Notes under the pieces: generated by a model | What the model saw: the letters and a program-made list of their open reading frames with translations, nothing else | The model's database searches: none | What the model was told of the DNA's origin: nothing | From: Candidatus Altimarinota bacterium | Lineage (GTDB): Bacteria; Patescibacteriota; Gracilibacteria; BD1-5; UBA2023 | Reading direction: 5' to 3' | DNA length: 30,297 bases | NCBI GenBank assembly: GCA_041779175.1 | Contig: JBHBSX010000040.1 | Coordinates: 1-30,297 of the forward strand | Shown: positions 1 to 30,297 of the stretch, piece by piece | Numbering within the stretch: position 1 is the first letter of the stretch | Layout of the letters: the number at the start of each line of letters is the position of its first letter | Position numbers and translations under genes: made by a program

Positions 1-2
1 AA

Positions 3-401
3 TCAATTCTTGCTATTGCTGGAATCGCACTTCTTGCTTCTTGTGGACAATCAACTGATACAACAAGCTCAACAACAACTACAACAACCACTTCAACAAC
101 TGATTCAGTTGATTCTGCTGAAGGTCTTGCTTATAATGATGTACAAACATATACAACTCCAGGTGGTGAGGATAATGTTCGTTTTGTTATGACTACTGAT
201 GGTGCGGGAACAGTAAAAACTCTTGAGGCAACTCTTGTTGAGGGGCATGATATTTCTAAGGGTTTTATAGAAAAATTCTCTGAAGGTGCACAAACTCAAA
301 TTGTTGGTAAAAAAATCGCTGATCTTGGTAATATTTCTGCGGTTGGAGGTGCTTCTCTTACAACAGATGCTTTTAAAAAATTTGTAGCAAATAAACAATA
401 A
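3..401 (+). CDS. FMN-binding (flavinylation substrate) lipoprotein, 5' partial
   Basis: Frame 3 is open from the window edge: SILAIAGIALLASC lipobox, Thr/Ser linker, then a domain ending SAVGGASLTTDAF, resembling the [S/T]GA[S/T] flavinylation motif. TAA at 399-401, 1 nt before apbE. Confidence 0.75.
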   Translation, partial: SILAIAGIALLASCGQSTDTTSSTTTTTTTSTTDSVDSAEGLAYNDVQTYTTPGGEDNVRFVMTTDGAGTVKTLEATLVEGHDISKGFIEKFSEGAQTQIVGKKIADLGNISAVGGASLTTDAFKKFVANKQ

Positions 402-402
402 T

Positions 403-1284
403 ATGCAAAAGTTCCAAAAAAAATCTATTGGAAGTATGCTTTTTTTAGAAATCCAGGGGTCGGAAAATTATGAAAAACTTTTTTCTGAAATTTCCGAATT
501 TCTGGATTTTTTTGAAGCAAAATTTTCTCGATTCCTAAAAAATAATTGGCTTTATAATCTTAATAAAACAGGAAAGGCTGAATTGGATGAATATTCTCGA
601 GAGATGATTGTTTTTATTCAAAATATTACTTCCGAATCGCATGGCTATTTTGATCCTACCATTGGCAAGAGATTGACAGAGCTGGGTTATGGAAATCAGG
701 AAATTTTTTTCTCGCCAACCGTTTTTAATCATAGAAGTTTTGATGAAATTATTTCTTTTGATAATAATTATATTTCTGTTGCTCAAGGATTTGAATTGGA
801 ATTTGGTGGGGTTGGAAAGTGATATCTTATTGACTGGATATATGATTTTTTGATAAAAAATTTGAAAAATTCTGAAAATTTTCTCATCAATTTTGGTGGC
901 GATATGAAGTGTCGAGGAGGTTATAGAATTGCATTGGAATCGCCTTTTGCTGAGGATGAGGCTATTGGAATTATTGATTTAGAAAATCAAAGTCTTGCTT
1001 GCAGTGCGTGAACAAAAAGAAAATTTTGAAAAAATTCTCATCATTTGGTAAATCCATTTTCTGGTGTATCTTCTACTGAAGTGGTGGCAACTTTTTTGCT
1101 TTCTGATGCTGAAAAATCTCATTCTGCTATGCTGGTTGACGCTTGGGCAACAACGCTTTCAGTTATGGAATTTGCAAAAGCACAAATTTTTTTACAAAAT
1201 TTTAGTGATATTTCTGGTTTGATCATCAGAGAAAATGGAGAATTTTTCAAAACAGAAAATTCTTCTATACAACTATTTATATAA
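403..1284 (+). CDS. apbE: FAD:protein FMN transferase (ApbE family), 293 aa with TGA=Gly
   Basis: Motifs YFDPTIG, FGGVGK[TGA=G]Y, NFGGD, HHLVNPFSG and VDAWATTL. One frame through 3 TGAs to TAA at 1282-1284. Confidence 0.92.
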
Positions 1285-1293
1285 TTGTCAATT

Positions 1294-2718
1294 ATGATTC
1301 AAAAAATAAATACAACCTTAAAGCCGGTGGAAAATTTTTTATTACAAAATAAAAAATATATTGGCTATGGTATTCTTGCAATGAGTGTATTTGCAATTTA
1401 CTTTTATCAGAGTTATAAACTTTCCCTTCAATGAGCGGAAATTGCTATGATTCTTTTGTGGATTCTTTTGTGGATGCCGATTTTTTCACGAGTTTTTGGG
1501 ATTAAAGTTTTTGCTGCTTTAATGGGATTTCGTAAGGAAATTGGTATTGTTATGGGGATTTTTTCATTGGTGCATTTTTCTCATATGTTCTCTATGCTTG
1601 GTTATTATTTTGAGAAAAATTTGCCACTGGCTCTTCTGGGAATTATTCCACAAATTATTATTTTTCTTCTTACTATCACATCCAATGATATATCCAAAAA
1701 AATTCTTGGAAAAAATTGGAAAAAACTTCATAGAATGGTGTATATAGTTCCATTGCTGATTGTGCTTCAGATAGGGCTTGCACAGGAGTTTGAAGTGCTT
1801 CCAATAGTGATATTGATAGCATATTATTTTTTCAAAATTCTTGAATGGAAAAATCTAAAATTTTTTACAGAAGAAAAAATAAATTATCCAAAGTGACAAA
1901 AATTCCTTTGTGTTCCTTGTGGTTATATTTATGATCCTGTAAAATGAGATATTGAAGATGGTATTGCTCCTGGAACAGAATTTATAGATATTCCTGATAA
2001 TTGGCGTTGTCCAGAATGTGGTGTGACTAAAGCGGATTTTATTCCATATGATGAAAATAATCAAATTCAGGCAATAAAATTGAAAATTTTTCAAAAAATT
2101 TTCTTGAATCCAACAACTATTGAATTGATTTTAGAAAAGCCTGAAAATTTTTCTCCAAAAATTGGTCAATTTGCTACTTTTGAATATGAGGATGAAAACA
2201 GTAAATTCCGTCGTCAGTATTCCGTTGCAAAAAATGAAAATGGAAAAATTCATTTTCTTATCAAGCTCAAAAAAGATGGACGAGGGGCAAAGATTTTGCA
2301 AGAAATTGCTCAAGGAGAAAATATGAATTTTATAGGATTTTTTGGAGATTTTATTCTTCAGGAAAATGAAAATCCAAAGATATTTATTGCAACAGGAACA
2401 GGTTTGGCACCGATTTATTATATGATGAATAATTCCTTAAGAATTTCTAAAAAATTATTTATGTCTGTGGCAACAAAAGATGAAATTTTTTATAAAAATG
2501 AATTAGAAAGTATTGAAAATCTAGAAATTAACTATCATGTGACTCGTGAAGACGTGGAATGATTTCGTTCTGGCCGAATGGTTTCGGAAGAGATTATTGC
2601 GAATATGCCAAAAAATACAGAATTTTATCTCTGTGGTGCGCCTGCAATGGTAGAAAACACAGTGAATTTTATTAAAAATTCTGGATTTGAGAAGGTATAT
2701 TATGAGGAATTTAATTAA
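1294..2718 (+). CDS. Fusion: MsrQ/ferric-reductase-like membrane domain + rubredoxin + FAD/NAD(P)-binding FNR domain, 474 aa
   Basis: One frame from ATG 1294 to TAA 2716-2718 when TGA=Gly. About 6 TM helices with RKEIG...LVH and WKKLHRMVY. Rubredoxin [10 protein letters not shown]...WRCPECG at about 1897-2040. FNR motifs RQYS, GTGLAP, CGAPAM and terminal EEF. Confidence 0.88.
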
Positions 2719-2722
2719 AAAA

Positions 2723-2750
2723 TTTGCAATTTTTTAAAAATATATATAAT
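2723..2750 (+). promoter_or_regulatory. Putative sigma70 promoter of nusA
   Basis: TTTGCA/TTGCAA at 2723-2729 and TATAAT at 2745-2750 (spacer 15-16). Confidence 0.45.
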
Positions 2751-2760
2751 GATTGCAATA

Positions 2761-2790
2761 AAAGGACTGCCCATTTGGGCGTCTTTTTTT
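2761..2790 (+). terminator. Terminator-like hairpin in the nusA leader
   Basis: GAC(T)GCCC-ATTT-GGGCGTC followed by a T run, between the putative promoter and ATG 2807. Confidence 0.55.
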
Positions 2791-2806
2791 CATATAATTT
2801 TATACT

Positions 2807-3898
2807 ATGCTTGATTTACAAAATATCAATGCAGCACTGGAAATTGTGTCTGCCGAGAAAAAAATCCCAAAAGAAAAACTTTTGGAAATTATTGAATCTG
2901 CTATCAAAACAGCATACAAACGTGATTATGCATCAAAAGATGCGGAAGTAAATGTGCATATTGATATGCAAACTGGAAAGCTTGAGATTTCTATCACAAA
3001 AGAAGTAGTGGAAGAAGTGGAAGATGAGGATTTGGAAATTTCTTATGAAGAAATTGGCGGTGCGGAATCTGGTTATGAGATCGGAGATATGGTAGAAATT
3101 GATGTTTCTGATGATATTGAAAGTCTTGATGATTTTGGTCGTATTGCTGCACAGGCTGCCAAGAATGTGATTGTGCAAAAAATTTCTGAAACAGAAAAAG
3201 AAAAGTTGTATCATCTTTTTAAAGACAAAGAAGACACTATTGTGGGAATGCGAGTAGAACTGGTTGAAAAGAATAAAGTTACTTTTGATTATAATGGTAA
3301 TCAGGTAGTTCTTCCAAAAAGCGAACAAAATATCAAAGATCGATATACGCCTGGACAGCGTATGCAAATCTATGTTCGCAAGGTGGAAATTGATGAAACT
3401 ACAGGACCACGTGTGGTGCTTTCTCGTAAAGATAAAGAATTGGTGGTAAAGCTTTTTGAAAACAATACTCCTGAATTGGAAGAAGGAATTGTTGAAATTG
3501 TTTCCATTGCTCGTATGCCAGGAATTAAGACAAAGATTATTGTAGCGTCTGATGATAGTGAAGTTGATCCAGCAGGTTGTCTTATTGGTCCAAAAGGAAT
3601 GCGTGTTCGCACTATTGTAGATGAACTTTTTGGAGAAAAAATTGATGTATTGAATTATACTACTAATAAAGAAGAAATGGTTCGTCGTGCTCTTGTTCCT
3701 GGAGTGGTTGAAAAAATTGAAATTGATGAAGAAAATAATATTATCAATGCAACTGTAAAAAATTCTGAAAAGGCAAAAGTTCTCGGAAAAGGTGGTACTA
3801 ATATCAATATTGCTGGAGATCTTCTGGGTTATCGTATCAATCTGACAACTATTGCTGATGAGAATGAAACTTCTGAAAATATCACTGAAAATAAATAA
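2807..3898 (+). CDS. nusA: Transcription termination/antitermination factor NusA
   Basis: FGRIAAQAAKNVIVQKI, S1 domain, GPRVVLSR, ARMPGIKTKI, and KH motifs CLIGPKG and LGKGGTNI. Confidence 0.97.
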   Translation: MLDLQNINAALEIVSAEKKIPKEKLLEIIESAIKTAYKRDYASKDAEVNVHIDMQTGKLEISITKEVVEEVEDEDLEISYEEIGGAESGYEIGDMVEIDVSDDIESLDDFGRIAAQAAKNVIVQKISETEKEKLYHLFKDKEDTIVGMRVELVEKNKVTFDYNGNQVVLPKSEQNIKDRYTPGQRMQIYVRKVEIDETTGPRVVLSRKDKELVVKLFENNTPELEEGIVEIVSIARMPGIKTKIIVASDDSEVDPAGCLIGPKGMRVRTIVDELFGEKIDVLNYTTNKEEMVRRALVPGVVEKIEIDEENNIINATVKNSEKAKVLGKGGTNINIAGDLLGYRINLTTIADENETSENITENK

Positions 3899-3920
3899 AA
3901 ATCCCAATTTGGGATTTTTA
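3896..3920. terminator. Bidirectional intrinsic terminator (AATCCC/GGGATT family)
   Basis: Perfect inverted repeat TAAAAATCCC-AATTT-GGGATTTTTA between convergent nusA and PAP2. Confidence 0.8.
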
Positions 3921-3972
3921 TTTTGTGCAATTTTCAAAAATTTTTTGAAAAATATTTTTGTGAATTTTTGAA

Positions 3973-4578
3973 TTATAATTTCATATATGAAGCTATTTTT
4001 ATAAGAAATGGTGAAATTTTTTCAATAATTTTCTCAGCATATGGCTTGAAGGCAACAGCACCGAGGCTACCGAACAAAAGTCCCGCAATGATATCCCCAG
4101 GATAATGAACGCCTCACATAACACGACAACAAACGGTGATAATTGCAAGCGCTATAGTGAGTCCAATAAGAAAATAATTTTTGCTATAATACAGCATAGC
4201 CACAACAAAAGCCCCAGAAAACAAGGCATGGCCAGAAGGAAAAGAATTGTCGGTTGGATGTGGAATAAGCGGCGTGATATGTTCTACATTTTTGAGTAGA
4301 TCAAATGGGTGCTGACGCCATTGCGGAACCATAAGATTGATAACCGTGTATATAATAAACACAGAAATAATAAGTCCAAAAACCTGAAGCGAAAGGACTT
4401 TATAAGAATTATCTTTTTTGGCGACACCATAAATCCAAGTTCCCACCAGAAATAACATACACCAAATCACTATGGATTCTGCAAGAATTGTCACGAGTAA
4501 TGCGTATTCTGACGGAATAATTGATTGTGCCGCAATAAGAAGCTCTCTATCAAGATCAAGTAGGGGTTGAATATTCAT
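3973..4578 (-). CDS. PAP2 family phosphatase (undecaprenyl-diphosphatase-like), 201 aa
   Basis: WRQHP, NSFPSGHA and RVM[TGA=G]GVHYPGD motifs. Extended past the TGA at 4114 to TAA at 3975-3973. Confidence 0.9.
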
Positions 4579-4601
4579 ATTTTTTTGAAAAAATCCTTGT
4601 T

Positions 4602-4629
4602 AGTATATGGATTTTTTAATTTTTTACAA
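4602..4629 (-). promoter_or_regulatory. Putative promoter of the PAP2 gene
   Basis: TTGTAA-16-TATACT on the minus strand. Confidence 0.5.
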
Positions 4630-4696
4630 AAATTTTTTAGAGAATACATTGACAATGTGTTTTTTTGGTTTTTATATAATTTTTTATCTAAAAAAG

Positions 4697-4728
4697 AAAA
4701 TCCCACTGATTCCTTAGTTCAGTGGGGG
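4697..4728 (-). terminator. Intrinsic terminator of the orphan gene
   Basis: Minus strand reads CCCACTGA-ACTAAGGAA-TCAGTGGG then ATTTTCTTTTTT, about 17 nt after the stop. Confidence 0.7.
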
Positions 4729-4745
4729 TTGTAGTTTTCTAACTA

Positions 4746-5183
4746 TTAAGAAATTTCTTCCAAATTCCTAATAGTTTTGTTCAAAATATTGTAGTAACAT
4801 GTAAGTTCCAATAGTTGTGTTGCAATTTCTTTCAATAAGTCTTCCTGATTCTTTTTATTATGCTTAAATTTATTATATAAGCTAATTAATAATGGTAATG
4901 CAATAAAACAATTATTAATTGTATTGCTTAAATTTTCTAAGCACAATAAGCTCTTGTCTATGGTTTCAATATAAACAATTTGTTGAATTTCATCCAAGCC
5001 TGACACCTGAATTTGTTCAAGATATCTAATTTCATCATCAAAATTAATTGTATCAATAATTCTACTTTCTGAGAAATTAATGAATGGTAAAGATTTGAAA
5101 TTTTGAACAACACTTTTCAATGAAGGATTTACAATCCTCATCTTTGTAATGAGAATTGAAACTTTCTGTTCTAATTCAGACAT
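4746..5183 (-). CDS. Hypothetical protein (orphan, predicted helical), 145 aa
   Basis: ATG to TAA, with GAAAGGA SD 6 nt upstream, a consensus promoter and its own terminator. No recognisable motif. Confidence 0.7.
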   Translation of the reverse strand: MSELEQKVSILITKMRIVNPSLKSVVQNFKSLPFINFSESRIIDTINFDDEIRYLEQIQVSGLDEIQQIVYIETIDKSLLCLENLSNTINNCFIALPLLISLYNKFKHNKKNQEDLLKEIATQLLELTCYYNILNKTIRNLEEIS

Positions 5184-5229
5184 TTTTTGTCCTTTCTTTT
5201 TTGAAAAAGTTAATAAAAACTACAATATT

Positions 5230-5258
5230 ATTATACGCTAATAAATTAAATTTGTCAA
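5230..5258 (-). promoter_or_regulatory. Consensus sigma70 promoter of the orphan gene
   Basis: TTGACA (5258-5253), 17-bp spacer, TATAAT (5235-5230) on the minus strand. Confidence 0.7.
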
Positions 5259-5284
5259 ATAATTTTCTCAAAAAATAATCCCCA

Positions 5285-7873
5285 TTATTGAGGATTATTC
5301 TGATTATTATTTGGTTTCTTTTTCTTTTTATTTTTTGAAAAATTTTTGGAAGGCTGATTATTGTTATTATTTGGATTTTTATTTTCTGGTGGTTTGAGTG
5401 TTGGATTTGGATTTTGTGTTGGTGCTGGTGGTTGTGGTACTGGTACTGTATTGCTTCAGTCAAGAACCACGCCACGCGCCGCCAATCTTTCTTCCATTTT
5501 TTTGCGATTTTCTTCGGCTTTTTCTGCTTTTTTCTTTTCTACGGCTTCCATTTGTTTTTGACGATATTTTTGTTCGTCTTCACGGACTTTTGCCGCATAT
5601 TCAAAAATTTTTTTCTCAACAAAATCTCGTTTTTTGGTATATTTTTCTCGAGAAACCTTAAGAAGAACATCACGAGATTGTTGAGCGGGAACATCAATTC
5701 GCGACATAAGTGGCGCGAGTGTTGTCGCCGAAAAAACGGGCGAAGGCATTCCGTCTATGAGCAATTTGGTATAGATATCGTATTTTCTAAGATTTGTCAA
5801 GTCATGTGGCGAAATCACATCTTCTCAGCCAAACATTTCATAGAGTACGCTTGCGTCCTGTTGTCCCACCTGAAAGGAAATAATCGTCCCCACATTTCCA
5901 AATACCGCGCCCTGAACCGTGTCGGCCATCTGAGAGATATATTGATTCGCCATAGTGAGCGAAAGTTTATACTTTCGGGCTTCCGAGAGAATAGTGGCAA
6001 ATGAGTCAGTTGCAAAATTCTGGAATTCGTCGACATACAAGCCAAAATCTCGGCGATCTTTTTCGGGAATATCAGCACGAGTCATGGCTTCAATCTGGAA
6101 TTTGGTAACCATCATGGCACCTAGCAATGCGGAAGAATCTTCCCCAATTCGTCATTTTGAAAGGTTGACAATAAAGATTTTTCCATTGTCCATAATCCAA
6201 CGCATAGAAAATGGATTTTTGGGCTGACCAAGAATATTGCGAAGAATCGGCGAAGAAAGGAATTGTCCTACTTTGTTGAGAATAGGATTCACCGCTTCAG
6301 AAACCATATTTGGCGACATTTTGTCAAATTCTTCATTCCAGAATTGAACAAGCAGCGGATCATCGAGTTTTGCAACAATTTTTTTTCGATATCATTCATT
6401 GGTGAGAATGAGCGGAATAGACACGAGAGTGGCTTCAGGAACGCGAAGAAGCGTGAGAATAGTATTACGAAGAATATATTCCAGACGCGGTCCCCAAGAA
6501 TCCGCAAACATTTTTTTGAAAATCGAAACCAGTCCAGAACCTACAATAGGACGAAGTTCTGGCGATGGCGACTCGAGCATATTGAAAGCAATGGGGAATT
6601 CTGTATCCGCGGGATCAAAAAGCACAATATCATTGGTGCGAGATTTTGGAATAGAACGCAAAATCGTCTCAGCAAGATCGCCATGCGGATCAATGAGCCC
6701 CACGCCTCGTCCCGCAAGAATATCGGAATAAATCATATTTTCAAGTAGCGTCGATTTTCCCATACCCGTTTTTCCGATAATATAAGTATGACGAGCACGA
6801 TCTACCGGCTGAATCCCGAAATTTTCTTTTTTTCCACGAAAATTAGAAACCCCAATTGGTGTGTTCGGTTCTTCGGCATGTGGCAAATTGTGTGGCGGTT
6901 CGAATCGGCGAGTTGTCACCCAATTCACTCAAGGCGTCTTGACATAAATGGTCGGCATGTGCACGAGTCCAGCCAGTTCTGTTACTGAGAGAATGCTTTT
7001 GAATGGGGAATATGGAGTCAGCGTTTGTTCATAAGATTTTCGCAAAATTTTTTTGGAAGGGAGAAACTTGGCTCCATGTGGTGATGAGAAAATTGTGAGA
7101 CTGGATGAGAGTTCTTTGTTGCGATGAGATTTGGTGGACGCAAGCAGAATCCTTGTGGAATAACCATAAGTAGCGAATTTTTCTGAAGTTTCTTCGTCTT
7201 TTTTTTCGGAATTATTTTCGGTTTCTGTTGGTTTTGTGATAAAAATTTGGAGAAAAAATTTTAAAAAAATCCAAGGCCAAGTTATCATCCAAATCCACCA
7301 ATTATGCGATAATTGAAAAATTTTTCTTCTGTCGGAAATATTCGAAGCAATGATTTTTTGAGATTTTTCATCACGAAATCTGTCATCTTCCAGCGGCGAA
7401 AAATCCACACGAAAAAATGAAATTTCGTCTTTTCCAGAGTGTGAAAGCACGGAAGTTATAGGCGAAAGCGGATCAATAGTTTCCTTTTCTGTTCGGTCTT
7501 TGAGATTGACATACAGCTTGATAATTTTGTTGCTGATTTTGTCAAGATGTGCTTCTTGAGTAAAAAATTCTTGTGTTGGCAAAAATGGAAGTTCTGATTC
7601 GGTAATTTCTATGTTATTGTAGTGAGCATAGAGTTGCGATTCAAGAAATTCTTTATATTTTTTTGGGGTTTCAAAGAAAAAACGAATGCGTCCAGCTGCA
7701 TGCACGACTAAAAATCGAAAAGTTGGTCGTTTTCGAAAATTGGGAATCAAAGATTTTTTTTCAAAATTGAGAACATCATGGAGAGTCGAAAGCATTTCTT
7801 TTGCAATAAAAACTCATTTTTCATTGTGGCGATCGACAGCAATTTCGAGAATTTGTGTTTCTTCTTTTTTCAT
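5285..7873 (-). CDS. VirD4/TraD-like type IV coupling-protein family ATPase, 862 aa
   Basis: Single frame with TGA=Gly joins five ORF-track fragments. Walker A GKTGMGKST, LIDPHGDLA, WGPRLEYILRN, Walker B YVDEFQNF and SEARKY. P/N/K-rich low-complexity C-tail. Confidence 0.88.
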
Positions 7874-7988
7874 AACAGGGTTAGTATATCATATTTTATT
7901 CTAAATTTCAATTGCTTTTTTGAAAAAAATTTTTATAATTTTTTGGCTTTAAAAATTAAAATTTGAAGAGAAATATTTTTTAAAAATT

Positions 7989-8621
7989 ATGCAAAAAATT
8001 TTTGTAAATGCATCAGAAATGCACATCTCATCTGATTGTTATCTTATTGACAATGGAGAAATAGCAACAGCACATATTACCAGTGAAAAAAATATAAAAA
8101 TTCATTATACGCATATTCCCCAAGAAAATTGTGAAAATATTCGATATTTTTCTTTGGCGGAAAGTGTGGATTTTTGTGGTAATTCTGTGATTTCTGTGAA
8201 TGGAAAGTATATATTTACTACGGAGGCAATAGGAGACGGAGTTCATTCTGCTTTGAATATTCTGGGAATTGCTTCGCACGAGGCTCATATTTCGGCAGAA
8301 GGTATAGCAAAAGTGGACAAGCCATATAAGCAGCTCAATATGAGAGTAGATCAAACCAATATTCTCATCGGTGATAAGTCTATTGTTCGTGGAGTTCCTC
8401 GTCTTGAGATTGCTACTGATGATATTGAGGGTGGACATTCTTGTAAGATACATAGACTTTGAGGAGATTCATTATTTTATCTTGAATCCCATGGAATGAA
8501 TGCAAAGGATGCAGAAATTTTCTTGCTTAATAGTGAGATTTTACGACATTTGAATACACTTCCAGAGGAAGATATGGAGATTTCTTGTAGCAGTATTCAT
8601 AAAAATATTTTAAAAAAATAA
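7989..8621 (+). CDS. SufB/SufD-family Fe-S assembly protein (C-terminal domain only), 210 aa
   Basis: QTNILI...GVPRLEIATDDIEGGHS...LFYLESHG resembles the SufD C-terminus. Extended through the TGA at 8460. Confidence 0.75.
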
Positions 8622-8642
8622 TCCCGAAATTTGGGATTATTT
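8616..8642. terminator. Bidirectional terminator overlapping both stop codons
   Basis: AAATAATCCC-GAAATTT-GGGATTATTT. Contains the TAA of the SufD-like gene (8619-8621) and of fieF (8639-8637). Confidence 0.8.
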
Positions 8643-9518
8643 TTTGTCTTCATATTCATCATTATATGGATCAAGATGGAACATAATTGACCATTTGCTT
8701 TCGGTATCAAGTTTTTTGATAGAATCTTCAATTTGATGAGAAACTCTGTGTGCGTCAATAAGTGAAATTTTTTCATTAAAAACCAAATGCGCTTCCACGA
8801 ATTTAATTCCACCTGATTCTCGAGTACGAAAATTGTGATAATCTGTAAGTTTTTTGTTATTATCAAGAATATCAAGAATTTTTTCTACTTGCATTTCATC
8901 CAATGAAACATCAAGAAGGAGCAAAAATCATTTTTTAATAATATCAAAAGCTGAAAAGGCAATATAAATTGCAATTCCCAAACCAATAATTGCATCAATA
9001 AAATACCAATTTGTCCAAGAAATAATAACAAGTCCAGTAAGAATAGCAAGATTGGAGAGGAGATCAGTTTTATAGTGAAGTGAATCTGAAGCAATAACAA
9101 TATTTCTTGTTTTTTTGGCTACAGAATCAAGATAAGTTACCAACGCACCAGTAATGATAACAGAAAAAATCATCACAATCACACCAATTCCTGTTTCTTC
9201 TACTGGTTTATTATAAATAAGTTTAGAAACAGATTCATAAGCAATAAATACGCCAGCCAAAGTTATAATAATTCATTCCAAGAATGCAGCCAATGCTTCA
9301 ATCTTTCCACGACCATAATTGAATTGATCATCAGGATCTTTTCAGGCATTTTTGACAGCAACAAAGTTGAAAATGGAAATTCCCATATCAAGAAGTGAGT
9401 CAATGGCACTTGAAAGAATAGCAATGGATCATGAAAAAATTCAAACAGTAAGTTTTACTCCTGCGAGAATTATGGCGGTTGCTGTGGCTATTATGGTAGC
9501 CTTTTGTTCAATTTTCAT
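8637..9518 (-). CDS. fieF: Cation diffusion facilitator (FieF/YiiP-like), 293 aa
   Basis: MKIEQKATII..., TM2 DSLLD, NYGRGKIE, TM5 DSLHYKTD and C-terminal HLDP. TGA=Gly at several positions. Confidence 0.88.
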
Positions 9519-9601
9519 AAAAATTTTTTAAAAATTTTAATAAAAAATCCCAAACAAAACGGACTAAGAAACTCATTTTGAATGGGGTTTGGAAATCACT
9601 G

Positions 9602-9679
9602 TGGAGGCGCCAATCGGATTTGAACCGATGACTTTAGAGCTTTGCAGGCCCTTGCAATTGACCACTCTGCCATGGCGCC
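9602..9679 (-). tRNA. tRNA-Cys(GCA) with encoded CCA
   Basis: Acceptor stem GGCGCCA/TGGCGCC, anticodon loop CT-GCA-AA, T arm ATCGG-TTCAAAT-CCGAT, discriminator U, then CCA. Confidence 0.95.
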
Positions 9680-9718
9680 AAGTGATTTTATTATATAGAA
9701 AATTTTAAAAATGCAAAT

Positions 9719-10264
9719 TTATTTACAGGTAAAAGTGCGAAAAAGGTCAATGATGGATTTTATTTCTGTTCATAGGGCTACGCTTGCATGCATAAGATAT
9801 ACACGCGTTCCACAAAATTTAGCTGTTTGTACGAACTTGAGTTTCTGGGTTTGAGCATTATATTTGGCATTGAATACAAAATACTTTGACGCATCGCTGT
9901 CTCCAAATAAAATATCACTTTTTTCTAATTGTTGATATTCAAGATATTTTCCTTGAGTTTTGAGATTATTTTGTTCGCTGTATTGAACAGAAGTGCCAAT
10001 ATAACCAGGAACATCCTCGATAATAATAATATTATTAGAGAAGTTATATTTTTTTTCAGGAGAAATTGAGGTGAGTACAACATTTCCATTTGCTGGAGAA
10101 GGTAAATCAGTAATGTTGCCACTTGAAGTCCAGTGTTCTGGTACTTGTATGGTAAAGCCAGAACCAGAAAATTCTTTAGTAGTGATTCCAGAGACTTGAG
10201 AGCTGGAGTTTCCACAAGATACGAGAGGGATTAAAAAGACAAAAAGAAGAAAAAATTTTTTCAT
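9719..10264 (-). CDS. Hypothetical lipoprotein (possibly PsbP/DcrB-like fold), 181 aa
   Basis: MKKFFLLFVFLIPLVSC lipobox. The GFTIQVPEHW segment resembles PsbP-like domains. Extended through the TGA at 9770 to TAA at 9721-9719. Confidence 0.75.
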
Positions 10265-10274
10265 AAAAAATAAA

Positions 10275-10631
10275 TTATAAAATTCCAAGATGTACTATAA
10301 GTGCAAATACACTAAAAATAATTGAAAACACTGCTGCTATAATGAGAAAAATCTTTTTTTCAGGAAAATGAGTTCCAACAAAAAACTCCACCAGAGAATA
10401 ACCAAAAAAAGCAGTAGATATGACAAGAAGTGAATACATATGATATGTAAGCTTCGCAAGTGAGTCGAGACTGAGAAAAGGGAGATAAAAACCTCAAACA
10501 GTAAAAAGATAGCTCAAAAAATATAAAGTTACTGTAAAAACAAAAATTTGTTTTGCGATTACAAAGCGGATTTTACTGTATTCAGAGAGGTTTTTTGTAA
10601 GTCTTTCTTGAATTTCCTTGATTTTTGACAT
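10275..10631 (-). CDS. Small hypothetical membrane protein (about 3 TM), 118 aa; absent from the ORF track
   Basis: MSKIKEIQERLTKNLSEYSKIRFVIAKQIFVFTVTLYFLSYLFTV[G]GFY...VHLGIL, then TAA 10 nt before the lipoprotein ATG. Confidence 0.7.
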
Positions 10632-10669
10632 AAATTTTATAAAATCATTTGTGTTTATTATATTGAAAA

Positions 10670-10951
10670 ATGACTCTTACACAAGAACAAATTACAAGAC
10701 TTGGAAAATTAACTGCTCTCCAAGCGAATTCTTACATAGAAATTGATAGTGTTTTACAGTCACTTGACTCTATTGCACAAGCAAATATTGAGGATGTATC
10801 TCATATTTCTCGCTCTGGAAATTCATCACTCACACCACGTGAAGATATAATCATTGAAAATGAATCTCTTCCAGATGAACTTTTAGCATGTTCACCACAA
10901 AAAAAGGCAGCTCATCAAATTGTGCTTGCTGGTATTATGCAGGGAGAATAA
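10670..10951 (+). CDS. gatC: Asp/Glu-tRNA amidotransferase subunit C
   Basis: MTLTQEQITRLGKL start, PREDII, and a C-terminus and size typical of GatC. Confidence 0.7.
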   Translation: MTLTQEQITRLGKLTALQANSYIEIDSVLQSLDSIAQANIEDVSHISRSGNSSLTPREDIIIENESLPDELLACSPQKKAAHQIVLAGIMQGE

Positions 10952-10952
10952 A

Positions 10953-12014
10953 ATGTTGGAAAGTCTTATTTTGACGAGTTTTCGAGGAATGCAGAATCAG
11001 AATTTTTCTTTTTGACTAAAAAATCATATTATAGGAAAAAATGGTTCTGGCAAAACACATATTCTCGATGCTATACATCTTTTAACTTGAGCAAAAAATT
11101 TATACGGAAATACAAAGTTGGATGCTGGTGACCGTGTTGAGATTTTTTTTGAAAAAAATTTTCAAAAAATTTCATATACTCTTGCTTCTGATGAGAAACG
11201 AGAGTATTTTTTGATTCAATGAAAAAAAATAACGAAACCAAAATATTTGGAAGAATTACCTTTTCGAACAGTATATGTCTCTCCATTTGATATGAATATT
11301 TTGTATTTTTCACCAGCAATGCGACGAGACTATTTGGATGATATTCTTGCTCGTTCATATGCACAATTTGGAAAAATAAAACGAGACTTTGAAAGTGTTA
11401 TGAAACAAAGAAATGCACTTTTAAAAAAAATTCGTGAAGAAAATGTGTGAGAAGATTTTTTGGATTTTTGGGATAAAAAATTTGCGGAAATTGCTGTTAT
11501 TTATGGTATGTATAGGGAAAAATATATTCAATATATTTTTCAAAAAATTTCAGATTTTCCAGAATTTTTTTGACAATATCATATTACTATCAAGTATACT
11601 GGAGATTGGATATATCAGGAAAATCCAGAACTTTTTATTCAAAAATATTTAAAAGAAAATAGAAAACGAGATATTTTTTCTGGTCATACACATATAGGTC
11701 CACATAGGGATGATTTTGAAATTTTAATGAAAAATTCTCAAGAAGAATTACAATCTGTACAATTTTTTTTATCAAGATGAGAGATGAAAATGATTTTATT
11801 ATGATTGAAAGTAATAGAATGTGATTTTATAGCAAAACAAACGGAAAAACATATGGTTTTATTGGTTGATGATATATTTGCAGAACTTGACGAAAATAAT
11901 ATTCTGATTTTCTTAAATATTATTATACAACATCAAATCATTTTGACAAGTCAAAAACCGCTTCCAAACGCGATAAATCCTGAAAAATATACTTGCATAA
12001 ATTTAAGTATTTAG
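10953..12014 (+). CDS. recF: DNA replication/repair protein RecF, 353 aa
   Basis: GKNGSGKT, SPAMRRDYLD, QRNALLK, GPHRDD, LSRGE and LLVDDIFAELD. Single frame with TGA=Gly, TAG stop. Confidence 0.93.
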
Positions 12015-12048
12015 TATTATATTATAAGTTTTTTCTCTAATATTTTTT

Positions 12049-13707
12049 ATGTTCAAAAAAATTCTTTCTTTTTTGCTGGCAACCTCGCTGGTTGTTCCAG
12101 CTGTTGGATTTGCTCCAATGGCGTCAGCTGCATCAGGAGGTGCTGTTAAATTTCAGATTACCGCCCCAGCAACAGCAGTTGTAGATGAGGCTTTTGATAT
12201 TACGGTGACTGCTATTGATGCTAATGGTAATAAGGCCACAGGTTATACAAATTCCATTATCTTTAATACGGATAATATTGGTGATACATATCCAATGCCA
12301 GGTCGCGCTATTCCTTTTACGGCTGAAGATGCGGGTGAAAAAAAATTTTCTAAAGGAGTATCCTTTAAGAGAACTGGTAAAAATAAGATCTATGTTAATG
12401 ATTTGAGCGATGATATTGCCGGAGAGGTAACTATTATGGTTGAAGCTGCTGGATCTTCCACGGTTGCATCAGGTTCTGAAATTACTATTCTTACGCCTAT
12501 TGCTGATTCCAAGATCACAACGGATATGGTACTAGTAAGCGGAACAACCCGCAAAAATAGCAAGGTTTCTCTTGAACTAAATGGCCAAGGGGTTGGAACG
12601 GTAGTCTCTGATGCTGAATGATTGTTCACAAAAGAAATTCAGGGAATTTCCCAGGAAAATAATATATTGAAGGCTTCATTGCTTGATGCAACGGATGCTG
12701 TGATTTCTACCTCTTCAGAGATAAAATTTTCTAAAACAACAGAAACAAACTCAATTTATGGAGTATCTATTGTACCAGGAACAAATGTGGAAGCTTCTAC
12801 AGAAATGACAATAACTATTGATGCTGTTAAAGGGTTGTCTGAAGTTACTGCCATGCTTGATGGTTCACTTCTCAAGGCTACAGAATCTTCTGAAGGAAAA
12901 TATACTATCAAAACAAATGCTCCACAGAAAGAAGGGGAATATCCAATTGATATTACTGCAAAGACCATTACAGGTCAATCGATAACAAAAGAAAAAATGG
13001 TAACACTAACAGTAGTTCCAAAAAAGGTAGAGGCAGCTATTGCTACAGGATCTACTGATGTTCCTGTGAAAGCTGAATTTAAAGATATAAAAACAGAAAC
13101 AAAAGATGCTCGTGTAACATTTACTTTTTCTGTTGAAAATCCTCCAGCTGAGCTTGATGCATTTGAAATTTCTCATGCATCGGGATCTATCACGACGTAT
13201 TCTGGTTCTAAAATTCTTAAAGATGGAAAATATTCTTGGTATATAGACAATCTTTCTCCAGGGCAATATACATTTAAGATCCAAGGAAAAAATGCTAGTG
13301 GCGCATTAATGGAAAATCTTATTTCTGAACCACTTATTGCCACTATTGGAACGCCTACTTGTACTATTTCAAATGTGTGAACAATTTCCCTTAATACAGA
13401 CTCAAGCAAGACTGTACTTTCTTGGCCTATTGTTGAAGGAGCGACAGGATATAATATATACAAGGTTGACACTAATGGAAAGTATAGCCTGGTAACAAAA
13501 ACAAAAGATCCTTCTTATACAGTGTATTTGTCTCAAGGTGCAGTGACATATGGGGATTTTGCAGTAAAAGCAACATGTGGAGATAATACAGAATCTGCTG
13601 ATTATTCCAAGATTTCTAAGGTACAAACAGGTCCTGGTGCCATTGCATTTATTGTAATTATTTCTGCAATTATTGCTATAGTTTTCCTTCGTCGTAAAAC
13701 AGTGTAA
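12049..13707 (+). CDS. Secreted Ig-like multi-domain surface protein with C-terminal sorting-like signal, 552 aa
   Basis: Signal peptide ending ASA, beta-rich T/S/V domains, C-terminal KVQTGP + hydrophobic helix + RRK. Two TGAs read through. Confidence 0.8.
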
Positions 13708-13740
13708 AAATACGTTTTTTAAGAAAAAACATATTTTCGT

Positions 13741-13768
13741 TTGACAATTTTAATATTTTCTATAAAAT
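13741..13768 (+). promoter_or_regulatory. Putative promoter of the rpsT-infC-rpmI-rplT operon
   Basis: TTGACA-16-TAAAAT. Confidence 0.6.
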
Positions 13769-13816
13769 ACGCCCACTATTGTGCGTAATAGCCTATTATT
13801 TATTTGATTTTTCTTT

Positions 13817-14080
13817 ATGCCTACTACAAAAGCAGCGACAAAAGCCTTGAAGGTGAGTCAAAAAAAGCGTTCTCGTAACCGCCGTTATCTAGAACTTTTT
13901 AAAGAAGCAACAAAAAAATTCCAAGCAGCAGTTGCTGAAGGAAATGCTGCTTCTATTGCAGAAAATCTTTCTTTGGTGTATTCTCGTATTGATACACTTG
14001 AAAAGAAAAATATTATCCACAAGAATAATGCAGCACGTAAAAAATCTGCTTTTGCAAAATCACTAAAAAACAACGGATAA
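13817..14080 (+). CDS. rpsT: 30S ribosomal protein S20
   Basis: MPTTKAATKALKVSQKKRSRNR...IDTLEKKNIIHKNNAARKKS. Confidence 0.95.
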   Translation: MPTTKAATKALKVSQKKRSRNRRYLELFKEATKKFQAAVAEGNAASIAENLSLVYSRIDTLEKKNIIHKNNAARKKSAFAKSLKNNG

Positions 14081-14083
14081 TAT

Positions 14084-14632
14084 ATGAGAAGAACGAAAAG
14101 TTTTCCACAAAATAGAAAAGATGATAAGCGAATAAATGGAGATATTACTGCTTCAAATATCGCTGTAATTTCTGATGGGGGTGAATTTTTATGAAAAATG
14201 TCTCTTGATGATGCATTGGCTCTTGCAGAAAAACAAGAACTTGATTTAGTTGAAATGGGTGGCATGCAAGATGGTTTGCCACTTTGTAAAATCATGGACT
14301 ATGGGAAGTATGTTTTTAAGCAACAAAAACAACAAGCTCAAAATAAGAGTCAAGCCAAGAAAACAGAAGTAAAATCCATGAAGCTTACATATAAAATGTG
14401 AGATCATGATTTGGAAGTTCGTCGTAAACAAGCAGAAAAATGGGCAAAAGACGGTAATCCTATGAAGGTATTTCTTCAGCTTCGAGGTCGAGAGAATCAA
14501 TATGAGGATCTTGCTCTGGAAAAAATTGAAGAATTTATCATAAGTGTTGAATCTTTTTATAAAAAAGACGAGAAATCAAAACTTCAAAAACAAGGAAATA
14601 CTTTCAATGTTATTCTTCATCCTAAAAAATAA
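14084..14632 (+). CDS. infC: Translation initiation factor IF-3, 182 aa
   Basis: [22 protein letters not shown], [G]DHDLEVR and LRGRE. Two TGA=Gly. Confidence 0.95.
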
Positions 14633-14651
14633 TTTTTTTACCTTATATATT

Positions 14652-14849
14652 ATGAAACTTAAAACTCACTCAGGAGCAAAAAAACGTGTTCGTGTTACAG
14701 GGACTGGGAAAATTATGGTAGATAAGACTGCAAAGCGCCACCTTCTTTCTCAGAAATCTACAAAAGCGAAAGGTCGCGATAAATACGGAAAAGTTATTTC
14801 TTCTGCAAACATGAAAGCAGCAAAATCTTCTCTTCCATATGCTGCATAA
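14652..14849 (+). CDS. rpmI: 50S ribosomal protein L35
   Basis: [20 protein letters not shown]...RHLL. Confidence 0.95.
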
Positions 14850-14876
14850 TTTTACCTTTAATAAACTCAATTTACT

Positions 14877-15224
14877 ATGACTCGTGTAAAACGTGGTGTA
14901 ATGACACACAAACGACATAAAAATGTTCTTGCACTTGCAAAAGGATATCGTCGTATGAACGGGAATGTATACTCTCGTGCTAAGAATGCAATTATGAAAG
15001 CTGGTCAACATGCATACGTTGGTCGTCGTCTAAAAAAACGTCAATTCCGTCGTCTTTGGACAGTCCGTCTCAATAATGCAGTTCGCCCACTTGGAACAAA
15101 CTATTCAACATTTATTCACAATCTTTATGTGAATAAAATAAAATTGAATCGTAAGGTTCTTTCAAATCTTGCAATTTCAAACCCTCAAGTGTTTGAAGCA
15201 ATTGTAAAGAAAGTTACAAAATAA
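14877..15224 (+). CDS. rplT: 50S ribosomal protein L20
   Basis: MTRVKRG, AKGYR, GRRLKKRQFRRLW and LNRKVLSNLA. Confidence 0.97.
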   Translation: MTRVKRGVMTHKRHKNVLALAKGYRRMNGNVYSRAKNAIMKAGQHAYVGRRLKKRQFRRLWTVRLNNAVRPLGTNYSTFIHNLYVNKIKLNRKVLSNLAISNPQVFEAIVKKVTK

Positions 15225-15225
15225 T

Positions 15226-15245
15226 AATTCCCCGAAAGGGGAATT
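15226..15245 (+). terminator. Intrinsic terminator after rplT
   Basis: AATTCCCC-GAAA-GGGGAATT followed by TTATT. Confidence 0.75.
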
Positions 15246-15275
15246 TTATTCATTGAAATTATTTATATTTAGAAT

Positions 15276-15536
15276 ATGGAAAAAATCATAAAAGTGTGTC
15301 ATGGAAAAACATGTTCTGAAAAATTTTCAAAATATATTCTTGCTCGTCTTGAAGCAGATAAAGATTTTTATGGATATGAAAATATTTCTATTGAAAAGGG
15401 TATTTGTATGGGAAAATGTGATTTTTGACCAAATGTTAATATTGATTGAGAGATTTTTTCCGCACAAAATCCTGTAAAATCTTCTGAAATTCTTAAAAAG
15501 AAGGTTGAAGAATGGAAAAAACAATATAATTCTTAA
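15276..15536 (+). CDS. Thioredoxin-like [2Fe-2S] ferredoxin domain protein, 86 aa; absent from the ORF track
   Basis: VCHGKTC...GICMGKCDF[G]PNV, matching a Cx4C...Cx3C pattern. Confidence 0.8.
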
Positions 15537-15545
15537 TTATTTTTT

Positions 15546-16418
15546 ATGCCAAAGGTTTGATATGTAGCTATTTTGTGACGACCAAATGCTGGAAAATCAA
15601 CATTTATAAATGCTCTTATTTGAGAAAAAGTTTCAGCTATTTCTCCTCGTCCACAGACCACACAACGTTCCGTTACCGCGATTTATACTGATACAGAAAA
15701 GGATTTGCAAATTATTTTTCTTGATACTCCAGGTATTCATGAGGTTGATAAAAATTCGCTCAAAACCACACCAAATATCAATGAGAGAATCAATGCTGAG
15801 GCATTTGCTTCACTTCGTGAGGCTGATGTGGTACTTCGTCTCATTGATCCTACTCGTCCGCAATGAACAGAGGACGAGCGTATTGACGAAGTTCTTGATT
15901 TTGTCAACAAACCAGTAATTCGTGTAGAAACCAAGCAAGATCTTACCAAATCATATCCATGAAAAAATATCGATTTTAAAATTGATTCTACTTCATTGTC
16001 TGGTTTTTCTGATTTGATACAGAGAATTGCTGAATTGCTTCCGGAATGACCGTATTTGTATGATGAGGATTATTATACGGATCAGCCTATGGATTTTCGT
16101 ATTTCTGAGATTATTCGCGAGCAAATGTTTGCAGAACTATGAGACGAAATTCCTTATGCTTCATATGTAGAGATTGCTAATATTACCAATAATCCTGATT
16201 TATTGTCGGTGCAGGCATATATTCACACAGAAACAGAATCTCAGAAAAAAATTCTTATTGGAAAAGCGGGTTCAAAAATTGGTGAAATTGGAACAAAGTC
16301 GCGACTTCTTTTGGAGCAAATTTTTTGAAAAAAAATATTTCTTGGTTTGCGAGTAAAGGTTGATAAAAATTGGCGAAAAAATAATAAAACTCTTGAAAGA
16401 TTATTTCCAAAACGATAA
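15546..16418 (+). CDS. era: GTPase Era, 290 aa; absent from the ORF track
   Basis: V[G]YVAIL[G]RPNAGKST, PQTT, DTPG, TKQD, EIPY and KH motif ILIGKAG. Eight TGA=Gly. Confidence 0.96.
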
Positions 16419-16424
16419 AATACC

Positions 16425-17081
16425 ATGGTTGATTATAATCCATTTGCAAAAACATTTTCACAGAGTAGAAAAAATATGAAGTGGCCAGAATTGGATACAA
16501 TTCTTCAGGATATTCAAGAAAATAATTTTAAAAAAATTGTCGATATTGGATGTGGAAATGGTCGATTTGTCGAACAATATATGTCGAAGTTTGGCGAACT
16601 TCCGTCGAACTATACTGGTGTCGATGCATCAGAGATTCTTGTTCAGGAAGCGAAAAAAACATTTCCAAATCAAGAATTTATTGTGTCGACAATGCAAGAT
16701 TTTGTGTCAAAGTTGGCGAAGAAAATTGTCGATAATGTCGAAGATAAGTTTGACGCTATTGTGTTTTTGGCTTCATTTCATCACTTGGAAACAGAACAAG
16801 AAAGAATTCAAGTACTTTCTGATTGTAAAAAATTTTTGAAAAAAAATTGAAAAATATACCTCACAAATTGGAACTTACTTCCACAAGAAAAATATAAAAA
16901 TTCCCACACTGGCAATGGAGATTTTCAGATAAAAATTTGAGAATTTTATAGATACTATCATTGATTTAGTCTTGAAGAACTGGAATATATTTTTCATAAA
17001 AGTGGTTTTTATATTGAAAAAAATGAAATTTTTTCATGAGAAAGAAATATTTTTTCTATACTCACACATGAAATTTTGTAA
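16425..17081 (+). CDS. Class I SAM methyltransferase, Trm9/ALKBH8-like, 218 aa
   Basis: YNPFAKTFSQSR...WP, VDIGCGNGR, LASFHHL and C-terminal RYYH[G]F. Confidence 0.8.
16537..16743 (+). repeat. Intragenic array of short TG[T/G]CGA motifs
   Basis: GTCGA at 16539, 16561, 16569, 16583, 16604, 16620, 16685, 16728 and 16737, plus TTGGCGAA at 16591 and 16713. Confidence 0.85.
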
Positions 17082-17223
17082 AAATTTTTTGAAAATTTTT
17101 ACAAAATCAAAAAAATATATATAATCCTCATATGAATTGTCAGAACTTGTGTCATTTTCTTCTAAAAATTCCCCCACCTGTCTGGGGTTTTTAGAATTTT
17201 ATTTTATTTTTTAAAAAATTTTT

Positions 17224-17994
17224 ATGTGAAGATGACCAGTTGTGGCGGCAAAAAAAGATAAAAATGCCAAAGCAAAAGCAAAAGTGAATACTATTCACGC
17301 AAAACTTATTTCTATTGCAGCCGAAAAAGGGGCTGATCCTGATCTTAATACTTCCCTTACTGATGCTATTCATACTGCTAAAAAAGCTGGTGTAACGGCT
17401 GATGTTATTGAGCGTGCTATTGCTCGTGGTGCTGGACTTGATAAGGATGCAAAAAAAGTGGAAGAAATTTTCTATGAAGGATATGCTCCGGGTGGAATTG
17501 CCATTATTGTTCGTGCGCTTACCGACAACAGAAATCGTACCGCTCCAAATATTCGTCATATTTTTTCTGCTTTTGGTGGAAATCTTGGAGAAACAGGATC
17601 AGTTTCCAATTTTATGTTTGATTTTGTTGGAAGAATTGTTATTGCAAAGCCAGCTGATATGGAGGCTTTTGAAGAAAAAATTTTCGAAACTTCAGCAGAA
17701 GATTATGAGGTGGGAGATGAAAATATTGTGATTTGGATGGCAACAACAGCATTGATTGAAACGAAAAAAATTCTTGAATCCGCATCGTATGAAATTCTTG
17801 AATCGTCATTTTTTTACAGAGCCAAGAATTATACTCCAGTAACAGAATTTGATACCGCATTGAAACTATATAAAATGTTTGATGCTTTTAATGAGGATGA
17901 AGATGTAGAATTTGTATGCAATAATGCTGATATTGACGATGCACTTTGGGAAGAAGTAGAAAAATTCGTTAATGAAAAAAAATTCCGCACATAA
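17224..17994 (+). CDS. yebC: YebC/PmpR family protein, 256 aa
   Basis: M[G]R[G]P start, YEGYAPGG, TDNRNRT, GNLGETGSV and DEDV. Confidence 0.92.
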
Positions 17995-18044
17995 ATTTGA
18001 ATTTTTCATTTTTTCTTGTATAATATCCGAAAATAATTTTTATT

Positions 18045-18467
18045 ATGTCAGAAAATAATCAACAAAACGGTCAAAATCCGCAAACAATTCGACCAAAAAC
18101 TTTGAACACAGTAATTCAACAACGTATGGGGGTTCATCCTCTTACGAGTTTTGATGAGGCTAAATTCTTGGATTTATTGGAACACTCACTTTCACTTTCT
18201 ACTTTTGAAAAAAAGCGTGTGATTGATAGTATTCCTCAACTTTCACAATTTCAAATTGATGAATTGATGAAGGTTTTTGAAGATGAACGCGTAGAATTCC
18301 GTAAATTGGTTGCTACTGAAGGAGAGATTATTAAAGGTCTTGTAGTGAAAGCTCAAAATGAGTGGGAACAACTCAAGGATATTTATATTGAAGAAAAGAA
18401 AGCTGCTGAACAGGCACGACTCGACGCTGAAAAGGCTGATGAAATCAAAAAATCACTCGGATTATAA
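18045..18467 (+). CDS. Hypothetical acidic helical protein, 140 aa
   Basis: Uninterrupted ORF with codon usage like the housekeeping genes and its own promoter-like TTGAAT-16-TATAAT (17997-18024). Confidence 0.8.
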   Translation: MSENNQQNGQNPQTIRPKTLNTVIQQRMGVHPLTSFDEAKFLDLLEHSLSLSTFEKKRVIDSIPQLSQFQIDELMKVFEDERVEFRKLVATEGEIIKGLVVKAQNEWEQLKDIYIEEKKAAEQARLDAEKADEIKKSLGL

Positions 18468-18480
18468 TCTGAATGTTACT

Positions 18481-19473
18481 ATGTTTGTTGAAGTTATACC
18501 TCACTGAACATCGTTTTCTATAGAAGCCCTCACATATTTTGTGGGGACTTCTTTTCGTTCTCGGATACAAATTTGACAACTTGTGGAGATTCCGTATGGT
18601 AAAAAAACAATTTTTGGCATTGTTGCTCGTATCTTTTCTGAAGAAAATTTTTGAAAAAATTTTGATAATTCTGAAGAAACAGAGAATGTTGATAATTTTT
18701 CTCGAGTAATTCCATGAAAATTTGCCAGATTTTCCCAATGAGAAAATAATGAGAATAATGAAGAAAATTTTTTAAAAAATTTTCCTGAAATCAAAGAAAT
18801 ATCAAATATTGTTTCTGAAAAGCCAATTTTATCAGAATATCAAGTGACTATGATTTTGAGAATTTCTCTTAAATATATTCTCACTTTGCATAAGGCTTTG
18901 GGGATTTTTTTGTCAGAACCGATTTTGCGTCGTTTACAAAAATATTCTTTTCCTTTAGGAGAAAATCCAAAAATTTTCAAAAATTTTTTAGAAAAAAATG
19001 AAAAACAATATGATTTTTATATTTCAAAAAATGAGATTATTTCTCCAGAAAAAATTTTGCCATTTTTCAAAAAATCTTTGATAATTATATTGCCTGATGA
19101 TATTGTTTTGTCAAGATTTGAAAAATTTTTTGAAAAAAATTCTTGTGAATGGAATGATGCAATCGCTTTTTATCCTAATGATATGACTGATACCAAACGG
19201 GCGCAGGCATTTATTGATATTTACAATAAAAAAAGTGAAATTATTATTTGAACACGGAGACTTCTTCAGTATAATGTCTCGGCTTATGATGAAATTTGGT
19301 ATGTGGAGGATAGTTTTTCAAGTGAATACTATCACTATCCTGTGCGTATTGAGTATTTGGATTTTTTGGCACATATTGTTGATTCTTGAGAATTTTCTGT
19401 AAAGATTTTTTCAAGTATTCCAAAGCTTAAAACCTTATCACAATTTCATTTTTTTAAACTTCACCATTTTTAA
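18481..19473 (+). CDS. Truncated, degenerate PriA-like protein, 330 aa
   Basis: LTY...I[G]QLVEIPYGKK..FGIV (3'-DNA-binding domain), IILPD, III[G]TR, YVEDS and SSIP align with the N-terminal half of PriA. No Walker A, Zn knuckle or second helicase lobe. Confidence 0.7.
18639..18783 (+). repeat. 25-bp direct repeat pair 120 bp apart inside the PriA-like gene
   Basis: TGAAGAAAATTTTT(G/T)AAAAAATTTT at 18639 and 18759. Confidence 0.6.
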
Positions 19474-19476
19474 AAT

Positions 19477-21879
19477 ATGCAAATGTCACAATTTGAGGTA
19501 TATATGCTTCGCTTGAAGCGATATTTTAAAAACCTCGATAGAATCGGAAAAATGTGGTATGTTATAGGAGCATTTTCATTGGTGCTTATTATGACATTAT
19601 TTTCTTTTACTGTTATCAATCATAGTTTTTATACAGAATTGGCAGCGAAACTGCAAAAAACCACGGTTTCAAATGCGGTTTCTCGTGGGACAATTTCTTC
19701 GAGCGAAGAATCTATTGCGGGGACAGTGGCGGTTTCAACGGATTTGGGAACTCTAGCTATTGATCCAACGCAGTCATGATCTACAGTGAAATTGCTTGAC
19801 ATGCTAGGAAATGCTGTGATGAATGAGTTCTGTACGCATAATGCGCATGAAGAATGTGTGCAGAAAATCGGATTATATGTGCGAGATGAAACATTGGTAA
19901 ATAATGCAGCCATTACAAAAGATCAACTCAATGAACGTGTGAAAACATATTTGCAAGAAAGAATGTCAGCGCCAGTGGAAAGTGTGTTTATTGAGGAAAA
20001 TCTGTGAGATGAGGCAATTCGTCAGATCAATGATCTCAATGATCCGGCATTGTTTTTTTCTTCTAATAATCTTTATGTGAATCCAACTTTGGTAAAAAAT
20101 GCTGATGATCTATCAAATAAATTGGCAAAAATTTTAAATAAAAATGCTGAAGAAATATCACCAAAAATGGTGATTCGTCCAAAGCGTTATCTGGAAGTGA
20201 TTCGTAAAATGAGTATTTCAACACGTAATCTAGTGGAAGAGTCTTTGGAAAAAAATATAAAAATCACATCAGAAGCTATCAAAAGCGCGAGAGATCAGGT
20301 TTCGAGTACAGAAGAAAAGGATGCTGCAAGAAAAACGGCTATTATGGAGCATGCGATTTACCCTTTTGTAACCATTACTCCGAATCCTGTTCGGTATTAT
20401 CCTGAAGGGGCTTCTATGGGGCAAATTACGGGTTATGTGGATGCGGCTGGAGTTGGGCATTATGGTGTGGAATGATATTTTGAAGAAGCATTGCAGGGAG
20501 ATACTCCAACGCAAGTGATTACTAAAGATATCAAGTGACGTCCTCTGCGTGACTATACGTCCAGCGGTGCTCTCACTATGAAAAATGGTGTTGATATTAC
20601 ACTGACTATTGACAGAAATATTCAAAAAGAAATTTCAAAAATTCTTGAAAGAAATGTAAAAAATTTCCGTGCAAATCGCGGAAGTGTGGTGGTAACTGAT
20701 CCAAAAACTGGTGCTATTCTCGCAATGGCTAATTATCCAAACTATGATCCGAATCAGTTTACTGCGGTTGGAGAATTGGAGCCAGTATTGTATCAGGATT
20801 ATAAAAATCCAGCCTATGATCTTTTTGGATATCCTATGTTTGTGGTAGATTCACAAAATGGAACTATTTCACACAATATTGATGGAAAACTCATGAAATT
20901 GCGTCCAGCAACGGATGATGAAATTGGTAATTCTGCTATTCAAAAATTTAAATACAAAAATGGATTTGGTGCGGGAAATTATCAAAATAGTGTAATATCA
21001 GCATTGTATGAACCGGGATCGGTATTTAAAGCCATAACGGTGGCTATTGGTCTTGATACTGGGGAAATCAAGCCAACACAAAGTTATTATGATAGAAACT
21101 CGGTGACTATTGAATATGGTGGTGGCGCAAAAACCGTTATTAACAACTATTCAAAGGCTCGTTGTGGCGGTTGGCATACATATACTTACGGACTGAATTG
21201 GTCGTGTAATGTTGGTATGATTGATATTGTAGAAAAAGTTGGTCGTTCACTATTTGATTCTTATGTTCGTAATTTTGGTTTTAGTGCCAAGACAAATGTA
21301 ACCATGGATGGTGAGGTATTTGCACAAATTGCTCCATATGACAAGTGGTCACGTGCACGATTTTTTACTATGTCATTTGGGCAAGGTATCAGTGTAACTA
21401 TGCTTCAAATGGCTGCCGCCTATAATGCACTTGCAAATGGTGGTATATATATGCAACCATATATTGTAGAAAAAACAGTATATCCAAATGGAAAAGAAGT
21501 AAAAACAGTTCCAGTTCCTGTTCGCCGTGTTATTAAGGAGGAAACTTCCAAAACTATTACTGCTATGCTGGTGGATGGTGCCAAAAATGGTTATGCCGCT
21601 TCTGGTGCGGTTCCATGATATTCTATGGCAGGAAAAACAGGAACTGCACAGATTCCATATAAAGGAACATATGAAAACTTGTATTTTAATATGGCGGTTG
21701 GTCATACAGTAACGTCTTATGGTGGATATGCTCCTGCATATAATCCAAAATTTGTTATGATTGTAATGCTTGAGCGTCCGAGAACATCGGCAGATTCAGA
21801 AAAAACCGCTTCCTTTCTCTATAAAGAAATTGCTGAATATCTGCTCACATACTATAAAGTGCCAAAATGGCAAGAATAA
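19477..21879 (+). CDS. Class B penicillin-binding protein (FtsI/PBP2 family), 800 aa
   Basis: N-terminal TM, RYYP, [G]VE[G]Y, LTID, EPGSVFK (SxxK), WSCN (SxN) and AGKTGTAQ (KTG). Single frame with TGA=Gly. Confidence 0.93.
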
Positions 21880-21904
21880 AATCCCTATAATAAGGGATTT
21901 TATT
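21875..21904. terminator. Bidirectional terminator overlapping both stop codons
   Basis: AATAAAATCCCT-ATAATA-AGGGATTTTATT. Contains the PBP TAA (21877-21879) and the M48 TAA (21902-21900). Confidence 0.85.
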
Positions 21905-22721
21905 TATCTTCTGATATGCTCATTTTGTATTCCTCCCAGTTAAAAGGCGTACATGATTTGTCTGGATTTTTATTTTCTGTTTTGAGATTTTCAAGACGAA
22001 TAGCCGTGTCAGGATGAGTGGAGATAATGCTGGTATACTTTTCAAAGCCATGAGAATTTTCTTCAAAAAATCGTGTTGCGCACGCACTATTGAGCCCAAG
22101 GCTATCAAGGAGATTTTGTCAGCTTTTATCAGCTTCAAATTCTGCTTCTCGACTCAAATATGTCATAATATATTCTTCGGCACGAATAGCATCAGAATTG
22201 AGTCAAAGCATTTCGAGAGTTACTTTGATAGGCATGGAACGAGCCAATGAACGCAAAACATCACGGTTTTGTATATGGCCCATTTCATGTCCCAAGATAA
22301 AAAGAATTTCTTCTTCATTTTTTGCTTGGGAAAGTAGAGTATCAGTGATAGTTATTCTTCCACCTATCATAGCATAAGCATTTTCTATAGAAGATTCTTC
22401 TATATATACTTCTTCAAAAAGTTGTAGTATTTCGTCTTTTTTCTCATGATTTTTGAGAGTTTGAAAGTTTTTTAAAGAAAATTTTTCTTCATTTTCTTCT
22501 TCAAAAATTTTTCAAAAAATTGCCTTTTCTGTAGGTATGTCAATATATTTTACAATAATATCAGCAAAGAATCGTGCTCATAAAAATCATATAACCGCAA
22601 TTATAATGATGATTATCAGACTTTTTCCAAGCCATTTGAGTGCTGGCTTTTTGGGTGTGATATGGTCTTCCTCTGTGGTTTCTATAGGAAGTTCGATTTT
22701 TTTAATTTCTGTGTTTTTCAT
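21900..22721 (-). CDS. M48 family metallopeptidase, 273 aa; absent from the ORF track
   Basis: N-terminal TM, ENAYAMIGG, GHEMGH (HExxH), SREAEFEAD and STHP. Confidence 0.9.
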
Positions 22722-22812
22722 GTTTTTACTATAAAATTTTTTAAAAAATTTTCAAGATTTTTTTGATTTTTTCATAAAAATATTATAATAAAAATAATTT
22801 TAAAAATTTTTT

Positions 22813-25170
22813 ATGAATACAGAAAAACTTCTTAAACCTCAACAAAAAAGTTTTGTCTTTTTTGGAGTTTTTTCCTTTATATTCACGCTCATCGTTCTAT
22901 TTTCTTTAGTGAATATTCCTTTGCTTTTTATGGCAGAGTCTTTTGAGTGAAAGGATTTAATTGTGGGAATTTCAGTGCTGGTTCTTTTTTGTTTATTGTG
23001 ACTAGCATTTTGGTGGACAAAATCAACATTTCAAAAAGAAGAATATGAATTTTTTGATGATAAAATTATTATTCGTCGCGGAACGCCTATTTCGAGTGAT
23101 TCCACGGAGATTTATTTTGACAAAATTACGCAACTTTCTTTGATTCTTGGTTTTTGGCAGAATTTGCTTTTTAAAACGGGAGATATAGTGATTTCAACAG
23201 GGGCTATGGGAAGTGTGGTGCTTCGTGAAATGGATATGCCGAGAGAAATTTTTGAAAAAATTCAGATTTCTATGAAACAAAATGGCTTTCATATGAAACA
23301 AGATACTTTGGTGCAAGATGCTCGTCCACATATGCTTGCCATTTTTATGGAAGTGCTTTCATATATGGCGTCGACTTTTATTTTCTTGTTGTATATGGTT
23401 TCGGTTGCTGGTTCAAAATTGTATGAACAAGGAGATAAAATTTGGGATTATAGTCCTTTATTGTTTATGATTATTGGAGCGGGAATAGTGCTTGCTATTA
23501 TTTCTCTTGTGTTGAAATTTTTGGATTTAAAACAACGACAATATCGAGTGTTTACTGATTCTATTGTGTATGAAGAATGATTTTTGACAAAACATTTTTC
23601 TATTCTTCCTATGGAAAAAGTGGCCGATACGGAAAATGCTCAGGGATTTTTTGCAAAAATTTTTGGACTTCATGATATTATTGTTTCATCAGAATGAAGT
23701 TCGAATAAAGTGATTTTCAAAAATATGATTGATGGTGAATTGATGCTCAAAAACATCAAATACCTCAAAGATGCTATCATTATGTCTCCAAAGCAACATA
23801 CAGAAAAGTCGGAAACTGCTGATGATATTGTTGGTTATGTCAATGTGGTTGATACGCCATTTGAATATAATAAGGATTTTGTTGGTGAATATTCTCCGAA
23901 TGTTGGTCGTTCATTCATTGGAATGTTTACATTAATGATTGTAGCTTTTGTGGCTTCTGTAGAGATATTCTGGTCTTATGAAGGTGATTTTGTATCGGCT
24001 TTTGTGGCTATTGCTTGGATTGCATTTTACTATGCCAAAGATATTATTGCCACTTTTGTTACAAAATATTCTATAACATCATCAACTATTGAATCACGAT
24101 TTACATTTTTATCAAATCAGCATTCAACATTTTCTGTAGAAAAAATCACTCGTGTGGATTTTCGAACCAATCCTATAGATAAAATTTTTGGAACTATGAC
24201 AGTGGTGTTTACGTCTATTGGTTCGTCTCGAAAAATTATTTTCCGTCACATTAAAAATTCAGAAAATCTTAAAAAGAATATTCTTGAAAAAATTGGAATT
24301 TATGAGGATTCTGAAGGTGATGTGATTCCTGTGGATTTTAGTTTTGTCAATTATATCAAGGCGCATCTTTTTGCAACGATTTTTTCTTTGTGAATTATTT
24401 TGTTGTTTGCATTTCCGTATTCAAAAATATTTTATTCAAAGCGTTTTTATGAAAATATTTTGCATAAAAATTTTGTAAAAAGTCGCTATAATATTATTTT
24501 TTGGACAGAAAGATATGCACTTTTGGAAAATATAAAATGACTGCGCGCGCAAAAATATTTTGCCACAGAAACGGGGGAAATATTGCTTTCTATTGCTAGC
24601 AATCAAGAAATTCCTAATGAAAATTCTCAAAAAAATAATTCTTTTAAATTTTTTTCGGGTATTCGTATTGCCTATGTTCCAAAGGTTTTTGAATTTATGG
24701 ATTCTCTGGATTCTCAAATGCTTGGAAGTGAACTACAGTCAGAAAATATCATAACTTCACCACGTTCTATCAAAAATACTCTTATTTCTCTGTGTATTGT
24801 TTTATTGATTATTATCGGTGCTTGTGTAATGATTTTTGGTGCTGAATATAAACAATATATTATTCTTGCAGGTATTCCATTATTTTTGATTTTTGCTGTG
24901 ATTGTCTGGAGTGTTTCTCGCTATCGATATGCTTTGCAGGGTTCAAGGATTTTTGTTCAGTATGGAATTGTGTATTATATTCGTGAAACGGTTTTGTATT
25001 CAAAAGTGAATTTTGTAAATAAATCCCAGAATTTTATTTCAAAAATTTGTAAAAATGGAAATATTTCTATTTTTACGCTTGGAAGTTCGTCAACAGATAT
25101 GCAACTTTCTGATGTTGATAATTATTCTGAATTGTATGAAATACTAAAGTGAAAGATAAAATCAAAATAA
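22813..25170 (+). CDS. Multi-pass membrane protein with about 5 bacterial PH (bPH_2, YdbT-like) repeats, 785 aa
   Basis: Repeating unit of a TM hairpin followed by Y.F/V.....I....G...KI/V......Q......IFG.G.I...S.G. Single frame from ATG 22813 to TAA 25168-25170. Confidence 0.8.
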
Positions 25171-25202
25171 ATAAATCCCTCAATCGAGGGATTTATTTAT
25201 TT
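25165..25202. terminator. Bidirectional terminator
   Basis: 17-bp perfect inverted repeat AAATAAATAAATCCCTC-AATC-GAGGGATTTATTTATTT containing both TAA stops. Confidence 0.85.
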
Positions 25203-25921
25203 TTCAGACAAAAAATCCATTCCTGATTTCAGGCCTCGCCAATAAGCGTGGATTTTTCTTGATAAAGAATATTTATATTTTCATTTTTCAAAAAATTTTC
25301 AAAATTTTTGAGAGATTCTTGAATAATATTTTCATTTTTTGGAACGCCGTTTTTGTTTAAAAATTCTTTGCCTACTTCGAATTGTGGCTTAAACAAAAGA
25401 ATAAAAATAGTATGTTCCGATGAAAGATTTTTTATAGCGTCAAAAATTTTTGTCAAAGAAATAAAACTCGCATCACACACAATAAAATCATATTTTTTCT
25501 GACTTTGAAAGTCTCTGATATCAGTATTTTCAAAAGAAAAAACTCGCGGATGTTGTCTGAGGATTTCAGCAAGTTGTGAACTGCCCACATCAACGCTGTC
25601 AACTTCCTTCGCGCCCAATTCCACAAGAACCTGAGTGAATCCGCCCGTGGAAGCGCCCACATCAAGGCAAATGGCGTTTTGTACTTGTTCTTGCAAATCA
25701 CGATGATTTTCGAGAAAACCAAAAAGTTTCTCAGCGCTGCGAGAAACCCAATGAATTCGCCTGTCTTCAAGAATGTGAATAGTGTCATTTTCGCTGATTT
25801 TTTGGCTGGTTTTGGTGGCAACAACATTGTTGACGAGTACAAGTTCGGATTCTATGAATTGTTGCGCTTTATTGCGCGAAAAACCATATTTTTCAGCAAG
25901 AATCTTATCGAGACGAGACAT
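25193..25921 (-). CDS. tlyA: TlyA family rRNA 2'-O-methyltransferase, 242 aa
   Basis: S4 domain RLDKIL...SRNKAQ, VSRSAEKL, LDVGASTGGFT, DASFISL, LFKPQFEVG and [G]NQE. Confidence 0.93.
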
Positions 25922-26079
25922 AAATTATGAATTAAAAAGAAACCTTACAAGATTTAAATATTTTCCCAATTTTTTCAAAAAATTCTTGCGAAATAATTTT
26001 ATATTGAAAATTTATTTAAAAAATGAGTTTTTTCGAATTTTAAATAATGATGTATAGTGTTTTTAAATCTTTTTTCATT

Positions 26080-26610
26080 TTATTTTCCAATAAATTCTTC
26101 AATTTTTTCTTGTGCAATAGGGAAAAATTGAGTAGAGAGAATCTCTATTTCATTATTTGCAAATTTACTCAAAACCCAATCCGCAACGGACATAAACTCG
26201 TGGCGACCAATTCCGATTTTGAGGCGAGTGAATTGATCAGTGCCAAGTTTGGCGATAATATCACGAAGGCCGTTTTGACCGCCATGACTTCACTTGTCGC
26301 GAAGGCGAATTTTGCCAAATTCCATATCAATATCATCAGAAATCACAAGAATATTTTCAAGTGGAATTTTGTAAAAATTCACTAATTGCGAGATAGAATT
26401 GCCTGAGAGATTCATAAAGGTTGTGGGCTTGGCAATAATAATTTTTTCTCATCAAATCGTTCCTTCCGATATGAGAGCCGAGAATTTGGAATCAGTAAAA
26501 TCTGTGAAATTCCAATTTTTTTGCAAAAAATCCGCACACAAAAAACCGACATTGTGTCGAGTTTTGGAATATTTTTCGCCGATGTTTCCGAGTCAGATAA
26601 TAAGTTTCAT
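26080..26610 (-). CDS. pth: Peptidyl-tRNA hydrolase, 176 aa; absent from the ORF track
   Basis: MKLII[G][31 protein letters not shown], [G]SHGGQNG and RLKIGIG. Confidence 0.96.
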
Positions 26611-26622
26611 AGTTTTTTGGAG

Positions 26623-26690
26623 ATTTTACAAGAAATACAAGAATTGTCAAAGGAAAATTTTTGACAAAAATTTATAAAATATGCTACAAT
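26623..26690. promoter_or_regulatory. Back-to-back divergent promoters (pth / secreted protein-pilT)
   Basis: Minus strand: TTGACA (26650-26645)-16-TAAAAT. Plus strand: TTGACA (26661-26666)-18-TACAAT, with TG upstream of the -10. Confidence 0.55.
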
Positions 26691-26724
26691 GAACTTGTTA
26701 TATTTTTAATTTTAGTATAGTTTT

Positions 26725-27918
26725 ATGAAAAAACAAGCTTTAAAAACAGGCCTTTCTCTGCTGTTGATTGTAAATATTTTGTCTTCTGCAACTTTGATAG
26801 CATCGGCCGAAGATATTTCTGAAAACACTGAAAATTCTCAAGAAGTTGTCACTCTTGAATCGAGCTCTGATAATCAAAGTGATACATCAACCCAAGAAAC
26901 AACATCAGTCCAAGAAACAACGCCAGTCCAGGTTTTGTCTTCCGCTCCCGAAGATCAAGTAGTACACAATGCGCCAATAACTCCTTCGGAAACAATTGCA
27001 AAGCAAAATTCTATTGATACGTGGAAAATGCTCCATTGTCAAATTCTTGCACAAGGATTTATTTGGGCAAGACCAACAAGTGATTATCTATCAAAGGCAC
27101 AATGTGATGGAAAGGATGTGGGAACATCGTCTTTGCTTTTGGAACAACGCCAGCGAGTCATTGACTTTTTGCGACAAAATCCAGCACAAACAACAAGTCA
27201 ATCAGATATTTTTGATGAAAAAACTTTTCGAGCATATGGAGAGCGTATTCAAAAAAATATAGAATATGAAAAAAAGGATAAAAATGCTTTTGTTTGGTCT
27301 GAATTGATGGAAGATAATAATAATTTTTTAAAAAATCATCCAAATCTCCCAAATCACAATAAGGAAGCATTGGTATTTTCATTGATGAGAGAGAAAATCG
27401 GTATTCCATTTTCAGAATTTAAACAAATTGCTGCTCAAAGAAATTTGGCAGAAATTCAAAAAGTGCTAAATAAGTATTCCGAAGTACATATTGATGATAT
27501 TGCTTTTTTAAGCTCAATTCATAATCTTGATCAGATTAATATAGCAAAAAAATCTTCAATAAAAGGAGTGGATATATATTCTTCGGCTAATATTGCTCCA
27601 CTAACAAAAGAGGGAAAAAATATGGCAGTATCTATGTATGATGTAGAGTTAAAAAATGCTCCACGTTGGATCACGCTTTCGGTTTCAGAAAATGCTGTTC
27701 GTGAGAACTTTACTATGACGGTTTTAGAATCACAAATCAATTTTTCAGAAACTATTCCTTCGGAATTTCAAATTGTACTTACAAACAAAATAACAAGAAA
27801 AAAATTTGAAAAAAATGTAAAAATTGTTGTTCGTGATGAAAGTTCAACAAATAATGTGAATGAATTTACGCTTTCGCAATTTACGCTTGCAATTATTCAA
27901 TACTTGACCTCTAAATAA
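26725..27918 (+). CDS. Hypothetical secreted protein, 397 aa
   Basis: Signal peptide ending ASA, S/T/E/Q-rich linker with an 18-bp tandem (26893-26928), helical middle and beta-rich C-terminus. Confidence 0.8.
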   Translation: MKKQALKTGLSLLLIVNILSSATLIASAEDISENTENSQEVVTLESSSDNQSDTSTQETTSVQETTPVQVLSSAPEDQVVHNAPITPSETIAKQNSIDTWKMLHCQILAQGFIWARPTSDYLSKAQCDGKDVGTSSLLLEQRQRVIDFLRQNPAQTTSQSDIFDEKTFRAYGERIQKNIEYEKKDKNAFVWSELMEDNNNFLKNHPNLPNHNKEALVFSLMREKIGIPFSEFKQIAAQRNLAEIQKVLNKYSEVHIDDIAFLSSIHNLDQINIAKKSSIKGVDIYSSANIAPLTKEGKNMAVSMYDVELKNAPRWITLSVSENAVRENFTMTVLESQINFSETIPSEFQIVLTNKITRKKFEKNVKIVVRDESSTNNVNEFTLSQFTLAIIQYLTSK

Positions 27919-27919
27919 A

Positions 27920-28972
27920 ATGAATCAACAAAAATTTCTTTCCCTCGTTGATGAGGTAATTAATAATAAGATTTCTGACTTGCATCTTGGTAGTAATGAA
28001 TGTCCATATATCCGTAATAAAACGGGTGATATTGCACCTGTGGAACAGTATGGAAAAATAACTCATGAGGAAATACTGGAGATTGCAACAATGCTTTTGG
28101 GACATCCTTTTGAGGATAATACCAATGATGTGTCTTTTGCTCATAAAGGAAGTCGTTTTCGTGTAAATATTTCACGTACCATTACGGGTATTACCATTGC
28201 CTTTCGTACCATTCCTTCCATTATTCCAGAAGCCTCGGAAATTCTACTTCCAAATAGCTTATTGGAAGTAACAAAAGGAAATAAGGGAATTATTCTTGTA
28301 ACTGGTCCGACTGGTTCTGGAAAGTCAACAACCATGGCGACAATGTTGGAATACATCAATCGCACTATGCGTCGTCATATTATTACATTGGAAGATCCTG
28401 TAGAATTTGTATATCAGAATAAGTTGTCACTTATTCATCAAAGAGAATTGGGAAAGCAATTTGATAGTTTTTCTAATGGTATTCGTTCTATTCTTCGTGA
28501 AGATCCTGATGTAATTGTTATTGGTGAAATGCGTGATTTGGCAACTATTGAAGCAGCAATCTCGCTTGCAGAAACGGGGCATATTGTGTTCTCAACATTG
28601 CATACCAATGATACAGTACAGACGGTTGATCGTATTGTTCAGTCATTTCCAGCTAATATGCAGAATCAAATTCGTATGCAGCTCGGACTTACTATGAAAG
28701 CTATTGTTTCGCAAATTCTCCTTCCAAAAAAAGATGGAACTGGTCGTGTGGTAGCTCGTGAAATTATGTTCAATAATGATTCTATTCGCAATTTGATTAT
28801 GCGTGGAGAAACTCAACACCTGTATTCAACACTGGAAATTTCCAAACAAGACAATATGATTCTTATGGATGAATCATTACAAAGACTTGTAGAATCTGGG
28901 CAAATTTCAAAAGAAGTTGCCAAACATAGTATGCGCGATGCGTCTCGACTTGATATGTTTAAAAATAACTAA
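27920..28972 (+). CDS. pilT: Type IV pilus retraction ATPase PilT/PilU
   Basis: SDLHL, GPTGSGKST, EDPVE, LREDPDVIVIGEMRD, STLH and IRNLI. Confidence 0.95.
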   Translation: MNQQKFLSLVDEVINNKISDLHLGSNECPYIRNKTGDIAPVEQYGKITHEEILEIATMLLGHPFEDNTNDVSFAHKGSRFRVNISRTITGITIAFRTIPSIIPEASEILLPNSLLEVTKGNKGIILVTGPTGSGKSTTMATMLEYINRTMRRHIITLEDPVEFVYQNKLSLIHQRELGKQFDSFSNGIRSILREDPDVIVIGEMRDLATIEAAISLAETGHIVFSTLHTNDTVQTVDRIVQSFPANMQNQIRMQLGLTMKAIVSQILLPKKDGTGRVVAREIMFNNDSIRNLIMRGETQHLYSTLEISKQDNMILMDESLQRLVESGQISKEVAKHSMRDASRLDMFKNN

Positions 28973-28999
28973 AAAACTTCGCTTTTTGTGAAGTTTTTT
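28971..28999 (+). terminator. Hairpin directly at the pilT stop
   Basis: AAAAAACTTC-N9-GAAGTTTTTT. Confidence 0.6.
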
Positions 29000-29016
29000 A
29001 AAAAATTTTTTTAAAA

Positions 29017-29046
29017 AATAAAATCCCATTTTTATGGGATTTTATT
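29017..29046. terminator. Bidirectional terminator (AATCCC family)
   Basis: AATAAAATCCCAT-TTTT-ATGGGATTTTATT. The stop of the convergent gene lies in the loop. Confidence 0.8.
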
Positions 29047-30297
29047 GAGTGTGATTTTTTCTAAGAATTCTGTTGCAAGCATTCTTTCCTCGTATCAGCC
29101 AAGAGTTGGTATGAGAACATAGAATAATACTCGACTTGCAAAATTCTTTTTTGTAACGATTCACAATTTATCATCAGTATACGCATCCAAGTAACTTATA
29201 AGCTCATCTTCCCAATTATCAATTCCACTAAAAATTGTTTTTTCATAAGTATTTTCTGTATCCAGTCTTTGTGCCTTTTCCAAGAAAAAATGCTTGAGTG
29301 CTAGCTGTAATTCCTCTCTATTAAATCCAGATTTTGTAACCATTTCATCTCATTGTTTTATAGCCTCGTCAATATGTATATTGACATACCAATATTCTTG
29401 CTTTATTGCCAATAGCAAATCCGTATACAAATTATTTTTTTCAAAAAATTTTTTCATTTCCGACCATTTTTCTGTTGGAATTCATAGTTCCGTGCTATTA
29501 TATATTGTTCATAAAGCTATCTGTTCCAGACTGTTATTTATTACAATATTAACCAACGCGGGATGATATAAGTCTTGTGGCAAGTATTTTTGTTCATGAT
29601 TTTTCAAAAAATTTTCAAGCAAAATGATCGATTTATCAATCAAATAATTATTTTCAAAAAGTGCTGAGGTCTGAATATAATTTCCGAGACTCCTCACAAC
29701 TTCGAGCCGTCCATACTCTCATGAATCTTTTTTACAATATATTTTTCCATTATTTTTTGCGATAACTTTTTCTATAATTTTTAAATATTTTTCATATTCT
29801 GCAATATATTCAGCATTGAGAATTAAAGTTTTTTCTATTTGATCGCCAGATTTTTGTAGATTTTTTATTTGTAAAAATTTTTCATCAATTTGCTTTTGAA
29901 AATCTTGATATGTCTCTAAGTCTTCCTTGCTCAAAAGTGTTTCAATGGTTGAATCTTTTGTAATTTGTTTTCCATAAGTATTGAAAATGAGATTTTGTTT
30001 TCTTTGAATTTCTATAATTTCAAAAAATAGAATACTTTTTCTAAAGATATCAGATTTTCCCTTTATTTCTGTATTTTTGGAATTATTATGCAAAAAATTA
30101 ACAAAATTTTTATCAAGATTTGTTGATATTTCTCCCAATTCTTTACAAGATTCAGCATCAAGATATTTTGGCATATGTGCTATCGAGGTATCAACTTTGA
30201 GTCATTTTTCAGAAATTGGAAACAATCTATCAAAAAATCATTCCACACCTTGTGGTGTAGTATTTTCCGTAGTGGTAGTTTCAGAATTTTTTGAAAA
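29032..30297 (-). CDS. Hypothetical protein, 5' partial (at least 421 aa)
   Basis: Frame open from the window end to TAA at 29034-29032 with TGA=Gly, joining three ORF-track fragments. No motif recognised. Confidence 0.75.

Follow-up and report, generated by a model that had tools for sequence, protein, structure and literature searches.

A predicted MsrQ-like, flavinylation-associated electron-transfer module in a recoded Gracilibacterium

Three co-oriented genes at the start of the window (the whole 30,297-nucleotide stretch of DNA analysed) probably form a lineage-specific MsrQ-like module for flavinylation-associated transmembrane electron transfer (probability about 0.7). The host is a recoded (UGA = Gly), animal-associated Gracilibacterium. 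In the proposed route, the FNR module of a tripartite oxidoreductase would oxidize NAD(P)H on the cytoplasmic side and its FAD would pass electrons, one at a time, to the iron of a fused rubredoxin. From there they would reach a cofactor inside a six-helix STEAP/NOX-type membrane domain and, at the outer face, FMN covalently bound to Ser118 of a lipid-anchored lipoprotein. ApbE, encoded between the lipoprotein and tripartite genes, would install this FMN from FAD. We infer the electron-transfer steps, the flavinylation and the direction of flow from gene order, domains, conserved motifs, co-conservation and fold similarity. This order of carriers, already put forward in the original prediction, fits the architecture and the NOX-like fold. 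The module's most likely role is to rid the cytoplasm of reducing equivalents by passing them to an acceptor outside the cell, for redox balancing or extracellular reduction, in a symbiont deficient in heme, FAD and respiration.

Read with table 11, the start of the window breaks into fragmented ORFs; table 25 (TGA = Gly) gives three clean ORFs in the same orientation (3-401, 403-1284 and 1285/1294-2718). Support for table 25 comes from a tRNA with a UCA anticodon in the genome and from TGA codons on conserved Gly columns, for example G218 of the rubredoxin D-P-x-x-G-D turn. The features are as follows.

3 to 401, forward strand: FMN_bind-like lipoprotein P0001, 132 aa seen, 5'-truncated (lipobox, weak Pfam FMN_bind match, structural model and fold match)
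403 to 1284, forward strand: ApbE (FAD:protein FMN transferase) P0002, 293 aa, three in-frame TGA = Gly codons (Pfam ApbE match and motifs)
1294 to 2718, forward strand: tripartite oxidoreductase P0003, 474 aa, alternative TTG start at 1285, four in-frame TGA = Gly codons
1294 to 1863, forward strand: six-helix membrane domain of STEAP/MsrQ/NOX type, residues 1-190 of P0003 (Ferric_reduct 28.9 bits, cut-off 28)
1900 to 2040, forward strand: rubredoxin domain, residues 203-249 (PF00301, 70.5 bits; two C-x-x-C pairs)
2059 to 2715, forward strand: FNR-like FAD/NAD(P)H module, residues 256-474 (FAD_binding_6 and NAD_binding_1; motifs R-x-Y-S, G-T-G-x-A-P and C-G)
2723 to 2750: promoter-like site before the next gene (2807-3898), a consensus match no commoner than in shuffled sequence
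2768 to 2781, forward strand: weak terminator-like hairpin 3' of gene 3, a consensus match no commoner than in shuffled sequence

The intergenic gaps are 1 nt (position 402) and, given ATG 1294 as the start of gene 3, 9 nt (1285-1293), so the tight operon described earlier stands. The domain content proposed for the three genes was likewise borne out by Pfam matches and motifs, with the FMN_bind match of the lipoprotein (18.4 bits) falling below its cut-off of 22. Since base 1 of the window is also base 1 of its contig, gene 1 is cut at its 5' end and no upstream genes can be read in this assembly. The upstream genes, whose retrieval had been recommended, were instead viewed in a second genome of the same genus (G159), where an operon of the same three genes sits behind a divergent gene; the module therefore consists of three genes.

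P0003 is a fusion of a ferric-reductase-type membrane domain, a rubredoxin and an FNR module. Its model had a pLDDT of 92.4 and its top whole-chain fold match was the bacterial NADPH oxidase SpNOX (8qt6, E 1e-16); homologues with the same architecture carry the names Candidatus Gracilibacteria or Altimarinota. The rubredoxin cysteines 206, 209, 239 and 242 (TTG-start numbering) are invariant in 92 family members, and the domain matched solved rubredoxins down to E 1e-16. In the reductase part, FAD_binding_6 (PF00970, 30.1 bits) and NAD_binding_1 (PF00175, 39.8 bits) both scored above cut-off, the NCBIfam match was to MmoC/BenC-type reductases, and Foldseek gave TM values of 0.7 to 0.8 to ferredoxin-NADP reductases. 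In SpNOX (8qt6, 8qq7) and the eukaryotic NOX/DUOX enzymes, too, an FNR-like dehydrogenase domain follows a ferric-reductase membrane domain, but NOX carries two bis-His hemes and lacks a rubredoxin.

A profile search with the membrane domain retrieved STEAP2 (7tai, E 1.4e-4) and also STEAP4 (6hcy), and ligand and FAD-site positions were mapped by alignment onto STEAP4 (PMC6194020). H94 (nt 1573-1575) is equivalent to the TM3 heme ligand H304, whereas Q159 (nt 1768-1770) occupies the position of the TM5 ligand H397, so that only one residue of the bis-His pair for an outer heme is present. Position 159 is Gln in five of 92 family members, which make up the window clade, and His in the other 87. 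Six helices are seen in the model, yet the conserved heme-ligand His pair of MsrQ-like systems is incomplete, and the STEAP residue replaced by Q159 has been reported as imperative for heme binding (PMC6194020). The membrane cofactor of the original prediction is accordingly not a standard bis-His heme pair. An outer heme, if present, would retain one of its two usual His ligands.

Residues R80, S130, W142-K143, H146 (nt 1729-1731) and Y150 are conserved in the membrane domain, and R80, S130 and W142-K143 show little or no variation among 92 family members and 146 representatives. R80 may occupy the place of the inner TM3 histidine of NOX. Five residues, R80, K81, G84, S130 and H146, fall opposite R290, K291, G294, S366 and Q383 of the STEAP4 FAD site; because the FAD-binding residues are conserved, an inner-leaflet flavin is most likely the conserved cofactor of this domain. 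Both ligand histidines are absent in 58 of 124 full-length representatives. All 12 of the loci of this kind that were inspected adjoin ApbE, and the STEAP FAD-site residues are invariant there.

The likeness to STEAP (PMC6194020) thus covers the profile alignment with STEAP2/4, the FAD-site residues and H304. It does not extend to H397 or to the NADPH module, which is of FNR type with rubredoxin here and F420H2-oxidoreductase-like in STEAP, and electrons here would leave via a partner flavoprotein and not pass straight to a metal. A STEAP-like membrane domain could also belong to an assimilatory ferric (or cupric) reductase, in which the outer FMN or a heme would reduce extracellular Fe(III) for uptake. 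STEAPs act in this manner, and the same function has been suggested for some MsrQ-like and PepSY-like flavinylation clusters. VIT1 iron transporters accompany published MsrQ-like clusters in some cases (PMC8238504), and the rubredoxin and Fe-S proteins of this cell require iron. However, this genome (81% complete) yielded neither VIT1 nor a FeoB C-terminal domain, and the genes sampled around related clusters, which are unrelated housekeeping genes, included no iron transporter or regulator. FeoB_N matches were rejected as iron transporters, being generic GTPases for which the control was positive in all 14 genomes. An iron role had been among the functions originally suggested; with VIT1 and the FeoB C-terminal domain looked for, nothing specifically favours iron uptake, and we consider it unlikely.

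For the module proposed here, the lipoprotein is the presumed outer redox partner. It has a lipobox (L-A-S-C, with Cys14 at nt 42-44), a Thr/Ser-rich linker and a folded domain of residues 41-132 (nt 123-398) whose model has pLDDT > 90. The predicted flavinylation residue Ser118 (nt 354-356) lies within V-G-G-A-S-L-T, and G-G-A-S-L-T stands where the flavinylation motif belongs. Compared with D-x-x-[S/T]-G-A-[S/T], the site S-A-V-G-G-A-S keeps the G-A-S core and the acceptor Ser and lacks Asp(-6) and S/T(-3); replacing the motif Asp by Ala reportedly has little effect. The sub-threshold Pfam match (PF04205, E 0.0034) spans profile positions 4-74 of 77. Four of ten relatives match FMN_bind at E ≤ 0.05, no rival family recurs, and C14 and S118 are invariant in all ten.

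By fold, the domain resembles the FMN-binding domain 8p2a (Z 7.5, 85 of 89 residues, 21% identity), followed by 8p2b (Z 7.2), RnfG (7.0) and NqrC (6.8), with IscU and lipoyl-ligase C-terminal domains tying with these folds (Z 7.0-7.6). Foldseek of the model against the PDB gave no match at E ≤ 0.001. A profile search of PDB sequences returned RnfG alone (E 0.14), with S118 opposite the Thr of the RnfG G-A-T, which we take to be the flavinylated residue of RnfG. The protein is presumed to be a divergent FMN_bind domain protein and is a predicted ApbE substrate. Prediction of a complex between its folded domain and the membrane domain (table-4 record P0004, with W for G at codon 47) gave no answer (score 0.01).

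The product of gene 2 is a well-supported ApbE (PF02424, 109.5 bits against a cut-off of 25.6), and alignment to solved ApbEs showed that the motifs FDPT, GG-x-x-KGY, GGD, HH-x-x-P and DA-x-x-T are kept. No signal peptide, lipobox or hydrophobic leader was found in any of 22 ApbE N-termini inspected (P0002 and 21 related proteins), and in P0002 the first beta-strand begins at about residue 9. Most ApbEs are secreted and those lacking a signal act on cytosolic targets, according to a review, whereas the presumed substrate here is a Sec-type lipoprotein. Attachment of FMN to an extracytosolic protein in the textbook way, as first envisaged, cannot work here because ApbE is signal-less and the lipoprotein is Sec-exported. 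Searches of the order revealed neither a Tat system nor, in 41 genomes, an FAD synthetase, and no ECF-type transporter was found.

These features could indicate that ApbE is a cytoplasmic flavin-trafficking enzyme in an FAD auxotroph, either an FAD pyrophosphatase of the Treponema Ftp type or a transferase acting on a cytosolic target, and that the lipoprotein is not its substrate. The lack of a signal peptide and of FAD synthetase, the behaviour of known signal-less ApbEs and the existence of Kaiserbacteria-type clusters (ApbE, membrane protein and FNR) with no recognisable FMN_bind gene nearby are all consistent with this. Yet in more than 20 genomes the gene immediately before ApbE is that of the lipoprotein, whose Ser at the flavinylation position is invariant, and the membrane and FNR proteins of the loci checked showed no site resembling [S/T]-G-A-[S/T]. 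A purely trafficking ApbE is thus very unlikely.

A more specific form of the electron-transfer module, which we put forward only tentatively, combines the unusual features of ApbE and the membrane domain. A heme-free, all-flavin conduit might have evolved from the STEAP/MsrQ type in CPR bacteria unable to make heme or FAD, keeping the membrane flavin site while both ligand histidines were lost, with the flavinylated lipoprotein as outer redox centre; the window protein, with H94 and Q159, would then be an uncommon intermediate. Flavinylation of the pre-lipoprotein would precede Sec export and be carried out by the signal-less ApbE in the cytosol, where there is FAD. If true, ApbE substrates would have a hitherto undescribed route to flavinylation.

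The module is not a new kind of system, because it has the features by which MsrQ-like systems were defined operationally by Méheust et al. 2021 (PMC8238504), namely a Ferric_reduct match (28.9 against 28), an adjacent ApbE and a lipobox (L-A-S-C), and because the tripartite protein is itself published. MsrQ-like clusters (PMC8238504; Huang et al. 2024, mSystems, PMC11334425) likewise comprise ApbE, a lipoprotein with an FMN-binding domain and a membrane protein (PF01794) whose NAD-binding PF00175 domain is cytosolic, and a path from NAD(P)H to an extracytosolic flavin has been proposed for them. They are mostly actinobacterial and CPR bacteria were called strikingly under-represented, whereas the window is from the CPR; the portion of the eLife supplement text available to us contains no Patescibacteria or Gracilibacteria entries. 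The window cluster also differs in the rubredoxin inserted between membrane domain and FNR, in an FMN_bind match below the Pfam cut-off, in an ApbE lacking a signal peptide and in having Gln for one of the conserved heme-ligand histidines, a pair that sister lineages have lost altogether.

Extracellular electron transfer in Listeria (FmnB/PplA/Ndh2/EetAB; Light et al. 2018, cited in PMC8238504 and PMC9973259) offers a functional parallel: this monoderm has an ApbE-type enzyme, and a flavinylated surface lipoprotein is the last protein carrier in the disposal of cytosolic reducing power. In Listeria, however, FmnB is itself exported as a lipoprotein, its FAD comes through an ECF exporter, and quinone takes the electrons across the membrane, whereas here ApbE looks cytosolic and the crossing would fall to one NAD(P)H-linked membrane protein.

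ApbE occurs in 46 of 151 genomes of the class. An FMN_bind-like lipoprotein gene lies directly upstream of it in more than 20 genomes, and after this pair there usually comes a homologous membrane domain linked to FNR through a rubredoxin or a 4Fe-4S domain; the 4Fe-4S-type relatives follow the same logic with different parts. Adjacency of ApbE and a homologous membrane domain was seen in several separate lineages (the window, G159, G117, G145, G171, and Fer4-FNR-TM and TM-only forms). ApbE and the membrane/rubredoxin part co-occur by family, since they were found in 13 and 14 of 14 genomes of family f1, in 10 and 13 of 13 of f2, and in 0 and 1 of 13 of f3, respectively. Loci L023, L024, L026 and L039 were read by homology.

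The three-gene linkage is lineage-specific because the tripartite gene is not beside ApbE in most other sampled Gracilibacteria. Co-conservation, on which the original prediction had been staked, was found for the lipoprotein gene, which precedes ApbE, and for the FNR-bearing ferric-reductase-type membrane protein that comes after ApbE in many genomes, but the tripartite gene itself mostly lies apart in the other Gracilibacteria sampled, after GltX, two small genes and YceG. Small proteins encoded upstream of the tripartite gene (L006-L008) were considered as diverged partners and dropped, as they are not FMN_bind-like.

The same three-part architecture is found, by its published description, in Vamp_33_45 of Vampirococcus lugosii and other Absconditabacteria, with flavocytochrome-like membrane, rubredoxin-like and NAD-binding ferredoxin-reductase domains conserved across recoded CPR lineages (PMC8080830). 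For this protein Moreira et al. 2021 (PMC8080830) proposed generation of PMF or ROS-linked redox balancing and mentioned no ApbE or FMN-binding partner, whereas here it is in an operon with both. The tripartite protein could accordingly act alone, as a NOX-like O2/ROS enzyme or a PMF device of the Vampirococcus type, with ApbE and the lipoprotein serving a separate, neighbouring function. That its closest fold is an NADPH oxidase and that copies distant from ApbE retain all three histidines agrees with this. Against it, ApbE stands beside homologous membrane domains in separate lineages and architectures, the genes are tightly packed in this genus, and no proton-pumping element is evident, making independent action distinctly unlikely.

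Several features of the preferred module appear to be new: ApbE with an upstream FMN_bind-like lipoprotein widespread in a class that published surveys called under-represented, a signal-less ApbE paired with a presumed Sec-type substrate, Gln at one of the two STEAP heme-ligand positions in the window protein, and invariant STEAP FAD-site residues in the ApbE-linked relatives lacking both ligand histidines. The under-representation is likely to arise because these clusters lack both the signal peptide and the Pfam-level FMN_bind match on which the survey insisted. The missing heme ligand and the ApbE without an export signal hint at a heme-poor, flavin-based outward electron route.

The usual picture of Gracilibacteria and Absconditabacteria is of non-respiring fermenters whose few electron carriers lack assigned partners. 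The link to ApbE and a predicted surface flavoprotein gives the orphan tripartite oxidoreductase a concrete proposed output, electrons at the cell surface, and flavinylation-based electron transfer may be common in this CPR class, judging from its ApbE genes. If confirmed, ferric-reductase-fold membrane proteins without heme ligands and a cytosolic ApbE with an exported substrate would each alter textbook statements, and both features bear on the redox balance of heme- and flavin-auxotrophic symbionts at the surface of their hosts.

Read with translation table 11, the first 2.7 kb of the window consists of short broken ORFs. Read with table 25 (TGA = Gly), it begins with three co-oriented genes, separated by 1 nt and 9 nt as originally predicted.

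3-401, + strand: gene 1, lipoprotein; table 25 ORF, 5' end open because the window starts at contig base 1
403-1284, + strand: gene 2, ApbE; table 25 ORF
1285/1294-2718, + strand: gene 3, tripartite protein (membrane domain, rubredoxin, FNR); table 25 ORF

Two results support table 25. The window's genome (G000) encodes a tRNA with anticodon UCA (G000:C45:2406-2484, labelled SeC by aragorn), which is consistent with UGA as a sense codon, and the seven TGA codons that stand in frame in genes 2 and 3 align with Gly columns; one of them is G218, within the D-P-x-x-G-D turn of the rubredoxin. tRNA-Trp(CCA) was not detected in this 81%-complete assembly. The predicted domain content of ApbE and the membrane oxidoreductase was confirmed by Pfam, all five domains being above cut-off: ApbE (109.5 bits) in gene 2, with the motifs of solved ApbE structures retained, and Ferric_reduct (28.9 bits, cut-off 28), Rubredoxin (70.5), FAD_binding_6 (30.1) and NAD_binding_1 (39.8) in gene 3. 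These ORFs and Pfam matches show that the gene cluster is real. Elsewhere in the window, 5285-7873 (- strand) holds an ORF of 862 aa; it has Walker-type motifs, and its C-terminus is of low complexity and rich in Asn, Lys and Pro.

The gene 3 model has a pLDDT of 92.4, and a whole-chain structure search gave SpNOX, a bacterial NADPH oxidase, as best match, followed by many FNR-type reductases. The four rubredoxin cysteines and the FNR motifs are invariant in 92 family members.

In the gene 1 protein, the lipobox (L-A-S-C) is followed by a linker rich in Thr and Ser and then by a domain of 90 residues. Its description as an FMN-binding lipoprotein holds for the lipobox and a putative flavin site, although the FMN_bind match, which spans nearly the whole profile, is weak (18.4 bits against a Pfam cut-off of 22). 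The domain is predicted to form three strands then three helices (pLDDT > 90) and matches 8p2a, a crystal structure of an ApbE-flavinylated FMN domain (Z 7.5, 85/89 residues, 21% identity), as well as 8p2b, RnfG and NqrC. IscU-like domains score level with FMN domains, so fold similarity by itself does not settle the assignment. In a profile of ten relatives, the consensus V-S-G-S-S-L-T aligns onto RnfG I-T-G-A-T-I-T, with Ser118 opposite the Thr that we take to be flavinylated in RnfG; in the ten relatives, neither Ser118 nor the lipobox Cys varies. The candidate site, S-A-V-G-G-A-S, about 14 residues from the C-terminus, departs from the motif D-x-x-[S/T]-G-A-[S/T] but retains its G-A-S core; replacing the Asp with Ala is reported to make only a small difference (ApbE review).

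G000 encodes a second FMN_bind-like lipoprotein (C68:777-1274) of 165 aa, with lipobox F-A-S-C and the site I-G-G-A-S-D-T. A further lipoprotein-like ORF comes after it, and neither ApbE nor an oxidoreductase lies close by; the protein may serve as an additional substrate for this genome's single ApbE. At another locus (L046, G167:C69:2428-3927), the gene 3' of ApbE encodes an exported 499-aa protein in which residues 185-265 weakly resemble FMN_bind, a candidate substrate larger than the usual 130-210-aa lipoproteins.

ApbEs are mostly exported lipoproteins, and Salmonella enterica ApbE kept in the cytosol does not complement a knockout; the signal-less ApbEs known so far have cytosolic targets (ApbE review). 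The gene 2 ApbE has no signal peptide, nor has any of the 22 ApbE genes with a placeable start, while all FMN_bind-like partners carry Sec-type lipoprotein signals. Neither TatC nor FAD synthetase was found above cut-off in any of the 41 genomes of the window's order, and the window's genome (81% complete) yielded no ECF-type vitamin transporter. Since a seven-residue tag is enough for ApbE recognition, best at a protein terminus (ApbE review), and the candidate site lies near the C-terminus of a Sec-type partner, it is conceivable that a signal-less ApbE flavinylates the pre-lipoprotein in the cytoplasm, ahead of Sec export.

In G159, of the same genus, the operon has the identical order. The lipoprotein there is full-length and starts with a short signal of Sec type that lacks a twin-arginine, and the next gene upstream is divergent; thus, the module comprises three genes. 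ApbE occurs in 46 of the 151 Gracilibacteria genomes, and an FMN_bind-like gene lies directly 5' of it in more than 20 places. Housekeeping genes of unrelated function flank these loci. The genes 3' of ApbE vary, as versions of one logic across lineages.

Gene content 3' of ApbE (G, genomes; L, loci)
Membrane domain, rubredoxin, FNR: window, G159, G117, G145, G171
4Fe-4S ferredoxin domain, FNR, membrane domain: G069, G125, G047, G097, G021, G003, L049, L050
Membrane domain alone: G035, G059, G022
ApbE, membrane protein and FNR as separate genes, free rubredoxin nearby: L047, L048 (Kaiserbacteria-type)

At L047 and L048 the membrane protein is His-less, the three genes are divergent from a Response_reg/HisKA two-component system and a 56-aa rubredoxin, and no FMN_bind-like gene was seen nearby.

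Among three families of the order, ApbE is present in 13/14, 10/13 and 0/13 genomes and the membrane/rubredoxin part in 14/14, 13/13 and 1/13, counts that are descriptive rather than statistical, the genomes being mutually related. The expected co-conservation of the three genes extends to G159 and further ApbE-linked lineages, but three long Gracilibacteria contigs and G099, G109, G155, G161 and G173 carry the tripartite gene apart from ApbE, after GltX, two small genes and YceG. This string, its small genes unannotated, was seen at L006, L007 and L008 (and L021); its neighbours at L006 and L008 include genes for sulfur handling (rhodanese, glutaredoxin, Lactamase_B, Sulf_transp, HTH_5), and those at L007 include rhodanese genes.

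The membrane-domain profile matches STEAP2 (E 1.4e-4) and STEAP4. STEAP4 ligates its single outer heme through H304 and H397, both essential for heme binding, and uses R290, K291, G294, S366 and Q383 to bind an FAD that lies within the membrane, 9.7 Å from that heme (PMC6194020).

STEAP4 residues and aligned positions in the tripartite family
H304, heme ligand (TM3): H94
H397, heme ligand (TM5): position 159
R290, K291, G294, FAD site: R80, K81, G84
S366, FAD site: S130
Q383, FAD site: position 146

Positions 94/146/159 read H-H-H in 70 of the 92 tripartite proteins, H-Q-H in 17 and H-H-Q in five, namely the window protein and its closest relatives; the G159 copy, analysed apart, is also H-H-Q. 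Judged by this alignment, the window protein lacks one putative heme ligand, because Q stands opposite H397. Eight ApbE-linked membrane proteins from sister lineages have residues other than histidine at both ligand positions, and three of these membrane domains have no histidine anywhere; R80, S130, W142-K143, Q/H146 and Y150 are invariant in all eight. One His-less domain had only 146 relatives among 1.84 billion representatives (both ligand histidines absent in 58, both present in 63, one in 3, partial sequences 22); the named His-less relatives belong to Candidatus Kaiserbacteria and Candidatus Peregrinibacteria. ApbE adjoins four additional His-less loci, which brings the total to 12 of 12 inspected. 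Of the 41 genomes of the order, just one has a recognised ferrochelatase. With FAD-site residues invariant, ligand histidines missing from many relatives and ferrochelatase rare, the alignments point to the flavin site rather than the heme site as the conserved putative cofactor site.

The ferrochelatase of that one genome, G155 (266 bits), looks native from its in-frame TGA codons; it lies about 1.5 kb from an ApbE gene preceded by two tandem FMN_bind-like lipoprotein genes (L043, G155:C1:285000-299000).

The cluster fits the operational definition of MsrQ-like flavinylation-associated systems, of which 1797 were described, mostly in Actinobacteria (C-terminal PF00175 in 1437), with extracytosolic flavinylation strikingly under-represented in the candidate phyla radiation (CPR) (PMC8238504). 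The clusters described here would largely have been excluded by that survey's filter, which asked for a signal peptide and a Pfam-level FMN_bind hit. A tripartite protein has been described in Vampirococcus lugosii: Vamp_33_45, conserved in Absconditabacteria and proposed as a PMF or redox-balancing device, in a paper that does not mention ApbE (PMC8080830). No paper linking the tripartite protein with ApbE was found in the literature searched. The module is thus of a known kind, and the original prediction was correct in outline.

In the best-supported reading, the three proteins would relay electrons one at a time from NAD(P)H to a flavoprotein at the cell surface, and so rid a non-respiring organism of reducing equivalents. 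Iron uptake has no specific support, since VIT1 and the FeoB C-terminal domain were not found in the window's genome (81% complete) and FeoB_N matches were generic GTPases only. The locus is present in pig and animal oral metagenomes, indicating an animal-associated organism. The value of the finding lies in tying an orphan tripartite protein to flavinylation, in showing how often such modules occur in a CPR class, in the partnering of a lipoprotein with a signal-less ApbE, and in the apparent erosion of heme ligands while the putative flavin site is retained.

Follow-up and report, generated by a model that had tools for sequence, protein, structure and literature searches.

A three-gene locus encoding a tripartite membrane protein

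The window, that is the whole stretch of DNA analysed here (30,297 nucleotides from Candidatus Altimarinota bacterium, contig JBHBSX010000040.1), begins with three genes on the forward strand: a gene for an FMN-binding lipoprotein (positions 3–401), one for a flavin transferase of the ApbE family (403–1284) and one (1294–2718) for a protein of 474 amino acids that joins a membrane domain, a rubredoxin and a reductase module in a single chain. As the initial annotation had proposed, the third gene is one open frame when TGA is read as glycine: it carries four in-frame TGA codons (at 1432, 1894, 1945 and 2560) ahead of a TAA stop, and translation table 11 splits it. Nearly all long open reading frames of the window likewise require readthrough of TGA. 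Across 26 orthologues, TGA accounts for 65 of the 330 codons at conserved-glycine columns and for none of the 51 at conserved-tryptophan columns, which rules out decoding as tryptophan; at the column of the window's TGA218, the relatives have GGN or TGA only. We conclude from this codon usage that the lineage reads TGA as glycine.

The AF2 model of the tripartite protein has a mean pLDDT of 92.9, and its best full-length PDB match by Foldseek is SpNOX (8qt6, E 2.4e-17). The membrane domain (residues 1–190, positions 1294–1863) is modelled as an N-terminal amphipathic helix and six transmembrane (TM) helices, with helices at residues 20–38, 41–67, 71–100, 110–128, 140–163 and 168–185. It is matched by Pfam Ferric_reduct (residues 52–156, 28.9 bits against a cut-off of 28) and by NCBIfam MsrQ (E 1e-9), and the family profile matches STEAP2 (7tai, E 1.9e-5); the domain, described earlier as ferric-reductase/MsrQ-like with roughly six helices, is of the 6-TM MsrQ/STEAP type. 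The rubredoxin (residues 203–249, positions 1900–2040; Pfam 70.5 bits) is intact, with CxxC motifs located correctly at 1909–1920 and 2008–2019, and its four cysteines (Cys206, Cys209, Cys239 and Cys242) are invariant in 93/93 relatives. C-terminal to it lies the expected FAD/NAD(P)H reductase domain, an FNR-type module (residues 256–474, positions 2059–2715) with RQYS and GTGLAP motifs and the Pfam pair FAD_binding_6 (280–353) and NAD_binding_1 (364–456). NCBIfam MmoC (E 4.7e-26) and BenC (E 3e-20) match residues 263–473, and Foldseek comparison of the module with FNR/b5-reductase structures gave TM-scores of 0.7–0.8 by target. Across all three domains dN/dS is well below 1.

A predicted haem-ligand histidine is replaced by glutamine

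Residues of the putative cofactor sites were assigned by alignment to MsrQ and STEAP together with a published model (PMC12525009), and their conservation was counted over 93 relatives (alignment A4). The inner flavin pocket of MsrQ (R77/R78/L131/S135/W147/H151) aligns with R80/K81/L126/S130/W142/H146 of the window protein, and at least 97% of the relatives keep R80, L126, S130 and W142. Arg80 (1531–1533; Arg in 92/93 relatives) corresponds to MsrQ Arg77, a position with a role in the flavin pocket (PMC12525009), and marks that pocket here; in the alignment to MsrQ it occupies the place of the inner-haem histidine of NOX proteins. His146 (1729–1731) corresponds to MsrQ His151, which stacks on the flavin and is replaced by glutamine in STEAP (PMC12525009); the relatives have histidine (72/93) or glutamine (19/93) at this position. 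His94 (1573–1575), the predicted haem ligand on TM3, is equivalent to MsrQ His91 and to the TM3 histidine of STEAP and is present in 91/93 relatives. The paired histidines of NOX proteins, spaced 14 residues apart on TM3 and 13 apart on TM5, are absent, the corresponding pairs being R80/H94 and H146/Q159. An additional histidine had been noted in the motif LVHFSH; the first histidine of this motif is His94 itself and only the second, H97, is extra. H97 is not conserved (histidine in 3/93 relatives) and is missing even from P0003 and G042, two members of the same clade.

The initial annotation had also pointed out a glutamine where MsrQ-type proteins have their second histidine, in the helix WKKLH146...Q159, and this observation is borne out: Gln159, encoded by CAG at 1768–1770, aligns with E. 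coli MsrQ His164 and with the TM5 haem histidine of STEAP. Histidine occupies this position in 87/93 relatives, and glutamine is confined to the clade of the window, where it is found in the window protein and all five other members. The clade is single and derived, with 100% support in the tree. We rejected a sequencing error at codon 159, since CAG is present in three independent assemblies (the window, G042 and L033). The clade is further set apart by six more fixed substitutions around the outer pocket, among them Tyr/Phe98Met and Leu120Gln, and by a shortened outer loop, while His94 and every residue of the flavin pocket are kept. No conserved histidine or methionine that might compensate was found on TM5 across the clade, and Met98, although fixed, shares a helix with His94 and is thus unlikely to serve as the trans ligand. 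Purifying selection acts on the TM domain (dN/dS 0.15–0.23) and on its outer half (dN/dS 0–0.23 for the TM domain including the outer half).

The earlier suggestion that haem or flavin content may differ is a reasonable hypothesis and can now be sharpened. Judged from these alignments, the outer haem in the Gln159 genus probably lacks bis-His ligation. In a protein that stays functional, the site may have a five-coordinate haem, a weak ligand in the sixth position or some other alteration. Haem binding itself is uncertain in this genus without His159.

Linkage to ApbE and an FMN-binding lipoprotein

The functional context of the fusion is given by the two genes upstream of it, which the initial annotation had not used. 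The lipoprotein gene is cut at its 5′ end by the end of the contig (the full protein, P0269, has 137 amino acids). In the product, a lipobox (LLAS|C), a Ser/Thr-rich linker and an FMN_bind domain were recognised, together with a flavinylation-like motif, GGASLTT, at the C terminus. The Pfam FMN_bind score of the window protein (18.4 bits) is below the cut-off of 22, and orthologues from the same genus score 26–27 bits. The lipobox cysteine and GGASLTT are invariant in 15 homologues, and the top PDB matches to the AF2 model by Foldseek are FMN-binding domains (8p2a and 8p2b), the matches being weak (E ~0.02). The ApbE-family protein (293 amino acids, three TGA-encoded glycines; Pfam ApbE 109.5 bits over residues 28–267) has no signal peptide: the ApbE domain begins near residue 14, and the open frame exceeds the ORF by only 5 codons.

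The FMN_bind, ApbE and fusion genes are neighbours in each of the three fusion-bearing genomes of the genus (the window genome, G009 and G042), the same gene order is found at the P0018 locus, and a 92% complete genome of the same genus is without all three. More widely, ApbE is encoded within 5 kb of the full-length fusion in 15/31 genomes and somewhere in the genome in 31/31, and the fusion is missing from 10 of 11 genomes without ApbE, counts that overstate the support since related genomes are not independent samples. Nor is the linkage universal, as seen from the distant homologues P0006 and P0042, which have YceG upstream and no ApbE in the neighbourhood; in the clade at 42–48% identity the fusion is not beside ApbE.

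Distribution of the fusion and cofactor supply

The initial annotation did not recognise the architecture. The fusion itself has been known since 2021, when it was given for Vamp_33_45 of Vampirococcus lugosii and its SR1 orthologues, with a proposed role in generating a proton motive force (PMF) or in O2 detoxification (Moreira et al., 2021, Nat Commun 12:2454, PMC8080830). It is widespread in code-25 lineages: we found it in more than 100 protein clusters of Gracilibacteria and SR1, with matches restricted to families f1, f127 and f136, all TGA-rich; 300 other genomes of the phylum gave no match. Homologues in SR1/Absconditabacteria MAGs are 28–32% identical over ~430 residues. The architecture is therefore common, but it has no biochemically characterised member. 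What is new here is the replacement of the predicted TM5 haem-ligand histidine by Gln159, found in this genus only among the 93 relatives.

The genus has no Ferric_reduct gene apart from the fusion, and three of its genomes each contain no rubredoxin gene besides it. Neither an MsrP-type molybdoenzyme (PF00174; searched in G000, G042 and G009) nor rubrerythrin (searched in three genomes of the genus) was found, both searches detecting their targets in control genomes; we therefore rejected an MsrPQ function and a role of the rubredoxin in feeding rubrerythrin. Searches for ferrochelatase, ALAD and flavokinase, which succeeded in the control genomes, found nothing in three genomes of the genus. 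Gracilibacteria with the module appear to lack haem synthesis, flavin synthesis and a conventional respiratory chain.

Discussion

Our favoured interpretation, which we hold to be reasonably probable, is that the genes at 3–401, 403–1284 and 1294–2718 work as one module, which passes electrons of cytosolic NAD(P)H on to the cell surface. Domain content, motif mapping, gene linkage, the genetic code and selection are established here, whereas cofactor occupancy, the direction of electron flow and the acceptor are inferred as follows. NAD(P)H would reduce the FAD of the FNR module, and the rubredoxin iron, holding the place of the [2Fe-2S] domain in BenC/MmoC-type reductases, would accept the electrons singly and pass them to a flavin in the MsrQ/STEAP-type pocket (R80, K81, L126, S130, W142, H146) at the inner face of the membrane. 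A haem b in the outer leaflet would take them across the membrane to an FMN on the lipid-anchored FMN_bind lipoprotein, where ApbE would have bound it covalently at the GGAS motif, and this FMN would reduce an external acceptor. That the ApbE protein has no signal peptide counts against such a model, the lipoprotein target being exported. Given the apparent lack of haem and flavin synthesis and of a conventional respiratory chain, the role is likely to be redox balancing (regeneration of NAD(P)+) or the reduction of an external substrate, for example Fe(III) or oxygen species, with cofactors that would be taken from the host.

For the Gln159 genus of oral Gracilibacteria, a tentative and on balance unlikely extension of this scheme is that the outer site has been re-engineered (His159Gln, Tyr/Phe98Met, Leu120Gln and the shorter loop) to hold a non-bis-His, five-coordinate, ligand-binding haem or, more radically, that the vacated pocket takes the covalent flavin of the lipoprotein instead of haem. 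The flavin version would suit a bacterium unable to make haem.

An altered outer site could also be read in terms of a NOX-like oxidase, whose outer haem would reduce O2 or react with peroxide or NO at the surface, the lost sixth ligand opening a substrate site and the lipoprotein being accessory or unrelated. The best full-length structural match is indeed a bacterial NADPH oxidase, SpNOX; the DNA was obtained from metagenomes of pig and oral origin, which represent an oxygen-exposed habitat, the His159Gln exchange and the remodelled pocket might fit a move to a ligand-binding haem, and a role in O2 detoxification has also been suggested (Moreira et al., 2021; PMC8080830). However, the TM domain is of the MsrQ/STEAP type, with arginine at the inner-haem histidine position, and does not conform to the two-haem NOX type; most members of the family keep a six-coordinate bis-His site; and the linkage to ApbE and FMN_bind indicates a protein acceptor. 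We regard the oxidase reading as doubtful.

Less probable still is the published proposal for Vamp_33_45, in which an unconventional respiratory chain, fed by ferredoxin or NAD(P)H and centred on the protein, would supply the F-type ATPase with a PMF (Moreira et al., 2021; PMC8080830). It can draw on the absence of other membrane redox complexes from the genomes, the fusion being the sole Ferric_reduct and sole rubredoxin gene in the genus. Yet, by the established biology of NOX and STEAP proteins, when electrons of cytosolic NAD(P)H leave the cell, H+ is released in the cytosol and the interior becomes more positive, a polarity by which a normal PMF would be dissipated and not built. Moreover, no proton-pumping or quinone-loop element is evident, and the linkage to ApbE and the FMN lipoprotein is left out of account.

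Similarly low odds attach to the idea that the TM domain of this genus is haem-free and a mere membrane anchor, with rubredoxin and FNR serving cytosolic acceptors as an NAD(P)H:rubredoxin reductase. The missing TM5 ligand and the haem synthesis genes not found in the genus would be in keeping with it, but a mere anchor would hardly be under purifying selection including its outer half (dN/dS 0–0.23) or retain His94 and every flavin-pocket residue, nor would ApbE and lipoprotein genes be expected to stay adjacent in the same genus, in which no rubrerythrin or free rubredoxin partner genes were found. Finally, the notion that TGA terminates and leaves either a pseudogene or membrane, rubredoxin and FNR parts made separately, as the pieces obtained under table 11 might suggest, is effectively refuted by the restriction of TGA to conserved-glycine columns (65/330 vs 0/51 at tryptophan), the readthrough needed by nearly all long ORFs of the window, the existence of more than 100 full-length homologues and the low dN/dS of all three domains.

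Gracilibacteria and SR1 are host-dependent, with genomes of ~1 Mb and no recognised respiratory chain, and the three-gene module may represent the sole redox device in their membranes. Its reduced substrate, once known, would show how NAD(P)H is rebalanced and what the cells take from their hosts (haem, flavins, perhaps iron). The family would offer a natural series in which FAD, rubredoxin, membrane flavin, haem and surface flavin follow one another in a single chain, and the genus a natural haem-ligand ‘mutant’ kept by selection, with which the contribution of the TM5 histidine in MsrQ, STEAP and NOX-type domains can be probed. If the outer site is indeed altered or filled by flavin, the protein would be a natural example of a ferric-reductase domain that functions without the canonical pair of axial ligands.

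Comparison with known systems

Judged from the published description of Vamp_33_45 and from the SR1 relatives compared, the window protein shares with it a multi-TM flavocytochrome-like part, a central rubredoxin, a C-terminal NAD-binding ferredoxin-reductase-like part and a TGA=Gly lineage. Vamp_33_45 was described with 8 TM helices, whereas the window protein has 6 and an N-terminal amphipathic helix, and the paper is silent on ApbE/FMN-binding partners and on haem-ligand residues (PMC8080830). Closest in gene context are the ‘MsrQ-like’ flavinylation systems, for which electron flow from NAD(P)H to extracytosolic FMN has been proposed (Meheust et al., 2021, eLife 10:e66878, PMC8238504): in these as well, the gene for a PF01794 protein with C-terminal PF00175 has apbE and the gene of an exported FMN-binding protein as cluster partners. 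They are mostly actinobacterial, with membrane and NAD domains joined directly and two haem sites described (PMC8238504), whereas in the window the fusion has an inserted rubredoxin and a residue pattern indicating one haem and a flavin pocket, and ApbE is signal-less.

With E. coli MsrQ (YedZ) and the membrane domains of mammalian STEAP1–4 (Carpentier et al., 2025, PMC12525009; PDB 7tai, 6hcy) the protein shares the inner flavin pocket residue for residue and the TM3 haem histidine (H94 = H91), but the TM5 ligand, His164 in MsrQ, is Gln159. MsrQ is reduced by a separate reductase, Fre, and in turn reduces MsrP, a protein not found in the genus of the window; STEAPs have an unrelated N-terminal reductase domain of the F420H2:NADP+ type. 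The arrangement of a TM haem domain over a cytosolic FAD/NAD(P)H dehydrogenase domain in a single chain is that of SpNOX (PDB 8qt6, 8qq7), in which two bis-His haems are present and FAD docks directly below the inner haem. Unlike SpNOX, the window protein has arginine at the inner-haem histidine position and the Pfam pair FAD_binding_6/NAD_binding_1, and a rubredoxin separates its domains. The fusion of a one-electron iron centre N-terminal to an FNR module recalls, in turn, the ferredoxin-FAD-NAD oxygenase reductases of the BenC/MmoC type; these are soluble and use a plant-type [2Fe-2S] domain, whereas the window protein uses a rubredoxin and is fused to a membrane domain.

One reading frame and its genetic code

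Almost every long ORF of the window requires readthrough of TGA, and the fusion gene (window 1294-2718, forward strand), read with table 11, falls into fragments. With TGA decoded as Gly it encodes a single protein of 474 aa, the TGA codons being 47, 201, 218 and 423. The observation made in the initial annotation, a fusion in one frame, is confirmed, and both CxxC pairs and TGA 1894 had been placed exactly. Pfam recovered all parts, namely Ferric_reduct (residues 52-156; 28.9 bits, barely above the cut-off of 28), Rubredoxin (203-249; 70.5 bits), FAD_binding_6 (280-353) and NAD_binding_1 (364-456), and the NCBIfam models for MsrQ (51-158; E 1e-9) and BenC/MmoC-type reductases (263-473) matched as well.

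Codons were counted in an alignment of 26 orthologues from related genomes, over columns with conservation of at least 90%. TGA made up 65 of 330 codons across 13 conserved Gly columns and 0 of 51 across both conserved Trp columns, with one occurrence elsewhere in conserved columns; at TGA218, in the 'GD' motif of the rubredoxin, relatives have GGN (17) or TGA (9) and nothing else. Since TGA occupies conserved Gly columns and not Trp columns, termination at TGA 1894, for which the initial annotation had allowed, is excluded on comparative grounds. The Trp in GTGLAP-type motifs of many database copies reflects TGA codons decoded by code 4 in the source pipelines.

Distribution and prior description

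The architecture, at first not recognised, had already been published: Vamp_33_45 of Vampirococcus lugosii was described as having an 'atypical tripartite domain structure', in which a rubredoxin accompanies a multi-TM flavocytochrome-like domain and one resembling ferredoxin reductase, stated to be conserved across SR1, with a proposed role in PMF generation or O2 detoxification (Moreira et al., 2021, PMC8080830). It had also been considered that the architecture might prove common and characterised; common it is, a word-indexed search giving 159 matches (>100 of them full-length and built from the same three parts), but the family is uncharacterised, and the fusion is thus of a known but uncharacterised kind. 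Matches bearing a source name came from Candidatus Gracilibacteria or Altimarinota. A full-length fusion occurs in 31 of 61 genomes of the same GTDB family; matches in a class sample of 200 genomes were confined to three TGA-rich families, and 300 other genomes of the phylum yielded none. Named records with a homologue include the same-genus genome G042 ('Candidatus Gracilibacteria bacterium GN02-873') and, with 28-32% identity, several MAGs of 'candidate division SR1' and Absconditabacteria.

In four relatives, P0086 and P0098 (~545 aa) and P0127 and P0138 (~542-557 aa), ~270 residues precede the rubredoxin. P0127 retains a weak Ferric_reduct match behind an N-terminal extension of ~100 aa, and this extended form may correspond to the '8-TM' protein of Vampirococcus; neither P0086 nor P0098 has a Ferric_reduct match, and both are without the conserved Arg and His pattern.

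A membrane domain of MsrQ/STEAP type with a probably altered haem site

The confident AF2 model of the fusion (pLDDT 92.9) has an N-terminal amphipathic helix followed by six TM helices, which, with the MsrQ match, bears out the predicted six-TM ferric-reductase/MsrQ-like domain; Arg80 and His146 lie close to the inner face in this model, whose outer half contains His94 and residue 159. We aligned the family with E. coli MsrQ, taking residue roles from Carpentier et al. (2025, PMC12525009), and searched the family profile against the PDB, where the best match was STEAP2 (7tai, E 1.9e-5). Among 93 relatives, the MsrQ flavin-pocket residues Arg77 (Arg80 here; R in 92), Leu131 (Leu126; L in 90), Ser135 (Ser130; S in 92) and Trp147 (Trp142; W in 91) are retained, Arg78 corresponds to Lys81 (K 68, R 18), and His151, which stacks on the flavin and is Gln in STEAP, to His146 (H 72, Q 19). 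The TM3 haem ligand His91 corresponds to His94 (H in 91), and the TM5 ligand His164 to Gln159 (H 87, Q 4, L 2). Because Arg80 stands where NOX enzymes have the inner-haem His, we assign the family, judged by these residues, to the MsrQ/STEAP type (one outer haem, one inner flavin) and not to the two-haem NOX type, despite the best full-length structural match of the model being the bacterial oxidase SpNOX.

The Gln at the second-His position of MsrQ is genuine, codon 159 being CAG in three independent assemblies. At positions 80/94/146/159, 68 relatives have RHHH (MsrQ-like), 19 have RHQH (STEAP-like) and 4 clusters have RHHQ; with the genes of G042 and of a further genome of the genus, G009, added, the RHHQ group comprises six sequences forming one clade (100% support), nested within the His/His group with P0018 (His/His) as its sister. 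Further changes are fixed in this clade, every one of them in the bundle's outer half: Tyr/Phe98 to Met, Trp105 to Tyr/Phe, Tyr112 to Leu, Ala119 to Pro, Leu120 to Gln, Val161 to Gly, and an outer TM3-TM4 loop shorter by 8 residues. For unsaturated pairs within the genus, the TM domain has a dN/dS of 0.15-0.23 (0-0.23 for its outer half), and the domain is, by this measure, maintained and not decaying. The 'extra His' remarked upon earlier, His97, lost its interest: present in only 3 of 93 relatives, and absent from P0003 and G042 of the clade itself, it is not conserved and is no candidate for a replacement haem ligand. No conserved substitute His or Met was found on TM5. The missing axial ligand suggests that, in this genus, haem is bound without bis-His ligation or the outer site is altered otherwise.

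Linkage to ApbE and a putatively flavinylated lipoprotein

Directly 5' of the fusion, in the same orientation, lie genes for an FMN_bind protein (window 3-401, its 5' end cut by the contig end; the complete protein, P0269, has 137 aa) and then ApbE (403-1284; Pfam 109 bits). The FMN_bind Pfam score is under the cut-off for the window copy and above it for same-genus orthologues, and the AF2 model of the lipoprotein has as its best PDB matches, albeit weak ones, FMN-binding domains of flavinylated proteins. Neither the lipobox (L-A-S-C) nor the C-terminal motif GGASLTT varies among 15 homologues; the product fits a lipid-anchored ApbE substrate, with Ser123 the likely FMN acceptor. ApbE itself is without signal peptide or lipobox, and the adjoining classic lipoprotein is its presumed exported substrate; several other genera of the family likewise have short ApbE frames (257-300 aa, with little space for an N-terminal signal), many of these frames being adjoined by FMN_bind genes. 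On contig C68 of G000, also of this genus, a second FMN_bind lipoprotein gene (777-1274; LFAS|C, Ser/Thr linker, AIGGASDTT) is directly followed 3' by a Fur-family regulator (1366-1752; Pfam FUR E 2.2e-7), which may point to regulation of the presumed flavinylated surface proteins by iron or peroxide.

The order lipoprotein-ApbE-fusion recurs in G009, G042 and the P0018 locus. Among the 61 family genomes, ApbE is present in 31/31 with a full-length fusion (within 5 kb in 15), and the fusion is also missing from 10 of 11 ApbE-less genomes, the eleventh being an 80% complete assembly with fusion fragments; these counts are descriptive only because the genomes are related and not independent. None of the three genes was found in G030 (same genus, 92% complete), and they may be retained or lost together. 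In the clade with 42-48% identity, the fusion is located elsewhere, and ApbE and the lipoprotein gene remain paired. Two loci of the 43-44% identity clade (P0006, P0042) carry gltX, two small unknown genes and yceG before the fusion, and redox and sulfur genes, for glutaredoxin, rhodanese, sulfur-transport proteins and AhpC, 3' of it on the opposite strand.

Elsewhere in the window, an 862-aa protein (5285-7873, reverse strand) weakly matches coupling proteins of the TrwB/TraG/VirD4 type and HerA/FtsK-like ATPases; it could be an ATPase for type IV secretion or DNA transfer, in this genome of ~1 Mb. A SufBD-core protein of just 210 aa (7989-8621, forward; profile positions 135-229 matched) may be a truncated or minimal SufB/D, and in a 785-aa protein (22813-25170, forward) the only domains recognised are three of the bacterial PH type (bPH_2). 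Two ORFs of ~400 aa (26725-27918, forward; 29032-30246, reverse) gave no Pfam match at E <= 1e-4.

Proposed electron path

Electron export is the best-supported reading. The analysis shows the domain content, the motif mapping, the gene linkage, the code and the selection; for cofactor occupancy, direction of flow and acceptor, we infer the following path. NAD(P)H would reduce the FAD of the FNR module, from which single electrons would pass to the rubredoxin iron, at the place of the [2Fe-2S] domain in BenC/MmoC-type reductases, then to a flavin in the inner membrane pocket; the outer haem would take them across the membrane to the lipoprotein FMN and on to an external acceptor. By the electrogenicity established for NOX and STEAP, a membrane is depolarised when electrons from NAD(P)H are exported. 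This argues against the published idea that the fusion generates PMF (Moreira et al., 2021, PMC8080830). Partner and cofactor genes were sought in three same-genus genomes (completeness 81-95%), with control genomes detected in every search. The fusion is their sole Ferric_reduct gene and sole rubredoxin gene, and an MsrPQ-type role and a rubredoxin-to-rubrerythrin role were both rejected, neither an MsrP-type molybdoenzyme nor rubrerythrin being found in them. Nor were ferrochelatase, ALAD or flavokinase, which means that haem and flavins have to be scavenged. The DNA originates from pig and oral metagenomes.

What merits follow-up is the flavinylation context, together with the loss, specific to this genus, of the TM5 haem ligand. 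Meheust et al. (2021, PMC8238504), who mention neither rubredoxin nor Gracilibacteria, described 'MsrQ-like' flavinylation systems in which PF01794 with a C-terminal PF00175 domain accompanies apbE and an FMN-binding gene, and the window's layout of lipoprotein, ApbE and fusion matches these systems.

Follow-up and report, generated by a model that had tools for sequence, protein, structure and literature searches.

Phased one-strand TGKCGAW arrays overlaid on coding sequences of a putative origin-proximal domain in Gracilibacteria

A cluster of GTCGA copies within a methyltransferase gene of Candidatus Altimarinota bacterium was found to be a signal at the level of double-stranded DNA, in which the heptamer TGKCGAW is repeated on one strand at multiples of about 10.5 bp. 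This spacing implies that the sites face one side of the helix. In several genera of the family, arrays of the same design are restricted to a single chromosomal domain, within which the density and phasing of the sites are maintained, not their fixed positions. It is highly probable that the arrays represent a protein-binding signal of some kind. The further proposal, that the presumably origin-proximal arrays organise or mark the origin region through a putative head-to-tail binder, is given an even chance.

Origin-proximal binding sites within genes are already known, as in the cases of parS, the ram sites and DnaA-box clusters. New here are the phased direct-repeat architecture, the use of a Spo0A-box sequence in the absence of Spo0A and the strength with which the sites are imposed on coding sequences, and a literature search gave no description of such arrays. 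For the organisation and segregation of origins in CPR bacteria that are devoid of ParABS, the arrays offer a concrete cis-element open to test, with a defined 7-bp motif, a defined geometry, a domain of about 33 kb, and an array-bearing clade that can be set against array-free sister genera. The presence/absence contrast between the clade and these sister genera is raw material for finding the binder.

An array written into a methyltransferase gene

The window, that is, the whole stretch of 30,297 nucleotides that was analysed, is contig C40 of a source assembly of 1.02 Mb in 159 contigs with a GC content of 32%. The reading frame of the host gene is open only when TGA is translated as glycine (four in-frame TGA codons). 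Its product matches the Pfam families Methyltransf_11/25/12/23 (E ~1e-13), and orthologues were identified in 24 of 25 relatives. The array falls within the first half of this 218-codon gene and can be separated into two blocks (Table 1). Block A overlaps the codons of SAM-binding motif I (IVDIGCGNGR), with inter-site spacings of 22, 8, 14, 10, 11 and 16 bp, while block B lies in a genus-specific 10-codon insertion and its flanks; in congeners the same insertion is a duplicated TGGCGAAGTT-TGGCGAA pair. Phase coherence over the whole array was R=0.68 at a period of 10.4 bp (Rayleigh scan over periods; p ~0.004, uncorrected for the scan). The GC content of the array segment (34%) is slightly above that of the genome.

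Table 1. Host gene, array blocks and individual sites in the window (for single sites the first position of the heptamer is given)
Feature	Position	Strand	Plus-strand GTCGA	Description
Host gene	16425..17081	+		218-aa class I SAM-dependent methyltransferase, code 25 translation
Whole array	16537..16743	+		12 sites, TGKCGAW or near variant, two blocks
Array block A	16538..16625	+		seven same-strand sites
Block A site	16538	+	16539	TGTCGAT
Block A site	16560	+	16561	GGTCGAT
Block A site	16568	+	16569	TGTCGAA
Block A site	16582	+	16583	TGTCGAA
Block A site	16592	+		TGGCGAA
Block A site	16603	+	16604	CGTCGAA
Block A site	16619	+	16620	TGTCGAT
Array block B	16684..16742	+		five same-strand sites
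Block B site	16684	+	16685	TGTCGAC; GTCGA also on minus strand (16686, GTCGAC palindrome)
Block B site	16705	+		TGTCAAA
Block B site	16714	+		TGGCGAA
Block B site	16727	+	16728	TGTCGAT
Block B site	16736	+	16737	TGTCGAA

The initial annotation had described this segment as a strand-polar array of nine GTCGA copies, two TGGCGAA and one GTCAA variant in about 205 bp, and the recount agreed in every respect. The same eight further plus-strand GTCGA were recovered in the other 30 kb, a single copy reads as GTCGA on the minus strand, and both of the recurring sub-blocks (16533/16722 and 16581/16735) are present. The copies are distributed over all three codon phases and make use of codons uncommon in the genome, GTC being 9% of Val codons and TCG 8% of Ser codons. 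The original observation is confirmed, and it was understated.

The density of sites is beyond what codon usage can generate. With 0.285 GTCGA per kb and strand across the genome, a segment of 205 bp should contain about 0.06 copies. When the protein was kept fixed and codons were drawn from genome usage (20,000 draws), the mean was 0.62 GTCGA and the maximum 6; when the gene's own synonymous codons were permuted, the count averaged 2.7 and rose to 7 at most, never to the observed 9. Given the protein encoded by the array segment, GTCGA is possible at 10 places, of which 9 are used, and the tenth is occupied by the GTCAA variant, one base off.

The origin of individual sites was traced by a codon alignment of the host gene with nine orthologues, each orthologue of the methyltransferase carrying only 0-3 GTCGA. 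Silent changes that created sites include Gly TGA to GGT and Val GTT to GTC. Others were created by amino-acid replacement: ILD was changed to IVD within SAM motif I, where Leu is kept in all nine orthologues, and the further replacements are LAK to MSK, PKK to PSN and Ile to Val. Because 9 of the 10 synonymous opportunities are used and a conserved residue of the SAM motif is replaced, the array can be taken as a clean natural case in which a code at the level of DNA prevails over constraint on the protein. Among the arrays examined in these genomes, the one in the methyltransferase gene is the densest, and it would be a young array.

Motif, phasing and the chromosomal domain

Among the non-homopolymer 5-mers with a meaningful count in the 1.02-Mb genome, GTCGA is the most self-clustered. 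A total of 209 same-strand GTCGA pairs were located within 205 bp, compared with 34 expected, and the pair distances peaked at 10-11, 21-22, 30-32 and 43-45 bp. T was present at position -1 in 94% of phased GTCGA but in 41% of unphased GTCGA, and the phased copies also carry W (A/T) at +5, indicating that the unit is TGTCGAW. At phased distances from TGTCGA, TGTCGA itself was found 106 times (0.8 expected), TGGCGA 25 times (1.6), CGTCGA 7 times (0.4) and TGTCAA 6 times (1.9), whereas the out-of-phase control distances gave 8, 1, 2 and 0, respectively. From the phased enrichment of TGGCGA, the generalisation of the motif to TGKCGA, as proposed in the initial annotation, proved to be right. Arrays with at least three phased sites number 15 in this genome (contigs C7, C12, C40, C64 and C99), and the reversed-sequence control gave no array either in this genome or in the congener G001. 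The phased repeat unit can be written as TGTCGAAGTT. At their ends, contigs C15 and C82 carry a 22-bp tandem repeat that also contains GTCGA, but with A at -1, and this was set aside as a different element.

The assembly of G001 is 94% complete, with 865 kb in six contigs including C1 (683 kb) and C2 (181 kb). The array-bearing contigs C12, C7 and C64 of the source genome, plus C21 and parts of C40, map to one stretch of G001 C2. As many as 13 of the 14 G001 arrays are located in C2:64-97 kb, about 33 kb of the 865 kb, and none was found in the 683-kb C1; the density of TGTCGA is 2.49/kb in the domain versus 0.33/kb elsewhere. The clusters show a positional bias towards the GC-skew minimum.

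All the G001 arrays are intragenic. The hosts are housekeeping genes unrelated to each other, encoding UvrA, GlyA, ComM, ComEC, a TrxB-like reductase, PepA (leucyl aminopeptidase), the methyltransferase, VirD4-like and VirB4/TraG-like ATPases and a polysaccharide pyruvyl transferase. Relative to the host gene, the arrays of G001 run in the same orientation in eight cases and in the opposite orientation in six. Since the arrays follow no particular orientation relative to the coding strand, a translational role or an RNA-level element, the latter being one of the initial proposals, is disfavoured. The use of three codon phases, the lack of strand preference and the construction of some sites by amino-acid changes altogether indicate a signal in DNA, not a protein repeat.

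The cumulative GC skew of G001 reaches its maximum in C1 at about 350-400 kb and its minimum in C2 at about 100-110 kb, with consistent arm lengths. Inside the array domain a candidate oriC was identified at C2:92011-92337 (327 bp, 17% GC), between the divergently oriented genes of an S41 peptidase and of a 449-aa protein. This region carries the only cluster of TTTTTCACA boxes within the 865 kb examined, and these boxes fit the relaxed DnaA consensus TTWTNCACA; perfect DnaA boxes (TTATCCACA) are scattered, and clusters with one mismatch are weak. No TGKCGAW site is located inside the candidate oriC. The same TTTTTCACA boxes and an AT-rich tract are present in the syntenic region of the near-complete G015, a member of another genus (C4:39.5-39.9 kb), at the skew minimum of this contig (C4, 40-45 kb); here too the region has the only box cluster in the sequence examined. 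In G072 and G044 the synteny around the candidate oriC is kept, with only scattered and weaker box-like repeats. The gene dnaA is on another contig, several hundred kb from the candidate oriC, and in every case it lies elsewhere; for this reason the origin was placed by inference from GC skew, box clusters and synteny. On these sequence features, the AT-rich region between the S41-peptidase and 449-aa genes is likely to be the replication origin; for this lineage, whose origin is not marked by dnaA, a candidate oriC is thereby available.

In G001 and G015 the array domain adjoins the candidate oriC as well as the GC-skew minimum, and its placement is syntenic in G072 and G044. In four genera the peak of the arrays sets in within a few kb of the candidate oriC and extends over PepA-UvrA-TrxB-ComM-VirD4-VirB4. 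Type IV secretion genes of CPR bacteria tend to be near origins (preprint 10.1101/2025.01.22.634366), which is compatible with the origin assignment. In both G001 and G015, some 21 kb separate the methyltransferase gene from the candidate origin, and in the source genome a break of synteny is located directly 3' of the gene.

Spread and turnover within the family

The phased pair TGTCGAW-N3-4-TGTCGAW was detected in 32 of the 61 family genomes, representing 13 of 24 genera, and the reversed pattern gave four matches in total. Within each genome the matches cluster in 10-35 kb of one contig. A stricter three-site pattern was found in none of 300 further Patescibacteria genomes, 16 of which belong to the same class. 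The arrays are conserved across a clade: clear and repeated arrays are present in g1, g3, g5, g6, g8, g9, g13, g21 and g30, which are the genera closest to the source, and the more distant g11, g15, g16 and g20 have just one or two pair matches. The array-free genera comprise g2, g10, g12, g14, g17 and g18. About half of the genera of this family lack both the arrays and ParB, and thus the arrays are not a simple replacement of parS.

Comparison of orthologues, which the initial annotation had proposed as a check, indicated that the domain is stable and the cluster shifts from gene to gene. When the site positions were compared across eight domain genes in four genera, their conservation ranked 381 of 1667 6-mers, not above the ordinary, and the claim that individual sites are conserved was dropped. 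The argument for selection is thus built on density, phasing and the codon tests. In every genome, no other CpG-containing 6-mer comes close to TGTCGA in frequency within the eight domain genes. Selection would act on the density of sites in the domain and not on fixed positions, so that arrays may come and go in any gene able to tolerate them.

Possible role, search for a binder and alternative readings

The arrays would offer landing pads to a sequence-specific protein with cooperative, head-to-tail binding, like proteins of the OmpR/PhoB, Spo0A or plasmid ParR type. Together they may mark and organise the origin region, forming a centromere-like or origin-condensing domain; a role in the control of initiation is the second option. 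The idea of a chromosome-organising array (iteron-like or a non-canonical parS), put forward in the initial annotation, fits best with respect to the phasing and to the location of the domain by the GC-skew minimum and candidate oriC. No binding protein was found among the families searched.

Two classes of known centromere can be compared with the arrays. In type II/III plasmid systems such as parC/ParR (R1, pSK41) and tubC/TubR, short direct repeats with a period of 10-12 bp are bound cooperatively on one face to form the segregation complex. The arrays resemble them in consisting of phased short direct repeats. The plasmid centromeres, however, are single intergenic loci beside their own par operon, whereas about 15 arrays are dispersed here in chromosomal coding sequences, with no linked par genes among the annotated genes. 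The likeness to parS/ParB lies in the presence of multiple, mostly intragenic sites within tens of kb of the putative origin, and in the conservation of density over unrelated host genes. The difference is that parS is a single 16-bp palindrome, in contrast to phased direct-repeat arrays. Moreover, ParB_N was detected in only 8 of the 61 family genomes, sporadically, and is absent from G000, G002 and G003; ParA (AAA_31) was found in none of five genomes although control genomes matched in 14 of 14 cases; and no parS palindrome (TGTTTCACGTGAAACA-like) was present within two mismatches in G000 or in the 865 kb of G001.

The StbA_N (ParM) profile gave no match in the genomes searched, nor in any control genome. 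Among the annotated domain genes there is no adjacent pair of an actin-like or tubulin-like motor and an adaptor, and no partition motor of known type was found among the families searched. The uncharacterised open reading frames inside the domain resemble membrane proteins, not DNA binders. In its fullest form, the proposal is of a new chromosomal centromere or origin-organising domain, in which dozens of phased repeats on housekeeping coding sequences around oriC are read by a binder outside the known partition families, a clade of reduced and recoded Gracilibacteria has lost ParABS, and selection has changed even conserved residues of a catalytic motif; this combination should be considered tentative.

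Unlikely, but the best of the alternatives, is that the arrays are sites of a response regulator, either of the OmpR/PhoB type or functionally like Spo0A, controlling replication or a local regulon; the activated regulator would coat the DNA flanking the origin and throttle initiation. Initiation is limited in this way by Spo0A~P, MtrA, CtrA and HP1021 at their respective origins. Direct repeats of a hexamer with a period of 10-11 bp are the signature of the OmpR/PhoB family, and its operators (pho box, WalR, PhoP) likewise consist of TGT-initial hexamers or heptamers arranged head-to-tail at intervals of 10-11 bp and separated by an A/T-rich spacer of lower conservation. Such operators, however, belong to the promoters of dispersed regulons and comprise two to four half-sites, while the arrays lie within genes of a single domain and do not occur upstream of the genes encoding the regulators. 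TGKCGAW equals the Spo0A box (consensus TGTCGAA/TGNCGAA), which is also present in oriC of B. subtilis, where Spo0A~P limits initiation (PMC5295017), and MtrA sites include heptamers of the TGTCGAA type (PMC13189361). The likeness to Spo0A boxes extends from the identical 7-bp motif, with its tolerant third position (TGTCGAA, TGGCGAA), to the head-to-tail copies about one helical turn apart, the arrays peaking at 10-11 bp. Spo0A boxes, on the other hand, sit as pairs in promoters and oriC, unlike intragenic arrays of up to 12 sites over about 33 kb, and the host is a non-sporulating Gracilibacterium. No Spo0A_C domain (PF08769) above the cut-off was detected in G000, G001, G003, G015 and G072 (best E 0.08), and GerE, LytTR, CtsR and WhiA HTH domains were not found in the genomes searched.

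Three OmpR-type regulators with a Trans_reg_C domain, P0002, P0003 and P0004, are encoded in G001. P0003 is missing from the array-bearing genera g3 and g13, and P0004 from g5 and g21, and both were rejected as the binder. P0002 is present in all 61 family genomes, equally in array-free genera, with a bimodal identity that mirrors phylogeny; being universal, it does not discriminate between array-bearing and array-free genera. TGKCGAW pairs were absent upstream of the regulator genes, and only two were found in the 683 kb outside the domain, a distribution unlike the regulon of a transcription factor. The lack of sites in the candidate oriC itself also speaks against a regulator of initiation.

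Slightly less probable again is the possibility that the repeats are low-affinity DnaA sites and the domain an origin-proximal reservoir or titration region for DnaA, comparable to datA or to the DnaA-box clusters of B. subtilis, with same-orientation sites about 11 bp apart guiding DnaA oligomers. The arrays flank the candidate oriC, and their same-orientation phasing is the geometry of the low-affinity DnaA array of E. coli oriC; such arrays, like DnaA-box clusters and datA, share with those described here the location near the origin and a spacing suited to filament-like loading. The Spo0A box TGTCGAA, in addition, resembles the complement of the DnaA box, TGTGNATAA (PMC5295017). Mismatches between TGTCGAW and TTWTNCACA, however, include core positions that never vary in E. 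coli, and the candidate oriC carries its own fitting boxes instead. Domain IV of DnaA departs in this family from the usual RDHTTV(L/I)H, being RNHTAVMY in array-bearing and RNHSAVLY in array-free genera. This Thr/Ser and Met/Leu difference was rejected as a clue to the binder, for it is conservative and confounded with phylogeny. In a genome of about 1 Mb, roughly 100 additional sites would presumably also impose a heavy titration load.

The clusters might alternatively be TCGA methylation targets, as the initial annotation had suggested, with a SeqA-like reader of hemimethylated sites on one face sequestering the origin region; this reading is improbable. TCGA is a palindrome within the core of the motif, SeqA requires GATC pairs on the same face, and E. 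coli oriC is dense in GATC. N6-adenine methyltransferase domains of the Eco57I/TaqI class are indeed encoded in the genomes searched, but they are also present in an array-free genome, and their architecture differs. The asymmetry of the sequences flanking TCGA, that is, the preferred T at -1 and W at +5, and the acceptance of TGGCGA and TGTCAA, which contain no TCGA, argue against methylation. The observed/expected ratio of TCGA (0.71-0.77) is ordinary, similar to those of other palindromes.

That the array has no function at the DNA level, being a patch of rare codons or of translational pausing, a horizontally acquired segment with foreign codon usage or a product of chance, is very improbable: GTC, TCG, CGA, GCG and CCG are all minor codons here and the GC content of the segment is slightly raised, but the codon simulations fall short of the observed count, the motif also occupies the non-coding strand of other genes, the sites are helically phased and carry a conserved flank outside the 5-mer by which the copies were selected, the pattern recurs in one domain across genera, and the host gene, with its orthologues and native TGA=Gly codons, is vertically inherited.

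Candidate replication origin and DnaA

The candidate oriC of the near-complete congener (G001), also recognized in a genome of another genus (G015), carries in both three or four boxes of TTTTTCACA / TGTGAAAAA(C), and is flanked by divergent genes, an S41 peptidase gene against that for a 449-aa membrane protein. In the genome of the window (G000), contigs C21 and C64 are separated by a gap at the equivalent position. The 449-aa gene seems to have a small conserved acidic ORF upstream of it. The dnaA gene is far away from the candidate oriC.

In this family, domain IV of DnaA has GRNH(T/S)AV(M/L)Y as its DNA-recognition segment (for example, G001:C1:270741-272162), whereas the widespread form is GRDHTTV(L/I)H. 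In a by-eye alignment, the residues matching the contact residues D433 and H439 (E. coli numbering) are family-wide Asn and Tyr, respectively.

Both G000 and its congener G001 have a palindrome 1-2 kb from dnaA in which the parS core is intact in G000 (TTTCACGTGAAA) and has one mismatch in G001 (TTTCTCGTGAAA). Despite this palindrome, a ParB gene was not found. The palindrome may be what is left of a parS site, or else a site of the CRP/FNR type.

VirD4-like and VirB4/TraG-like genes in the array domain

Within the ~33-kb domain of TGKCGAW arrays, genes for a 987-aa VirD4-like coupling protein, a PP2C phosphatase of the SpoIIE type and a VirB4/TraG-like ATPase make up a conserved block, with ComM, UvrA and ComEC as neighbours. 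This location agrees with a preprint reporting that type IV secretion genes of the Candidate Phyla Radiation tend to be near the origin (10.1101/2025.01.22.634366).

Positions of the features described (Cn, contig n)
Feature	Location	Remarks
Candidate oriC	G001:C2:92011-92337; G015:C4:39500-39900	AT-rich intergenic region with boxes, near GC-skew minimum
Palindrome with parS core or near match	G000:C43:10307; G001:C1:269549	
VirD4-like/SpoIIE-type PP2C/VirB4/TraG-like block	G001:C2:74387-80410; G000 contig C12	Syntenic loci in G015, G072, G044 (other genera)
22-bp tandem repeat	G000 C15:1-130, C82:1-115	Two contig ends outside window, opposite orientations
Window 3973-15247	G001:C2:38.1-27.5 kb	Match, inverted
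Window 15275-17074	G001:C2:69.1-70.9 kb	Match
Window 17082-18673	G001:C2:18.5-20.0 kb	Match

Window synteny and a repeat at contig ends

Compared with the congener, the window has a mosaic structure made up of rearranged blocks, and synteny is broken immediately 3' of the methyltransferase gene (17082 onward).

The tandem repeat of C15 and C82, with a unit of approximately GTCATCCTGAGCGAAGTCGAAG, is hairpin-forming (CATCCT...AGGATG), and the two ends probably represent a single repeat locus that was left unassembled. Although GTCGA is present in the repeat, the A at -1 rules it out as a member of the TGKCGAW family.

Follow-up and report, generated by a model that had tools for sequence, protein, structure and literature searches.

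Introduction

Short DNA words that recur in clusters are known from several bacterial systems. Corynebacterium glutamicum carries about ten parS sites in some 35 kb near oriC, and clusters of this kind, which are the targets of ParB, place many copies of a short word within tens of kilobases beside the origin, mostly inside genes and conserved among relatives, where they are presumed to mark the origin domain. Plasmid centromeres such as R1 parC, whose 11-bp repeats are bound by ParR, parH of TP228 and the omega heptads of pSM19035 are built from short phased direct repeats; in such centromeres and in iterons the head-to-tail units lie about one helical turn apart, a mixture of direct and inverted units is tolerated, and small oligomerising proteins bind cooperatively. 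At E. coli oriC, DnaA fills arrays of 9-mers 2 bp apart, and the same origin has GATC clusters that involve Dam and SeqA. Direct hexamer repeats at 10-11 bp make up the WalR and PhoP/PhoB boxes, and TraB of Streptomyces reads clt/TRS repeats.

The locus described here was found in a stretch of 30,297 nucleotides (the window, always meant at its full length) from a Candidatus Altimarinota bacterium of the Gracilibacteria, in which a first-pass annotation had pointed to an island of GTCGA copies inside a coding sequence. The island is the densest member in its genome (G000) of a family of about 15-20 arrays of the asymmetric word T-G-K-C-G-A-W, which occur in this genome and its relatives on the sense or the antisense strand of the host gene. 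The arrays share with parS clusters the crowding of a short word into tens of kilobases, in their case probably origin-proximal, the mostly intragenic placement, the conservation among relatives and the presumed role, and they share with plasmid centromeres and iterons a tolerance of mixed direct and inverted units and the head-to-tail units about one helical turn apart (10-11 and 21-22 bp here), which a protein would likewise bind cooperatively. However, a parS site is a single 16-bp palindrome whereas the arrays are phased direct repeats of an asymmetric 7-mer, and the parS consensus, ParB and ParA were not found here. Plasmid centromeres occupy one intergenic locus beside par or rep genes, whereas the arrays lie on chromosomal housekeeping genes over about 35 kb, and Pfam annotation of the block recognised no neighbouring partner gene. 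DNA uptake sequences (DUS, USS) are over-represented genome-wide at about one per kilobase; GTCGA is instead under-represented and confined to one block. Full-text literature searches on the motif and on Gracilibacteria origins found no description of the motif.

Results

The island lies in a plus-strand gene (16425-17081, stop codon within the end coordinate, translation table 25) for a class-I SAM-dependent methyltransferase of 218 amino acids, whose product matches Pfam Methyltransf_11/25/12 (E ~6e-14) and whose frame reads through only if TGA is glycine, with four TGA codons in frame. Orthologues in the relatives G001 and G003 have about 75% nucleotide identity, and the neighbours of the gene in the window differ from those in G001. 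A sequence scan delimits the whole island to 16539-16741 on the sense strand, corresponding to codons 39-106 and thus to SAM-binding motif I and the helices after it. It holds nine plus-strand GTCGA (starting at 16539, 16561, 16569, 16583, 16604, 16620, 16685, 16728 and 16737), five in codon phase 0, one in phase 1 and three in phase 2, together with two GGCGA (16593 and 16715), one GTCAA (16706) and one AGCGA (16649). The counts, variants and coordinates given by the first-pass annotation were all reproduced, as were its 13-nt recurrence at 16533 and 16722 and its list of plus-strand GTCGA in the rest of the window, which are exactly eight.

Two sub-arrays can be distinguished on the plus strand. 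Sub-array A (16539-16624) consists of seven co-oriented units, the first six GTCGA and the GGCGA at 16593, at successive spacings of 22, 8, 14, 10, 11 and 16 bp, and alignment shows G[GT]CGA at three of its positions in G001 and G003 (GTCGA, GGCGA, GGCGA). Sub-array B (16685-16741) comprises the last three GTCGA, the GGCGA at 16715 and the degenerate GTCAA at 16706; in the orthologues this region carries a tandem TTGGCGAAG-TTTGGCGAAG. Its first unit sits in a palindrome, TGTCGACA (16683-16690), in which the unit is legible on both strands (GTCGA at 16685 on plus and 16686 on minus); this is indeed the only copy that also reads GTCGA on the minus strand, and the half TCGACA is retained in the aligned G001 and G003 sequences.

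Chance is excluded as the origin of the island. For at least nine GTCGA within 203 bp at any place in the 1.02-Mb genome, the Poisson expectation is ~3e-11. Synonymous resampling of the island's 70-residue peptide with genome codon usage (200,000 trials) gave a mean of ~0.5 and a maximum of 5 copies against 9 observed, and permutation of the synonymous codons of the host gene never reached 9 (50,000 trials). Since the peptide has a capacity of ten GTCGA and nine are present, the motif is near saturation through codon choice. Copies in all three phases had been noted earlier, as had the use of uncommon GTC and TCG codons, and the codons used are indeed rare genome-wide: GTC accounts for 7% of Val, TCG for 9% of Ser and CGA for 19% of Arg. 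Across the 1.02-Mb genome GTCGA is under-represented, with 279 copies on one strand and 304 on the other, and TCGA mildly so (2105 observed against ~3000 expected). No rare 5-mer except GTCGA and TGTCG, which overlaps it, forms clusters once homopolymers and true tandem repeats are set aside. The density is not reproduced by codon-shuffle nulls, and the proposal that the signal resides in the DNA and not in protein repeats holds; a protein-level repeat is also ruled out, as units occupy three phases and both strands and the proteins are colinear with their homologues. As a DNA-level element under selection, the island comprises 11-13 copies, all in one orientation, of the asymmetric T-G-(T/G)-C-G-A-(A/T), and these copies are written onto the methyltransferase coding sequence through rare codons and, in places, through amino-acid choice.

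Across the array family the repeat unit can be rendered as (TGTCGAAGTT)n, and the arrays are also denoted TGTCGAAG arrays. Of the array sites, 90% have T at -1; positions +5, +7 and +8 are W, and TGKCGA, suggested in advance as the degenerate core, proved to be the right one. Same-strand spacings in G000 and G001 peak at 10-11 and 21-22 bp over the whole family; at a distance of 10-11 bp to either side of a GTCGA, a further GTCGA is enriched 48-fold in G000 and 17-fold in G001, and GGCGA 6-fold and 4-fold, respectively. Head-to-tail runs of three to six units exist, for example at C12:11483-11545 of G000. Within the window island itself the helical phasing is moderate only (Rayleigh R ~0.55 at 10.25-11.25 bp), and the first-pass picture has to be corrected in that the strong 10-11 bp signal comes from the family as a whole. 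Its description of the motif as strand-polar applies within an array, where unit orientation is uniform, but not across the array domain. The arrays are concentrated in particular genes, some of which handle DNA (uvrA, comM, comEC, T4SS ATPases) and others not (trxB, glyA, pepA, the methyltransferase gene), while adjacent genes have none, a distribution that a pure domain-marking role does not predict. One array (C7:2023-2076 of G000) is apparently intergenic, in a place where gene calls are uncertain. Arrays of different genes share identical 15-17-mers. The 18-mer TGTCGAAGTTTGTCGAAG had 4 viral and 41 genome matches in public collections, about six of them in Gracilibacteria or Patescibacteria and the remainder single and roughly at chance level. 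A separate element, seen in G000 only, is a tandem repeat of 22 bp that also contains GTCGA and lies where contigs C82 and C15 end.

Array positions are conserved in at least four genera, and orthologues keep the motif, as had been proposed for examination. Comparison of G000 with G001 shows identity at 51% of motif 5-mers and at 26% of other CG-containing 5-mers (P = 8e-5); for synonymous codons the figures are 75% and 57% (P = 1e-4), and the same motif outside array genes is not conserved (19%). Third-position identity is 0.75 within the motif, 0.73 at 1-3 nt from it and 0.56-0.60 beyond 10 nt, so that synonymous constraint reaches about 3 nt from the motif and spacer codons are free to vary. 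In trxB, the arrangement GTCGA-N6-GTCGA-N5-GGCGA is retained in 11 genomes of four genera, with no more than one unit missing or reduced to GGCGA. The spacer codon between units one and two specifies V, G, E, S, R, T or I; the array site includes a one-codon insertion, and 17 outgroup genomes are without it. In uvrA, 52% of motif sites share their column with another genus, against 31% of controls (P = 6e-7). The triple phased pattern occurs in 13 of the 401 genomes of the class, with a reversed-pattern control near zero: it is present in all four genomes of this genus and, within the same family, in members of a further three to five genera, and in none of the 31 genomes of the sister family. 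The motif is real, phased, regionally confined, conserved in position in at least four genera and constrained at synonymous sites.

TGKCGA clusters are not scattered randomly over the genome, the outcome that would have counted against the initial proposal, but are biased to one syntenic block beside the GC-skew minimum. In a congener assembled into six contigs, the arrays lie almost wholly inside one block of about 35 kb with uvrA, trxB, comM, glyA, T4SS and competence genes, and the syntenic block of about 35-45 kb, which holds rpmH-rnpA-yidC, T4SS ATPases, comM, trxB, uvrA, pepA, glyA and comEC, contains nearly all arrays. Thirteen of the 18 arrays of G001 lie at C2:64-97 kb, and the density of TGTCGAA at C2:60-100 kb is 8.5 times that elsewhere; contig C1 (683 kb) has no pairs phased at 10-11 bp and only three weak arrays. 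In G015, nine of 13 phased pairs fall within 45 kb (binomial 2e-10), and the same block is rich in arrays in G002, G042 and G083. The cumulative skew of G001 has its minimum at about 100-105 kb on C2 and its terminus at about 350-400 kb on C1, with balanced replichores, and in G015 the skew minimum (40-45 kb) abuts the arrays at 45-57 kb; the GC skew of G042 and G083 is too flat to place an origin. The array block also includes rpmH-rnpA-yidC and a VirB4-like ATPase, genes whose position in CPR genomes is, according to a survey, close to the putative origin (10.1101/2025.01.22.634366). Since the array block adjoins the GC-skew minimum, it is probably origin-proximal, a placement that combines skew, gene content and inferred contig order in metagenome-assembled genomes (MAGs) with weak GC skew, none of them closed in the array clade. 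The strongest candidate for oriC in G001 is an AT-rich stretch between genes at C2:91.8-92.3 kb, which carries TTTTCACA boxes and zero TGTCGA units, and a second candidate, the gap at C2:99.4-100 kb, has neither box arrays nor unit arrays. dnaA lies on a different contig in every clade genome examined, and no arrays were found beside it.

Known partition components were sought by domain and consensus. ParA (AAA_31) was found in none of four genomes against 14 of 14 controls, and ParB_N had no match in G000 (81% complete), G002 or G003 and turns up sporadically, in 13 of 61 genomes of the order. The loss of ParABS is order-wide and not particular to the array clade, and the arrays are therefore not a simple substitute for it. 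Matches to the parS consensus (close to TGTTNCACGTGAAACA, a 16-bp palindrome) in G000, G001 and G015 were limited to chance-level sites with two mismatches, like those of the reversed control, and SMC_N matched RecF-sized proteins only, with no long SMC found in the order. MraZ, which has direct-repeat operators, is ruled out as a binder, as PF02381 is found in none of the 61 genomes of the order. A protein of the G001 block with Sigma70_r4 and HARE-HTH domains was also set aside, being universal in the order with an invariant first HTH (its G000 counterpart lies at C97:1236-2273), and Pfam annotation of the approximately 30 genes in this block revealed no other DNA-binding protein and no Par or Rep genes.

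Discussion

What reads the arrays? Among the hypotheses of the first-pass annotation, a binding-site array of non-canonical parS or iteron-like type fits best, whereas a cluster of TCGA methylation sites and an RNA-level element fit poorly. Our preferred explanation, which we hold tentatively and with somewhat less than even confidence, is that the arrays are selected, cooperative protein-binding arrays that mark an origin-proximal domain, with the layout of a parS cluster and the architecture of iterons. A sequence-specific DNA-binding protein would bind them cooperatively, oligomerising head-to-tail along one helical face, and the arrays might jointly mark or organise the domain, functioning like a parS cluster or centromere or like a cluster of initiator-titrating sites. 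Such a protein may have a chromosome-organising role. Since the genome is almost entirely coding, such sites must be overprinted on genes. A bolder proposal, possible though rather doubtful, is that code-25 Gracilibacteria mark their origin domain independently of ParABS, with a putative oligomerising protein reading helically phased TGKCGAW arrays on housekeeping genes as the chromosomal centromere or origin organiser of the lineage. The overprinting would in that case be old enough for altered residues and an inserted codon to have become fixed in enzymes such as TrxB.

It is conceivable, but unlikely, that the arrays are replication-control sites, bound as oligomers by DnaA or a DnaA regulator, and titrate or modulate the initiator near oriC. 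DnaA-box clusters such as datA, DARS and those of B. subtilis, as well as low-affinity oriC arrays, are likewise co-oriented, in a register of about 11 bp and near the origin; the co-oriented units at 10-11 bp recall the way DnaA fills oriC arrays, and the arrays adjoin the skew minimum. TTGTCGAAG agrees at six of nine positions with TTGTCCACA, which we take to be the actinobacterial DnaA box. However, the sequence misfits the box TTWTNCACA, with three of the four core CACA positions mismatched in TTGTCGAAG, and the candidate oriC boxes of the clade are of the TTTTCACA type, located in a region that has no TGTCGA units. DnaA domain IV does depart from that of E. coli at base-contact positions (P423E, D433N, H439Y), and T435 and M438 are its only positions that set the array clade apart from outgroups, but the unusual residues are order-wide while the arrays are clade-specific. 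Domain IV residues by and large do not track the arrays, which makes domain IV an unlikely binder, and the absence of arrays beside dnaA also speaks against replication control.

The presence in the block and window of genes for a VirD4-like coupling protein (window 5288-7873), a VirB4-like ATPase, ComEC and ComM raises the question of whether the arrays are recognised by a DNA-translocating or transfer machine that favours export or import of the array block, perhaps in the manner of Streptomyces TraB with clt/TRS, of FtsK with KOPS or of uptake sequences. Several host genes handle DNA, and CPR T4SS loci are mostly devoid of relaxases (10.1101/2025.01.22.634366). We nevertheless consider this quite improbable, since uptake sequences and KOPS are genome-wide and not limited to 35 kb, domain-wide polarity is absent and trxB, glyA, pepA and the methyltransferase gene are unrelated to DNA transfer.

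Much the same low probability attaches to the idea that the arrays are operators of a transcription factor, for instance an OmpR/PhoB-type winged-helix protein, that regulates host genes from inside through roadblocks or internal promoters. TGTCGA-N4/5-TGTCGA has the architecture of WalR and PhoP/PhoB boxes, and OmpR/PhoB/WalR operators (TGTWAH-N5-TGTWAH) also repeat a TGT-initial hexamer head-to-tail every 10-11 bp. Each genome encodes two to five Trans_reg_C proteins, in G000 at C46:3393-3608 and C72:1571-1786. These regulators, however, are not clade-specific, none is encoded in the array block, and OmpR-type regulators were discarded as binders because they do not track the arrays. Furthermore, the sites lie mid-gene, on either strand and outside promoters, and confinement to one block is unlike a regulon.

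A cluster of TCGA or GTCGA methylation sites acting through hemimethylation after replication, as in the GATC/SeqA system, appears very unlikely. The palindrome TCGA is present in most units and is mildly under-represented genome-wide, and the helical phasing and proximity to the origin recall the GATC clusters of E. coli oriC; GATC clusters in coding sequences and oriC also resemble the arrays in placing a short word in particular genes, conserved in relatives and at helical spacing. But the array unit is asymmetric, with strongly asymmetric flanks (the T at -1), conserved GGCGA members are without TCGA and hence without the palindrome, and the host gene product is a generic class-I enzyme with no matches to DNA-methyltransferase domains.

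An mRNA or translation signal, in which conserved rare-codon clusters slow ribosomes or the RNA provides a structure or a protein-binding site, is just as hard to credit. Every unit creates rare codons, and the island RNA folds better than shuffled sequences (z -3.6), but a good fold is to be expected where self-complementary TCGA cores are repeated. Against such a signal, the units repeat one particular word instead of drawing on rare codons at large, they fall in all three phases and are antisense in many host genes, a spacing of 10-11 bp is no multiple of 3, and at least one array is seemingly intergenic, gene calls there being uncertain. A known structured RNA is ruled out in that the island matches no Rfam family, an Rfam search of the window returning a tRNA only (tRNA-Cys by ARAGORN), and its fold shows no covariation (term +1.9, one compensatory pair in 55).

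Finally, the reading that the arrays have no function and are by-products of local mutation or gene conversion, foreign DNA or assembly artefacts merits hardly any credence and is largely refuted: all genomes are MAGs, and concerted evolution could give the identical 15-17-mers shared between arrays of different genes, but arrays occupy the same codons in genomes of four genera that were assembled independently, conservation is limited to about 3 nt around the motif while spacers vary, a GC content of 0.30-0.35 in island and flanks alike excludes a compositional island, and BLAST of three arrays against the genome gave short word matches only, with no repeat family and no dispersed or mobile element.

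The arrays are an instance of dual coding, in which a DNA-recognition code lies over protein-coding sequence, brings codon choice near saturation and shapes conserved enzyme sequences such as the RVExVSKIGE segment of TrxB with its extra codon. As markers of a clade of oral and animal-associated Gracilibacteria, they may aid contig ordering around the origin. The motif and its map are directly testable and provide ready-made reagents, and they offer a concrete entry into how uncultivated, host-associated CPR bacteria, which do without the usual ParABS parts, replicate and organise their chromosomes.

Results

The GTCGA island at 16539-16741 is real and statistically extreme. It holds 9 of the 17 plus-strand GTCGA copies in the window, and the coordinates, the GGCGA and GTCAA variants and the recurring sub-blocks reported in the first-pass annotation were all borne out on recount. 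In G000, the genome that contains the window (1.02 Mb in 159 contigs, 32% GC, with 279 and 304 GTCGA on the two strands), the expected number of 203-bp stretches with nine GTCGA is about 3e-11. Codon shuffling, named in that annotation as a possible refutation, does not reproduce the density: the 70-aa peptide encoded at 16536-16745 has a capacity of 10 GTCGA and carries 9, while synonymous resampling from genome usage gave a mean near 0.5 and a maximum of 5 in 200,000 trials, and permutation of the gene's own codons reached 9 in 0 of 50,000. GTC, TCG and CGA are rare codons in G000 (7%, 9% and 19% of their families), and among 5-mers of similar rarity, clusters other than homopolymers and true tandem repeats were found solely for GTCGA and the overlapping TGTCG.

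The host ORF (16425-17081), a 218-aa class-I SAM-methyltransferase, is closed by TGA under table 11 and open under table 25, with four TGA codons read through. Sequence comparison supports TGA as a glycine codon in G000, fitting table 25 (Gracilibacteria/SR1), because TGA columns match glycine codons of orthologues (e.g. in the VAIGS segment of TrxB), because long ORFs throughout the window need TGA readthrough, and because relatives are deposited as Candidatus Gracilibacteria. ORFs of 800-860 aa are seen solely with such readthrough (examples: 5288-7873, 19477-21876); a TGA used as a sense codon lies, for instance, at 16848-16850. The gene at 5288-7873 (minus strand) encodes an 862-aa VirD4/TraG-like type IV coupling protein (TrwB_AAD_bind, TraG-D_C) and has five GTCGA; its orthologue in the 6-contig congener G001 (C2:34435-37425) has 14 and one array. 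The window also encodes a RecF-like SMC_N protein (10953-12011, plus strand) and a tRNA-Cys(GCA) (9602-9679, minus strand), the latter overlapping the 3' end of a probably spurious table-25 frame (8676-9695, plus strand). The window is a mosaic of G001:C2 segments (18-21, 24-37 and 65-70 kb) and of two genes found near 397-400 kb on C1. The neighbours of the methyltransferase gene, Era upstream and YebC downstream, are new relative to G001; the array is nonetheless kept.

Further GTCGA clusters occur in G000 on contigs C7, C12, C64 (in glyA) and others, C7 carrying 6.6 copies per kb across comM, trxB, uvrA and pepA; no longer homology was found between these clusters and the island. Array sites have T at -1 in 90% of cases and A/T at +5, +7 and +8, so that the unit is an asymmetric T-G-T-C-G-A-W, with GGCGA and, more rarely, AGCGA as alternatives. 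In G000, GTCGA shows 48-fold and GGCGA 6-fold enrichment 10-11 bp to either side of a GTCGA on the same strand; the G001 values are 17-fold and 4-fold. Sharp peaks of same-strand spacing, at 10-11 and 21-22 bp, are present in both genomes. The helical register of the island itself is moderate (R about 0.55). The strand polarity noticed earlier holds inside each array, where all units share one orientation, but arrays point either way whatever the coding strand or their place in the domain. Outside the window, a 22-bp perfect tandem repeat, GTCATCCTGAGCGAAGTCGAAG, lies at the G000 contig ends C82:1-125 and C15:1-121. This intergenic repeat has at least 11 copies, divided by the assembly break, with one GTCGA per unit, terminates in a hairpin-capable GTCATCC...GGATG, and is absent from G001.

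The words in arrays are conserved beyond their surroundings. In orthologous array genes of G000 and G001, which share about 75% nucleotide identity, motif 5-mers are unchanged in 51% of cases versus 26% for other CG-containing 5-mers (P = 8e-5), and synonymous codons under the motif in 75% versus 57% (P = 1e-4); outside array genes GTCGA is conserved in 19%, no better than background. Third-position identity is 0.75 in the motif and 0.73 at 1-3 nt, then drops to 0.63 at 4-9 nt and to 0.56-0.60 farther out; because the excess is limited to the motif and the bases right beside it, locally low divergence is an unlikely explanation. An alignment of trxB from 28 genomes places the array GTCGA-N6-GTCGA-N5-GGCGA, which encodes RVExVSKIGE, at identical columns in 11 of them, from four genera; no more than one unit in any of these is reduced to GGCGA or missing. 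The array site contains a one-codon insertion, and the spacer codon between units encodes seven different residues. The array is absent from this site in the family's remaining genera and in 12 of 12 sister-family genomes examined; five more trxB columns carry units with the same pattern of sharing. In uvrA (six genomes, four genera), 52% of units share a column with another genus versus 31% of controls (P = 6e-7), and 13 columns are common to three or four genera. The methyltransferase orthologues of G001 and the related G003 keep G[GT]CGA at 4-5 of 11 positions, GGCGAAG often standing opposite the GTCGAAG of G000, which has extra copies; at these positions the more distant G002 orthologue lacks motif copies. 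The island is thus an older, weaker array that was intensified in the species of G000.

Nor are such clusters scattered at random, an outcome that, by the first-pass annotation, would have refuted its proposal. Of the 18 arrays and 19 phased pairs (units one helical turn apart) in G001, C2:64-97 kb contains 13 and 17, respectively (binomial 2.5e-23); TGTCGAAG-type words are concentrated there too, and phased pairs are missing altogether from the 683-kb contig C1. Density in this block is gene-specific: array genes (comM, trxB, uvrA, pepA, glyA, comEC and those for the methyltransferase, a pyruvyl transferase and a VirB4-like ATPase) carry 3-9 GTCGA per kb, and the genes interspersed among them 0. 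The same syntenic block is motif-rich in G002, G015, G042 and G083, representing four genera. Across 401 genomes of the class, a stringent marker of three units in register was found in 13, among them all four genomes of the genus and members of 3-5 further genera in its family. None of 31 sister-family genomes has it, and elsewhere there are three isolated, dissimilar cases; a reversed-pattern control gave essentially zero. The same genera also stand apart by DnaA identity (72-86%, against <=60% for the remainder of the family).

The array block probably adjoins the replication origin. Cumulative GC skew on G001 C1 climbs over 0-350 kb and then declines until about 650 kb, placing the terminus near 350-400 kb, and C2 shows the opposite V with a minimum at about 100-105 kb; with the origin at this minimum, the replichores would measure about 470 and 480 kb. 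On G015 C4 the skew minimum (40-45 kb) adjoins the densest arrays (45-57 kb), and skew in G042 and G083 is too flat to place an origin. The block contains rpmH-rnpA-yidC and T4SS ATPases, genes that, according to a survey of CPR genomes, usually lie close to dnaA and the putative origin (10.1101/2025.01.22.634366); dnaA sits on a contig other than that of the block in all clade genomes. Within the block, a divergent, AT-rich intergenic region (G001:C2:91783-92338; 24% GC) is a candidate oriC. It carries repeated TTTTCACA/TGTGAAAAA boxes, the TTTTCACA cluster being the best in G001; its synteny is kept in five genomes, and the syntenic gaps in G015, G083 and G002 are likewise AT-rich (21-24% GC) and bear repeats of these boxes.

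Discussion

The arrays are best read as putative cooperative protein-binding sites. Their signature combines an asymmetric unit, a one-turn register and local co-orientation, tolerance of a GGC (Gly) compromise unit where the protein requires glycine, conservation limited to the unit, and indifference of the arrays to coding strand and frame. The parS- or iteron-like array suggested at first reading survives in part: in layout, arrays restricted to a few tens of kb beside the probable origin are most like the parS clusters of origin-proximal DNA, and in architecture their closest counterparts are DnaA arrays and centromeres of the iteron or ParR type. Canonical parS was not found in G000, G001 or G015. 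A search of four clade genomes gave no ParA, no long SMC and no conserved ParB; ParB_N is sporadic across the order, and the SMC_N proteins are only RecF-sized. Since ParABS is lacking order-wide, the arrays did not simply replace it. The sole ParB_N match of G001, a 161-aa frame, lies at the contig end C1:660-683 kb, where local GC skew is strong (+0.08 to +0.15) and GTCGA density is doubled; this region may be an integrated mobile element.

As for the binder, DnaA fits poorly: the unit does not match the CACA core of the DnaA box, dnaA has no arrays beside it, and the unusual residues of domain IV also occur in array-less genomes. In DnaA of G000 (C43:7594-9018) and 29 orthologues, domain IV differs order-wide from that of E. 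coli, with the base-contact changes P423E, D433N and H439Y, which suggests that the DnaA box of these bacteria would be non-canonical. OmpR-type regulators and a Sigma70_r4/HARE-HTH protein are present, but their distribution does not follow the array clade; MraZ is absent.

The other early proposals, and a rare-codon effect, fare worse than protein binding. A cluster of TCGA methylation sites leaves the conserved GGCGA units and asymmetric flanks unexplained. An RNA-level element would not account for antisense arrays, one apparently intergenic array or the 10-11 bp register, and a rare-codon effect leaves the same three observations unexplained.

The arrays form a genomic feature that is conserved and specific to its lineage, and for which no counterpart has been described from these bacteria; full-text literature searches turned up no earlier account of it. 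As a kind of element, phased binding sites arrayed near an origin are known; the motif, the overprinting of genes and the host lineage are new. From a selected DNA word we infer protein binding, and from protein binding, in turn, organisation of the origin domain. The island in the methyltransferase gene would then be one docking array of a system that marks the origin domain.
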